Below are positions 1 to 64,000 of a stretch of 64,000 bases of DNA, piece after piece. The first letter of the stretch is position 1. Each line of letters begins with the position of its first letter. Source of the DNA: Raja brachyura (Eukaryota); NCBI GenBank assembly GCA_963514005.1, contig OY740781.1:29760001-29824000 (forward strand). Direction: 5' to 3'. The translations under genes and the position numbers were made by a program. Under the pieces are notes generated by a model that was not told where the DNA came from, did not search any database, and worked only from the letters and a program-made list of their open reading frames with translations.

Positions 1-1159
1 GCGCTCATCGCATGGAGTCGGATGCTGGTAGGACAGGCCCTTTATACAGGTTCAGTATTAACTGGAGATACTGCTTTGGAGAGTGCACTCCAACAAGCCG
101 TTTTATTGTGATTTATATGGGTGAGAAATTCCTCTTTTCCTGAAAAAAAAGTGGGAGAATCAAAGCTTGTTTTCTTTCTCTATCATTGATAAGCCTGAAA
201 TGAATCGCATAAAGATATAACTCAAAAGCATAATTTTTATTTCAGAGAAAAGCAGGTGTCTTGAGAGTGTAACTCTGAGTCTGTCTCCAATTTGTAGTGG
301 GCTGTGGTTTATACAAGTTCACTTCACAAATCCTGCTCCCTTTCATGGAAGGAGCTAATGGGCCTTTAAAAGGCTTTGCATTCCAGTCCACGGAAGAGGT
401 GACCATGATGTCGAACAGCGCCCCTTATGATATTCGCTGGATTTTCACAACCAAAAAACTCCCTCATATTTTCCACCCCCCCTGTAATCTACAGCCTTTT
501 AAAAACCCCACTGTGGGTTTCAACAGGACACACATTACTGACTTAACTTGCCTGTTGTTCACAACAGCGCTGTACTTGTTCTTCACCTTACTCTGAAGCT
601 GATCAGCAGTTAGATGTGAGAATTGGGTTCAATTCGGCAAAATGTATTTTTGCATTTTAAGCCAAATATGAATTTATTTCAGGGAGCAGAGGGGAGGGAA
701 GGGATCCAGACGAAGGTGTAATTCTTTTCCGAGTTCGTGCTGATGAGACTGGGTGGAGCCCAGTCTGCAAGACCCAGAGGACTGGGACCAAACCCAAGTG
801 CAAATCAAAACCAGTCCTCAGCCAAAAGCTTCCTTGGCTTCATAGCAGGGAAGGAAACTAGGAAAGGAATGAAATATCCATAAACAAGAAGCAGACGACC
901 ACATCCCTCTGGGTAATGCTCAAGGCCGTAGTCAAATTAAAGAGAAACGTTACCATCCTACCATCAGGAGGTGAAAAAAAATTAAACAAACACAACACAG
1001 TGCAGCCATTGTTTGTTTTTCTCCCTCGTTCTGCCCTGAAAATTTCACTCGTCAGTGCTAGTCCTGCCTGTTTTCTTCACTTTCTCTACGCCGTCCTGGA
1101 AAGGCTGTATTTTTATTGTATTTCCCTTCTTCTGGTGGTTCATATTTCTTCCCTTCAGT

Positions 1160-1300
1160 TTTGAGGAAGCATGGGCATTAGTCCTAGTGCCCTGACCAAC
1201 ATCCCTCGCTCAGCCAATGCAATTAAAACACATTAATTGATTTGCTTTGCCGTCAGTGGCAGTACTTTGCTGTGCAGAAAATGGTTGCTGCAGTTGAATG
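1160..1300 (+). mobile_element. DeuSINE core remnant
   Basis: GTGCCCTGACCAACATCCCTC...TTGCTGTGCAGAAAATGGTTGCTGCA resembles the Deu domain. Confidence 0.5.
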
Positions 1301-1696
1301 CAGCAATTGGGCCACCAAATCAGTCATTCCTCTGGACCTACCCGGCAGAAATATTAAAAAAACGGCACATTTTGTTTTGCATGAGGCGATCTGATGTTTA
1401 ACACAGCAATTGGAGAAATTCTGCTCAGTTTGATTAAAAAATGTGTTAAGGAAGTCCAAGGCATTGGATGCTAACATGGGCCAAGTGCTAGAAATGGGAA
1501 GAGTATGGATAGGTACTTGGTAGTTGGCGAAGGCTTAGTGTTTTGCTGTACGACTTTGTGACTATAAAAGTGCTCAAGGACATGAAATTATGTATGTGCC
1601 ACTTAAATCAAGATACTCCTGGGGGAAACGTTTGCATATGACATCCGACCGTGCCAAAATGTACAAAGTGGATACTTAGTATTATAGAAGAAGGGA

Positions 1697-1990
1697 GGCA
1701 TAGTGGTGCAACGGTAGAGTTACTGCCTTACAGCGCCAGAGACCTGGGTTCGATCCCGACTATGGGTGCTGTATACACAGAGTTTGTACCTTCTCCCCGT
1801 AAGCTGCGTGCGTTTTCTTTGAGATCCCAAGTTTCCAGCCACATCCCAAAGGCGTAGGCTAATTGGCATGGTATAATCGCAAATTGTCCCTAGTGCATGC
1901 AGGACAATGTTAGCGTACGGAGATCACTGGTCAGCGCGGACTCAGTGGGCCGAAGGGCCCGTTTCCGCACTGATCTCTAAACCGAACTAA
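1697..1990 (+). mobile_element. tRNA-derived SINE (HE1/V-SINE-like)
   Basis: Pol III A-box (TGGTGCAACGG) and B-box (GGTTCGATCCC), central domain, LINE-like tail with (AAACT)n. Confidence 0.85.
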
Positions 1991-4416
1991 CTAGCTGAGG
2001 AACTGCATATTAACAAATAAGGACAGGAAGATGAGTCACAAATTGCAATGAAGCCACTGGTTCGACAGGTGGGCACATGATCCATCATGCTGGGACAGTC
2101 CACTTTCAACTACACCGCTGGTATTTTTATTGCGCTGTCAGTAAGACTTATGGTAAAGTAATTGCACATTGCAGACCAAGAAGATTGTCAGGTCAACACC
2201 CAAAATGTGTGGCAGCTCTTCCTCAAACAGAAATCTGCAAGATGGTAACTGAAACTAGCTTGCTGCATGTACCGGCCGCTTTACACCCATAGAACATTCA
2301 CACATCACGTTCCAATGTTGTGCCACAAACACACTCGTGATACTCCACATTCATCACTTGTTCGCTGCCATTGGGAGCAGCTGAAGTCTTCATTCAACAT
2401 TAGCCGCAGCAGTTCAAGATTCCTCATTCGGAAGCAACCGCATTTAAAATCTGCCTGTGCCTTAAAGAGAATGCTTCTACTAAACTTGGGGAGAACAACT
2501 GATACATGAGGAAGTGGAGTTTCCCCTTTCCATTTCCCTATTGCCCTTCTCCAATGGGCAACCAATGCTTATTCAAGCAGTCTTTCTTTCTATACGAGTC
2601 CATAACAGAATGTTTTACTTGAACATGGCTTTATATCCTAGTCTCAATTTAGCAGGTTACTCCATTCCCTTGGTCTAAAGTTAACCGAGGTCAGTTATAT
2701 CACCCCACAGCCAATAAAAATGAGAACAGAAAAATAAAGTGATTTTATCCCCTCCAAACTGTTTCCTCCCCCACCCTAAACCTATTTTAGTCATACAGTG
2801 TGGAAACAGGCTCTTCAACCCAACCTGCCCGTGCCAACCAACATGTCCCATCAACACTAGTCCCACGTGACAGTCTGGCCCATATCTCTCTAAACCTAAC
2901 CTATCCACGTACTGTCCAAATGTCTTTCAAACCCAGTGATAGTACCTACCTCAACTACCTGCTCTGGCAACTCAGTCCATACACCAGTCACACTTTGTTT
3001 AACGAAGTTGTCATTCATGTACCTATTCAATTTCATTCCTCCTCCTCTCCTCCCCCCCCCCCTCCGAATTTTGATTCCCCTACTCCGAGGAAAATAATCT
3101 CTGCATTTAATCTATTTGTTCCGCCCATAATCTTATACACCTCTATAAGATCAACCCTCATCCTCCAGTGCTTCAAGCAATAAAGTCCTATAAAGTCTGC
3201 ATGGACAGGGGGGTGCGGGGTTCCGGGTCCTCAAAGAGCACAGATGGAAGATAAATGATCAATACTGGGGGCGGTGGAGGGGGAGGGGGAGGCGCTTTGG
3301 TGACAGTAATGGTTGACATTTCTTTTCTCTCCGAGTGTGACCAGCAGATGTGCGAGCTGTTGCTCATGTCATGAAACAGCATCAAGTGGAGATAACCTGA
3401 GACTGAGACTTGCTGAAGAAAAAAAATACACACAAACACATGAGGAAACATCGCCATGGCAGCAGGCGGGGAGCCAAGCTAGCGCCTGTGGGTCATTTAA
3501 TCCCGAGTCCTGCTCGGTGCCAGAGACAAGGCAGTGTTAGTTATCTTTTACACAGTGGAGCGCAAAGGTCAGTACGAGACGGCACCAGCATGTCCTCTCG
3601 GTGAAGGCAAATGTGATGTGCAGCTGATAAGGTTTCTCTGAAGCCTCTCCCCCCCCCCCCCCTGCACTACACCTCCTTCCCCCACCTCAAATAGTCCTCA
3701 ATCAAGAGGTCAGCCAATGCCTATTATGGCCATGGCCTCAACCAACCTTCGGTAAAATGCTATGGGGCTCAGTTTATGGAGGCTGGGTTTCAGCTGACTC
3801 TTGGCTCAACACAACGTCTGTCTAATGCTTCTCTTGACCTCTCCGCCACTTGGCAGAACGCCGAGAAGCAAGAAACGCAGAAAGATACATATGTCCTCTT
3901 AAGACACAAGTCAAAGATGAAACGGTTCTGTGAGGTTTAGACATTTCTTTAGCAAGATCCTCCGTAATCAGCTGTAAGAACAGGTGTCAAGGGTTATGGG
4001 GAGAAGGCAGGGAAATGGGGTTAGGAGGCAGCGATCAGCCATGTTTGAATGGTGGAATAGGCTTGATGGGCCGAATTACCTAATTCTACTCTCATAACCT
4101 GTAATCTCCAACAAAATGCTTTCATGGATTTACTCAAAGGTTGGTGAGTATTTTTAACCAGCTGCCACAGGGTGTAGCTGAGGCTGGCACTATAAGAACA
4201 TTTAAAATACACCTGGACAGGTACATGGATAGGAAAGGTTGAGAAGGATGCGGGCCAAACATGGGTAAATTGAACCATCTTAGATGGGGCATCTTTGTCG
4301 GCATGAAAGGTTGAAATCACGAATTCAATGATATGCTCAAGTTACTAAAATATGTGGAGCTACGAAAATGTAGGAGTTAGTAACTGCAAGGCCACATTGC
4401 ATGTGGGTATTGATTA

Positions 4417-4897
4417 CATAGAAACATAGAAAATAGGTGCAGGAGTAGGCCATTCGGCCCTTCGAGCCTGCACCGCCATTCAATGTGATCATGGCTGATC
4501 ATCCAACTCAGTATCCCGTACCTGCCTTCTCTCCATACCCCCTGATCCCTTTAGCCACAAGTGCCACATCTAACGCCCTCTTAAATATAGCCAATGAACT
4601 GGCCTCAACTACCTTCTGTGGCAGAGAATTCCAGAGACTCACCACTCTCTGTGTAAAGAATGTTTTCCTCATTTCGGTCCTAAAGGAATTCCCCCTTATC
4701 CTTAGACTGTGACCCCTTGTTCTGGACTCCCCCAACATCGGGAACAATCTTCCAGCATCTAGCTTGTCCAACCCCTTAAGAATTTTGTAGGTTTCTATAA
4801 GATCCCCCCTCAATCTTCTAAATTCCATCGAGTACAAACCGAGTCTATCCAATCTTTCCTCATATGAAAGTCCTGACATCCCAGGAATCAGTCTGGT
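4417..4897 (-). mobile_element. CR1 3' fragment, young subfamily
   Basis: Peptide and 3' UTR nearly identical to the 52201-55330 copy. Confidence 0.92.
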
Positions 4898-5940
4898 AGC
4901 AGATTGTAGCAGTTACTTCAATTGGTGAATTCTGCTTGGTGACTGTGTGATTTAAACCATGTGGGAAGGGTTATGATATCCCCCTTGTAGCTAGACTCTC
5001 TCCCCTCATCGTTTAGCCTCACGCAAGTACTATATATAACATTTAAAAACATCTGGATAGGAAAGGTTCAGAGGGAAATGGGACAAACAGCGACAGGTGG
5101 GACTAGTATCTTGGTCGGCGCAGGCAAGTCGGGCCGAAGGGCCTGCTTCTAATCTGCAAGTCCCAACCACTCAAAATTGGAATAGCTGAGTGAATGAAGT
5201 ACCCTCAAAAATAATGAAAAGAGCTGTTTACAAAGTTGTGGTAGTCCTGTAAAAATGTGCATTTCCTTTAGCTTCAATAAAATCTATGTTATTCCAGAAT
5301 TTAATCTTCTGATTTTCAGGAATCTTTTGGTGTGGTGGTATGTGAATCAAGTTTCCTCCCACCTTGGAAGCTGCTCATGTTCAATATTGCCGTGGGGCAA
5401 GTTCCAACATCTAGCCAGAAGTTACACCCGCCATCACCAAGATAGGGAGGAGAAGAAAAGTTCCAAGAGACAGTTTGCAGTAAAAAACTGAAGAGTTTTT
5501 AAGATTTTGTAAAAAAAAGTCAAACAACAGCCTTTGATGGGCCTCTTCAAATATCAAGCCCCTGCCCCACCCACCCACAAAAGTAAAAGCCCACCCTGCC
5601 GGTGAAAAGAAGGGAGCTAAAGGCAGAGCAGCAGTGAGCAAGAGGAGAGATGGGGGTGGGGTGGGTGTGGAAGACCAACAGCTACACACAGACCCTGCCA
5701 AGTCCCAGGCTCCACACTTCACTGGCTGCTGCATTTTGTTCTAGTCATGTGACGTGCGAGAGGCTAACTGCAAGGCTCCCAGTCTGGCAGACGGCCTAGA
5801 GAGCAATAAAGGCTTTTCATGGCCAAGTTAACCCTTCGGTAATTTCCTGCAGTCTGCCATTTGTTTTACATTCAAGAAGCACAAGTGAAACATAGCCAGC
5901 CCGCACTACAAGCAGAGTGGCCAATTCTTCAGTGGTCGCG

Positions 5941-6156
5941 GTTTAGTTTAGTGATACAGTGCGGGAACAGGCCTTTCGGCCCACCGAGTCCACGCCGACC
6001 AGCGATCCCCACACACCATGGACAATTTAACCAAGCCAATTAGCCTACAAATCTGTATGGCTTTGGAGAGCGTGACGAAACCGGAGCACCCGGGGGAAAA
6101 CCCACGCACCTCACGGGGAGAACGTACACGTACAGACACACACATACTCAGGATGA
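5941..6156 (-). mobile_element. HE1-like SINE (partial)
   Basis: Reverse-complement match to 1697-1990. Confidence 0.8.
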
Positions 6157-9100
6157 GCATAATTTGCAGAGGCGACGCTTCAAATGATCTCCTTTAAGCA
6201 TTCTGCTGCATCTGTACCCTTCAGTGCCCCTAAGTCGACTAAAAGAGAAGATTTCAAATCAAGAGCTAAATGAAAATGTCTTAACTCAGCATACTGCATG
6301 AGCAAAGACATTTGACAAACCATTCTCCCTGCCCCAACAAGAACAATATGAATTAACTGCTGCCACTGTTTCTAATTATTGTGAGGACTGAATATTTTGA
6401 TTCACTGTCCTCCTCTACCCCACCCCTTCCACAGAACCAAGTACATTCAGGATTTTATGGGCACTTTCCAATTACCAGCTCTGGTAAAATTAACCTACCA
6501 TTCACCACTCAATAGACAATAGGTGCAGGAGTAGGCCATTTGGCCCTTCGAGCCAGCACCACCATTCACTGTGTTCATCCACAATCAGTACTCCTACCAC
6601 TTTCAATTTGTACAAGCTAAATGAAAGACAAGGCATACTACCGAGCACTTTGGTTAGTTAAACCCAGCGATAAGCATCCCTGAAATGTATTGGCATTTCT
6701 GGAACCCACATAATTTGCTTTGGGATTTGTGAAAACAAGAACTAAAGGTGTTGTGGTAAAGTTCTCGACGGGTGATATTGGAGTTTTGAGGGTTAATGAG
6801 GTCTGAAAAGGTTCCCTGCATGCCTTCACTGCCGAGCCAATACTCACTCACCACTCCCAAAATCTTCATTCATACCATGAAGGAGCACGGCCAGTGAATT
6901 GACGGTCATCTCTGTGCTTTCACGAGGAGAAACTACTTTGTCGTTGCCCCAGGGATTAACTTTCTTCCTGCAGTTGCCGGAGGAACTTGGCCAGTCTCTG
7001 GTTCCAGCCTCTAGAGCTTCCTCCAGCCCTGAGAACTGAGCCCCATTCATTCCTCGAGCTGACCAGCTCCACATACGCTGGAGACACGGGATAAACAGAG
7101 GGAAGCGAGGGACAGATCAGTGATGAAAGAAGCGGGCAAGAGTTGAAAATACCGAGCTAAGAGGAATTAAAGGGAGAGCACAGATAATATAAGTATATGG
7201 TGCACAGCACAAATATCTTAGGAGAGCAGTAAAACACGGTGGAAATTGAAGAGGATAAAAATAAAACATGGAACAGTACAGCACAGGAACAGGCCATTCG
7301 GCCCACAATGTCCGACAGAACATGAGGTCAGGATCAATTCTTAATGGCCTGCGCATAATCCACGTCTATCCAAAAGTATCTTCTAAGTGCCTTTAACAAA
7401 TCTGCCCCAACCCCAGTCCCTGACAGAGCATTGCAGGCACTCACCACCCTATGTGTAAAAAAACTTGCTCCCGCACATCACATAGAGTGATACAATATGA
7501 AAACAGGCCCTTCAGCCCACCTTGCTCACACCATCCAACATGTCCCAGCTACACTAGACCCAGCTGCCTGCGTGTGGTCCATATCCCTCCTAACCTGTCC
7601 TATCCATGTCCTATTCGTAAACGTTGGGACAGTCAAATGGGATTGTCATCTCCTTTGCGCTTTGCTCTTCTCAGCTTAAAGCTGTGTCCCCCAGTATTTG
7701 ATGTTTTCATACTGGGGAAAAAAAGGTTCTGACTGTCTACCTTATCTATGCCTCTCATAATTTTATATACTTCTATCAGGTATCAGCAGCCTCCAACGAT
7801 GCGGGGTTAGCACAGGATTGGTGTCAATGTGTAGTTGCCGGTTTGCACCAACTTGATGGGCCATAGGACCCGTCTCTCTCGGTGACCCTCAATGGGCGAG
7901 GTGAAATGCGTGGTCCGTCTTAGACCCAGGCTTGATGAGGCTTGGGAGTTACAGAAATTGTGACAGAGAAGCAGATAGGAAACGGCAGGATACAAGTACA
8001 ACATAGAAAAAGAGAGAAGAAGTAGAAAAAGAACTAAAGGCAAAACTGACGAAGGAAGAAGAGGAGGCCGGAAGAAGGGAAGCTACGATACAGTGTGCTG
8101 AGTGGAGCAACGGGCTCGCAGACTCCATGCACAGGATCATTGGCTTTCATTACTGAAAATATGGAACAGCACAAACCCAGAGCTCCACCCTTAGTCTGTG
8201 GGAACTAATCCACAGGGGCTCATCTTACCTCAGTTTCACGGGGGGCGGGGTGGGAATGCAAATTGGCAGAGGGATGGTTTTGGAGCCAGAGAGGAAGGTG
8301 GAGAAAGAAGGACAGCAAGTGCTAGAGAGACTGGAACAGGGGTGGAAGGTGACGGGAAATGCGTTGGTGGCGGAAAAAGCAAAACCAAGTGCAGTCCAAC
8401 AATTAAATCTGTAACAATACAACTCATACAACACTCCTGCACAATATCAACCGGGTACAAAGTACAGATTTTTAAATTATATGCTTTGTATTTGTAAATG
8501 CTTGAAGCGTTCTTGCTGCATTGTATGTAATACTACTTGTGAACAATAGTTGGTGCTTTAAAGATTGTCACGTGACTGACTACTCTCTGTGCTGCAGCCT
8601 TGAGGATAAAAGGTCTGAAGCAGTCGATGAAGAACTCTTCAATGAGCTGTTGTTCCTTGTCTCTGTGAGTTCCCACTGCCTGATGCGTGTGCATCTGCAC
8701 TTTCTACAATGGACTTTGCCGGAGCTCAAGGATTCAGTGAACACACACACACACTACAGAGATGAGCTTCCAAGGACGGACAGAGTCTGCGGAAAGAGTC
8801 TCAGGCTGAGGGAAGCATACAATTGTCTCCCAGTTCCTCCCCTCAGTTCACACTGCCCCCATCCGCCTACAAGCGCAGCTGGGAGAGGACAAGGTGAACA
8901 TAAAGCAGGTCAAGTGTGAAAGGCATGGATACGGTAGACAGTCCGAACCTTTCTTTCCTCTGGTGTAAACTTTAAAAGCTTTAAGGGATATGTGCGGGGG
9001 GCATGGGTGCTGGAGGAGGCAGATACAACAGTGGTGGTTCAGATGCTTTAAGATATTTAGGTGGATATGCAAGCAATGGAGGGCTATGGAGCACATGCAG

Positions 9101-9439
9101 GCAGACGAGATTACAATTGGCATCATGTTTGGCACAGACATTGTGGGCCAAAGGACCTTGTTCCTCTGTCGTAGTGTTCCATGTTCTGTTGAATTCAACC
9201 TTGATCCCTTCAACTACAGCTTCACACAATCGCACAGACATAAATAGGTCGCAAAGGCTGATAGAGGAAGAGGGAGCGAATAAATCTAAACAACGTAGCA
9301 GAGAAATGCAACGCAGATGAGGTCCATGTTCAAATCCTGGCCTGTCCCAATTAATCTACAACGTGCTATTCTTGACCCAGGTATGAAGCTGTGCATCGAG
9401 GAGGAGAGGATTGGGGTGGGGAAGCTGAGCAGATGTTCA

Positions 9440-9770
9440 CAAGTTATAGGAGCAGAATTAGACCATTCGGACAATCAAGTCTACTCCACCTTTCAATCAT
9501 AGCTGATCTCTACCCCCTATTCTCAATTTCCTGCCTTCTCCCCATAACACCCGTTCTAATCAAAAATCTGTCTATCTCTGCCTTAAAAATATCCACTGCT
9601 TGGGCCTCCACAGCCCTCTATGACAATGAGTTCCACAGATTTAACTACCCTCTGACTAAATAAGTTCCTCCTCCCCCCTTTTCTAAATAAGTTCCTCCTC
9701 CCCCCCCCCCCCTTCCTAGACCCTCCCACCAGTGGAAGCATCCTTTCCACATCCACTCTATCTATGCTCC
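9440..9770 (-). mobile_element. CR1 3' fragment
   Basis: DRVDVERMLPLVG...FSQRVV remnant; internal duplication of AAATAAGTTCCTCCTCCCCCC. Confidence 0.75.
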
Positions 9771-9920
9771 TCCAATGATCCTGGCTGGATGAGGTACATG
9801 CGTGTGATGACCCAGTGACACCAGTTGCAAACACTTCCCGAGGACAGTCTCCTGCCAAGATGCACCACTGAAAATCACAGGGCAAGAGAAAACTCTGGAA
9901 TAAGATGTCTGCCACGGACC

Positions 9921-10205
9921 TTTAGCCAGAGACACAGCATGAAAGCAGGCTGTCGCGCCCAGAGTCCACGCTGACCACCAATCATTCAATGTTATCCCAC
10001 CTTTGCATCCACTCCCTACCCAATAGGGGCAATTTACAGAGGCCAATTGACCTACAAACCCGCAACGTCTTTGAGATGTGGGAGGAAACCGGAGAACCTG
10101 GAGGAAACCCAACGCGGTCACAGGGAGAACGTGCAAACACCCCACAGCCAGCTTCTGAGGTCAGGATCGAACCCGGGTCTGTGGCACCGAGAAACAGCGG
10201 CCTTG
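9921..10205 (-). mobile_element. HE1-like SINE
   Basis: B-box GGTTCGATCC on minus; same body. Confidence 0.75.
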
Positions 10206-11884
10206 TTCCTCTGTCGGAGGAATCTACCAGTTTCCCAAAAAAAACAAGGTGTGGTGGGGAGCTGGGTGGAGGGGACAGAAGCGCAACCAGTTTTCGATCC
10301 AAAACATCACATTCTCTCTGAGCAAAGCAAAGCAAAAGTGCTTTGCAACATTCACTCTTGTACCAAAACTATAAAGTCAATTAAAACTTTTTTTTTATTT
10401 TTTAAATGCTACAAAGTCTTCCTCTGTGGTTTTCAACGATCAAAACAAACGTAGCTTTGAGAAGCAAGAAAGCGAAGCACCATCCCCACCACCCTGCGGT
10501 CTCTGCTGCTTTTTGCACAGAGAAGCGGATCCAGCAGTGCCTGAACTCAACGAGCAGCAAGCCCGACATTCAGAAATGCAAGGGAGAGAATGCCAGAAGG
10601 GAGCCTGGAAAACTGAACTGCCTCAAATATTTACAGACAAGACATTGATTTAAAGAAAATGAAGTCTGGGTGTATTCAGGCAAACTTATTTCAGGTCCTG
10701 GGAAATGACTGGGGAGGGAAATAAAAGGATTACAAAGCTTTTATACCATTCTTTAAAAAAAAAACAGATCAATTCCCGTCGACTCTCAACCCAGTTCAAT
10801 GGTTTGCAGGTCCCTGTGGACAGGCATCCTATGTTCCCAGTTCTTCGTTACTTTCTCTTGCAAGATTCAGGGCAACATTAGCTTCCTCCCACCCTCAAGT
10901 GCCATCCTCTCCACCCCACATCCCTTCCACTCTTCTTCCCCACCAATGGCAAGACTACGTGTTCAATGCTTTTCGAGAAGCATCACGTTTTAATAGCAAG
11001 ATCCTGAGAATTCTTGCTATGTCTCTCTCTCTCTCTCTTCCTCCCAGTCACTCTCTCTCTCCCCTTGCACAAGCCTCGGACCCAGGAGAATAGGTTCAGC
11101 CTTTCCAGAAATCTGAATGGGTTTCAGGAAATGCAATTGATTTTCAGGTGCAGCTGCGTTCCATTAACGGCACAGAGGAGACTGAGATAGAGAGGGAGAG
11201 AGGCGGGAGCCAGGGTAGATGGGCAGAGACAGAGAGGGACATAGTGGCGGCCTGGGCCAACCAGTCTGAATGATGTTTATGAAGTACGCTGTGCACACAT
11301 TTCCCAAATTACATTCGTGCCTCCTGTTTAAAAGCACCTCACTGGCTGCTAAATGACTGGGACATCCCCAGGACATATACACGCACGCATACAGGTTGCC
11401 AATACAGACTGCCTGGGCCACACCATAAAAAGCCACGAGACCCATGTACTTGAGATTTATGTTGTCCCACCATTGAAAAGCAAGTGCTGTAAGTGTAGTT
11501 CGGGAGAAAACAAACTATTTAATTTCAGGTGTCTGAATGGTTGACACATGGATGTGCAAAGAATGCTGTGGAGTAACTCAGCAGGTCAGGCAGCATCTCT
11601 GGAGAAAAGGGAATAGGTGACGTTTTGGGTAGGAACCCTTCTTCAGACTGAAAGTAGAGGTGAGGTGGGGAGAAATAAACTAGGGGCACAAGATGCATGG
11701 AGCATCTTCGTTCCCCATGAGTACCACTGAGCTTTGTGCACAGTCCTGTCAGGATCAGCAGGTTCAGCCGGCAGTCATGTTAACATCCTCTGTATTGGAA
11801 TCGACAGTACCAGCAAAGTGAGTCAGGAGCTGTGGGTGGACAATACTTTGACTGAATCCACTGTCGTGGGAATTCATAAGCATG

Positions 11885-12188
11885 TTTGTTTAGTTTAATT
11901 CAGAGATACAGGGTGGAAACAGGCCCTTCAACCCACACCGACCAGCGATTCCCGCACATCAACACTATCCTGCACACACTAGGGACAATTTTCCAATTAC
12001 ACCAAGCCAGTTAGTCTACAAACCTGTACGTCTTTGGGAGTGTGGGGGGAAACTAGAGATCCCGGAGAAAATCCACGCAGGTCACAGGGAGAAGTGCAAA
12101 CTTCTTACAGACAGCACCCGTGGTCAGGATGGAACCAGAGTCTGCGGCGTTGTAAGGCAGCAACTCTATCACTGTACCACAATGCCAC
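11885..12188 (-). mobile_element. HE1-like SINE (full length)
   Basis: Full reverse-complement match to 1697-1990. Confidence 0.85.
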
Positions 12189-12431
12189 TCTACAGTTGCA
12201 GCCTATGTATAGCGATTATGTACACACATGCGGAAGGTGAAGCTGTCGATGCCCAGGCACCTTAATAGCACCTGGCATGAGGAACTCTGAAGGAATATAT
12301 AGATGTACAGCACAGGAACATACTGCCCAGTTAAAAATTATATCTTCTGCTTGTACATGATCTATGCATTCCCTGCATATCTGTGTGCCTATCTAAAAGC
12401 CTCTTGGAGCCTTCACCAGCACTCCTGGCAG

Positions 12432-12792
12432 CATATAAGATTCTGACAGGAATGGACATGCTAGATTCATGAAAAATGTTCCCTATGTTTGGGGGAGTCC
12501 AGAACCAAGTGTCACTGTTTAAGAATATGGGGGTGGCCATTTAGGACTGAGATGAGGAAAAACGTTTTCACCCAGACAGCTGTGATTCGGTGGAATTCTC
12601 TGCCACACATGGCAGTAGAGGCCAATGCACTGGATGTTTTCAAGAGCGAGTCAGATTTAGCTCTCAGGGCCAAAGAAAGCAGGGGATATGGGTAAAAAGC
12701 AGGAACGAGGTACTGATTTTAGATGATCAGATTGAATGGTGGCGCTGGCTCGAAGGGCCAAATGGCCTACTGCTGCACCTATTTTCTATGTT
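12432..12792 (+). mobile_element. CR1 3' fragment
   Basis: GESRTK..LRI.G.PFRTEMRKNVFTQ remnant plus CR1 3' UTR. Confidence 0.85.
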
Positions 12793-14052
12793 CCAGGCAC
12801 GCCCCATTACTTTGTTTGTTGCACCTTAAAACTGTGCCTGTAGTGCTCTGACATTTCTCTCCTGGGGAAAAAAGATTCTGACTGACGATCTATGCCTCTC
12901 ATAATTTTATAAACTTCTATCAGGTCTCCCCTTCAACCTCTGGCACTCCAGAGACACCAATATAAGTTTGTCCAACCTTATAGCTAATACCCTCTAACCC
13001 AGGCAGCATTTTGATCAACCTCTTCTGCGTCCTCTCCATCCTTCCAGATGTTCCAGAGTTCTGTTTGTAACCCGAACAGTTCAAAAATCAGCAATGTGAC
13101 CATGACCTGCCTTCTAACACTGCAGAAGGTGGCTGCAGATATGGGTTATCCCATTGCAATAAATAAATACTCATGAAGCATTTTAGATCTTGTTCTGCCA
13201 CTCTTGATAGTACAGCTGATTTTACAACTTTAGCCCACAGTTGTCTCGGGCTAATAACAATAGCCGTTTAAAAGGCATTGATAGGACAGGTTTGCAGGGA
13301 TATGGAGCAAATGCAGGCAGGTGGGACTAGTGTAGCTGGGACATGTTGGCCAGTGTGGACAAGTTGGGCCAAATGGCCTGTTGCCAAACTATCTCATTCT
13401 ACGACTCAGTAAAAGATTTACAGCCGATGCGTATTGAAATGCTATAGACTGAAAATGGACACTGCTGTTGCTTGCCCCGGACGGACAGCGTGTCTCCAGA
13501 TAGGATTGGCAAAATGGAGACATCAACATGTTAACTAGACAGTATTCTTCCTGGGTCTGATGTGGCAAAATTCCAGCTAGTGTTAAGAACAGTTGCTGCA
13601 GCCTCGCGGCAGCCGGCAAATCCATCCCGCCGGTCTCCCAAACACCTGTTCACATAAGCCTGCCGTTCATAAACCGGGGATGACCTGCAAAAGGTTGTTT
13701 TGAAGAAGGATCCGAAGGACCCGAAACATCGCCTATCCATGTTCTCCCGCGATGCTGCCTGACCGGCTGAGTTACTCCAGCACTTTGTGTCTTATTTTAT
13801 AAACCAGCGTCTGCAGTTCCTTGTTTCTGCAAGGGCCTCATATGTTTTGGGGACTCCGGCTGCAGCTTAGATATAGAGGTTTCCATAAACTGCAACAGGC
13901 CACCACTCTGTGACATCATTGGCAAAATGCCACGGCTTGTCTATTCAATGATCGAGATGACTATCTGGTCAATCAACCCCATTCTGGGTACAGAACAACC
14001 GAGGAATAGATAGAATGACCATGGCTTCAGAAATTCAGCTGGAACCTGGAAG

Positions 14053-14380
14053 GGCAGCACGTGACGCAGCGGTAGAGTTGCTGCCTTATTAGAGTTTCAC
14101 TGCACCTTAATTGGTACATGTGACAATAAACGAACCTTTGAGCCTTTATAGCGCCAGAGACCCAGAAGTTGGTACGTTCTCACCGTGACCCTCGTGGGTT
14201 TTCTCCGGGAGCTCTGGTTTCCTCCCACACTCCAAATACGTACAGATCTGTAGGCTAATTGGCTTGGTATAATTGTACATTGTCCGCAGTGTGTGTAGGA
14301 TAGTGTCAGTGTGTGGGGATCGCTGGTCGTCGCAGACTCAGTGGATCGAAGGACTTGTTTCCATGCTGTATCTTTAAACC
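14053..14380 (+). mobile_element. HE1-like SINE with internal ~58-bp LINE-tail insertion
   Basis: SINE head interrupted at ~14090-14147 by ...GGTACATGTGACAATAAA... tail sequence. Confidence 0.8.
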
Positions 14381-15004
14381 ACCTGGTAATAGAGTCCTCT
14401 GCCTGTGATTGTGTAGCCTAGAGTGGGCAGTGTTATGTGGAAAACACTGCCTATAGGAGTGCCGCAGTGCAAACAGTGTTGAGGTGTAGATCACAACAGA
14501 TTACAGGTCAGATTAGAACAGGGCCCTTCACTGCATACGGCTCTACATTTTTATCAAACTTCCACGACCTCCAGCAACTTAAAAGTTAAAAATGGACCCA
14601 AACAATCAGTATCTCTCAGCTCATTTACTTCACCAATTTCTCTCTTTGGCTCCTGAGGTCCCAACTATTGTGTTGCTTTATCTGACCCCACATATACAGA
14701 TAATAGGAATTACGACTATATTAATGAAAGGTCGTGCATTTTCTTCAATACAGGACCAATTTTTTCCTGACTAAAATCATACCGTACAGAGGAACTGATC
14801 GGGCCTTCAAGTCTTAATATGCAATTTATTCTAACTCCATCCATATCCAGAATTCCATTGCCATGACTAACTTTATTTCAAACTTTTCATGAGCGATTCC
14901 TCATTGAAATATCCAGGTCTGTCAATTGTTGCCGTTGAAACCATGGGGCATATTGGCACTGATATTGCCAGGTAAAGACCATGAAGGGACGACCTCCTAA
15001 AGAC

Positions 15005-15270
15005 CAGAAGCCTCAGAATTAAAGGACGTTCCTTTAGGATGGAGATGGAGGAATTTCTTTCATCAGAGGGTTGTGAATTTGTGGAATTCATTGCCGCAGA
15101 AGGTTGTAGAGGCAACGCAAAATGGATATTTTTTAAGGCAAAGATAGATCCTTGATTAATACGGTGTCAGGGGATATGGGGAGAAGGCACGAGGTTGGGG
15201 TTGAGAGGGAAAGATAGATCAGCCATGATTGAATGGCCGAACTGTGCTCCTACCGCTTATGAACTATGAA
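15005..15270 (+). mobile_element. CR1 3' fragment
   Basis: Similar to the CR1 C-terminal coding region and 3' UTR elsewhere in the window. Confidence 0.75.
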
Positions 15271-17397
15271 GATCAGAATAAAGGCAACCGACAGCAGTAA
15301 CAGCCATTTTGTCTACGAGTTTGCTAATTGATCAGCTTACGTTGCTCCCACTGGCACGGGTAGGTCTGTAATTATCAGTGGTTCACACTAACGCATGGCA
15401 GAACCAAATAATCACTCCACACACAGCTCATATTGCTAAACCTTTCCCACACTTCAAATGAACAGTTTTTAAAAAAGTACATGCAACCACCACCAATAAG
15501 GTTAAGTAAACCCCAACTGAATGAATTGATGCAACGCCCCTTGTTATAGGACCTATTGTGCAGGTTAACAGCAGTAAACAAGACGGATTGTTACTCTAGG
15601 TTTCAACAACATCCTACAAAGTAGTAGGCACTGACTAAAATTAACCTGTTGGATTCCGACCAGAGTGTGTCACTAAACAGATTTTATTTGCGAGGGAAAG
15701 CCATAAAGCTAACAATATCACTGGCATCAGGAAGAGATTTTACTTTTGCATTTTATTTGTTTCCTATTGCCCAATGCCACAATAATTATGGGTCTCACTG
15801 GCCGGCTGTTTAGGAATCAATAAGCTGGGTCTTTGTGGACACATTGAGCAATTGGAGAAGGGACACGCAATTGGTCAAGTATGTTGATGCTTATGCATGT
15901 AGCATAGTAATAAGATGCCAACTCGTTTGCTCCGAGTGTCTTCTCTGCTGCATGATGGATTTAGAAAATTGGAACACGGAAGCAAGCTAGACGTTTTACC
16001 AAGGGTATCGCTGCCACTTTAAACTGCAAGCAATTTGGTGCCAAATGGTGGGTTTTATTACACATGTCTGAAGCAGAGCCAATTCCCAGATTTCACAAAC
16101 AAAGTCCAAGGAATGCGCCTCAAGAAATCGGTCAGCATACAGAATGGGAATCCTCGGACGCTACTTCAAGTTGTGTGAGCCCACACACAAATGCAACCAA
16201 CGCCTGGGTGGGGGCAGGAAGCCTCTATGTCGAGAACAGACTTCACCACAAGACTGCAATCTTTGTTGGTTTCCAATTTAAAATTGGCTGCTTCAAGACA
16301 AGACTGTTTTGACAGAGTTCACAGGGGAAAAAAACATGTTCTAAAATGAAAGGGATACAATTATCATACTTCAGTAATGTAGGCTGGTTTACAGAGTCGT
16401 CTATTTTGCCCATTAAAGCCAACCCTGTATTAAATCCCATCCAGCATCTGATCTACCTCAGCTGTGGATTAAAATGGATCATTCATGTCGGAAACTTGCA
16501 AACCTTCATATCCTACCACCATGCCTAGTTACTAAGTCTTGAAAATGTTACAACAGGTTCAATAATATTACAAATCAACAGAACTTAAAGCTCCAGCATG
16601 TAAAGTAATCCCAATATATACATATATACACAATTTTATGGAGTATTTTATCTTCAATACATATAGTATATGTATAGAAGATAACTATCATGGAAAACTA
16701 CACACCAAGCCGACTGTGCCACAGCATGTGCAGAGGATAAAATACTCTAGGACACAGGAATACATGTCAAAAGATACTATTGCCTAGACATTGGACTTTG
16801 GGCATTCCCATTGTGCCGATTGAGTACAGTACACAGCATGACCACCAAACTGCAAGTCACAAAAAAAAAAGCTGGGACATCCTTGCTTTAAGAAATGTTT
16901 ATAATTTCCTGAATAATGACAGCTCATGCCTGATCCAATTTCTTGCTTGGTGGAACCACAGAAAGAAATGGTGCATGCTTCAAAAAACAGCCCGCTTCTC
17001 ATGTGCAATTTTCACATAAATGGATCTAATTTCTGTACATCTTGTGCTGTTGGAATACTACAGTATACCACAATAATGCCACTGAGAATATTATAGCACA
17101 CCTGCTAACTGAATACTCTGGAATTCCCGTCCACCTGCTCTAAGGTAGACTTTGACCTCCAAACCTGGGTGGGAATGTGACAGGGACAGTTCTGAACTTC
17201 ACCAGAATGAAGCAGCCATTAAGGATAAAGAACGTCCCCTGGAATCACCACCCTCCCTTCCCCCACACAAAGAATTCTTTACTAAATAATGATTTTTTTT
17301 CATTTAAAAAAAATAAATAATTGTAAACATCCTGTTTTAACACTCAAGAGGAATCAGTGTCATTAACTGGCTGGGAATACTACACAGTGTCTCTTAC

Positions 17398-17472
17398 CTG
17401 AAAGCCCCCCAGGAGCCGTATAATGAGTTCCCCCAGTTTCAGTCGAGGGAGGCACAGAGTCTGGCAAATCTG
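17398..17472 (-). CDS. SMAD7: SMAD7 exon 3 (75 nt; 72 nt with the alternative acceptor)
   Basis: ttcCAGCAG acceptor and GTAAG donor. Reads (A)DLPDSVPPSTETGGTHYTAPGGLS(D), matching the SMAD7 linker; phase 1-1. Confidence 0.95.
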
Positions 17473-17598
17473 CTGGAAGCAAAAGGGAAAACACACATTA
17501 AACTCATAACATTTTATTTCCTGCCATCGAATCGAGTCATTCAACCTGAATGTCACATATAATAATTATGAAGTCTCTGTAGTTAAGATGCTTAGCAC

Positions 17599-17637
17599 CA
17601 CTGATTGACGAGGCTCAGCACTGATTGACGAGGCTCA
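17599..17637. repeat. Perfect 19-bp tandem duplication
   Basis: CACTGATTGACGAGGCTCA at 17599-17617 and 17619-17637. Confidence 0.9.
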
Positions 17638-17806
17638 CACATAAAGAACAGTCGTTTCAACAAGATACCAGTGGGCATGGAATCGTAAACCCGTTCCCCC
17701 CCTCAGCAACTCACCATCATTAGGGAACAAGAAGCTCACCAGCTTGTGAGAAGAACAATGCCTCTTTAAAACGGCAGGGAAGTTGAACAATTATAAGAAT
17801 TATATT

Positions 17807-18072
17807 GTTTTAGTTTAGTTTAGACATACACAGAAAGAGGATCTTTGGCCCACCGAGTCCACACTGACCAGCGATCCCTGCACACTAACACTATCCAACA
17901 CACACCACAATTTACAATTTTATTAAAGCCAATTAGCCAACAAATCTGTAAGTCTTTGATGCAGGTCACGGGGAGAACGTGCAAACTCCACACAGACAGC
18001 ACCCATAGTCAGGATCCAACCCAGGTCTTTGGGGCAGTAAGGCAGCAACTCTATCGCTGCCCCACTGTACCG
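17807..18072 (-). mobile_element. HE1-like SINE
   Basis: Same family, internal deletion. Confidence 0.8.
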
Positions 18073-20539
18073 ACCTGCTCATGTGCCTCACAGCTTATCC
18101 GGACATGCACCAAAGTACGTCCTCTCTGCAGTCTGAAACATCAGACATATGGCAGCAAAGTTGTACTGTGGAGTTTAGATCGGTGGTGGTGAAATACCGC
18201 ATAAGGAGAGCACATCCCAGAGTCATGCTACAAAGGCCAGTTGCTACTGAAAGTACAGCAGAGGCGTTTGGTAAACTAACACAGAATTCATTCAGCCTTC
18301 AATAAGCTAACCTTTACTTCCGTTTTCCTGCATTTCACTTTTGATTTCGCTGATGAAAGCCATCTCCTAAAAAAAATGTTTGCCTTGTTTTTCGTGCTAC
18401 AGTTCAGCGTAAGAACTGGATAGAGAGGGAGTAATGTGGGCTCATTTTCTTTGGCTCTTCGCCAAGATATTTCCATTTCCTAGCCAGCCAAATTGAAATA
18501 CCTCAAATACTGGGCGACTCATTAGAACTTAAGAGCAGTATGTTATTTGGGAAGACCAAGCCTATATTAAGACTGAGCACAATTGTAGTGTGTCTCTTCA
18601 CATCTCTTCTGTTCTCTGTGCTATTGAATCGTCTGTCGATTCAGACGATTGCACTCAAATAATGTGCCGGATATCTTCACGTTTCAGCTGAAAATCTCTC
18701 CACAAACATTGACGAAAACTACTATTCACCTACAACAACCTCTTAGTGCATTGAATCCAAATTCCCCTCAACTCAACTGAGTTTTTCAAACTCAGCTTCC
18801 GATTGTTAACAACCAGAGATATCTCGTATTCAATATGAGATTATTGCTGTTCTCTACATCAGAGTAACTTACAAAAAACACTCAAAAACAAATTAGCTGA
18901 AATATTATTGAAAGCTCAAATCCTGGGGCAACACGTGTTAAGCCACCCTCCTCCCCCGCCCCCCCCATCCCCCTCCACTGTCTGTGTTTATTGAAAGGCA
19001 GTTTCTCAGGAGATTTCACGACCTAAACTGTCCTGAGGTATTTCTTGTGCTTCTCTGAAGAGTGATCTTCTCTGTTGATTGCACAAGCAGAATAGGTAAA
19101 TGAGATGAGCTGTTACCTTGTGGGTAACAAAGGGACCAAGCGCACAGTCACATATGCAACAGTGGTTGCAACATTGCAGATTTTTGCATATAGATTATAG
19201 ATTTTTGTTTGCTCACTCCCCAACTAATTGTTCCACCCCTTGCCCACACCGGCCAACATGTCCCACCTGCCTGCACTTCATGCATATCCCTCCAAACAAG
19301 TCCTATCCATGTACCAGAGGAAGGGCACCAATTTCAGTGGGTAAACCCTTTTATCCCACCCTACGGATACAGCAGCACTGATGAAATGTCTGTTGGATCT
19401 TTCTGGCTAGTTCATCTCAACTTGATGCTGACCAGTTTCCAGCAGTTAAACCGTAAAAATAAAAATTGGATTTAAGACATTGGATTGAAAAATTAGATTG
19501 AAGTAGACTAGCAAGTGCCCTATTGTGAACCACAATGGGGTTCTCCTTGGAAATTGTATTCAGACACTTTGACTTGTGGGAATGGTTACATCTCTAAAAT
19601 GAGGGAATGAAAAGACACAAGGAAACCTCTTCCTCAGATTCCAAACGCTACAGTTGGCAACACTTCCCAAAAGTAACTGGGCTTTTCCTTCCTTAAAGGC
19701 AGCTTCAGATTGTGGCCCTCTGTTTACATAGACAACACTAGCCTTTATGTCAATACTTGCAGGAAGTTATTCCACCTCAGCTAATGGGGGAACATCAGGC
19801 GCTGCTCATCTATTTCCCTACAAGGGCCAAGTTTTATCTGTTTTCAAATTTACTATTATTTCCTCTGTTGGGCAGAAATTTGGATTAGTTGTAAGAAGAA
19901 ACTTTCATTTGGGAGGATGTAGATAAGGCACTCACGAACAGGTCAACACATGTTGTTTGAAGTTAGGACATTTCTTCAAAAGATGCAGACCAGAGCACTA
20001 AAGGCGATTCCTTACCCAACTCAGCAAATATCTTAATGTCTTAAGTTTTCCAAAAACCATTAGTTCAATTGTAGGAATAAAGCAGCCAGAGTTTTAAGAA
20101 TGAGTACTAAATTCAGATAGATCAAACATATTCAATTAGTTTAGTCTAAAGAAGGGTTCTGACCTGAAACGTCACCCATCCATGTTCTCCCGAGCTGCTG
20201 CCTGATCTGCCGAGTTACTTCGGCACTTTTGGGTAAACCAGCACCTGCCGTTCGTTGTTTCTACTCATTCGGTTAAATCATGCCTGATCAGTCCTTGAAT
20301 TTTATACAGGTCCTCCCCAACTTACAAGCTGCCAATTTAGGTACCGTCCACACAAGAACACGAACCAGCGTTTGAGAGAACAGCGGGTTGGACGTGAGCT
20401 GCTGTGGGATCGGTTCATGGCCCAATTCAGACGTGCAAATGGTTTGGGTTGTGAACAGTTCTCAGGACCGGAACTCTGCTGTAACCTGGGGAGGAGCTGT
20501 GCTCCTCAAAACACTTCCTTTGTAAAACCAATGAGAGTG

Positions 20540-21065
20540 AATCTGCGGAAAACAACTGGTCTGTATGGTGTCCCTGGTTGTGAATTCCAAGTCCTGTGCA
20601 GATGTATTTACTGACATCTTTAACCTCTCACTTGTCCACACCGAGGTCCTTATATGATGTATTCAAGAAGTCCACTATCATCCCCGGTGGCAAACAAACG
20701 CAAGGTAGCGTGCCTTAATAACTACCGTCCAGTGATTCTGACATCCACCATCATGAAGTACTTTGATAGACTGGTGATGATGCTATTAACTCTCCCAGCC
20801 AGCCTTGATCCACTGCACTTTGCTCAACTTCACAACAGGACCACAGAAGATGCCATCTAAACTCTACTCTACTCCGAAATACACGGACAACACGGAGTCT
20901 CCTAGATGAGACTCCTCTTTATCAACTATAGCGCCACCTTCAACAACATAATCCAATCCAAACTCATGGACCCAGGAATCAGCACCTCTCTCTGCCATTG
21001 GATCCTCGCCTTTCTGATCCCGACCATAAATAATGAAGATATGTGACAGCACCTCCTCAGATAAC
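20540..21065 (+). mobile_element. Rex1/Babar-type LINE RT fragment (decayed)
   Basis: KVACLNNYRPVILTSTIMKYFDRLV...LDPLHFA..HNRTTEDAI. Confidence 0.8.
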
Positions 21066-21679
21066 ACTATCCATTAATACAATGAATTCAAATGCAAGCA
21101 ATGACAACAGAACATCCAGACTTACATATGAAGTCACCAAATCTTCGTAGCATAATATGCTGACTGTAACATTGATAATTAGGAAAACCTGAAAAGGGCC
21201 CATACCAAAAAGTCACCTACCCATGTCCTCCAGAGAAGCTGCCTGACCTGCTGAGTTATTCCAGAATTTGTGTGTTTTTCTTTCAACGATTGGGCAAGAA
21301 TCAGTGTTTCATTGGGAGAGGAGTGCAGGTGAAAAGACGAGATAGAAGACATCTTTCCTGAATTATAGCTTGTTCTATCTCCAGACCCCAAGTCTGGAGA
21401 TAGTCTGAAATAAACTCGAAGTAAAAGTCAGTCTGCAGGGGAGATGAGATCTATGCTTTGTTCAGGCAAGACTGAGGGGACAGCAGACATGAAAGACAGG
21501 CTTTTTGGCCAAGGCACAAACAAGCTAGTGATGAACATCCAAGCACTTGCACATCAGAATGAGATGCTTCAGAAGATGGGTGTGTTGAATGGAAAGTCAA
21601 GCATCCGATGAACTAGTGGCTTCATGACTCTATTTAATTGGAAAAGTAAACGTATTTCAAAGGCAATACGTAAATATTA

Positions 21680-21998
21680 CATTTATAGAGCACCTTTCAT
21701 AACAAGATCCCCCGAGTCTCTTTGGAGCCACTCAAACATATCATCAACACCACAACCAATTTTCATGCAGGCAGGTCTCCCAAACGGCAAAGATTGTTGG
21801 TTGAAGGGACTAATATTTGCCAGACACCAGGGAGATTTCTGGCATGACACTCTTCCAAATAGAGCAGCGTTTGATGGTGCAGCAGTTAGCCTGGCATGAC
21901 ACTGGAATGTCAGTTTGGACTCTGTGCTCAATTCTCTGGAATGGATCTTCAATCCACAAGCTTCTGACTCAGAGGTTGAGAGTGCTGCCACAGAGCCG
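21680..21998 (-). mobile_element. Ancient DeuSINE (SacSINE1-like) remnant
   Basis: Minus strand has a tRNA-like head, Deu-domain-like CCCTGGTGTCTGGCAAATATTAGTCCCTTCAACCAACA and an L2-type tail GTGCTCTATAAATG; recognised from memory. Confidence 0.6.
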
Positions 21999-23151
21999 CA
22001 GCTTGCAACTTAAAAAATAATTCCCGTGTTTAAAATTATTATTGACCCATTTCCACAGACATACATCTCGGCCCACCTCACCCAAAGGAATATCACAGTC
22101 AACATTCCTGCTTCTCTTTTCTAATGCAGAGCACTGCGCGCCACAAGGCGGCCGACTTCAGACAACCACATAATTTCCCTGTCCAACCCTGGCGACGAAC
22201 AAAACATTGCTGTGCTCTCTACCCTGTGCTGCTGCGACTGAACTCATGTAAAAGAACCAATGTGCTCCAACAAGTCAGAACTCACTGACGCCGGCCACTT
22301 GAGCAATGTTATTCAGAGTACAAATGTTCCTCTCAAGATGGCAGCCTATGGGGTTGATGAATATGGCTTTCATGGGTGGGAGATTTGTGGAGCATTAAGA
22401 TGTTTGCAATTCCACACAGCCGAGTACAACATTTGCCTCATACAATCTCATCTCAAGATTTGTTCTTGCACACTCCACAAAGAACAGTTTGGACAGGTCG
22501 TACCTTGAAAATAATGCCTAAACTGAGAAATCATAAAAGATCTAGGAGTGTTCCCTATTGATAAAAGAACATAAGATTCATAACTGTAAACCTTCATTGG
22601 TTTTCCCCATACATAGAAATACTCAAAGCTTTCTCATGAATGCTGTTGCTCAATACCAACTCTCACATCAAGGGTCTCGACCTGAATCGTCACCTCTTCC
22701 TTTTCTCCAGAGATGCTGCCTGACTCGCTGAGTTACTCCAGCATTTTGTGTCTATCTTCTAATTTGATTAATCTGTTGTGTTGCAGAGGACTCCCAGCTG
22801 AAGCCCAGTTTAGCTGCACACCAAAGGACACAGGTAGACCAAAGAGCCCACACCGATGCAGTTGGGTTTTTCTTAAAGAAACAGTCAAGACATTAAAAGT
22901 ACTGCATTATATAGAATCAGAAGATTAGATCCCCAATCTCTATAAAGTCAGTTTCCTCAGCTAGTATAACAGTGAATCAGTGCAAATGGCTGCAGAGATC
23001 CTGGATTAGACGTATAACTTTACAGTACATTAACAGGCCCTTCGGCCCACGATGATTGTGCTGAACATGATGCCAAGTTAAACTAATCTTTTTTTGACTG
23101 CATGTGATCCATATCGCTCCATTATCTGCATATCCATGTGCCTATCTAATA

Positions 23152-23346
23152 GAAGATAGACACAAAAAGCTGGAGTAACTCAGCGGATCAGGCAGCATCC
23201 CTGGAGAAAATGGGTGACGCCTCAACCCAAAACGGCACCCATTCCTTTTCTCCAGAGATGCTGTCTGACCTGCTGAGCTACTCCAGCTTTTTGTGTCTAT
23301 CTTCCGTTTAAACCAGCATCTGCAGTTCCTTCCTACACATTTTGTC
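23152..23346. mobile_element. Penelope pLTR inverted mini-insertion
   Basis: Arms at 23152-23215 and 23235-23304 are inverted copies; TSD TGCCTATCT(A/C)ATAG. Confidence 0.8.
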
Positions 23347-24382
23347 TGCCTATCTCATAGCCTCTTAAACCCACCACCAGCACATTCCAGACACTTACTA
23401 CTCACTCTCTGTGCAAATAACTTGCCCGTTAAACTTTCCCCCTCTAACCTTCAAGCTATGTCCTCTGGTCTTTGACAGTTCCATGCCTACCCTATCAATG
23501 CCTCTTATAACCTTTCTTCAGGTCTCTACTTTTATCTCCAACGCACCAGAGGAAACAATCCAAGTTTCTCCTTCATCTCCTTATAGCTTATACCCTCTAA
23601 TTCAGTGTTCGAATAAAACTATTCTGCATCATCTTCAAAGCACTCACACCCTTCCAGCAGGCAAAAAATAAAAAATATTGAGAACCATTGAGTTCCCAAT
23701 GAAATATCATCGTCACATCACAAGCTGTATGAGCTTGCTATGCAGAAGATCAAGTTGGGTTATGGCAGCAACTTATTTGTTGTATAGGCTGTGGATGTGC
23801 TGAGAAGAAGATTATGGTGTAGATGGTGGCCCTGAGATGTGACAGGCAGTAACTTGACCAAATCCAGGAATGATATGGGTTGAACCTAATAACTCGCATA
23901 TCAAATGCGATCCACTGCTTTTTTCATACATAAAGGAGAGTGTGATCATCTTTTCCACGTGTAATCCTATAGTAGTTTCATGCAGCTAGAGTGAAAACCA
24001 TGCTTGGTATCTTGCCTTAAGCTGTACAAAGTGCATTTATTATGCTCTTTTACTGTAAGATATAAATTGATTCTATTGCCCCAATAAGAACAAATCTCCC
24101 CCCCCCCCCAATTGATCACCTGATCACATCGACAATCCTGCCGGTTCGATTTTCTACCAATTCTGCTCCCAGTGGGAACTCCTAATAACATCCTCCACAC
24201 TCGTCCGTTTCCCCGGGATTTAACTTCATGGAACTACCCGCTACAGTCTCGTTAAAGACATCGTTACAACTCTTTTCCACAAGTATATGTACACTGTTAC
24301 AAATTCGGGGTTTCTGGTAGTGGAGCCTATATTAAAAATGCAGAAAAATACATAAATCATAAATAACGAGCACAAGACTTAC

Positions 24383-24436
24383 CAGACTGTTTGAGTGAGT
24401 CCATTGGAAATTTGGAATAGGGAGGCGGGGGTGACT
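24383..24436 (-). CDS. SMAD7: SMAD7 exon 2 (54 nt, PY motif)
   Basis: Pyrimidine tract + CAG acceptor and GTAAG donor. Reads (E)SPPPPYSKFPMDSLKQS in frame with exon 1 and contains the PPxY motif bound by Smurf/NEDD4-family WW domains. Confidence 0.96.
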
Positions 24437-24479
24437 CTGGAAACATAAAAATAAAAGAGAAAAGGGCAAAGCCATGAGA

Positions 24480-24790
24480 AGAGATAGAAACTTATGATAA
24501 CACTGGCAGGAGAGCCGGCATTCTTTCGTAAACTGTTTGTCTTAACTCTGGGGGCTGGAGGCAGAACAGCAAAGGCGGCGATCGCCTTGATAGTTAACAG
24601 TCACATAAACAAAAGAGTCAGCCTGGCGCCAGTCTCACTGATATGCAACTTGTGTGTCTAATCGCCCCTCCTTGGCTCACGTAAAACACTTCTACACTGG
24701 AAATTACTACTGAATCAGACGGCCTGAGAATCTCGCCGCGCCATCTAACTGGAAAATCACCCATTTACCGCGGCGACAAGTCTTAGACAA
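24480..24790. promoter_or_regulatory. Candidate intron-1 BMP response element
   Basis: Palindrome CTGGCGCCAG at 24623-24632, adjacent AGTCT, CAGAC at 24716-24720, GCCGCGCC, and WGATAR sites at 24482, 24495 and 24588. Confidence 0.6.
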
Positions 24791-25544
24791 CTTTTTTTTT
24801 TCTCTCTTGTCATTTAAAAACTTTTATCTACTTGATTGGTACATTTAACGCGATTTATAGGATGTTTGAAATGACTTCCGTCCTCAAAGGAATGCGAATT
24901 TAAACAATAATTCTTGACATTCAGTTAATTCCAAGAAATACTGGAGACATTTTTTTTTTTTAAATCAGCTTTTTTTCCCCATACCTCTGCGTGTAATAAT
25001 TTACACTTTCAACTCAGATCCCAATAACGTTTGGTTTTATGGGCAGTTTTAAATCTGTGGACAAGAGTGATCCAAATCTTTTTACAAACCTCCCCTGTAC
25101 TAGTTTTGGACCGCATTACTCTATTTTAAAGTCTATTCTCGGGGAATTAATACTTAATATTGTATCACACTGGATTGTCAGCAAAATATATTATTTTAAA
25201 TTGCGATTTTAAATGGAAACCATCAGGAGGCAAATACAAACGTCTTAAATCATATTGAGCGTAAGATTAATAAAACCCAGTGTTTTTTTTTAAAAAGGCA
25301 TGTTTCAGTGATGTCCATAAAACTGACTCGGAGTAAACCTGTAAAGGACTGAAGGTTATTGTCTCCAATTAAAAATTAAAATTATCATTGCTGCAACATC
25401 TTTCCTGCTCCGTAAAAGGTGGACCAGGTGATTGCAATATTCAAACGAGCGGGGAAGTCGTGAAACGACCAAGAGCCTTAAAACGTAGCCCAATTGATGT
25501 TCGTTTAAAACATTAAATAATGAAGTATGTCATGTATTTCTTAC

Positions 25545-26052
25545 CGAATTCACAGAGTCTGCTAAGGTGGTGTGGGTTACAGCAGACGGAATCCGGGTTG
25601 TTGGTTCCGTATGATTCACAGCAATAGAGTCTTTTCAGTTCCGAAGAGTTTCTCAGATCAGGCCAGCGGAAGACTTTGCAGATCAGTACCGGTAGGGAGT
25701 AAGTTTGTTTGCTGAGTTTAGGCTCGATCATCCTGGGCAAGAGGAGGCAGCCGGTACGGGCTCCCCCTTTACTATCCACTGCTTGCAACAATAATTCCAA
25801 CTGCTTCTCCTTCAGTTTTTTCAGCAGCGAGTGAGTAAGGGTTTTCAATTCGGGGTCGGAGGTTGTATATTTCGCCCCTTTGCCCCCGCAGCACCCACCG
25901 CCACTGCTGCCGCCGCCGCTGCCGCCTCCTCCTCCCCCCCCTCCTCCTCCCCGGTTTGCATCGCCCTCGTTATCCGTCTGCCCGTCTGCTTCTCCCAACG
26001 CACGGCTTCTCCAAAGTCGCCGGACAAGACCCGATCGTTTCGTCCTGAACAT
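25545..26052 (-). CDS. SMAD7: SMAD7 coding exon 1 (N-terminal/MH1-like region, 169 codons + 1 nt)
   Basis: Translates MFRTKRSGLVRRLWRSR...LLKKLKEKQLELLLQAVDSKGGARTGCLLLP...CKVFRWPDLR...CCNPHHLSRLCEF. The MFRTKRS start is diagnostic of SMAD7 rather than SMAD6 (MFRSKRS). ATG at 26052-26050; donor G|GTAAG after 25545 (phase 1). Confidence 0.97.
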
Positions 26053-26856
26053 GCGAGATGAAGCTCCGCCAGAGAGAAATCTGCTAAAATCCAGCCAGGT
26101 ACAGCAAAAACATACCCGCAAAACATGAATCCAGCCTGTTCCCGATGGCAACACAGTAACAGCCGCACGAATCCGTAGCATACGCCACCCCCTTGTTTTT
26201 TTTTTAAAAGGATTTAAAAAATAAAAGATCCGGAGAAAAAAAATGGTTTAAACAATGCTGCAATTAATTAAATATATATAAATGGGGAGATGGGTTAGTG
26301 CGGCTCCCCAAATATATAATCATGCATTGTAACCCACCGATATAAAGTAGAAAAAATGTAACCAAGAATATGTATCCATTGAAACGTAAAGCAAGCGTTC
26401 CCTTGTTCCTTCCTTGGTTTTTGGATAGATTAATCCAAACCCTTAATCCGCCGGGCAAGGCTCTTTAAATGACAGTGAAGATCGCTTTCTTCCTTCGTTC
26501 TCTCTTCTTCCTTTCCGCGTTCACGGATATACAGGCAGTGTCTTTTTTTGGGGGGGTTTAATATGTTCCTCCTGCCTTCTCTCTCTCTTCAGCTCGGCTT
26601 GAACGTGCTCCTGTTTGTCGCTTTCCCACTACTAACTTAATCCCTTTTTCTTTATACATTGATATATTTTTTTAAAAATCGCGAATCATCCGAGGTGGGG
26701 TTGGGAGAAGAAGGGGAAAAAAAAGATAACCCGGAGAGTTGTTGTCGCCGTTTGCAGCTCCTACTCCAATCCGCCTGTGGATTTTCTGCGAGCTCCGGAC
26801 TCCTGGCTGAAACTGACACAAGGGTTGAAATTTACAAGCCCTTGGTTTGGCTGCGC

Positions 26857-26861
26857 ATTGG
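26857..26861 (-). promoter_or_regulatory. CCAAT box
   Basis: ATTGG on plus, 10 bp from the E-box, in CGCGCCAATGCGCAG context. Confidence 0.45.
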
Positions 26862-26871
26862 CGCGGTCGAT

Positions 26872-26890
26872 CACGTGTGCGTCTAGACAC
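26872..26890 (-). promoter_or_regulatory. SMAD7 promoter TGF-beta response module: palindromic SBE + E-box
   Basis: GTCTAGAC at 26881-26888 and CACGTG at 26872-26877, separated by 3 bp (minus strand GTGTCTAGAC-GCA-CACGTG), the arrangement known from mammalian SMAD7 promoters. Confidence 0.9.
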
Positions 26891-28087
26891 TTTGTCGCGG
26901 CCCCCGGTTTAAAGTGATTGTTACGCAAACAAGCGATCACATTACTAACAGACCTTTTTACTTATAAGCCCCCTCCCCCCCCCTTTCAACGCACACGGGC
27001 ACCATTACAGCAAACCTCTGTGAACATTAAACCACTATTAATAAATAGCATAAACATTTAATGCACTTTTTAATGCGGGGAGCGAAAAAAACCGGACGAT
27101 CAACTGGAATTTTGAGAAGTGAAACTTGCTTCTCTTGTCTCTTGCATATATAAAAAGACCCCCCCCCCCCACTGGAATTCTGTGCATTGCACGGAACTAG
27201 GTAACGGCGCCGAGTTGTGTTCGCCGACTGTGGGGTTTTTTTTTGGTTATTGCACGTTGCTATGCTACGTGTAGAGACAGGGCGAATTAGATGTGAATCG
27301 AATTTTGCGGGCTGCCTTCAACCTTTGACACGGTTCATTTGTGCGTTTTAGATAGCTAGGTCAACGTTAACTTTCTGTTTCTTCACAGTGCCTTGAAGTG
27401 AATGTTGTGAAACTCTGCCTCACGAACGCTGATGAACACCGTCCGAGATTATGGTTTAACATGTATCCACACTACTGTCATTCGTCGCGCCTGAGCCAAC
27501 AACAACTTGCGTTCATTTTGTGCCAACGATGTAGGGAAATTTGTTGGATGATGTTATCGCTCATACAAGACTGGATGACAGGGCTGGGTGTCATCTGGGA
27601 ATGTGACGTTATCACTAGATTAGGAACTGGATGGAGCCAAACTCTAAACCTTGCAGGACTGAGATCATTGTTGGAAATTCATGGTCTGTAATCTGAAATA
27701 CGAGTGGACAATGTACATTAAGACTAAGCAGCACATGCACTATGTTCATGGATGTTCATGTTAAAATGTATTTTGTGTGTTTTGTTGCTTTTTAATGGTA
27801 TGATTGCATGGCAAATCAAATTATCCGTATGTTGCAAAACATACTTGGCTAATAAAGTATGATTATGGTTACTCATTTTGCAGTATAGATTCAATCTGGG
27901 CCTTTCCCCTGAGAATCCCACAGCAGGAGGAGGTGAATCTGTGGAATTCTTTGCCACAGAAGGCCATGGAAACCAAGTTAGTGGATATTTTTAAGGCAGA
28001 GATAGATAGATTCTTGAATCTTACGGGTGTTGGGGGTTATGAGGAGAAGGCAAGAGAATGGGGTTAGGAAGGAGAGATAGATCAGTC

Positions 28088-28830
28088 CATGGTTTCAAAG
28101 GTCTTTTATTGTCACGTGTACCAATTAAGGTACAGCAATATGCGAATTACCATACAGTCACACTGAAATAAAAGCATTAAGACACACAACTACATAAAGG
28201 TTAACATAAACATCCACCACAGTGGATTCCCCACATTCCTCACTGTGGTGGAAGGCAATAAAGTCCTAACTTCCTCTTTATTCTCCCGGGGTTGGGGCAG
28301 TCGAACCATCTGTCAGGATGATCGAAGCTCTCGTGTCGGGGCGATTGAAGCTCCTGCATCGGGGCGATCGAAGCTCCCACGTCAGGGCGTTCGAAGCTCC
28401 TTCGGCTAGGAGCTCCCGAAGTCGGTCTCTAACATTCATAACCAGAGACTGCGAGCTCCACGATGTTAAAGTCCACAGGCTCCCGCGTTTGGAACGCCAA
28501 GGTCAATCCCTGGCAAAGGAATCGCGAGCTCTGCGACGGTAAGTCCACAGGCACGTGGTTGGAGCTCCCGACTCGGTCTCCTGTAGAGGCCTCCAACTCC
28601 GAGATGTTAGGCCACAGCGTGGACGGAGATACTATATGGAAAAAAATTGCATCTCCGTCGAAGTAAGAGATTAGAAAAAGTTTCCCCCAACCCCCCCCCC
28701 CCCCCCCCCCCCCGAAACAAGCTAGAGAACACTAAAAACATACAATTAACACATACTTTTAAAACACCAAAGAAGGAAGGGACAGACAGTCAGTTGGCGA
28801 GGCAGCCATTGCTGGCCACACCCAGTGGGT
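28088..28830 (-). mobile_element. Unclassified non-autonomous retroelement inserted in a CR1 tail
   Basis: Splits the CR1 3' UTR (27890-28087 / 28831-28890). CpG-rich, poly-G, four 23-bp repeats, ends ...TACACGTGACAATAAAAG on minus. Confidence 0.65.
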
Positions 28831-29897
28831 AGTCATGATTGAATGGCGGAGTAGACTTGATGGGCCAAATACACCTATCACTTATGATTGCTGGATCTGG
28901 TTGTCTTTTCAATTTCAGCAGACCTTAGATCAGGAGCATGTTATGCATGTCCATGCAGTTCTGAACAGTGAGCTGCAATTGACCTAAGTACCTCCTGGCC
29001 TGATTAGGAAGAAAATATATTAAACAGTTCCCGACTTGGATAGTCACACGATTAACGTGTTGTGACTAGAGAACTGCGGCAAGGACATGGCGACTTCAGT
29101 AGGGTGAAAAACGACTGAATCAAAGCAGAACAAGAACCCATAAAGTAAGGTTCATTGACCTCCCTCCATACTACTCATTGTGTAATCTTCACACTAAAAC
29201 AGCTCAGTAAGCATTTACTTCATGAAATAATTCGGTCTATGCTATTATTTTCAAAGAAATCAATTTTCTTGCATCCCTGAAGGGGCATTTGGCACACAGT
29301 CTCCTCATGTGATGAACTTAGGAGAAAGCAGCGAATTTTAGCACATGGTTTAACTATATGTGGCATTACAAGTGAGACACATTATGATCGGAACTGGATC
29401 CACAATATTTACAGCAGGGGACGGGGCAAGTGTCCAGGGCAGCCACCCTTAACTAATTTATTCCACCTTTCCGGTTCAGGGACACTAGTAACTAATTAAT
29501 TGTCATCATTGAGCAAGGCCAGGTGACTCAGCACAGGAGCACATCATGAAGTAACATTGACAACTAGCATTGATACAGGCCCTTTCATGTAGATGTGTCC
29601 CAGAAGCATAGTCATGCAGATGGCTTCAATGGTGTCTTTCAAAGGTTTCTTCATTGTCACGTGTAGCAAGGTACAGTCAAATACACTTTTTGCATACCCA
29701 GCAAGACTATCCCTGTTCATAAACACAATTACCCTGGTCAGTACAGAATGCACAGAATAGCTCGCTGGGTTTGTATGCAAGAGGCAGAATGTTTGGCTCC
29801 ACTTTACAGTCCCAGCTGCAGCTAGCCACAAGCGTCATTACAGCCATCACTCCATTCTGCTCATCCCACACACTGATGTCCCTCTCCACTCCTAGCC

Positions 29898-30330
29898 CTC
29901 TTGTTCCTGGGGGGGGGGGGCACGCACGCACCGGACTTCGGGTGCTGCGGTCTCCAGGGAGGAAGCGGCCGCTCCAGACATTCCAAGCTGCTGAGGAGTG
30001 TTCACCCAACACTGGTGTTCCATCTTCCCAGCAGGAGGACCGCTGTTGTGGCGACTGGCTGCGGAGGCCTCAAATGGGCCCCGACCTCGGGTGATCACAG
30101 TGGAAGAGGACTGAACTTTCTGATGCCTTTCCCCACAGTGGAAAATTTTGATTCTGCTGTGGTGGGACATTCATGTTGAATTCTACAATGTGTTGTGTCA
30201 CTTTTCTTTTTTTAAATTTTTCTATGGATGTACGGAAACGTAATTATTTCTTCTATGTAAAGCATTTTGGTTTCAATGCGAGTTGATTTAAACGTGCTAT
30301 AAAAATAAAATTGACTTACTTACTTACTTA
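29898..30330 (+). mobile_element. L2-type 3' end / L2-tailed non-autonomous element
   Basis: TGTAAAGCATTTTGG...GTGCTATAAAAATAAA followed by (ACTT)n. Confidence 0.55.
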
Positions 30331-32563
30331 CCTCCTGTAGCTGATCTTGTAGGCGCAGGAGGCAAGACCCGCACCGGTTCTTCTCACTGGTCTCCTTGTC
30401 CAGCATCCCTCGCCATCTCCCTCCACCTCCTCTTCGATTCCTGATACAAACACAAGGAGAAAACAGAAGTGGTGACCGAAAACTTGGAGAAAGAGAAAGG
30501 TTCATCACAGTCTCACACAAACCCCTGCGCTTCTTCTCACCCACCGGCGATAAACAACGTACATTTACAGAATGTCTTTAACGCCTTCAATGAGATTCCA
30601 CCACCACTCAGGAGAAAGGTCCCAACCCAAAATGTCACCTATTTATGTTCTCCCGAGATGCTGCCTGACCAGCTGAGTTACAACAACACTTTGCTTGGTG
30701 TTTTTACCAGTCACATATTTGCCTCTTCTTGCCTTTCACCATTCTGAAGGGACCATTTCATTTTCGACTCCCTGGTCTGTTACTTAATTTCCACCATCCA
30801 TTCTCTCTCTCACGATACTTTCACACACAACTTCAGGAGGCGCAAAACTTGGCCGTTAAATGACGATAGACACAAAGTGCTGGAGTAACAGCGGGTCAGG
30901 TAGCATCGCTGGAGGAACAAAACTGTAAATATACGTGGTTCATTACAACTCTGTGTTTGGCTCTTCCCTTCCCAGAATTCAGGGGCCCCAACCCTTCTTC
31001 GAGGTGAACTGCTGATTCACTTGCAATCTATGACATTTCAGTCATGATGGGTTCCACTCCATGCTGGATACACTAAATGTAGAATGAGAGATTGCTGTGC
31101 AGAACAGCTGTATTAGGTCTGCAGAGGTGATTCTGACTTTCCTGATGTTGCCCATTTTAATTGATAATGGTGATGATGGTACTTTATTGTCACTTGTACC
31201 TAGCTGGGTGCAGTGAAATTCTTTGTTTTTGCGTACAAAGTATACAAAAGAGTCGCCACAAAAGTGCCAAAAAAGTTGCAAAAACTACTCATCTCACAAT
31301 ATATTCTCCATCTCATTCCAAGTCTGACCTGTCTGTTTTTGCACCATTGTAAAGGAACCCAATATAAGCCTAAGGAAGAGCATCTCATGTGTCGAAAGGA
31401 ACTGCAGATGCTGGTTTAAACCAATGATAGACAGAAAAAGCTGGAGTAACTCAGCTCGTCAGACAGCATCTATGGAGAATAGAAATAGGTGACGTTTCGG
31501 GTCGAGAACCTTCAGAATCATCTTCATCTCATCTTCCACTTGGGCACACAGCATTGTGATTAGTACGGGTGTCAGAGGTTATGGGGAGAAGGTAGGAGAA
31601 TGGGGTTAGGAGGGAGAGATATATCAGCCATGATTGAATGGCGGAGTAGACTTGATGGGCCGAATGGCCTAATTCTGCTCCTCTCAATTATGATCTTATG
31701 ACAGCACGCTTCTGCATTGAATATCAAACTCCACAGGTAATATGCTTTCTCTCCTTGCATCAGACTGGCTATATCGGCTGAGGTCATCTATCCATGTTAT
31801 TAGTTTAACTTTCCTCCCTCCAGTTGAATGGCCTGATCTGCTGAATATTGCCTGCAGCTCTGCATTACACAGCTTTGATAGTTCAGTTTAGTTTAGTTTA
31901 TTGTCATGTGTACCGAAGTACAGTGATAAGTTTTGTTGCGTGCTAACCAGCGAGTGGAAAGACTATACATGATTACAATCGAGCCATGCCCAGTGTACAT
32001 GATAATAGGAATAACGTTTAGTGCATGATAAAGTCCAGTAAAGTCTGTGATATTCCTTTGTGTTCTGACTCTCTGCTCTCATTTCATTGTCTTTATGTTC
32101 TGGTTCCCTGAACAGCTTCGTCAACCCATTAATTGGATGACTTCTATCTACCCCTTATCTTAATCTATACTCGGTCTACACTCTATCCAGATATTTCCTT
32201 TCTCCTATCCATCCTTCCTCTATCTTCCCTGCAACTTAAAACCAAGTTTTATTAAACTAACTAGGTTTTCTCTCTTCTCCATTCTGAATAAAAGATCTTT
32301 GGTCTGAAATATTAATGCTGTTCACTTTGGTGAATTTATTCAGAAGGCTCTGCTTTCAGTCATTTGGAATCTCAAATGTCTATTCTTCTAAACTCCAGAA
32401 ACATCAGCGCAGATCACTATTTTGATCTTCATATAAGGCAAGCACATTACATCAGGAACTAATCTGACAAACCTGTTCTATATTCCCAACAAGACAGTAT
32501 TCTTTAATTAGGAAGATCAAAATTGTAAAAAAAAATCAGGCCCTTAGAAGGAGCTTGTTTATG

Positions 32564-33200
32564 AATCATAACGAGAGCATTTGAGCGTTGAGCATTCACA
32601 GCGAGAGGATTTGAGTATAGGATAATTCATAGCGAAAGGATTTGAGTATAGGAGAATTCATAGCGAGATGATTTGAGTATAGGAGCAAGGAGGCCCTACG
32701 GCAGTTGTTCAGGTCCCTGGTGAGACCACTCTTGTGTGGAGTTTTTGCTCTTAATTTGAGGAAGGACATTCTTGCTATTTGAGGGAGTGCAGTGTAGGTC
32801 CACCAGGTTAATTCCTGGGATGGCGGGACTGACATGATAAAAGAATGGATCGACTGGGTTTATATTCACTGGAAATTAGGAGGATGAGAAGGGATCTTAT
32901 AGAAACATATAAAATTCTTAATGGACTGGTCAGGCTAGATGCGGGTAAATGTTCCCGATGTTGGGGGAGTCCAGAACCAAGGGTCACAGTTTAAGAATAA
33001 GGGGTAGGCCATTTAGGACTGAGATGAGGAAAAACGTTTTCACCCAGAGAGTTGTGAATCTGTGGCATTCTCTGCCGCGGAAGGAAGTGGAGGCTTATTC
33101 ACTGGATGTTTTCAAGAGAGATTTTCAAAATTTTGTCTGATCAGTCATGCTGGCTCAAATGGCCAAATGGCCTACTCATGCACCTATTTTCTATGTTTCT
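32564..33200 (+). mobile_element. CR1 3' fragment with tandemly reiterated 5' junction
   Basis: MFPMLGESRTKGHSLRIRGRPFRTEMRKN remnant; four ~31-bp repeats at the 5' end. Confidence 0.85.
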
Positions 33201-33597
33201 GTTTCCATAATCATACAGTGTGGATACAGGCCTTTTGCCCTACGTACATACACCGACGAACATGTCCCATCTACACTAGTCCCACCTGCCTGCATTTGGC
33301 ACATATCCCTCTAAACCAGTCTAAATGTTTCCTAAACATTGTGATAGTACCTGCCTCAACTACCTCCTCCGGTAGCTGGTTCCATACACCCACCACTCCT
33401 TGAATGAAAAGTTACCCCTCAGCTTCCTGTTAAATAACCTCTAATAATGTCCCTACGGTACATTTGTAAGATTCATAAGTATTTTTTAAATTACGCGTCT
33501 ATACAAAGTAATGGAAAAACAAAACAGAGATTTGATTCTAGGTTGGTATACACAAGTTCCCTGGGACATTCCACTCGACCTGCAGAAGTGAGCCAAA

Positions 33598-33757
33598 CTT
33601 TAGTTTAGATTAGAGATACAGTGCGGAAACAGGCCCTTTGGCCCACCAAGTTTGCACCGACCAGCGATCCCTGCACATTAACACTACCCTACACACACCA
33701 GGGACAATTTTACACATACACCAAGCCAATTAACCTATAAACCTGTACGCCTTTGAA
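33598..33757 (-). mobile_element. HE1-like SINE 3' half
   Basis: Same family. Confidence 0.8.
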
Positions 33758-33877
33758 TGCAAACTTGCGATTGCTATTGTTTTCTATTCTATACACTGTT
33801 CACTGAAACTCTGCAAAAGCTTGAGGAATAGCACCTCAATTTTCAGCTACGCTTATTACAACTTTCCGAACTCACTA

Positions 33878-34428
33878 AGGATAGACACAAAATGCCGGAA
33901 TAACTCAGCAGGACAGGCACCATCTCTAGATAGAAGGAATGGGTTTTGGGTCGAGACCCTTCTTCAGGCTGAATCAGGGGAGAGGGAGATACAGAGATAA
34001 GGAAGTGTAAGGTGTGAAAACTAGACAAATGGGATAGAGATCAAGGAAAACATAGAATAGATCATTGTTATCTAGGAGAAGATAACAACAAAGCAAACAG
34101 AGATCAAATGTAAATGAGGACAGTCAGACTAGTCAGAAAACTGGGAAGGGGGGAGGGATGGAGAGAGAGGAAAGGCAAAGGTTACTTGAAGTTAGCTAAG
34201 TAAATATTCATACTGCTAGGGCTGCCCAAGCAAAATATTAGGTGTTCCTCCAATTTGCACTGAGCTTCAGTCTGACAATGGAGGAGGCCCAGAGCAGAAA
34301 GGATAATGTGGGAATGGGAGGTGGTGTTAAAATGCCTGGGAATTAGCAACCAGAAGATCAGATAGGCTTAGGCGGACTGAGCAGAGGTGTTCAGCGAAAC
34401 AATTGGAGAGCCTGTGCTTGGTCCAATC
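33878..34428 (-). mobile_element. Penelope-like element 3' end (GIY-YIG C-terminus + pseudo-LTR)
   Basis: Minus strand encodes decayed TKHRLSNCFAEHLCSVR...HFN..SHSH..LS.LGLLHCQ.EA..KLEEHLIF.LG...MNI...NFK*, then a pyrimidine tract and the dispersed pLTR repeat. Confidence 0.82.
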
Positions 34429-34459
34429 TGACTATTGAGTTCCTGATTTTCCAATAATG

Positions 34460-35078
34460 ATAGGAGCAGGGAGGTTCTACTGCAGGTGTACAGGGTTTTG
34501 GTGAGGCCACACCTGGAGTATTGCGTACAGTTTTGGTCTCCAAATCTGAGGAAAGACATCCTTGCCATAGAGGGGGTACAGAGAAGATTCACCAGACTGA
34601 TTCCTGGGATGTCAGGACTTTCATATGAGGAAAGATTGGATAGACTCGGCTTGTACTCGCTGGAATTTAGAAGATTGAGGGGGGATCTTATAGAAACTTA
34701 CAAAATTCTTAAGGGGTTGGACAAGCTAGATGCTGGAAGATTGTTCCCGATGTTGGGGGAGTCCAGAACAAGGGGTCACAGTCTAAGGATAAGGGGGAAT
34801 TCCTTTAGGACCGAAATGAGGAAAACATTCTTTACACAGAGAGTCGTGAGTCTCTGGAATTCTCTGCCACAGAAGGTAGTTGAGGCCAGTTCATTGGCTA
34901 TATTTAAGAGGGCGTTAGATGTGGCACTTGTGGCAAAAGGGATCAGGGGGTATGGAGAGAAGGCAGGTACGGGATACTGAGTTGGATGATCAGCCATGAT
35001 CACATTGAATGGCGGTGCAGGCTCGAAGGGCCGAATGGCCTACTCCTGCACCTATTTTCTATGTTTCTATGTTTCTAT
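34460..35078 (+). mobile_element. CR1 3' fragment, young subfamily
   Basis: RPHLEYCVQFWSP...GYGEKAGTGY plus (TTTCTATG)n tail, near-identical to the 52201-55330 copy. Confidence 0.92.
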
Positions 35079-35736
35079 GATTCTGCTATTTCCAATTGTA
35101 TTTCCTGTGGCTCCGTCTTGTACGTGTCCCTTTCCTGCCTCCTGTTTTCTTGCACTTTTATTTTTACCCTTGGATATTTTTTCTTGCCTTCTGCTCTTAT
35201 TTAGATCCTGTATTCTTTCTTCTTCCTATCTCTATTTGCATTTTAAAGTGATATCATCATCATTTCCAATCCCAAAAATAGTTGAGGCAGGTACAATAAC
35301 AACATTTAAAATACACTGTCACAGGTACATTGATAAAAAGGATTTAGAGGGATATGGGCCAGACCTAGACAAATGGGACTTGCTAAGAAGAGGTATCTTG
35401 GTCAGCATGAATGAGTTGACCTGAATGTTTCCATGCTGTATGTCTCTGTGATTCTATGATTGGCAATTGACCTGAAACTAAGTATTTTTGTCTCCACAGA
35501 GGATGCCTGACCCACTCAATATTTAGACTATTTTCTGCATTTGCTATCTCTGGATACTGTTTTGAAATGGAAGTCCAACATTATAAGATCTTGAATGAGA
35601 CTGTGTGCAACTATCAATAAAACTTAACCTCCACTTCCCCCTCCCTCACCTTCCTCACCAAGCATTGCGGCATTCTGAGCTGACTTTGCCAGAGACCTTG
35701 CACACTATAATCAAGAAACAGGCCAGAAGATATGTC

Positions 35737-36415
35737 AAGATTCAAGATTCAAGAGAGTTTATTGTCATGTGTCCCAGATAGGACAATGAAATTCTTGCTT
35801 TGGTTCAGCGCAACAGGATATAGTAGGCACAAATAAATACAGATCCGATCAGTGTGATCATATACCATTGAATATATATGCACACATAAATAAGCAGATA
35901 AAGTGCAATGGGCTATTAAAGTTCAGATTTTTGTTTGAGTTGAGTTTAATAGCCTGATGGGGAAGTAGCTTTTCCTGAACCTGGATATGTTGCAGATTTC
36001 AGGCTCCTGTACCTTCTACCTGAAGGGAGCGGGGAGATGAGTGAGTGGCCAGGATGGTGTGCATCCTTGATGAAGCTGGCAGCCTTTTTGAGGCAGCGAC
36101 TGCGATAGATGGTGGGGAGGTCAGAGCCAGTGATGGACTGGGCAGTGTTTACAACTTTTTGCAGTCTTTTCCACTCCTGGGCGCACAAGCTGCCGAACCA
36201 AGCCACGATGCAACCGGTCAGCGTGCACCTGTAGAAGTTCAAGAGAGTCCTCCTTGACATACCGACTCTCCGTAATCTTCTCAGGAAGTGGAGGCGCTGA
36301 TGTGCTTTCTTTGTAATTGCATCAGTGTTCTCGGACCAGGAGAGATCTTCAGAGATATGCACGCCCAGGAATTTGAAGCTCTTGACCCTTTCCACCATCG
36401 ACCCGTTGGTGGAGA
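35737..36415 (-). mobile_element. Rex1/Babar-type LINE 3' end
   Basis: VKSFKFLGVHISEDLSW...KKAHQRLHFLRRLR...HPGHSLISPLPSGRRYRS; tail ACAATAAACTCTC(TTGAATC)n. Confidence 0.88.
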
Positions 36416-37595
36416 GGGTCCAAAGCAAGATGGACAACGTAACGTTACTGATAAGATTACATAAGGTTACTTCAGTCTGAAGAAGGGTTTCGGCCCGAAA
36501 CATTGCCTATTTCCTTCACTCAATAGATGCTGCCGCACCCGCTGAGTTTCGCCAGCACTTTTGCCCACCTAAGGTTTCTCTTGTGCTCTTTACTTATATT
36601 AACCTAGTGAATGCTTTTTCGGTCACTAGGGAAATCCCAATTTGGGTTTTGGAATTAGAAGTCCCATTTCATCGTCTACTTAACTTTCTGAACAGGTCAC
36701 CCATGTGATGGTGGGTCAGTAAATCAAAAAGGTTGCCAAAAACTGTTTGACATGGATACTATTGTGAATATGGATCATGAACTGCAGTCGATTTGACTTG
36801 TCATTTTGCGTCACCTGCTTTCTTGACCTTCATCTGGACCACTGCTTAAAGATAAGAGATCAACTATTTAAGGCTTAGAACTCTCTTCCACAAAGAGTGG
36901 TGGAGGCAGATTTGTTGTCTCTCTGCAACAAATGCTTTTCACTGTATCTTGGTTTATTGTTTGTGCAATAAACTGAACTTAACTAAACGCAAACTCAGCT
37001 CAACTCTTCTTAAGGCCAAGTTTGGTAGATTATTGAAAAGCAAGGAGTGAGGGTATCTGCGGGTTAGGTGGGCACGCAGAGATGAAGTTTACAAATCGAT
37101 CAGTCGTAATCTTATTCAATACATCGTCAAATGTGCAACAAAGATATAAGGTACCTCATTTGTGTTGAATAAGTACCTCCCTACTGGAAATTGGAAGGTA
37201 ATGCTTAATTCATCTATTATAGAAAGATAGAAATAAATTAATCTGCATTGTAACTGCCGATCTTGACTCATTGCTGCAATGTGGGTGTTTCTAACCACCA
37301 ACAGGAGGAATCAAGAGTCAAGAGTGTTTTATTGTCACAAGTCCCATAATTCTCTACAAGGATTGCCAATCCTCCCTCCACAAGATAATTCACTCATGAG
37401 GAACAGCAAAAATGTCCATTTACATTATTTGAGTTTATACCTAATTACAAAGGTTATAGTGAGATGTCAGAGATCTCCCAAGGAAATTATTAGCAATTCC
37501 AGGTGTGGGAAATCAGTATGGTAAGCACAGATGTGGTAAGTACTAACCTGTATTCATTCAGCCAGGTCTTACAGTAAGGATAACAGTATCTGAGC

Positions 37596-37712
37596 ATAGA
37601 CACAAAAAGCTGGAGTAACTCAGCGGGACAGGCAGCATCTCTGGAGCTGAGTTACTCCAGCTTTTTGTGTCTATCTTCGGTATAAACCAGCATCTGCAGT
37701 TCCTTCCTACAC
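37596..37712. mobile_element. Penelope pLTR inverted mini-insertion
   Basis: Perfect 29-bp inverted repeat; TSD ACAGTAT(C/T)TGAGCA. Confidence 0.8.
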
Positions 37713-38499
37713 AGTATTTGAGCACTTGCAGTGAGGAAGAAGTACTTCACGATCTGCGAATCACGAGAAGTTGTTTGCAATTTGCATCCCAGCACTGTTC
37801 AAGTCAGAGAGTTAATGCTGTGCAGCAGGAAACCATTAATCCCATCAAATTTTTGCTGGCATTTTGCAAAAGCGTTCGAGATGGTTCCCTTCCTTGGCCC
37901 TTTCTCTGTATGCCTGCCAGCTTTCTTTTCAAATCCAGTACTTACGAAATTCCTTTTTGAAAGCCATGATTGAATTTGCTTTCACCACTTTGAAAGGCAG
38001 TGAATTCCAGATCATAACTACTCATTTGGTAAGGACGTTTTCCCTCATGTCATTCCTGGTTCTTTTGCCAATCCCCTTAAACCTGTGGCCTTTGGCGCTT
38101 GACTATCCTCCCAATGGAAACAATGACTCATTATTTACGGGGTCCATTAACCTCCTCTCAGCTTTTACTTTGCTGCAATGTGGACAATCTCAGCTTCTTC
38201 ATTCTGATCAAATAATCTGGGTCCATTTTCTATAAACTCCCCTACCACCTTGCAAAGGTTCATCAATTCCTTCCTGAAATGCTATGTCCAGATTTACTGC
38301 AGCTTCTGCTTAGTATGTATTGCTTGGTGAAAGTGTTGCTCACCTTCATGCCCTGTGAGTTTCAGTCATTTGCTGTGTTTGTACCCAGTGAAGAAGCTCA
38401 GATCTAACAGTTCTGTATGGTATAAAATCTCTGACTCGAATAGGCATCTTTGCAACAGCATTGAAACTATTCATGACTGGCAATCAGCAAAGGACATTT

Positions 38500-39040
38500 A
38501 GAAACATGGATATAAGAGCAGGACTAGTCCATTTGGTGCTTTGAGCTTTCAATGCAATCACCATTATCTCAATACCATACTCTGGCTCTCTCTCTCCATA
38601 CGCCTGCTCCCTTTTAGTCCAAGATATATATCTAACTCCATCTTAACCATAATCAGTGATTCGGACTCTGCCACCTTCTGTGTTAAGAAATTCCGCAGGT
38701 TCCCCTCCATCTGAGTGAAGGAATTTCTCCTCACACCCTTTAACCTGAGACTGTAACTCTTCCATCTAGATCCCTGAGCCAAGGGAAACATACTCCCTAC
38801 ATCCACTCTGTCTAGCCCTGTCAGAACTTTATAAGTGTTTCAGTGGGATTCTATCTCATTCCTTTAAACTCCAGTAAATACAGACATGGTTGCCCTAATC
38901 TCTTCTCATATGACAGACCTGCCATCCCAGAAATTAGTCTAGTTAACCCCCAACATACTCCTTCTGAGGCAGATGCATATGTTCTTAGTTAGAGACCAAA
39001 ACTGCATACAAAATTCCAGATGTGGTATCACCAAGGCTTT
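38500..39040 (-). mobile_element. Old CR1 fragment
   Basis: DVGSMFPL...RRNSFTQ..GNL.NFL remnant. Confidence 0.7.
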
Positions 39041-40635
39041 ATGTCATTATATCTAAATATAATTTCCCCTGTACTCAAAACTCCCTGCAATAAAAACCAT
39101 TTAAGAACAAACCACAGAAAAAGGCCCTTTGGCCCTCAACGTCTGTGCCGAACATTAAGCAGGTTAAATCAATCTTGCCTGCCTGCATGTGATCAATATC
39201 CCTCCATTCCATGCAATCCAATCTAAAAGCTTTTTAAATGCCCCTATCATATCTGACTCCCCCACCACCCTTTGAAGCACGTGCAAGGCACCCATCATCC
39301 TCGATGTAAAAACATATCTCCTTCAAAGTTTGTTCCTCTCACCTTAAAGCTATGCTCTCTAGTCTTTGACATTTCCACCCTGAGAAAAAGGTTCTGACTG
39401 CCCACCTATCTACGCCTAATTAACTTCTCGCTGCACCTGTATGTTACAAGGTCACCAATGTCCTTTTGACCCCTCTACAATTCTCAGTCTATCATAATTT
39501 TAATTATACTGGGGGGGGGGGGGGTTTCTGGGGGGGTTTTCACACCTTAGTGAATAGCTTCATATTTATCCACGCTACCCTCATAAATGTTTATTTTTTT
39601 ACTTTTCCTTTCCATCCCTTTCTCCCTTCCCTTATTATTCCTGTCTTTCTCCCTCATTGTACTTTGTACTTTGACACAGATTTCACTCCCTCTCTCCTAC
39701 CTGCCTCACTCCTTTCTCTGTTGATTTATTCGTCCCTCTGTTTATTTCATTGGTGAAGGAGTATTTGACCAGGTTACACATGCCCTCGTTGCGCACACTT
39801 CCTGCAGCTCTGTGCACAAAGCAACAATAAAAAAGAACCATGTAAGAACAAGTCAAATTTACATCTTGTGTGAGGTGCCAGTCCAGCAATATCGAGTGTA
39901 TTGTCCATACTCACATAGGTAGAACAGCACCAGAGGACTTCTGCTCAATTCTGTAAATCATGATTCATAAAGAGCAGGGAAGAAAACTGGGGGAAAATGA
40001 CCTTTCACTCCACATTCAATGTTTTATATGTTCCTTTACCTTTAAGTTTGAATTCTTAATCTATTCTCCATGTGTATCCACAGCAAATAATGAAACAAAA
40101 TATAGTTCCAACTTTGAAACGAAACATATTTAGCAAAGGGAACAAAACAGTGTTATCAGTACAGAAAATACTGCTCTATTAGTATTGGCAACCAAATCTA
40201 AGTGCCAGCAATACAACAACTGCAGAAACAACATCGAACCATCAAAACATTACATTTTACTGCATAGTTTACTTAGTTCCAGACAGAGGGATTTTTAGAT
40301 GACCAGACACATCACCCCTCTTTCCTTGTGCTACAATTGATAAAGTACTGTAAGTAAAATGCCTGTTGCATGCACTAGTATTAGGGACATAAAAGTTGCC
40401 CTACTGGACTCAAACCAAATGCTCTTCATTGTTGAAGTAAACGTCTACACTGTTCACTCTATGTAATACAGGGGTGATGGATCGACCAATAATGAGGCCA
40501 TGAAGCGAGAGCTTATAATATAGTTTTAGTTATTATTGTCACGTCAACCGAGGTACAGTGTTGTGTTGCGTGCTATCCAGTCAGTGAAAAGATTACATAC
40601 GATTATAATAAAATTGTCCGCATTGATTTACATGT

Positions 40636-40934
40636 AGTTTAGTTTAGTTTAGAGATACAGCGTGGAAACAGGCCCTTCAGCCCATTGGGACCGCATCAAC
40701 CAGTGATCCCCGCATATTAACACTATCCTACACACACTAGGGACAATCTTGTTTTACATTTACCAAACCAATTTACCTACCAACCTGTACATCTTTATAG
40801 TGTGGGAGGAAACCAAAGATCTCGGAGAAAACCCACGCGGTCACGGGGAGAACGTACAAACTCCGTACAGACAGCACCCGTAGTCGAGATCAAACCCCGG
40901 TCACCGGCGCTGTAAGTGTTGTAAGGCAGCAACG
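40636..40934 (-). mobile_element. HE1-like SINE (full length)
   Basis: Same family, well preserved. Confidence 0.87.
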
Positions 40935-41222
40935 CAACCTATACTCCACCGTGCGCTTTATCAAGATCGATCAAAATCAGCAATTGCAATGGATGATAGC
41001 TGATCCACATCTGGGACTAGCATGCAAAGTGTCACCTGGCTTCATTGTCATCTTGTTTACCAACTAGACCCTGAGATATAGATCTTTGCTATAACTATTC
41101 CACTATTCCTGAGACTATGTGACTCCACATCCAAGAAAACCCACCAGCTACAGACATAGCTTCTTCCACCCCCCCATTAAAGCACAGACACAGGTAAACA
41201 TGCATTTTTTTACACAATTTGT

Positions 41223-41442
41223 NNNNNNNNNNNNNNNNNNNNNNNNNNNNNNNNNNNNNNNNNNNNNNNNNNNNNNNNNNNNNNNNNNNNNNNNNNNNNN
41301 NNNNNNNNNNNNNNNNNNNNNNNNNNNNNNNNNNNNNNNNNNNNNNNNNNNNNNNNNNNNNNNNNNNNNNNNNNNNNNNNNNNNNNNNNNNNNNNNNNNN
41401 NNNNNNNNNNNNNNNNNNNNNNNNNNNNNNNNNNNNNNNNNN
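41223..41442. other. Assembly gap (220 N)
   Basis: Run of N. Confidence 1.
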
Positions 41443-41728
41443 GACAACTTGTTCTATTTGATCTTATTTGATTGTGCACGCCGGGTTGATTGCATTCGTT
41501 GGAACAGGGCGGACCACGTGAAGGTTGCAATCTTCCACCCCATTCTAATAATACCAGGTACATCTAACCAGAATAGGTTATTTAGCCCCATCAGCCTGTC
41601 ATGGTGTTCCTTGAAGTCATGGGTGGTGGGGCACTAACTCCATGCAATTCTTTTCATATTCCTTCATTCCCTAAAGGCTTTGGTTTAGGTATATTGTCCT
41701 GTTTACCAAGATACAGTGAAAAGCTTTA

Positions 41729-42202
41729 AGGGCCTGTCACACTAGCGCGCGATTAGACGCGACAAGCGCGACCTACCGTGGTCGCTTTAGTCGTCCGGCC
41801 TCGCGTGACCCTGTCCCACTGCGATCGCCGGAGTCTCGTGGAGTTCCGCGGACTCGTGTGGAGCTGGTGTCGACATCGCGCGTAGTGTCCAAAAACCGAC
41901 ACTGCTTAAAAATTACGCGCGGCAAAATCCTGTCGCGCGGAACGTGATGACGTTTTGACGTTGTGCGTCTTCAGCGTGGCGTTGCGTGATGACGTCACTG
42001 CCCGACGTCGTGCAACGCGCATGCTCATGCGCATCGTCACGTGATGAAAAATAACGTCCTTCCTTCGGACGTCGCGCGTGTAATCGCGCGCTAGTGGGAC
42101 AGGCCCTTCACTCGCACCGGGATCGCCTGACCCCCACGCGACCCCCGCGTCCGAATTTGTCGCGCTTGTCGCGTCTAATCGCGCGCTAGTGTGACAGGCC
42201 CT
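41729..42202. mobile_element. PIF/Harbinger-type MITE
   Basis: Perfect 44-bp TIRs (AGGGCCTGTCACACTAGCGCGCG...; 41729-41772 and 42159-42202), TTA TSD, very CpG-rich. Confidence 0.9.
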
Positions 42203-42229
42203 TTACTTAGCATGCTATCCAATCAAAGT

Positions 42230-43261
42230 AGGTATGTTACAAAACTTACCTTCAGCGGCGCTGCAGTTCTGCCGCTGCCCATGTGCGCGACTTTGAAGCC
42301 TTTGAGAAGAAGGTGGGTTTAAAATGACGTTTTGCTCCAGACAATTCAAATCGATCAATCTCAGGGGATTTAGTTGCTAAAGAGAAATCGCTCCGACATT
42401 TGTTTTATGGAGTTATTTTTAAACTACGCTGGATCATTTATTAGAATTAAAAATCGTATTCTAAAGCCGTGAACGCCGACAACGGGACGGACCTTACGTA
42501 GGGGACAAAAGAAGGTACACAGTTTATTTTTACATAAAAACGTGGTTCTTAGGAAGCCTTTAATTAACATTTCATGTCGCGAAAAGGGGACAAAAAATAT
42601 ATACGAACCGGCAGTATTTTTCCTGCCGACTGGGGGTTAAATTCACCGCAAACCGCAATGTTCCAATCCATCGCGTTCCACAAAATCCCACTCGCAAGTT
42701 GATTTAAATGGCCATTAATTTACAGGCATTAAACACTAAATTCCTTCAATTTGGCCTATAAATTCATGAAAATGAGATTTAAAAATCATGTTATATTGTG
42801 AATTATTGTGTGAATGTTATTTGGACACTTAGGCAATTTTAAAATGTTTATCTTTTCTTAAGAAAAGAATAGATGTTTAGATCTAGTAATTGAATTTTGT
42901 AATTAGCTACAATTGGGTAACTAACTAATTATATGCTTTAATTTCGGGCCATCCAAGTAAGATTGTTTCATATTTGTTTCAGAATGCTTCAGTCTATAAT
43001 AACTGAAAATTTCATTCAGTTCTCTTAATTTTTAAGAAAGTTATGGGCTTTTGACTGTCAATCACAGCTTTTGAGTTAAGTCAATGGAAAAGCAATGGGG
43101 AACAAGATGCTAATTGCTGAGTATGAAAATGGCCATAACGTTTTTAATATTGAAGGTATGAAAGTGAATTCGGTGTCAAATTAAACTTATTTTTATGCTT
43201 TATCTGATGGGTTAAATTGCAGACTTGATTTTTTTAAATCTCAAAATTTTGTAACATTGCT
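42230..43261. mobile_element. Non-autonomous DNA transposon, 9-bp TSD
   Basis: TIR AGGTATGTTACAAAA / AGCAATGTTACAAAA (13/15); AATCAAAGT at 42221-42229 and 43262-43270. Confidence 0.82.
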
Positions 43262-43271
43262 AATCAAAGTC

Positions 43272-43840
43272 CACCATTGATTCCATCTACACTTCATGCT
43301 GCCTCGGAAAAGCAGCCAGTATAATCAAAGATTTGTCCCACCCCTGTCATTCTTTCTCTGCTCCTATCCTGCAGAAGCCATAGAAGCTTGAAGCCATGCA
43401 CCACCAAATCCAGGAACTGCTTCTTCCCTTCTGTTAACAGGCTGCTGAATGGTCCTTCTCTAAGCTTGGGTACTGTCTTTTTCACCTCTACCCCATTGTG
43501 GATATTGACATTATCTATGGAACTGATGCGCTACAATGCTGGGAACTATAGTTTACTTTAGTATAGTTTGGAGATACAGCACAGAAACAGGCTCTTTGTT
43601 TCACCGAGTCCACATTGACCAGTGATCCCCGCACATTCACACTACCCTACACACACTAGGAACAATTTTTACATTTATGCAATTATACCAAGCCAATTAA
43701 CCTACAAGTCTATATGTCTTTGCATTCTGTATCTTGGCTTGGTTGCATTTATGTTTTGTATTATTTGATCTGATTGGATAGCATGCAAAACAAAGCTTTT
43801 TACTCTACCTCGGTAAACATGACAATAATGAACCTAAGCC
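43272..43840 (+). mobile_element. Rex1-type 3' end interrupted by a SINE
   Basis: CCLGKAASIIKD...NCFFPSVNRLLN remnant plus ...GACAATAA tail. Confidence 0.7.
43550..43722 (-). mobile_element. HE1-like SINE 3' half inside a Rex1 tail
   Basis: Same family. Confidence 0.75.
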
Positions 43841-45059
43841 CAATCTCACATTAAAAATTAAGAATGGCCTATATTCTAATCCTTAACGAATGAAAAATTG
43901 TTTCCTCCAATTAATAATGGGAAATTTAAATTAAATCACTCATTAATCTAATTTCTGGAGAATACAATTCTGCCTCACCCGCTGGGTTTCTCCAGCATTT
44001 TTGTCTACCTTCGATTTTCCAGCATCTGCAGTTCCTTCTTAAACATGTATTTACTCCTAATGTAATTGTTGAAGTCTGGGTACACATTGAATGGCGGTGC
44101 TGGCTCGAAGGGCCAAATGGCCTACTCCTGCACCTATTGTCTATTGTCTACTGGTATCATATTGGTAATTGGTTATTATTGACTGTACTTCCCACAAGGC
44201 TGCCTTCCTGCCCAGAGATGTGCATAGCTCACCAGTTGCTGCCTAACTGGGCATCTTCATTGGGTATTTTCATTTGTCATTATACCTGATCCTGACATTT
44301 TAACAGTATGTATACATAGACATTGCCAAGTATTTGGATTTGCACTGCTACTAGCTTCTCACCATTTAGAAGATACTCTGTGGTAATATTCAAAGTAGGT
44401 GGTCTAATTTTCACCTTTTATCAAAATCCATTGATCGATAGTCTGGTTCATTCACTTAATCTATTTGTAACTTATTACTTCCATTTTAAAACAATGGTTT
44501 TGTCTCTGGTAAGGCATATCTTTCAACGATTGAGTTTTTGAAGAAGTGCCAAAGGTGATTGATGAGGGTAGAGGAGTGGATGTTGTCAACATGGCATTTC
44601 ACAGGGTCGCTCATGGTAGGCAAATCCAGAGATAGCGGCAAAGGCTAAAAGTGAAAATGAGGAAATAGGATATCAGATAATACAATACAATATAATACAA
44701 TACAATACCGTTTATTGTTATTTGAACCTCAAATAAGTCTAAATGAAAATAAATTTGGTTTCTGCAGTCATACAACAAGAAAAAAAACAAGACACACAAT
44801 TAACACAATTTACACAAACATCCATCCAACATGAATCTCCTCCTCACTGTGATGGAAGGCAAAGTCATTGTCTCTCCCCTGTTTTCTATTCTTCTCCCGA
44901 TGTTAAATGAATGAATGAAGAGGAGGAGTGAAATGTAAAGCGAGAGAGAGGGAGGGGTGTGGGTCAAGGGAACAGGGGCAAGGGGAAAAAGGGGTAAATG
45001 GGAAGGGACTCCCCATTTACCTCTTTTTCCATTTGACCCTGTTCATCTTCCACCCATTT

Positions 45060-45195
45060 CCGTTCGGACATTTCTGATCTTAGCCTCCTCCAGTGCCAGA
45101 TTGAGGACACAAAGAAACCAGAGCAATAGCATCTTCATGGGTAACTTATAGCCCAACTGTATTAAAACGTACTTCTCCAATTTCAGTTTAAAGAG
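45060..45195 (+). mobile_element. Penelope GIY-YIG C-terminal remnant
   Basis: DISDLSLLQCQIE...FSNFS* resembles 34180-34310. Confidence 0.5.
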
Positions 45196-45864
45196 CCCCC
45201 TGCCCCCCCCACTCCCCACATCACCATCTCCCTCCCCATCACCCCCCCCCCCACCCCCCAGCCCCCAGCCGCCCAGTGCCGCAGCTTAGCGCCAACCCGG
45301 AGCATGGAGTGAATGCAGGTGCAGGATACTGAGTTGGATGATCAGCCATGATCATATTGAATGGCGGTGCAGGCACGAAGGGCCGAATGGCCTACTCCAG
45401 CACCTACTTTCTATGTTTCTATGCGATCTATTTAGGGCGGGCACCTACGGATGTCGAAGTGGATGGCATCACCCTGCTGCAGACTTCTGCTGCCTCAAAT
45501 GCAAGAAGAAGAAGATCTGCTTCCATATTAATTTCCTCATATTGCCCAGGATATTGCATCTACTGAAGCATAGAAATCAACTAAAATGCCTCTAACAACT
45601 AAACAATGCAACTAAACAATGTGACTAAAAATGTTTACAATGCTTCTAACCACCAGCTTTGTGTTTAGTTTAATATCTCTTGCCCGTTCCTTTTCATATT
45701 CCCTTTAGATTTACTCCCTTAGCATTCCTTTCCATTCTGCCACCATTTACTATTCTTCATAACCCTCCATACTAGATTCGTATTCTTTTGGTGTGCCTTT
45801 CCTTTGTGTTACTATCTACCTCTTTAAAAGTAGTCTGTTGTTGTTTAATGTGATAAGTAGTATT

Positions 45865-46570
45865 GGTAAATACTACACCCGAATTGGTAAAGCTGAGGGT
45901 AGACAAAAATTCTGGAGAAACTCAGCGGGTGAGGCAGCATCTATGGAGCGAAGGAATTGGTGACGTTTCGGGTCGAGCATTTTTGTCTACCTTCGATTTT
46001 TCCAGCATCTTCAGTTCTTTCTTAAACAATTGGTAAAGCTGCATCAGTCTTCAGACGAATGCAGCCAATATGGTCAGGTGGTGAGATATCCAAGATGCTA
46101 AAAGTCAAGCTCTTCCAGTCCGTAGTCCTCCCTACAGCCCTCTATGCCAGTGGGACATGGAAAATCAATGTGAAGATGAAAAATAAATTGGATGCATTCC
46201 AACAACGCTGCTTGAGGAAGATCCTGAAGACTAGCTACAGAGACCACATCACAAACGAGGAGATCTACTGTGAAACTGCAACAAAGCCTCTCAGCCAGGA
46301 CATAGAGGGACGCAGGATGAAATTTGCAGGACATGTACTCAGAATGTCACCAGAACGTGCACCTAAGATAGCAATGTCATGGAAACCTGACGGAAGAAGG
46401 AAAAGAGGCCGTCCAAAACTCACATGGAGGCGAACATTCCAGAAGGATTTGGAAGCCCGGACGCAAGCCTATCAAGGGTGGAAGACGTCGCACATGACCG
46501 AACAGAATGGCGAAAGCTGGCTGCCCAATGCACTCAACCGTGTGGGAGGAACTAAGTCTAAATAAGTAAG
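45865..46570 (+). mobile_element. RTE-clade LINE 3' fragment
   Basis: RIGKAASVFRRMQPIW...KVKLFQSVVLPTALYASGTW...LDAFQQRCLRKIL...GHVLRM...GRRKRGRPKLTWRR; (TAAG)n tail; flanked by a long direct repeat. Confidence 0.88.
45896..46028. mobile_element. Penelope pLTR inverted mini-insertion nested in the RTE
   Basis: Perfect TSD AATTGGTAAAGCTG. Confidence 0.8.
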
Positions 46571-47224
46571 TAGTCTGTTGCTGTTCAATGTAATAAGTAG
46601 TATTCCTGTAGGCTTCTCCCCATTCTTCAGAAGTAGCTTCAGCAGAAGATTACCAGAGATACCAAGAGCACAAGAACACATTGTGTCCTTCTTGTATTTC
46701 TGTCTTCTTGAAATAAATATGGCAGAAGATTATTAAACATTCCAGAGCAAAGCTGTAAACAGTCAAGAAGATTCTACCACAGTGTTTCTTTTCCCTCGCC
46801 CCACTTCACAACAACTTTCTTCTCACCTTCCTAAAGAGATGAGTTCTGATGACTAAGAATTCAAAGCATTCTAGTAGTCAGCTGGTCAGTTTTCATGCAT
46901 AAACCTCAAAACAATATTTCAAGCTAACTCAGTCTTGTTTCTTCAAATAGTAAAATGCACGGCAGTCTGGGCTCCCCCTAAGAGCTGGATGATGGCATAA
47001 GTGACTGAAGTTGCTGGAATCTGGAGCAACAAACAATCTGCTGGTCAGGCAGCATGTTTGGATGGAATTGGACAGCTAATATTTTGGTTCGGGAATCTTC
47101 ATCTGACCCAGTCCACATGAAGGATCTCGACCTGAAAGGCTCCCGACCAGTGAACTGCTGGAACACATTTAATTCTACGCCATCAGAACTAATTCCTTTA
47201 GGAAGGTTGAAAGAAGGTTGTTGT

Positions 47225-47690
47225 CATAAGGTCATAAGTGATAGGAGTACAATTAGGCCCATTTGGCCCATCAAGTTGACTCCGCCATTCAATCATGGCT
47301 GATCCATCTCTCCCTCCTATCACCATTCTCCTGCCTTCTCCCCATAACCTCTGACACTTGTACTAATCAAGAATCTATCTATCTCTGCCTTAAAAATATC
47401 CACTGACAGGGCCTCCACAGCCTTCTGTGGAAAATAATTCCACAGATTCACCACCCTCTGACTAAAGACATTTCTCCTCATCTCCTTCCTAAAAGAATGT
47501 CCTTTAATTCTGAGGTTATGACCTCTAGTCTTAGATTCTCCTACTAATGGAAACATCTTCTCCACATCCACCCTATCCAAGCCTTTCACTCATTCTTCTA
47601 AACTCCAGCGAGTACAGGTCCAGTACCGACAAATGCTCATCAAATGGTAACCTACTAATTCCTGGGATCATTCTTGTAAACCTCCTCTGG
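47225..47690 (-). mobile_element. CR1 3' fragment
   Basis: KGLDRVDVEKMFPLVGESKTRGHNLRIKG...GYGEKAGEW. Confidence 0.88.
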
Positions 47691-47691
47691 T

Positions 47692-48907
47692 TAAGCCCTG
47701 CAAATTACTTCCTCCTGTTCCTATGTTAATAGCCCAGCTATAGGTAAGTGGAGCCTGCATTGCAGGTGATAGCTGGGGTTCTGCATATCAAAATACCATT
47801 CAACGGTAGAAGACCAACATAAGGATGTAGATCAGCTGTGGGGTATGGACGGGCTAATGTTTATTTTCACTAGTCAACCTCATAATTCCAAATTATGAGG
47901 TGGGCTAGGGAGAATAAACATCTTCCTGACTGTTCATTTCTCTGCATGGATGTTGCGTGACCTGCCGAGTTCCTCCAGCAGATTGTTTGTGTGATGGAAA
48001 TGAGCAAGTGTGAGGTGGCTCGATTTGGGAGCTCAAATATAAGGGGAAAGCATATAGTTCATGTCAAGACACTCACCAGCATTGATGTACAGATGGATCC
48101 TGGGATCCAACAATACAGCTTCCTGAAAGTAGCACACAAGTATATGGGTGAGAACATGTGTTGGTTCCATGAACACTGCTTAATTACCTGCCGTCAGATA
48201 TGGTGCCACTGGCTCAGAATTCCTGGTCTAAGTAGCTCAAGAAGGTGGTTCACTCATCACACAGCCAACATCATCAAGGACCCACATCATCCTGGCCATG
48301 CACACATCTCTCCGCTACCATCGGGCAGAAGGTACAGGAGCCTGAAATCTGTTACATCCAGGTTCAGGAACAGCTTCTTCCCCACAGCCATCAGGCTATT
48401 AAACTCGCCAACAAACAGACTCTGAACTGTAACAGCCTATTGCACTTTATCTGCTTATTTATGTGTATATTGAACTGAACAGTTCAGTATTTTTGCTTAC
48501 ATTATTCTGTTGTGCTGCAGCAAGCAAGAATTTCATTGTCCTATCTGGGACACATGACAATAAACTCTCTTGACTCTCTTGACTTGATATGACTCTTGTC
48601 GAGTAATTAAGGATAAATAATAAACAGTGGGCTTGTCACTGCTTACTAGGAGTAGACCCTGAGGTGAAGATTGATTGTGTGCATGTGGGATGGCTTGGGG
48701 TGAGTGGTTTTCGGGTGGACGCTGTGGTAGTTGTGTCAGGTGAAAAGAGGATTGACCTTGGTTATGTTGGTCTTCTACGGTTGAATAGCATTTTGAGATG
48801 CAGAACCTGCAATACAGCCACTTACCTGTAGCAGGACTATTAACATAAAAACAGGAGGGCGCAATTTATTAGTTTGAGCCTGCTCACCCTGCTGTTTACA
48901 GGGCTTA
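47692..48907. mobile_element. Decayed long-TIR DNA element with nested retroelements
   Basis: 47692-47822 is the degenerate reverse complement of 48762-48907. Confidence 0.7.
48255..48590 (+). mobile_element. Rex1-type 3' end
   Basis: ANIIKDPHHPGHAHISPLPSGRRYRSLKSVTSRFRNSFFPTAIRLLN; tail matches 35737-35945. Confidence 0.85.
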
Positions 48908-49325
48908 TTTCAACACATTGTCCTTTATTTCAGCATATTGGCTTTTATTAAATGCGCCCCTCCAGATTCAGTGACATTATCTTTCCAGCTGTTTTCAGGA
49001 AACTGAACCATCCTACCAACAACTAGAGAGCAGTCCTGAACTACTGCCGACCTCATTGGAGACCCTTGAACTATATGTGATTGGACATTACAGAATTTAT
49101 CTTGCACTAAACCCTATTCACATTATTCCCTTTATCATGTATCTGTACACTGTGGGTGGCTCGATTGTAATCATCTATTGCCTTTCCGCTGACTGGTTAG
49201 CACACAACAAAAGCTTTTCACTGTACCTTGGTACACATGACAATAAACTAAACTCAAACTGAACTCAAACTAAGTGAGGGTTTTGAGTATAAAAGTTGGG
49301 ATGTTATGTTACCGCTGTACATCAA

Positions 49326-49558
49326 AACATAGAAACATAGAAAAATAGGTGCAGCGGTAGGCCCTTCGAGCCAGCACCGCCATTCAATATGATCATGGCT
49401 GATCATCTAAAATCAGTACCCCATTCCTGCTTTTTCCCCATATCCCTTGATTCCTTTAGCCCTAAGTGCTAAATCTATCTCTCTTTTGAAAACATCCAGT
49501 GAATTGGCCTTCACTGCCTTCTGTGGCAGAGAATTCCATAGATTCACAAATCTCTGGC
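49326..49558 (-). mobile_element. CR1 3' fragment
   Basis: (CATAGAAA)n tail and CR1 3' UTR/C-terminus. Confidence 0.8.
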
Positions 49559-49744
49559 TATACAAGCTATACAAATCTACATTTAAGTATAAACTTAAAC
49601 TTAAATTAAAGTCTCACCTCATGCCCTTGACCCATCCTCTTACATTTGGGGCAATATAAGTACAGTTGCCAACTCATCTGACAATCATCGAAGATCTGAA
49701 ATTCCAGAAAGCGAGAGAGAAGTCTTTCGAGCTGAATCAAAAAT

Positions 49745-50030
49745 CAGAGGACATAGGTTTAAGGTGAAGGTAAAATATTTAATAGGAATCTGAGGGGTAA
49801 CTTTTTCACACAGAAGGTGATGGATGTATGGAACAAGGTGTCAAAGGAGGTAGTTGAGACAGGGACTATCCCAACATTCAGAAAGGTACATGGATAGGAT
49901 AGGTTTGGAGGGATATGGACCATAGAAACATAGAAGTACTAGCAGGTGGGCCCAGTGTAGCTGGGACATTTTGGCCGGTGTGGGCAAGTTGGGCCGTAGG
50001 GCCTGTATCCACACTGTATCTCTCTATGAT
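49745..50030 (+). mobile_element. CR1 3' fragment
   Basis: RGHRFKVK...RGNFFTQ.V..VWN remnant and tail. Confidence 0.7.
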
Positions 50031-50562
50031 ACTATGATTCCATAAGTCTAAATGCTGGAAAGTAAGTATGTTGAGTTCAATGTTAAAGTCCAAACACGTG
50101 TAATGGGCCAAGTCGGGAGATGTTTTTCCATGAGATTGCACTGGATCAGTGTAGGAGGCTAAAGACAGAGAGATCCAAAATGCCGTGGGATAGGGAATTA
50201 TACTCTCAAGCAGATGAACCTTCGGGAATACCCTAATGGATGGACTAGAGTGGTTCTGTAAAATTGTCAACCAATTTATGCTCTGTTTCAGCGGAATTCG
50301 TCCGTGCCGACCAAAATGCCCGATAACGCTAATCCCATTTACCTATTATTCTACCAAGTAGAAACAAGGAACTGGTTTAAACAAGAAACAAGATACTGAT
50401 TTAGCAAGGAAAGGCACAAAATGCTGGGTCAGGCACATCCCTGGAGAACACAGATAGGAGACATTTTAGGTCGGGACTTTTCTGCAGCCTGTTTGCAGGG
50501 TTGTGGAGCTCTTTCTCCTCCCACTGCAATTAGTCCAAAGAATAATCCCATGTTTTCTATGG

Positions 50563-50976
50563 CAATGATCCTATAGCGAGCAAGAAGTCCACTCAACAAA
50601 AAAGACGTAGTGCGGTCATGGGCAGAATCATGGGTAATGTAAGGCCACATTTCCGTAACCGGCTTCCGTCTCCGCACCAAAGATCCCATAGGATAATAGT
50701 GTGGAGACGGAAGCCGGTTACAGAAACATCCTCGTAAAAATAAAAGTTATTTGGTAAAAATCTTCTCCTGATTTTCAGAATTTTAATTTATTAACACAAA
50801 CTGATCCCCCGCAGCGTTGATTACACTGCGAGTCAGGTCGGGTCGGGTCGGGTCGGGTCAGGTCAGGTCCGGTTACGGAAATGGATGAAAAAAAGGCCCA
50901 CGTTCCGTTGCATACTACACGTCAGCCCATTGCGTTTAGCAGGAGTGGTCTATTGTGCTCCACTATAGGATCTTTG
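50563..50976. mobile_element. MITE with CA...TG termini (P- or hAT-like)
   Basis: TIR CAA(T/A)GATCCTATAG(C/T)G; degenerate 8-bp flanks TTCTATGG/CTCTACGG. Confidence 0.65.
50832..50872 (+). repeat. (GGTCG/GGTCA)n pentanucleotide repeat
   Basis: About 8 units inside the MITE. Confidence 0.85.
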
Positions 50977-52200
50977 CTCTACGGATGCTCTCCGACCTGC
51001 TGAGTTACTCCAGCATTGTGTGAATTTCCTTACCAAGCACCTGTCCAAACGTCTGGAATGTTGTGTGCACGTCTGGTCTGTCTACTAATGGAAGGACATA
51101 CCCCTTGTGAGAGAAGGTGTGCAGTAAAGATTCGCCAGTTGCTGGTTGGATTATCAACACAAGGACAAATTACCATTTTGCATTGATTGTTCCACCAGAG
51201 GAAGCACCTATTTTACCAAGTCATCTTAATATTTTAAACACCGAGATTAATCTTCCATACTCAATTGCCTGCAAATAGCTTAAGGAGGAGCATTAAAACT
51301 ATATCACACTTAATCCAGGAGGCAGAGGGTGGACTCAAATACGTACTTATGGAGTTCTTCCAGTTTGCCTGGGGGCATGCAAGTGAGATGAAAGGCTCTC
51401 ACTGAAGGATGAATTTAATAGCACATTCAACTCCAAGTAAGCGCATACTTAATCCAAGCATAATACCGACTCAAGTCGAGAATTCCAATGGGCCAGCTCT
51501 TAAACCATTCACACATTTTGTATAAAATTCCTGACACGTGTGAAGAAAGACTATCTGTGCATAACAGTTAAAGTGTGATGTGCACTTTTTATTTTATAAA
51601 AGTCTTAATACAAAACGGTTGAAGCGATGAGCATCATTATCATTCAGTGGATAATATCACTGCGGTAAAGGCAAATGTTCGGCTCTTCACTCCCAGTGAG
51701 GGAAAGAGTTAAGCTGTTTAAATATGTTTTTACTCTAATTCTGTGATTTGCATCTGTGAGCCACTCGATATCTCTCCAATGCAGTAGGCAAATTTTTAAA
51801 CCCAGTTTTCCATGATTGTCGGTACATGCTACCCAAAACACCAAAAGTTTTGAATGTTGTACACTCGAAATTTGAGGTAAAATATTATCAGTACAAACAT
51901 GTCCTTGTGAAAAGACTTCAACCTGAAATATTAACTCTTTCCCTCCACGGATAACTTTATACACATTTATAAAATTATGGGGGTATTTTTTAAATTAGGT
52001 CTCTGGTGTCTCGATCTAAAGGTATGTGTTTATGTCGAAAGGGGGAAAGTTTAAAGGGGAACTGAGGGGCAAGTTTTTCACACAGACAGTGGTGGTTATA
52101 TAGATCGAGGAAGTGGTAGAGGTGGATACAGATACTTGGATATCTACCTCCTTGGTGACCCTCGGACTTTGCTGGCTTAACCTTGCACTAAACGTTATTC

Positions 52201-55200
52201 ATAGAAACATAGAAAGATAGAAAAATAGGTGCAGGAGTAGGCCATTCGGCCCTTCGAGCCTGCACCGCCATTCAATGTGATCATGGCTGATCATCCAACT
52301 CAGTAACCCGTACCTGCCTTCTCTCCATACCCCCTGATCCCTTTAGCCACAAGTGCCACATCTAACGCCCTCTTAAATATAGCCAATGAACTGGCCTCAA
52401 CTACCTTCTGTGGCAGAGAATTCCAGAGACTCACCACTCTCTGTGTAAAGAATGTTTTCCTCATCTCGGTCCTAAAGGAATTCCTCCTTATCCTTAGACT
52501 GTGACCCCTTGTTCTGGACTCCCCCAACATCGGGAACAATCTTCCAGCATCTAGCTTGTCCAACCCCTTAAGAATTTTGTAAGTTTCTATAAGATCCCCC
52601 CTCAATCTTCTAAATTCCAGCGAGTACAAGCCGAGTCTATCCAATCTTTCCTCATATGAAAGTCCTGACATCCCAGGAATCAGTCTGGTGAATCTTCTCT
52701 GTACCCCCTCTATGGCAAGGATGTCTTTCCTCAGATTTGGAGACCAAAACTGTACGCAATACTCCAGGTGTGGCCTCACCAAAACCCTGTACAACTGCAG
52801 TAGAACCTCCCTGCTCCTATACTCAAATCCTTTCGCTATGAATGCTAACATACCATTTGCTTTCTTCACTGCCTGCTGCACCTGCATGCCTACTTTCAAT
52901 GACTGGTGTACCATGACACCCAGGTCTCGTTGCATCTCCCCCTTTCCTAATCTGCCACCATTCAGATAATAGTCTACCCTCATGCTTTTGCCACCAAAGT
53001 GGATAACCTCACATTTATCCACATTATACTGCACCTGCCATGCATCTGCCCATTCACTCAGCCTATCCAAATCACCCTGCAGCCTCCAAGCATCCTCCTC
53101 ACACCTAACTATACCCCCCAGCTTGGTGTCATCTGCAAATTTGGAGATGTTGCATTGAATTCCCTCGTCCAAATCATTAATATATATTGTAAATAGCTGG
53201 GGTCCCAGCACTGAGCCTTGCGGCACCCCACTAGTCACTGCCTGCCATTCTGAAAAGGACCCGTTCACTCCTACCCTTTGCCTCCTGTCTGCTAGCCAGT
53301 TCTCTATCCACATCAATACTGAACCCCCAATACCGTGTGCTTTAAATTTGTATGCTAATCTCTTATGCGGGACCTTGTCGAAAGCCTTCTGAAAGTCTAG
53401 ATATAACACATCCACTGGTTCTCCCTTATCCACTCTACTAGTTACATCTTCGAAAAATTCTATCAGATTTGTCAGACATGATTTACCTTTCGTAAATCCA
53501 TGCTGACTTTGTCCAATGATTTCACCACTTTCCAAATGCGCTGCTATCCCATCTTTAATAACTGACTCTAGCAGTTTCCCCACTACCAATGTTAGACTAA
53601 CTGGTCTGTAATTCCCCGCTTTCTCTCTCCCTCCTTTTTTAAAAAGTGGGGTTACATTAGCTACCCTCCAATCCTCAGGAACTACTCCAGAATCTAAGGA
53701 ATTTTGAAAAATTATCACTAATGCATCCACTATTTCTGTGGCTACCTCCTTGAGTACTCTGGGATGCAGACTATCTGGCCCTGGGGATTTATCGGCCTTC
53801 AATCCATTCAATTTACCCAACACCACCTCCCGGCTAACCTGGATGTCACTCAGTTCCTCCATCTTATTTGACCCCCGTTCCACTGCTATTTCCGGCAGAT
53901 TATTTATGTCTTCCTTAGTGAAGACAGAACCAAAGTAGTTATTCAATTGGTCTGCCATGTCCTTGTTCCCCATGATCAATTCACCTGTTTCTGACTGCAA
54001 GGGACCAACATTTGTTTTAACTAGTCTCTTTCTCTTCACATATCTATAAAAACTTTTGCAGTCAGTTTTTATGTTCCCTGCCAGTTTCCTTTCATAATCT
54101 ATTTTCCCTTTCCTAATTAAGCCCTTTGTCCTCCTCTGCTGGATTCTGAATTTCTCCCAGTCCTCCGGTAGGCTGCTTTTTCTGGCAAATTTGTATGCCT
54201 CATCTTTTGTTTTTATACTATCCCTGATTTCCCTTGTTATCCATGGATGCACCACCTTCCCCGATTTATTCTTTTGCCAAACTGGTATGAACAATTTTTG
54301 TACTTCATCCATGCAGTCTTTAAATACCTTCCATTGCACATCCACTGTCAACCCTTTAAGAATCACCTGCCAGTCTATCTTGGCCAATTCACATCTCATA
54401 CCTTCAAAGTTACCCTTGTTCAAGTTCAGAACCCTTGTTTCTGACTTAATTTTGTCACTCTCCATCCTAATGAAGAACTCAACCATATTATGGTCACTCT
54501 TGCCCAAGGGGCCATGCACAACAAGACTGCTAACTAACCCTTCCTCATTACTCAATACCCAGTCTAGAATAGCCTGCTCTCTCGTTGGTTCCTCCACATG
54601 TTGGTTGAGAAAACTATCCCGCATACATTCCAAGAAATCCTCTTCCTCAGCACCCCTGCCAATTTGATTCACCCAATCTACATGCAGATTGAAGTCACCC
54701 ATTATAACTGTGTTACCCTTGTTGCACGCATTTCTAATTTCCTGTTTGATGCCATCCCCAACTCCAATACTACTGTTAGGTGGCCTGTACACAGCTCCCA
54801 CTAGCGTTTTCTGCCCCTTAGAGTTTCGCAGCTCTACTCATATCGATTCCACATCCTCCACGCTAATGTTCTTCCTTTCTATTGCATTAATCTCCTCTCT
54901 CACCAGCAACGCTACCCCACCTCCTTTTCCTTTTCGTCTATCCCTCCTGAATATTGAATATCCCTGGATGTTCAGCTCCCAGCCTTGGTCACCCTGGAGC
55001 CATGTCTCCGTGATCCCAACTATAGCATAGTCATTAATCGCTATCTGCACCTTCAACTCATCCACCTTATTACGAATGCTCCTCGCATTGAGACACAAAG
55101 CCTTCAGGCTTGTTTTTACAACACTCTTACTCCTTATACAATTATGTTGACAAGTGGCCCCTTTCACATCGATCCCTATTATACTTGGCCATACTCTCCT

Positions 55201-55330
55201 ATCCCTTTGTGAGCTTTCTTTCCCGTTAATTCTGGGGTCATTAACCACCCCTTTACTCTCTTTCCCTTTAACTCCGCCCTTGACTATCCCATTTGACACC
55301 CCACCCCCCTTATTCAGTTTAAAACCATCC
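52201..55330 (-). mobile_element. CR1-clade LINE (HER1-like), complete ORF2 region, 5'-truncated at the ORF1/ORF2 junction
   Basis: APE endonuclease (CLNARS, GITETWL, VYRPP, GDFN, SDHN) and RT (QHGF, PQGSVLGP, FADD). ORFs 54838-55299 and 52300-54801 share one frame, split by a single TGA. (TTTCTATG)n tail. Confidence 0.95.
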
Positions 55331-56064
55331 TGAATTAGAATTCCCTAATCATGTATCTATACACTGTAATGGCTCGATTGTAATCATGTATTGTCTTTCT
55401 GCTGACTGGATAGCACGCAACAAAATCTTTTCACTGTACCTCAGAACACGTGACAATAAACTAAACTCAACTAAACTAAGAACGAAGTAATAGGATATGG
55501 CTTAATGCAGGCAAATGAGATTAGTGTTGATAGGAATCACGGTCAGCATGATTGTGCTGGGTCAGCATAGACAAGTGGGGCCAAATGGCCTGTTTACATG
55601 CTCTTTAATTCTGCCATTCCATGATTCTAATTGTCTTTTAAATGTCATTCTTGCACCCACCTCGACCACTTCTTCTGGCAGCTCGTTCCATGACTGCACC
55701 ACCCTCTGGGTGAAAGGCGGGTGGTGCGTAAATGGCAGTAACTTCTCTGGAGGTTAGTTATTATGTTAATGCTAAACCATCCTTGATCTGAGCGGTAACA
55801 GTTCCTGCATTCTGTTCCCCCTTAATAGCAACGGGAAACTGATTTGCAAGTATTGTTTACATGCACCAATCATGCTCCAAACATTAGATTTCAGATGAGT
55901 GCATAATTATTATTTGTGAAATCTTCCTGCGTGAAGATGACTGCCATGTTTGCTAATATCACAATAATTATTGGCCTTCAATCCAGGGCTTTGTTTCTCC
56001 TTTGATAAACGTTCAGAGGTGCAACGTCAGCACTAACATTTACTTTATTGTGAACATACTAAAG

Positions 56065-56430
56065 TATTTATTTTTCATGTCACCGAATACTCCAACAAAC
56101 GTCTACGGATGCACTTTACAAAGTATCCTGACCAGTTGCATCATGGCCTGGTACTGCAATTCCAATGCACAGGAAAGCAAGATGCTGCAGAGAGTGGGGT
56201 CTGAGCCAAATCCATCACGGGTACAGCTCTACACACCAGCAAAAGCATGCACATGAAGCACTGCCTCAAGAAGGTGACATCTATCATCAAAGGTCCCCAC
56301 CATCTGGGCAATGCCTATTTCTTGCTGAAACTGTTGGACAAGAGATACAGAAATCTGAAGTTTCACACCACAGTGTTAACGACCAGCTACTTTCTGACTA
56401 CTATCAGGTTGTAGAACTGACCTGCACTTC
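56065..56430 (+). mobile_element. Old Rex1-type fragment
   Basis: YGCTLQSILTSCIMAWYCN...LQRV remnant. Confidence 0.7.
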
Positions 56431-56467
56431 CCTATTCCTATCTCAACAAAATAACATTATAGACTAA

Positions 56468-56931
56468 TGGGCCTGTCCCACAGGCTATTTTTAGGCAAAT
56501 GCCGGCGACTATCATAGTCATAGCAGGTCGCCGAAAAACTGACGACTGAACCCTCCTACGACGTAAAATTTGAAATAGAAAAATTACTTTACAACAAAAA
56601 ATGAAGTCAGCGAAAAACCGGTGACAACCTACGCCATCCTAGTGAAACCCTTCATCATCCTGGCGACAACCTACGTCATCCTGGCGACAACCTATGACAG
56701 CACCTACGCCAAGAGAACTCAAGCTACGCTCATTGGCTTCAAGCCAACTGTCGCTGACTGTCCCCAAAATGTTTTGAACATTTCAAAATCTAGTGGCGAC
56801 CAGAAAAACACTATGACTTTATGAGCGACTGAGGAGACTACTCACGGCCATACAGGCGACACCCCGGCGACCATGTGGCAACAGCCTAGTCGCCTGTAGT
56901 CTCCTAAAAAATTGCCTGTGGGACAGGGGCA
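56468..56931. mobile_element. PIF/Harbinger-type MITE (older)
   Basis: Imperfect TIRs TG(G/C)(G/C)CCTGTCCCACAGGC..TTTTTAGG, TAA TSD, internal GGCGACAACCTACG repeats. Confidence 0.82.
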
Positions 56932-57113
56932 TAACCCTTGCACTACTTGTTTTCTCATACAATACGATACTATAGAATTTTATTTATCCCAGGAGGGAAA
57001 TTGATCTGCCAACAATAATAAAACACAAGATACGTGAAATCTGAAATTAAAGTGACGAGTGGAAAGGATTGGGGAGGGAGGGGGAGGGGAGTCAGTCTAC
57101 CACACAACAGAAG

Positions 57114-59056
57114 TAAATGATGTGCTTGAGGAGTATAAGGAATGTAAAAAGAATCTAAAGAAAGAAATTAGAAAAGCTAAAAGAAGATATGAGGTTGCTT
57201 TGGCAAGTAAGGTGAAAGTAAATCCAAAGGGTTTCTACAGCTATGTTAATAGCAAAAGGATAACAAGGGATAAAATTGGTCCATTGGAGAGACCGAGTGG
57301 ACAGCTATCTGCAGAGCCAAAAGAGATGGGGGAGATATTGAACAATTTCTTTTCTTCGGTATTCACCAAGGAGAAGGATATTGAATTATATGAGGTAAGG
57401 GAAACTAGTAGAGTAGCTATGGATACTATGAGTTTCAAAGTAAAAGAAGTACTGGCACTTTTGAAAAATATAAAAGTGGATAAGTCTCCAGGTCCTGACA
57501 GGATATTCCCTAGGACATTGAGGGAAGTTAGTGTAGAAATAGCCGGGGCTATGACAGAAATATTTCAAATGTCATTAGAAACTGGAATAGTCCCCGAGGA
57601 TTGGCGTACTGCGCATGTTGTTCCATTATTTAAAAAGGGTTCTAAAAGTAAACCTAGCAATTATAGACCGGTTAGTTTGACTTCAGTGGTGGGCAAATTA
57701 ATGGAAAAGATACTTAGAGATAATATATATAAGTATCTGGATAAAGAGGGTCTAATTAGGAACAGTCAACATGGATTTATGCCTGGAAGGTCATGTTTGA
57801 CTAATCTTCTTGAATTTTTTGAAGAGGTTACTAGGGAAATTGACGAGGGTAAAGCAGTGGATGTTGTCTATATGGACTTCAGTAAGGCCTTTGACAAGGT
57901 TCCTCATGGAAGGTTGGTTAAGAAGGTTCAACTGTTGGGTATAAATGCAGGAATAGCAAGATGGATTCAACAGTGGCTGAATGGGAGAAGCCAGAGGGTA
58001 ATGGTGGATGGCTGTTTGTCGGGTTGGAGGCAGGTGACTAGTGGGGTGCCTCAGGGATCTGTGTTGGGTCCTTTGTTGTTTGTCATGTACATCAATGATC
58101 TGGATGAAGGGGTGGTAAATTGGATTAGTAAGTATGCAGATGATACCAAGATAGGGGGTGTTGTGGATAATGAAGAGGATTTCCAAAGTCTACAGAGTGA
58201 TTTAGGTCAGTTGGAAAAATGGGCTGAAAGATGGCAGATGGAGTTTAATGCTGATAAATGTGAGGTGCTACACCTTGGCAGGACAAATCAAAATAGGACG
58301 TACATGGTAAACGGTAGGGAATTGAAGAATACAGTTGAACAGAGGGATCTGGGAATAACCGTGCATAGTTCCTTGAAGGTAGAATCTCATATAGATAGGG
58401 TGGTAAAGAAAGCTTTTGGTATGCTAGCCTTTATAAATCAGAGCATTGAGTATAGAAGCTGGGATGTAATGTTAAAATTGTACAAAACGTTGGTGAGACC
58501 AAATCTGGAGTATGGTGTACAATTTTGGTCGCCCAATTATAGGAAGGATGTCAACAAAATAGAGAGGGTACAGAGGAGATTTACTAGAATGTTGCCTGGG
58601 TTTCAACAGCTAAGTTACAGAGATAGGTTGAATAAGTTAGGTCTTTATTCTCTGGAGCGCAGAAGGTTAAGGGGTGACTTGATAGAGGTCTTTAAAATGA
58701 TGAGAGGGATAGACAGAGTTAATGTGGACAAGCTTTTCCCTTTGAGAATAGGGAAGATTCAAACAAGATGACATGACTTTAGAATTAAGGGACAGAGGTT
58801 TAGGGGTAACATGAGGGGGAACTTCTTTACTCAGAGAGTGGTAGCGGTGTGGAATGAGCTTCCAGTGGAAGTGGTGGCGGCAGGTTCGTTGGTATCATTT
58901 AAAAATAAATTGGATAGGCATATGGATGAGAAGGGTATGGAGGGTTATGGTATGAGTGCAGGCAGGTGGGACTAAGGGAAAAAAGTTGTTCGGCACGGAC
59001 TTGAAGGGCCGAGATGGCCTGTTTCCGTGCTGTAATTGTTATATGGTTATATGGTT
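57114..59056 (+). mobile_element. CR1-clade LINE, second subfamily, 5'-truncated
   Basis: RT ORF (PQGSVLGP, YADD) with a premature TGA at 58769-58771 before the normal C-terminus (~58973). (ATATGGTT)n tail. Inserted inside a Rex1 3' end. Confidence 0.93.
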
Positions 59057-59300
59057 AGAAGGGGGAGGAGTTGTACAGTTTGATAGCCACAGGGAAGAAG
59101 GATCTCCTGTGGCTTTCTGTACTGCAACTTGGTGGAACCAGTCTGTTGCTGAAGGTATTCCTCAGGTTGACCAGTGTGTAATGTTGGGGTTGAGCTGTAT
59201 TGTCCAAGATGCTCCACAGTTTGAAGAGCATCCTCCCCTCCAAGACCACCTTCCATCAATCCAGCTCCACTCCCAGGACGGAGCCAGCCTTCCTGAAAAC
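59057..59300 (-). mobile_element. Rex1-type fragment (continues at 56955-57110 across the CR1 insertion)
   Basis: KLWSILDN..HYTL...FSNRLV..C.TE.HRRSFFPVAIKLYNSS. Confidence 0.75.
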
Positions 59301-60314
59301 ATAATAGTGTATGTTTGCTCTAATATCATGTGAGTTTGTCTTTTTTGTTTCACTGTCTTGTAGAACTTAAGTATAAATTGTGTTTATGTGCAGTGTCTGA
59401 GTCTACAGTATGTGCCTCTAATGTTGCTGCGAGCAAGATTTTCATTGCACCTGTACCTGATTGTTCTAATTCATATGACTTGACCTGAAATTGAGAAAGG
59501 GAAATTTACTGGCTAATAACAAGTAATCCCTTCCTTTAGCTTCTGTAAATGCATGGATTACTTCAGAGCAAGGCCATGAAGTATCTCCATTTAATTTCAC
59601 ACAGCCTTGAAGACAGACAAAATATTTGGATCTTCTATTGCACCAGCTGAAGAACTGATCCAGTATAAGGCATCAAAATATTTAGTCTAGTCTGTTTACA
59701 GAGAATTAATGCAGGCTTAAAATAGTTTTTAAAATGATTGAAAAGAAGTATCTCTGGAAGATAAAGTTGAGACAACATATTTTTCCGATTGTTATGAACT
59801 GCCTGGTTTAGCCTCAAGTCTGGAGGATCAGCAACTGTAATGAGAGAAGTATTTTCAATCTTGATATCACAGTACTATTAAAGTATGATTTAAAAGACAG
59901 CAAATACAACCTTTTTTGTGCTTTCCTGTTCATCAGTTTTCTCTCTAAACCTTTCCACGCCTTTTTGATTGCAGTTCTATTGTAACATGAACTCTAGAAA
60001 TTGTTGAAATGGCTGTAATGGCTGGAAATTTGGAGCAGGCGATGTATTTGCTTATGGGTGCATATCGCAGCGGAACAAAGAACTGCACTGACGCAGGTAC
60101 GCACGCACACTTGCCATACACATGTGTGCACACTTCTAACGAGGACAATTGGAAAGCAATAAACTGACAATCCTGGCACACATTATTCTGGACATCCCAT
60201 AAACACTCTTCAGCTAATGAACTACTTTAGAAATATCAACACTGATAGCCATCAAGATACTCACCGTTCCAGCCAAAGTTGCAGCACCCAACTTACATGC
60301 AGCAAGGTTTTATT

Positions 60315-61050
60315 ATTGGCAAGACCAGAATTTAATGCCCATCCCTAACACCCCTTGAACCATTGATGGTGAGCCATTTTCTTCAATGGTTGCTGTCATA
60401 GTGAAGGTAGTCCCACAGTGCCAATGATCGCAGGATTTGGTCCCAGCAACTATGAAGGGCCAGTGATGTGTTAGGGTGGTGTGTGACTTGGGAGAGAACC
60501 AGCAGAAGGTGACAGCCCTATGTTCTTGCTGCCTTCTGTTCTTGATGGTGGAGCTATTGGAGTAGCCCAGTTAGTTAACTGCTCTCCTGACCTACGACCT
60601 ACCACAGGAAGTGACTTCAGCTATCCCGACTGCATTTTACTTCCCAGCCCATGCGGACTTGGATCTTGCACTGAACGAACCGTACACCACTGTTACTACA
60701 TCACCTTGTGACTGAGGGATTGTTTGGCAGATCTTCCATCTGATTGGATTTGTAATTTTTCGTAGACAGGACATATCTAGCAGTTTTTCACCTTGTTAGG
60801 TAGTTGCCGCTGTTATGACTGTAGTGAAAAAGATTGGCTAGGAGTACTGCTAGTTTAGTCTTAAGTGCAGCACTGAGGATGCTATCTAATCCTTTGTTGT
60901 ACCCAATGCTCATTGTCATTTCTTAATGAAATTAAAATGGATGTGAATGGAGTAAAATGGAGTAAATTGGTTGAAAATTGGGTTCAGCTTATGAAGATCA
61001 CAGGAGGAAGTTGACATGGATCATCCATAGTGCAGTTCTGGTTGAACATA
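60315..61050 (-). mobile_element. Ancient LINE remnant
   Basis: Resembles an old elasmobranch LINE 3' region from memory; no intact ORF. Confidence 0.35.
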
Positions 61051-61069
61051 GTTGCAAATGCTTCAACCA

Positions 61070-61490
61070 TAGTGTCATACAGCATGGAATCAACTTGACT
61101 CAACTTGCCCATGCAGACCAAGATGCCCCATCTACACTAGTCCCACCTGCCCGTGTCCGGCACATATCCCTCTGAACCTTTCCTATCCATTTACCTGTCC
61201 AAATGTCTTTTAAGTGTTTTTATCGTAACTGTCTCAACTACCTTCTGTGGCAGATTGTGCCACATACCCACCACCCTCTGTGTGAAAGGTTGCCCCTCAG
61301 TTCCCCAATTAAATCCCTCCCCCTCTCATGTTAAACCTAAGTCCGCTGGTTCTTGATCCCCCTACACTGGGTAAAAGACTCTGGTGAATTTACCCAATCT
61401 ATTCCCCTCATGATCTTGTACATCTGAATAAGATCACCCCTCATCTTCATGCGCTCCAAGGAATAAAGTCTTAGCCTGTCTAACCTCACC
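61070..61490 (-). mobile_element. CR1 3' fragment
   Basis: Reverse-complement match to the CR1 C-terminus and tail seen elsewhere in the window. Confidence 0.75.
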
Positions 61491-61849
61491 TCAATCTTGT
61501 CTTGAATATATCTGCATTCCCTTCTAAATTCCTCATTGGACCATGTTTGTTTCTCTGGTTTGGCTATAATGGCTCGGTGTGGGATGTGCTAAGATTGTAT
61601 TGGTGTAGACGTCATGACTGCTTTCAGATCCGTTCTATCCATATTAGCACAATGGCAGTGCCCAATTACACAATATAGAGTCATATTAGTGTTAATTTAG
61701 GACCTTGTCTCCACAACAACTGTGGTGATTGCTTGTCCATTGTTGTCATGGAGAAATGCATCAGCCTGTAGGATGGCAATGTTGTGGTCAGGGGGTTTTT
61801 TTCTGTTACATTTATTTTCTCATCATCAACAATGAGTCATCACATTTAT

Positions 61850-62606
61850 ACAACCATGAAGGCACAGATAGGGTGAATATCCACAGTCTTTTCTCCAGGC
61901 CAGAGGAATCTAAAACTAGAGGTCAAAGGTTTTGGGTGAGAAGGGAAAGATTTAAAAGGGACATGAGAGGCAACTATTTTTCACAGAGCATGGTGCATAT
62001 ATGGAATGAACTGGCAAAGGAAGTGGTTAGGACATACAATTATGACATTTAAAAGACATTTGGACAGTACATAGATAGGAAAGATTTGGAGGAATACGAG
62101 TCAGATGCGAGCTTGGTTAGGCAACTTGGTTTCATGCTGCATAGCTTTATAACCATATAACCATATAACAATTACAGCACGGAAACAGGCTTTCTCGGCC
62201 TTTCCAGTCCGTGCCGACCATTTATTTCCCCCTAGTCATGATTTATGATTTATGATTCAATAATGTGTCACCATATCCTGGAGTTGGCCATTGAGTTCCC
62301 CACCCAGAGTCCTCCCCCACCTGACCAGGGGAGGTCATTTAAGACTGAGGTGAGAAAAAACTTTTTCACCCAGAGAGTTGTGAATTTATGGAATTCCCTG
62401 CCACAGAGGGCAGTGGAGGCCAAGTCACTGGATGGTTTTAAGAGAGAGTTGGATAGAGCTCTAGGGGCTAGTGGAGTCAAGGGATATGGGGAGAAGGCAG
62501 GCACGGGTTATTGATGGGGCAAGATCAGCATTGATCACAATGAATGGCGGTGCTGGCTCGAAGGGCCGAATGGCCTCCTCCTGCACCTATTTTCTATGTT
62601 TCTATG
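61850..62606 (+). mobile_element. Cluster of CR1 3' fragments
   Basis: ESKTRGQRFWVR...; SFKTEVRKNFFTQRVVNLWNSLP...GYGEKAGTGY plus tail; a short inverted (ATATGGTT)n tail at ~62150-62220. Confidence 0.8.
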
Positions 62607-63129
62607 AGTTCATTCTCTGTCCTTATTGCTTTCACTGCTTCTTCCAAGAGATGTTCTCCATGATGACCACTGATTCATCAGCTGACTGAGATAATCGTGG
62701 TCATCGGAAAAGGTTTTCCTCGCCTATGTTAAACTAATGCCTTGAGACTTCATTTGAACCAGAGAGAGGACTTCACTGGAAGTTTTGGCCATCCAAGCCT
62801 CCCTCCCCCCCTCCCCCCCCCCCCCCCCCCACCCTGCTCCTGTGCCTCTGTACATTCCTCGTTTCATCTACACGACCCAAGAACTCCAATGGAGGACTCT
62901 TGCCTGTGGGATTTGATTACGTGAGAATAATGATGGCTTTACTTGAATGGGCCCTGTATCAAGATAGTTTTAATGAACCAGGGTTTTATTTCTAACACGC
63001 CAATAATTTCATGATTATCATTACCAAAACTTGATTTTGTTTTGAAATGCCAGACTATTAACTGAATCTAAATCCCAAAACTGCTGACACACCATTTGAA
63101 CTCACCTCTCTTGTCTTACCAACCCACAC

Positions 63130-63277
63130 GTCTTGCGAGGAATCCGGGGAACCAGGGGAAACTCATGCGGTGACAGGGAGAACATGCAAACTCCACACAG
63201 ACAACAGCAGAGGTTCAGGGTTGAACCCGGGTTGCTGAATGAGTGAGACGCTAGTAGCCGTGCTACTGCGCCACCCT
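63130..63277 (-). mobile_element. HE1-like SINE 5' half
   Basis: tRNA-like head GGGTGGCGCAGTAG...GGTTCAACCC on minus. Confidence 0.7.
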
Positions 63278-63507
63278 AATTTGTTCCTTTAATGACTTCG
63301 CTCCTTAAAGGAATATTTCACGTGGATAACTACCGATTAAAGTTGTAACAGGGTTTGGGGAAAGGGAATTCCAGATGGAGTCTTATTGAAAGAAAAGTAA
63401 TGTAACAATGTCCACTATCTCTGTTAGGTCTTGCACGAATCCTTTGCTGATAGATTGACATTTTACTGTAGTCTAAGGCGCGAATAAGGGAGATATTGAA
63501 ATATTTA

Positions 63508-63641
63508 TGTGTAGGATGGAACTGCAAATGTTAGTTTACACCAAAGATAGACATAAGATACTGGAGTAACTCAGCGGGACAGGCAGCATCTCTGGAGAGA
63601 AGGAATGGGTGACGTTTTGGGTCGAGACCCTTCTTCAGACT
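63508..63641 (-). mobile_element. Penelope pLTR copy
   Basis: Same repeat. Other copies at ~11560-11650, 13698-13830, 20143-20263, 21185-21275, 22670-22760, 30615-30695, 30866-30915, 31388-31516, 36472-36570, 43970-44045 and 50360-51025. Confidence 0.8.
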
Positions 63642-64000
63642 CTTTCTTTACATGAAACATTGACGTTTGATTTGCTGGCTGATGGAATTATGGTGGTGTG
63701 TCCGAATGAGAAACAGCCATGATCTCTAACAGCCATAAGCCATAATTATGGTAATTCATGTATGTGCATTGAGGGACTGTGTGATTCAACTGAAAACATA
63801 CACAATGGAGCAATTAAACTTCCCCCAAACCATTGAATTTCCAGGCAATTAAACTATCTCTCTGAAGAATGAAGACAGTGGATGTAAGGGTTGACATTGT
63901 GTATTGAATTTGCTATGGCAGATAAATCAAAGCAGATATAAGTAGAGGTGTTATTGTATCTCATTGTTCAGAAGTGAAAAGAATTGTGCCACCATAAAGC

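Follow-up and report, generated by a model that had tools for sequence, protein, structure and literature searches.

The short repeat scattered over a 64,000-nucleotide stretch of the genome of the skate Raja brachyura (assembly GCA_963514005.1, contig OY740781.1, positions 29,760,001 to 29,824,000; hereafter the window) is almost certainly, to judge from its sequence, the end, or pseudo-LTR, of a Penelope-like retrotransposon of Neptune type that is present in very many copies. We consider it probable that the account given here holds as a whole: the pseudo-LTR would carry a weak minimal hammerhead, and its many copies, now decayed, would have been made from RNA with an intact hammerhead site.

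We identified 22 matches to a repeat profile, built from the named copies, in the window (E≤0.01); five shuffles of the window gave no match. The core region is covered by 14 of the 22. The count of about 15 copies in the preliminary description therefore stands, while the single length of ~130 bp has to be replaced by two, of about 90 and of 125-135 nt. The most intact copy (36472..36563, +), of a subfamily with a UUCG loop, is the one in 22 that keeps both boxes and an NUH site; its palindrome is broken. G12 is changed in the copy at 11562..11651 (-) and in the one at 63510..63641 (-), which starts at the hammerhead edge and has a long tail. The first box is altered at 20143..20234 (+), truncated in a long-tailed copy at 31390..31513 (-), and missing at 22670..22759 (+) and 45900..45989 (-). 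A further short copy with a long tail lies at 13701..13822 (+), a head-to-head pair of short copies at 23152..23337 (both arms), and old decayed copies at 30605..30693 (+), 21193..21272 (+), 47021..47107 (-) and 50412..50488 (-). Directly downstream of the last of these is a second, more decayed Penelope endonuclease remnant (50086-50289, -; tblastn E 1e-5). Two core-less tail pieces form a fold-back at 37596..37711 (both arms), with a spurious match to a miRNA family (E 9e-5, far under the gathering score), and such tail fold-backs are likely to be a source of false miRNA calls genome-wide. A long imperfect hairpin with one purine-rich and one pyrimidine-rich arm (44947-45068) also gave several weak miRNA matches.

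The focal copy (33880..34423, -; blastn) is a 5’-truncated Penelope-like element, comprising the C-terminus of the endonuclease, the 3’ UTR, a decayed hammerhead and a tail that runs to the shorter 3’ end. It is 87% identical to the majority sequence of its subfamily over 558 nt (blastn), and 79-84% identical to its 40 best genomic relatives. The motif had been placed downstream of a decayed GIY-YIG ORF on the same strand, and a frameshifted remnant of the endonuclease C-terminus is indeed found there (34188..34422, -; ORF residues 1130-1208; tblastn with the intact ORF of locus L223, E 2e-11); it begins directly after the tyrosine of YIG, and the GIY-YIG motif itself is absent from the copy. 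The pyrimidine-rich 3’ UTR, a part of the pseudo-LTR whose sequence depends on the subfamily, occupies 33968..34187 (-), and the hammerhead 33940..33972 (-), followed at 33880..33939 (-) by a conserved stretch beyond the cut site that reaches the first of two preferred 3’ ends. The first box and stem II are intact, U2.1 and G12 are changed, and the GUC cleavage triplet is gone, removed by a 5-nt deletion, so that the focal hammerhead is dead. No target duplication longer than 6 nt flanks the copy. Three young LINE 3’ fragments of the window (34460-35080 (+) and 52222-52820, 4416-4897 (-)), putatively CR1-like, are mutually 99% identical and end in a short tandem tail; one of them is separated by 37 bp from the focal copy, on the side of its 5’ end.

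We investigated the abundance of the family across the genome. The exact core pattern was found 70,452 times and its reversed control not once, in keeping with the abundant family that had been proposed, and the motif merged by eye in the window was identical to the majority sequence derived from 342 genomic copies with high scores. The repeat profile gave 419 matches in 96 stretches of 10 kb placed at even intervals, which scales to ~1.2 million copies, mostly 90 or 125-135 nt in length. The core was fully intact in 37 of 247 sampled copies. Selection on the core is not seen among the dispersed copies, in which mismatches amount to 7.5% in the core and 7.2% in the tail. Nor did the comparison of subfamilies, made on four majority sequences that cover 205 of the 247 aligned copies, reveal the excess of core conservation over flanks that had been anticipated, since one of 12 core positions and 16 of 60 tail positions were variable, a difference that is not significant (p=0.27). 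Loop variation had also been taken as a sign of retained stem II pairing. The majority loops are CUCG or CCCG, with UUCG in one variant subfamily, and the loops UCCU and UCUG each occur in single copies; this variation is mostly decay after insertion, at CpG sites and in individual copies, rather than covariation.

The parent element was reached by walking upstream through genomic loci, the earliest sets of which held 5’-truncated elements only. We identified a young subfamily, with 96.9-99.9% identity among 15 copies, a unit of 4,039 bp and an ATG 163 nt after C3, in which three of 18 picked loci retain an intact ORF of 1,209 aa for a reverse transcriptase and GIY-YIG endonuclease. The Pfam matches of this ORF to RVT_1 (E 7e-4) and GIY-YIG (E 2e-3) are both under the curated cut-offs; its 453 homologues include many with RVT_1 and GIY-YIG families. 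Its linker contains CX4CxxC at residue 1076, and CxxC at residue 1119 with two histidines downstream. Full-length units are preceded by their own 3’ end as a 5’-truncated copy, of 59 to >1,000 nt, and the motif is thus present in both pseudo-LTRs, which bears out the link to Penelope. Partial-tandem pseudo-LTRs, inverted 5’-truncated partners and an optional tail of 30-40 bp are present, as in EN+ Penelope-like elements. The Neptune placement was made by the linker, the EN C/H motif and the layout; the combination of a CX2-5CxxC linker with the EN C/H motif is a Neptune feature that occurs in reduced form in Nematis (PMC8557442). At one locus (L230-L231, G000:C2:3635987-3645430), an array of two complete young units, spaced by 4,043 bp, and a partial third is a candidate source element.

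The motif is very probably a true minimal type I hammerhead fold. In the young family and in the 70,452 genomic copies, though not in the focal copy, helix II is flanked by CUGANGA and GAAA boxes and an NUH site is present. The additional core features of this kind of ribozyme (an extra base after A9, G10.1-C11.1 and palindromic positions 15.1-16.1), as set out by Cervera and De la Pena in 2014 (PMC4209133), are also present. We searched metagenome contigs with the core alone, in a pattern that fixed the core and left the two adjoining base pairs unconstrained. This gave at least 121 stretches, of which 80, with flanks unlike those of the skate family, were taken and 78 were usable. Both inner pairs of helix I form in 16 of the 17 families into which these 78 matches fall, compared with a shuffle mean of 4.3 (0 of 20000), the shuffles taking no account of relatedness and the families being ones that share the core and are not necessarily Penelope elements. 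The compensatory swaps among them include CA/UG, GA/UC, GU/AC and CU/AG. In a set of 33 sequences picked by hand, either inner pair is formed in 31, and the outer two pairs in 20 and 15, with a covariation score of 0.33 against 0.11 for shuffled and at most 0.11 for slid alignments, controls that likewise leave relatedness aside. The minimal-hammerhead reading of the preliminary description is supported by this covariation across unrelated families. By eye, the unrelated families that share the core (L295-L374) often have a short conserved word about 20 nt past the cut site, with the complementary word farther downstream, an arrangement that suggests a downstream hairpin.

None of the 12 Rfam hits in the window (E≤10) was to a hammerhead, the canonical models with helices I-III being unmatched, and viral contigs gave no match. 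In energy folding, the monomer adopts an alternative hairpin as its minimum free energy structure, and the two-strand minimum (-19.7) differs from an approximate model of the hammerhead dimer (-6.7). The motif is predicted to be a weak cutter, acting as a dimer or with the protein of the element. By analogy with the elements described in PMC4209133 and PMC11167929, our best guess for the role of the ribozyme is that such weak, dimer- or protein-assisted cutting would trim the RNA.

We examined where the copies begin and end. Among the 419 profile matches, 288 start at the core, 127 start inside the repeat and four are too near the edge of the locus. The core-starting copies include 139 solo copies, 91 with an inverted partner, 51 that run on into subfamily-specific UTRs and 11 in tandem, with few overlaps between these classes; an inverted partner also accompanies 72 of the 127 that start inside the repeat, and inverted pairs are often joined at palindromes within the core. 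Once 25 solo copies without a clean core had been set aside, target duplications of 10-19 bp were found around 19 of the remaining 114, compared with 0.2 expected. The 3’ ends of solo copies cluster near +88-96 and +121-131, matching the two internal starts of reverse transcription that in vitro work on the anole element revealed (PMC11167929).

At the 5’ side, 120 of the 253 non-inverted copies start between -4 and +5, and 44 reach -5 or beyond. Starts at the predicted cut site were found in three of the 253, no more than at neighbouring positions. For the young subfamily genome-wide, 204 apparent cut-site starts compare with 196 at the one control position, 3 nt downstream, both counts including palindromic junctions. 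An apparent cleavage footprint in the older subfamily (887 against 307 pattern matches) was set aside, as the two patterns differ in stringency and as most of 100 listed cut-site matches were, by eye, short deletions or inverted junctions. Since starts at the cut site are not in excess, the copies were likely made from RNA in which the hammerhead site was intact. Such RNA may never have been cut, or may have been cut and then religated, two states that the ends of the copies would not tell apart. Three short tandems with a period of 61-63 bp have units that start at or beside the predicted cut site (G000:C1:74835266-74835567, C1:117724515-117724731 and C2:55272482-55272631); these may have arisen by stuttering on cut RNA or by slippage at palindromes.

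We additionally identified junctions from the start of the ORF back to the hammerhead. A marker spanning the 5’ UTR and ATG occurs at 3,433 places in the genome. Among 49 distinct marker pieces, two continue for ≥600 nt, most break at +175 to +310, and 25 rejoin a core within 70 nt. A strict pattern recovered 208 exact junctions genome-wide, which break at differing points and frequently include a small number of additional bases. Joints of a similar kind were found in contigs from one other study, in three of its runs; contigs from four sequencing runs were examined, two of the runs being probably DNA, and RNA starts or ends were not visible in them. By eye, among 100 listed of the 208 junctions, a G precedes re-entry in about 40 of the 51 rows that re-enter at -2 to -4. 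The scripted count was marginal (an extra G in 5 of 8, against 2.3 expected, p=0.049), and no enrichment was seen before solo copies (10 in 42, against 12.9 expected; 10 in 28, against 8.1). Many junctions re-enter 40-130 nt upstream, and together with pseudo-LTRs that reach 59 to >1,000 nt upstream, this indicates that not all templates start at the hammerhead.

Some of these junctions form tandems of 191, 209, 214, 239 or 311 bp, with two to four hammerheads; tandems with two hammerheads span 190-310 bp. A 311-bp tandem with three cores (L294:1775-2500) and a 214-bp tandem with four junctions (G000:C6:81429375-81430084) each combine the pseudo-LTR with the start of the ORF, and are candidates for nascent retrozymes. 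Hammerhead tandem units of 170-400 nt, of the non-LTR retrozyme type, were absent from the window.

We lean towards a mechanism of run-off and jumps for the formation of these copies, drawn from the ends and junctions in the genome sequence. The RNA would start, capped, 2-6 nt before C3, a position that would explain the short helix I. Reverse transcription would begin internally, at the tail, and run off at the cap to give a product of 90-135 nt. Joined to the target, this product would become a solo copy; joined to a second product, a head-to-head pair; and by jumping to RNA further downstream, it would give a tandem of 190-310 bp with two hammerheads. The extra G at the jump junctions is what copying of the cap would give. 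A more specific version is offered tentatively, at somewhat less than even chances: the hammerhead would be the first 30-35 nt of a capped RNA, a strong-stop cDNA would extend from tail to cap and then jump, such jumps would rebuild the pseudo-LTRs, and the short tandems with two hammerheads, which number in the hundreds and would be independent of one another, would be retrozymes at birth.

The ends at the hammerhead edge might instead reflect stalling of the reverse transcriptase, at the folded ribozyme, at a bound protein or at the palindrome that spans the first box, and not the start of the RNA. We regard this as unlikely, if deserving of attention. In its favour, inverted pairs frequently join at core palindromes, the excess of G is absent before solo copies, and 51 of 288 core-bearing copies continue into the 3’ UTR. 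The element of D. virilis points in the same direction: transcription there starts 46 nt upstream of an intron (PMC2377424), and it is the end of this intron that marks helix I (PMC4209133), so that the start is not at the hammerhead edge. However, the ends fall just beyond the structure and not at its 3’ side, and the G frequently seen by eye at jump junctions is as expected of cap copying. It is less probable still that the hammerheads of both pseudo-LTRs cut, with ligation of the unit RNA into a circle on which rolling copying restores the site and makes the partial tandems, as in the model stated by Cervera and De la Pena (PMC4209133). The seamless, more-than-unit layout of full-length copies would follow from this, and religation would erase any footprint at the cut site; but the pile-up at the 5’ edge and the hundreds of different jump junctions are left unexplained, and in the anole element mutation of the ribozyme left in vitro insertion unaffected, and reads ending at the cut site were absent (PMC11167929).

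The motif might equally be a catalytically idle relic in the skate lineage, kept as a promoter or a protein-binding signal, a reading to which we give the same low probability as the circular template. A helix I of 2 bp, the missing footprint at the cut site, unfavourable folding and conservation that continues through the tail are all compatible with it, and Naiad elements thrive without hammerheads (PMC8557442). Against this, the catalytic positions are all intact in the young family and in the majorities of three large subfamilies, whereas the UTR upstream is unalignable, and the changes between subfamilies, which are from A-U to G-U in both helix I and stem II, preserve pairing as well as an NUH site. 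Finally, we considered whether the hammerhead edge is a splice acceptor, the short copies deriving from pseudo-LTR exons joined by splicing or back-splicing. In the subfamilies seen, the motif follows a pyrimidine tract and CAG, and a donor-like site lies directly before the ATG. In one head-to-head insertion (L242:1000-1600) both arms carry exactly the predicted junction, which links a point shortly ahead of the ATG with the hammerhead edge, and this locus looks spliced or copied from a circular template. That locus stands alone, however, supplying two of the three matches when up to 3 mismatches are allowed; unspliced markers number 3,433, 208 junctions fall at various other points, and two bases of microhomology can explain its junction; splicing as the origin of the short copies is very improbable, and we rejected it.

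The minimal hammerhead kind has been known since 2014, with examples already published from fish Neptune, Poseidon and Xena elements (PMC4209133), and the skate family is a further member of that kind. Neither this family nor a strong-stop model was found in the literature, searched without Repbase and most subscription papers, and the two supplement files of PMC4209133 seen contain no shark or skate terms; Lunse et al. 2017 may list shark or skate examples. The skate genome bears on the role of these hammerheads and on the origin of pseudo-LTRs through the many insertion ends and jump junctions that it preserves. The strong-stop reading, if true, would make the jumps of a retrovirus-like strong-stop cDNA the missing route by which Penelope pseudo-LTRs are rebuilt. 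The young family, with its 96.9-99.9% identity and intact ORF, may be used to test the mechanism and also whether retrozymes arose from pseudo-LTRs, as has been proposed; the 2026 preprint (bioRxiv 10.64898/2026.07.22.740005) ties retrozymes to pseudo-LTRs and includes one chondrichthyan.

Compared with the Neptune-clade EN+ elements (PMC8557442), the skate element shares the single ORF, with RT plus a GIY-YIG domain at the C-terminus, and the CX2-5CxxC linker, as well as the partial tandems, inverted 5’-truncated partners and tail of 30-40 bp; it differs in an ORF of ~1,200 aa with a long proline-rich region, and in an estimated 1.2 million copies, mostly of 90-135 bp. With the published minimal hammerheads (PMC4209133) it shares the position in both pseudo-LTRs, both core boxes, the extra base after A9, G10.1-C11.1, the palindromic positions 15/16, the absence of helix III and the predominance of single dispersed copies from truncated elements. 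Helix I is of 2 bp and helix II of 4 bp in the skate; helix I is of 4-5 bp in S. mansoni and 2 bp in D. virilis. The 70,452 exact cores of the skate compare with ~4,000 descriptor hits in the coelacanth and ~9,000 in Xenopus (PMC4209133), counts obtained by different methods.

Two preferred 3’ ends ~35 nt apart, downstream of the hammerhead, are shared with PAc, the Poseidon element of Anolis carolinensis (PMC11167929), as is the lack of any sign that cut RNA serves as template; in the PAc scheme, head-to-head pairs would follow if the two DNA strands were both cut and extended. In contrast, the PAc ORF starts inside stem II, whereas that of the skate starts 163 nt after C3, and the skate element belongs to a different clade and is known from the genome alone. 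Metazoan non-LTR retrozymes (PMC7229834; bioRxiv 10.64898/2026.07.22.740005) have tandem units of similar size, each with one type I hammerhead and derived from pseudo-LTRs. The skate units carry minimal rather than canonical hammerheads, and the skate tandems, seen here in genome sequence, each have a junction of their own and two to four repeats.
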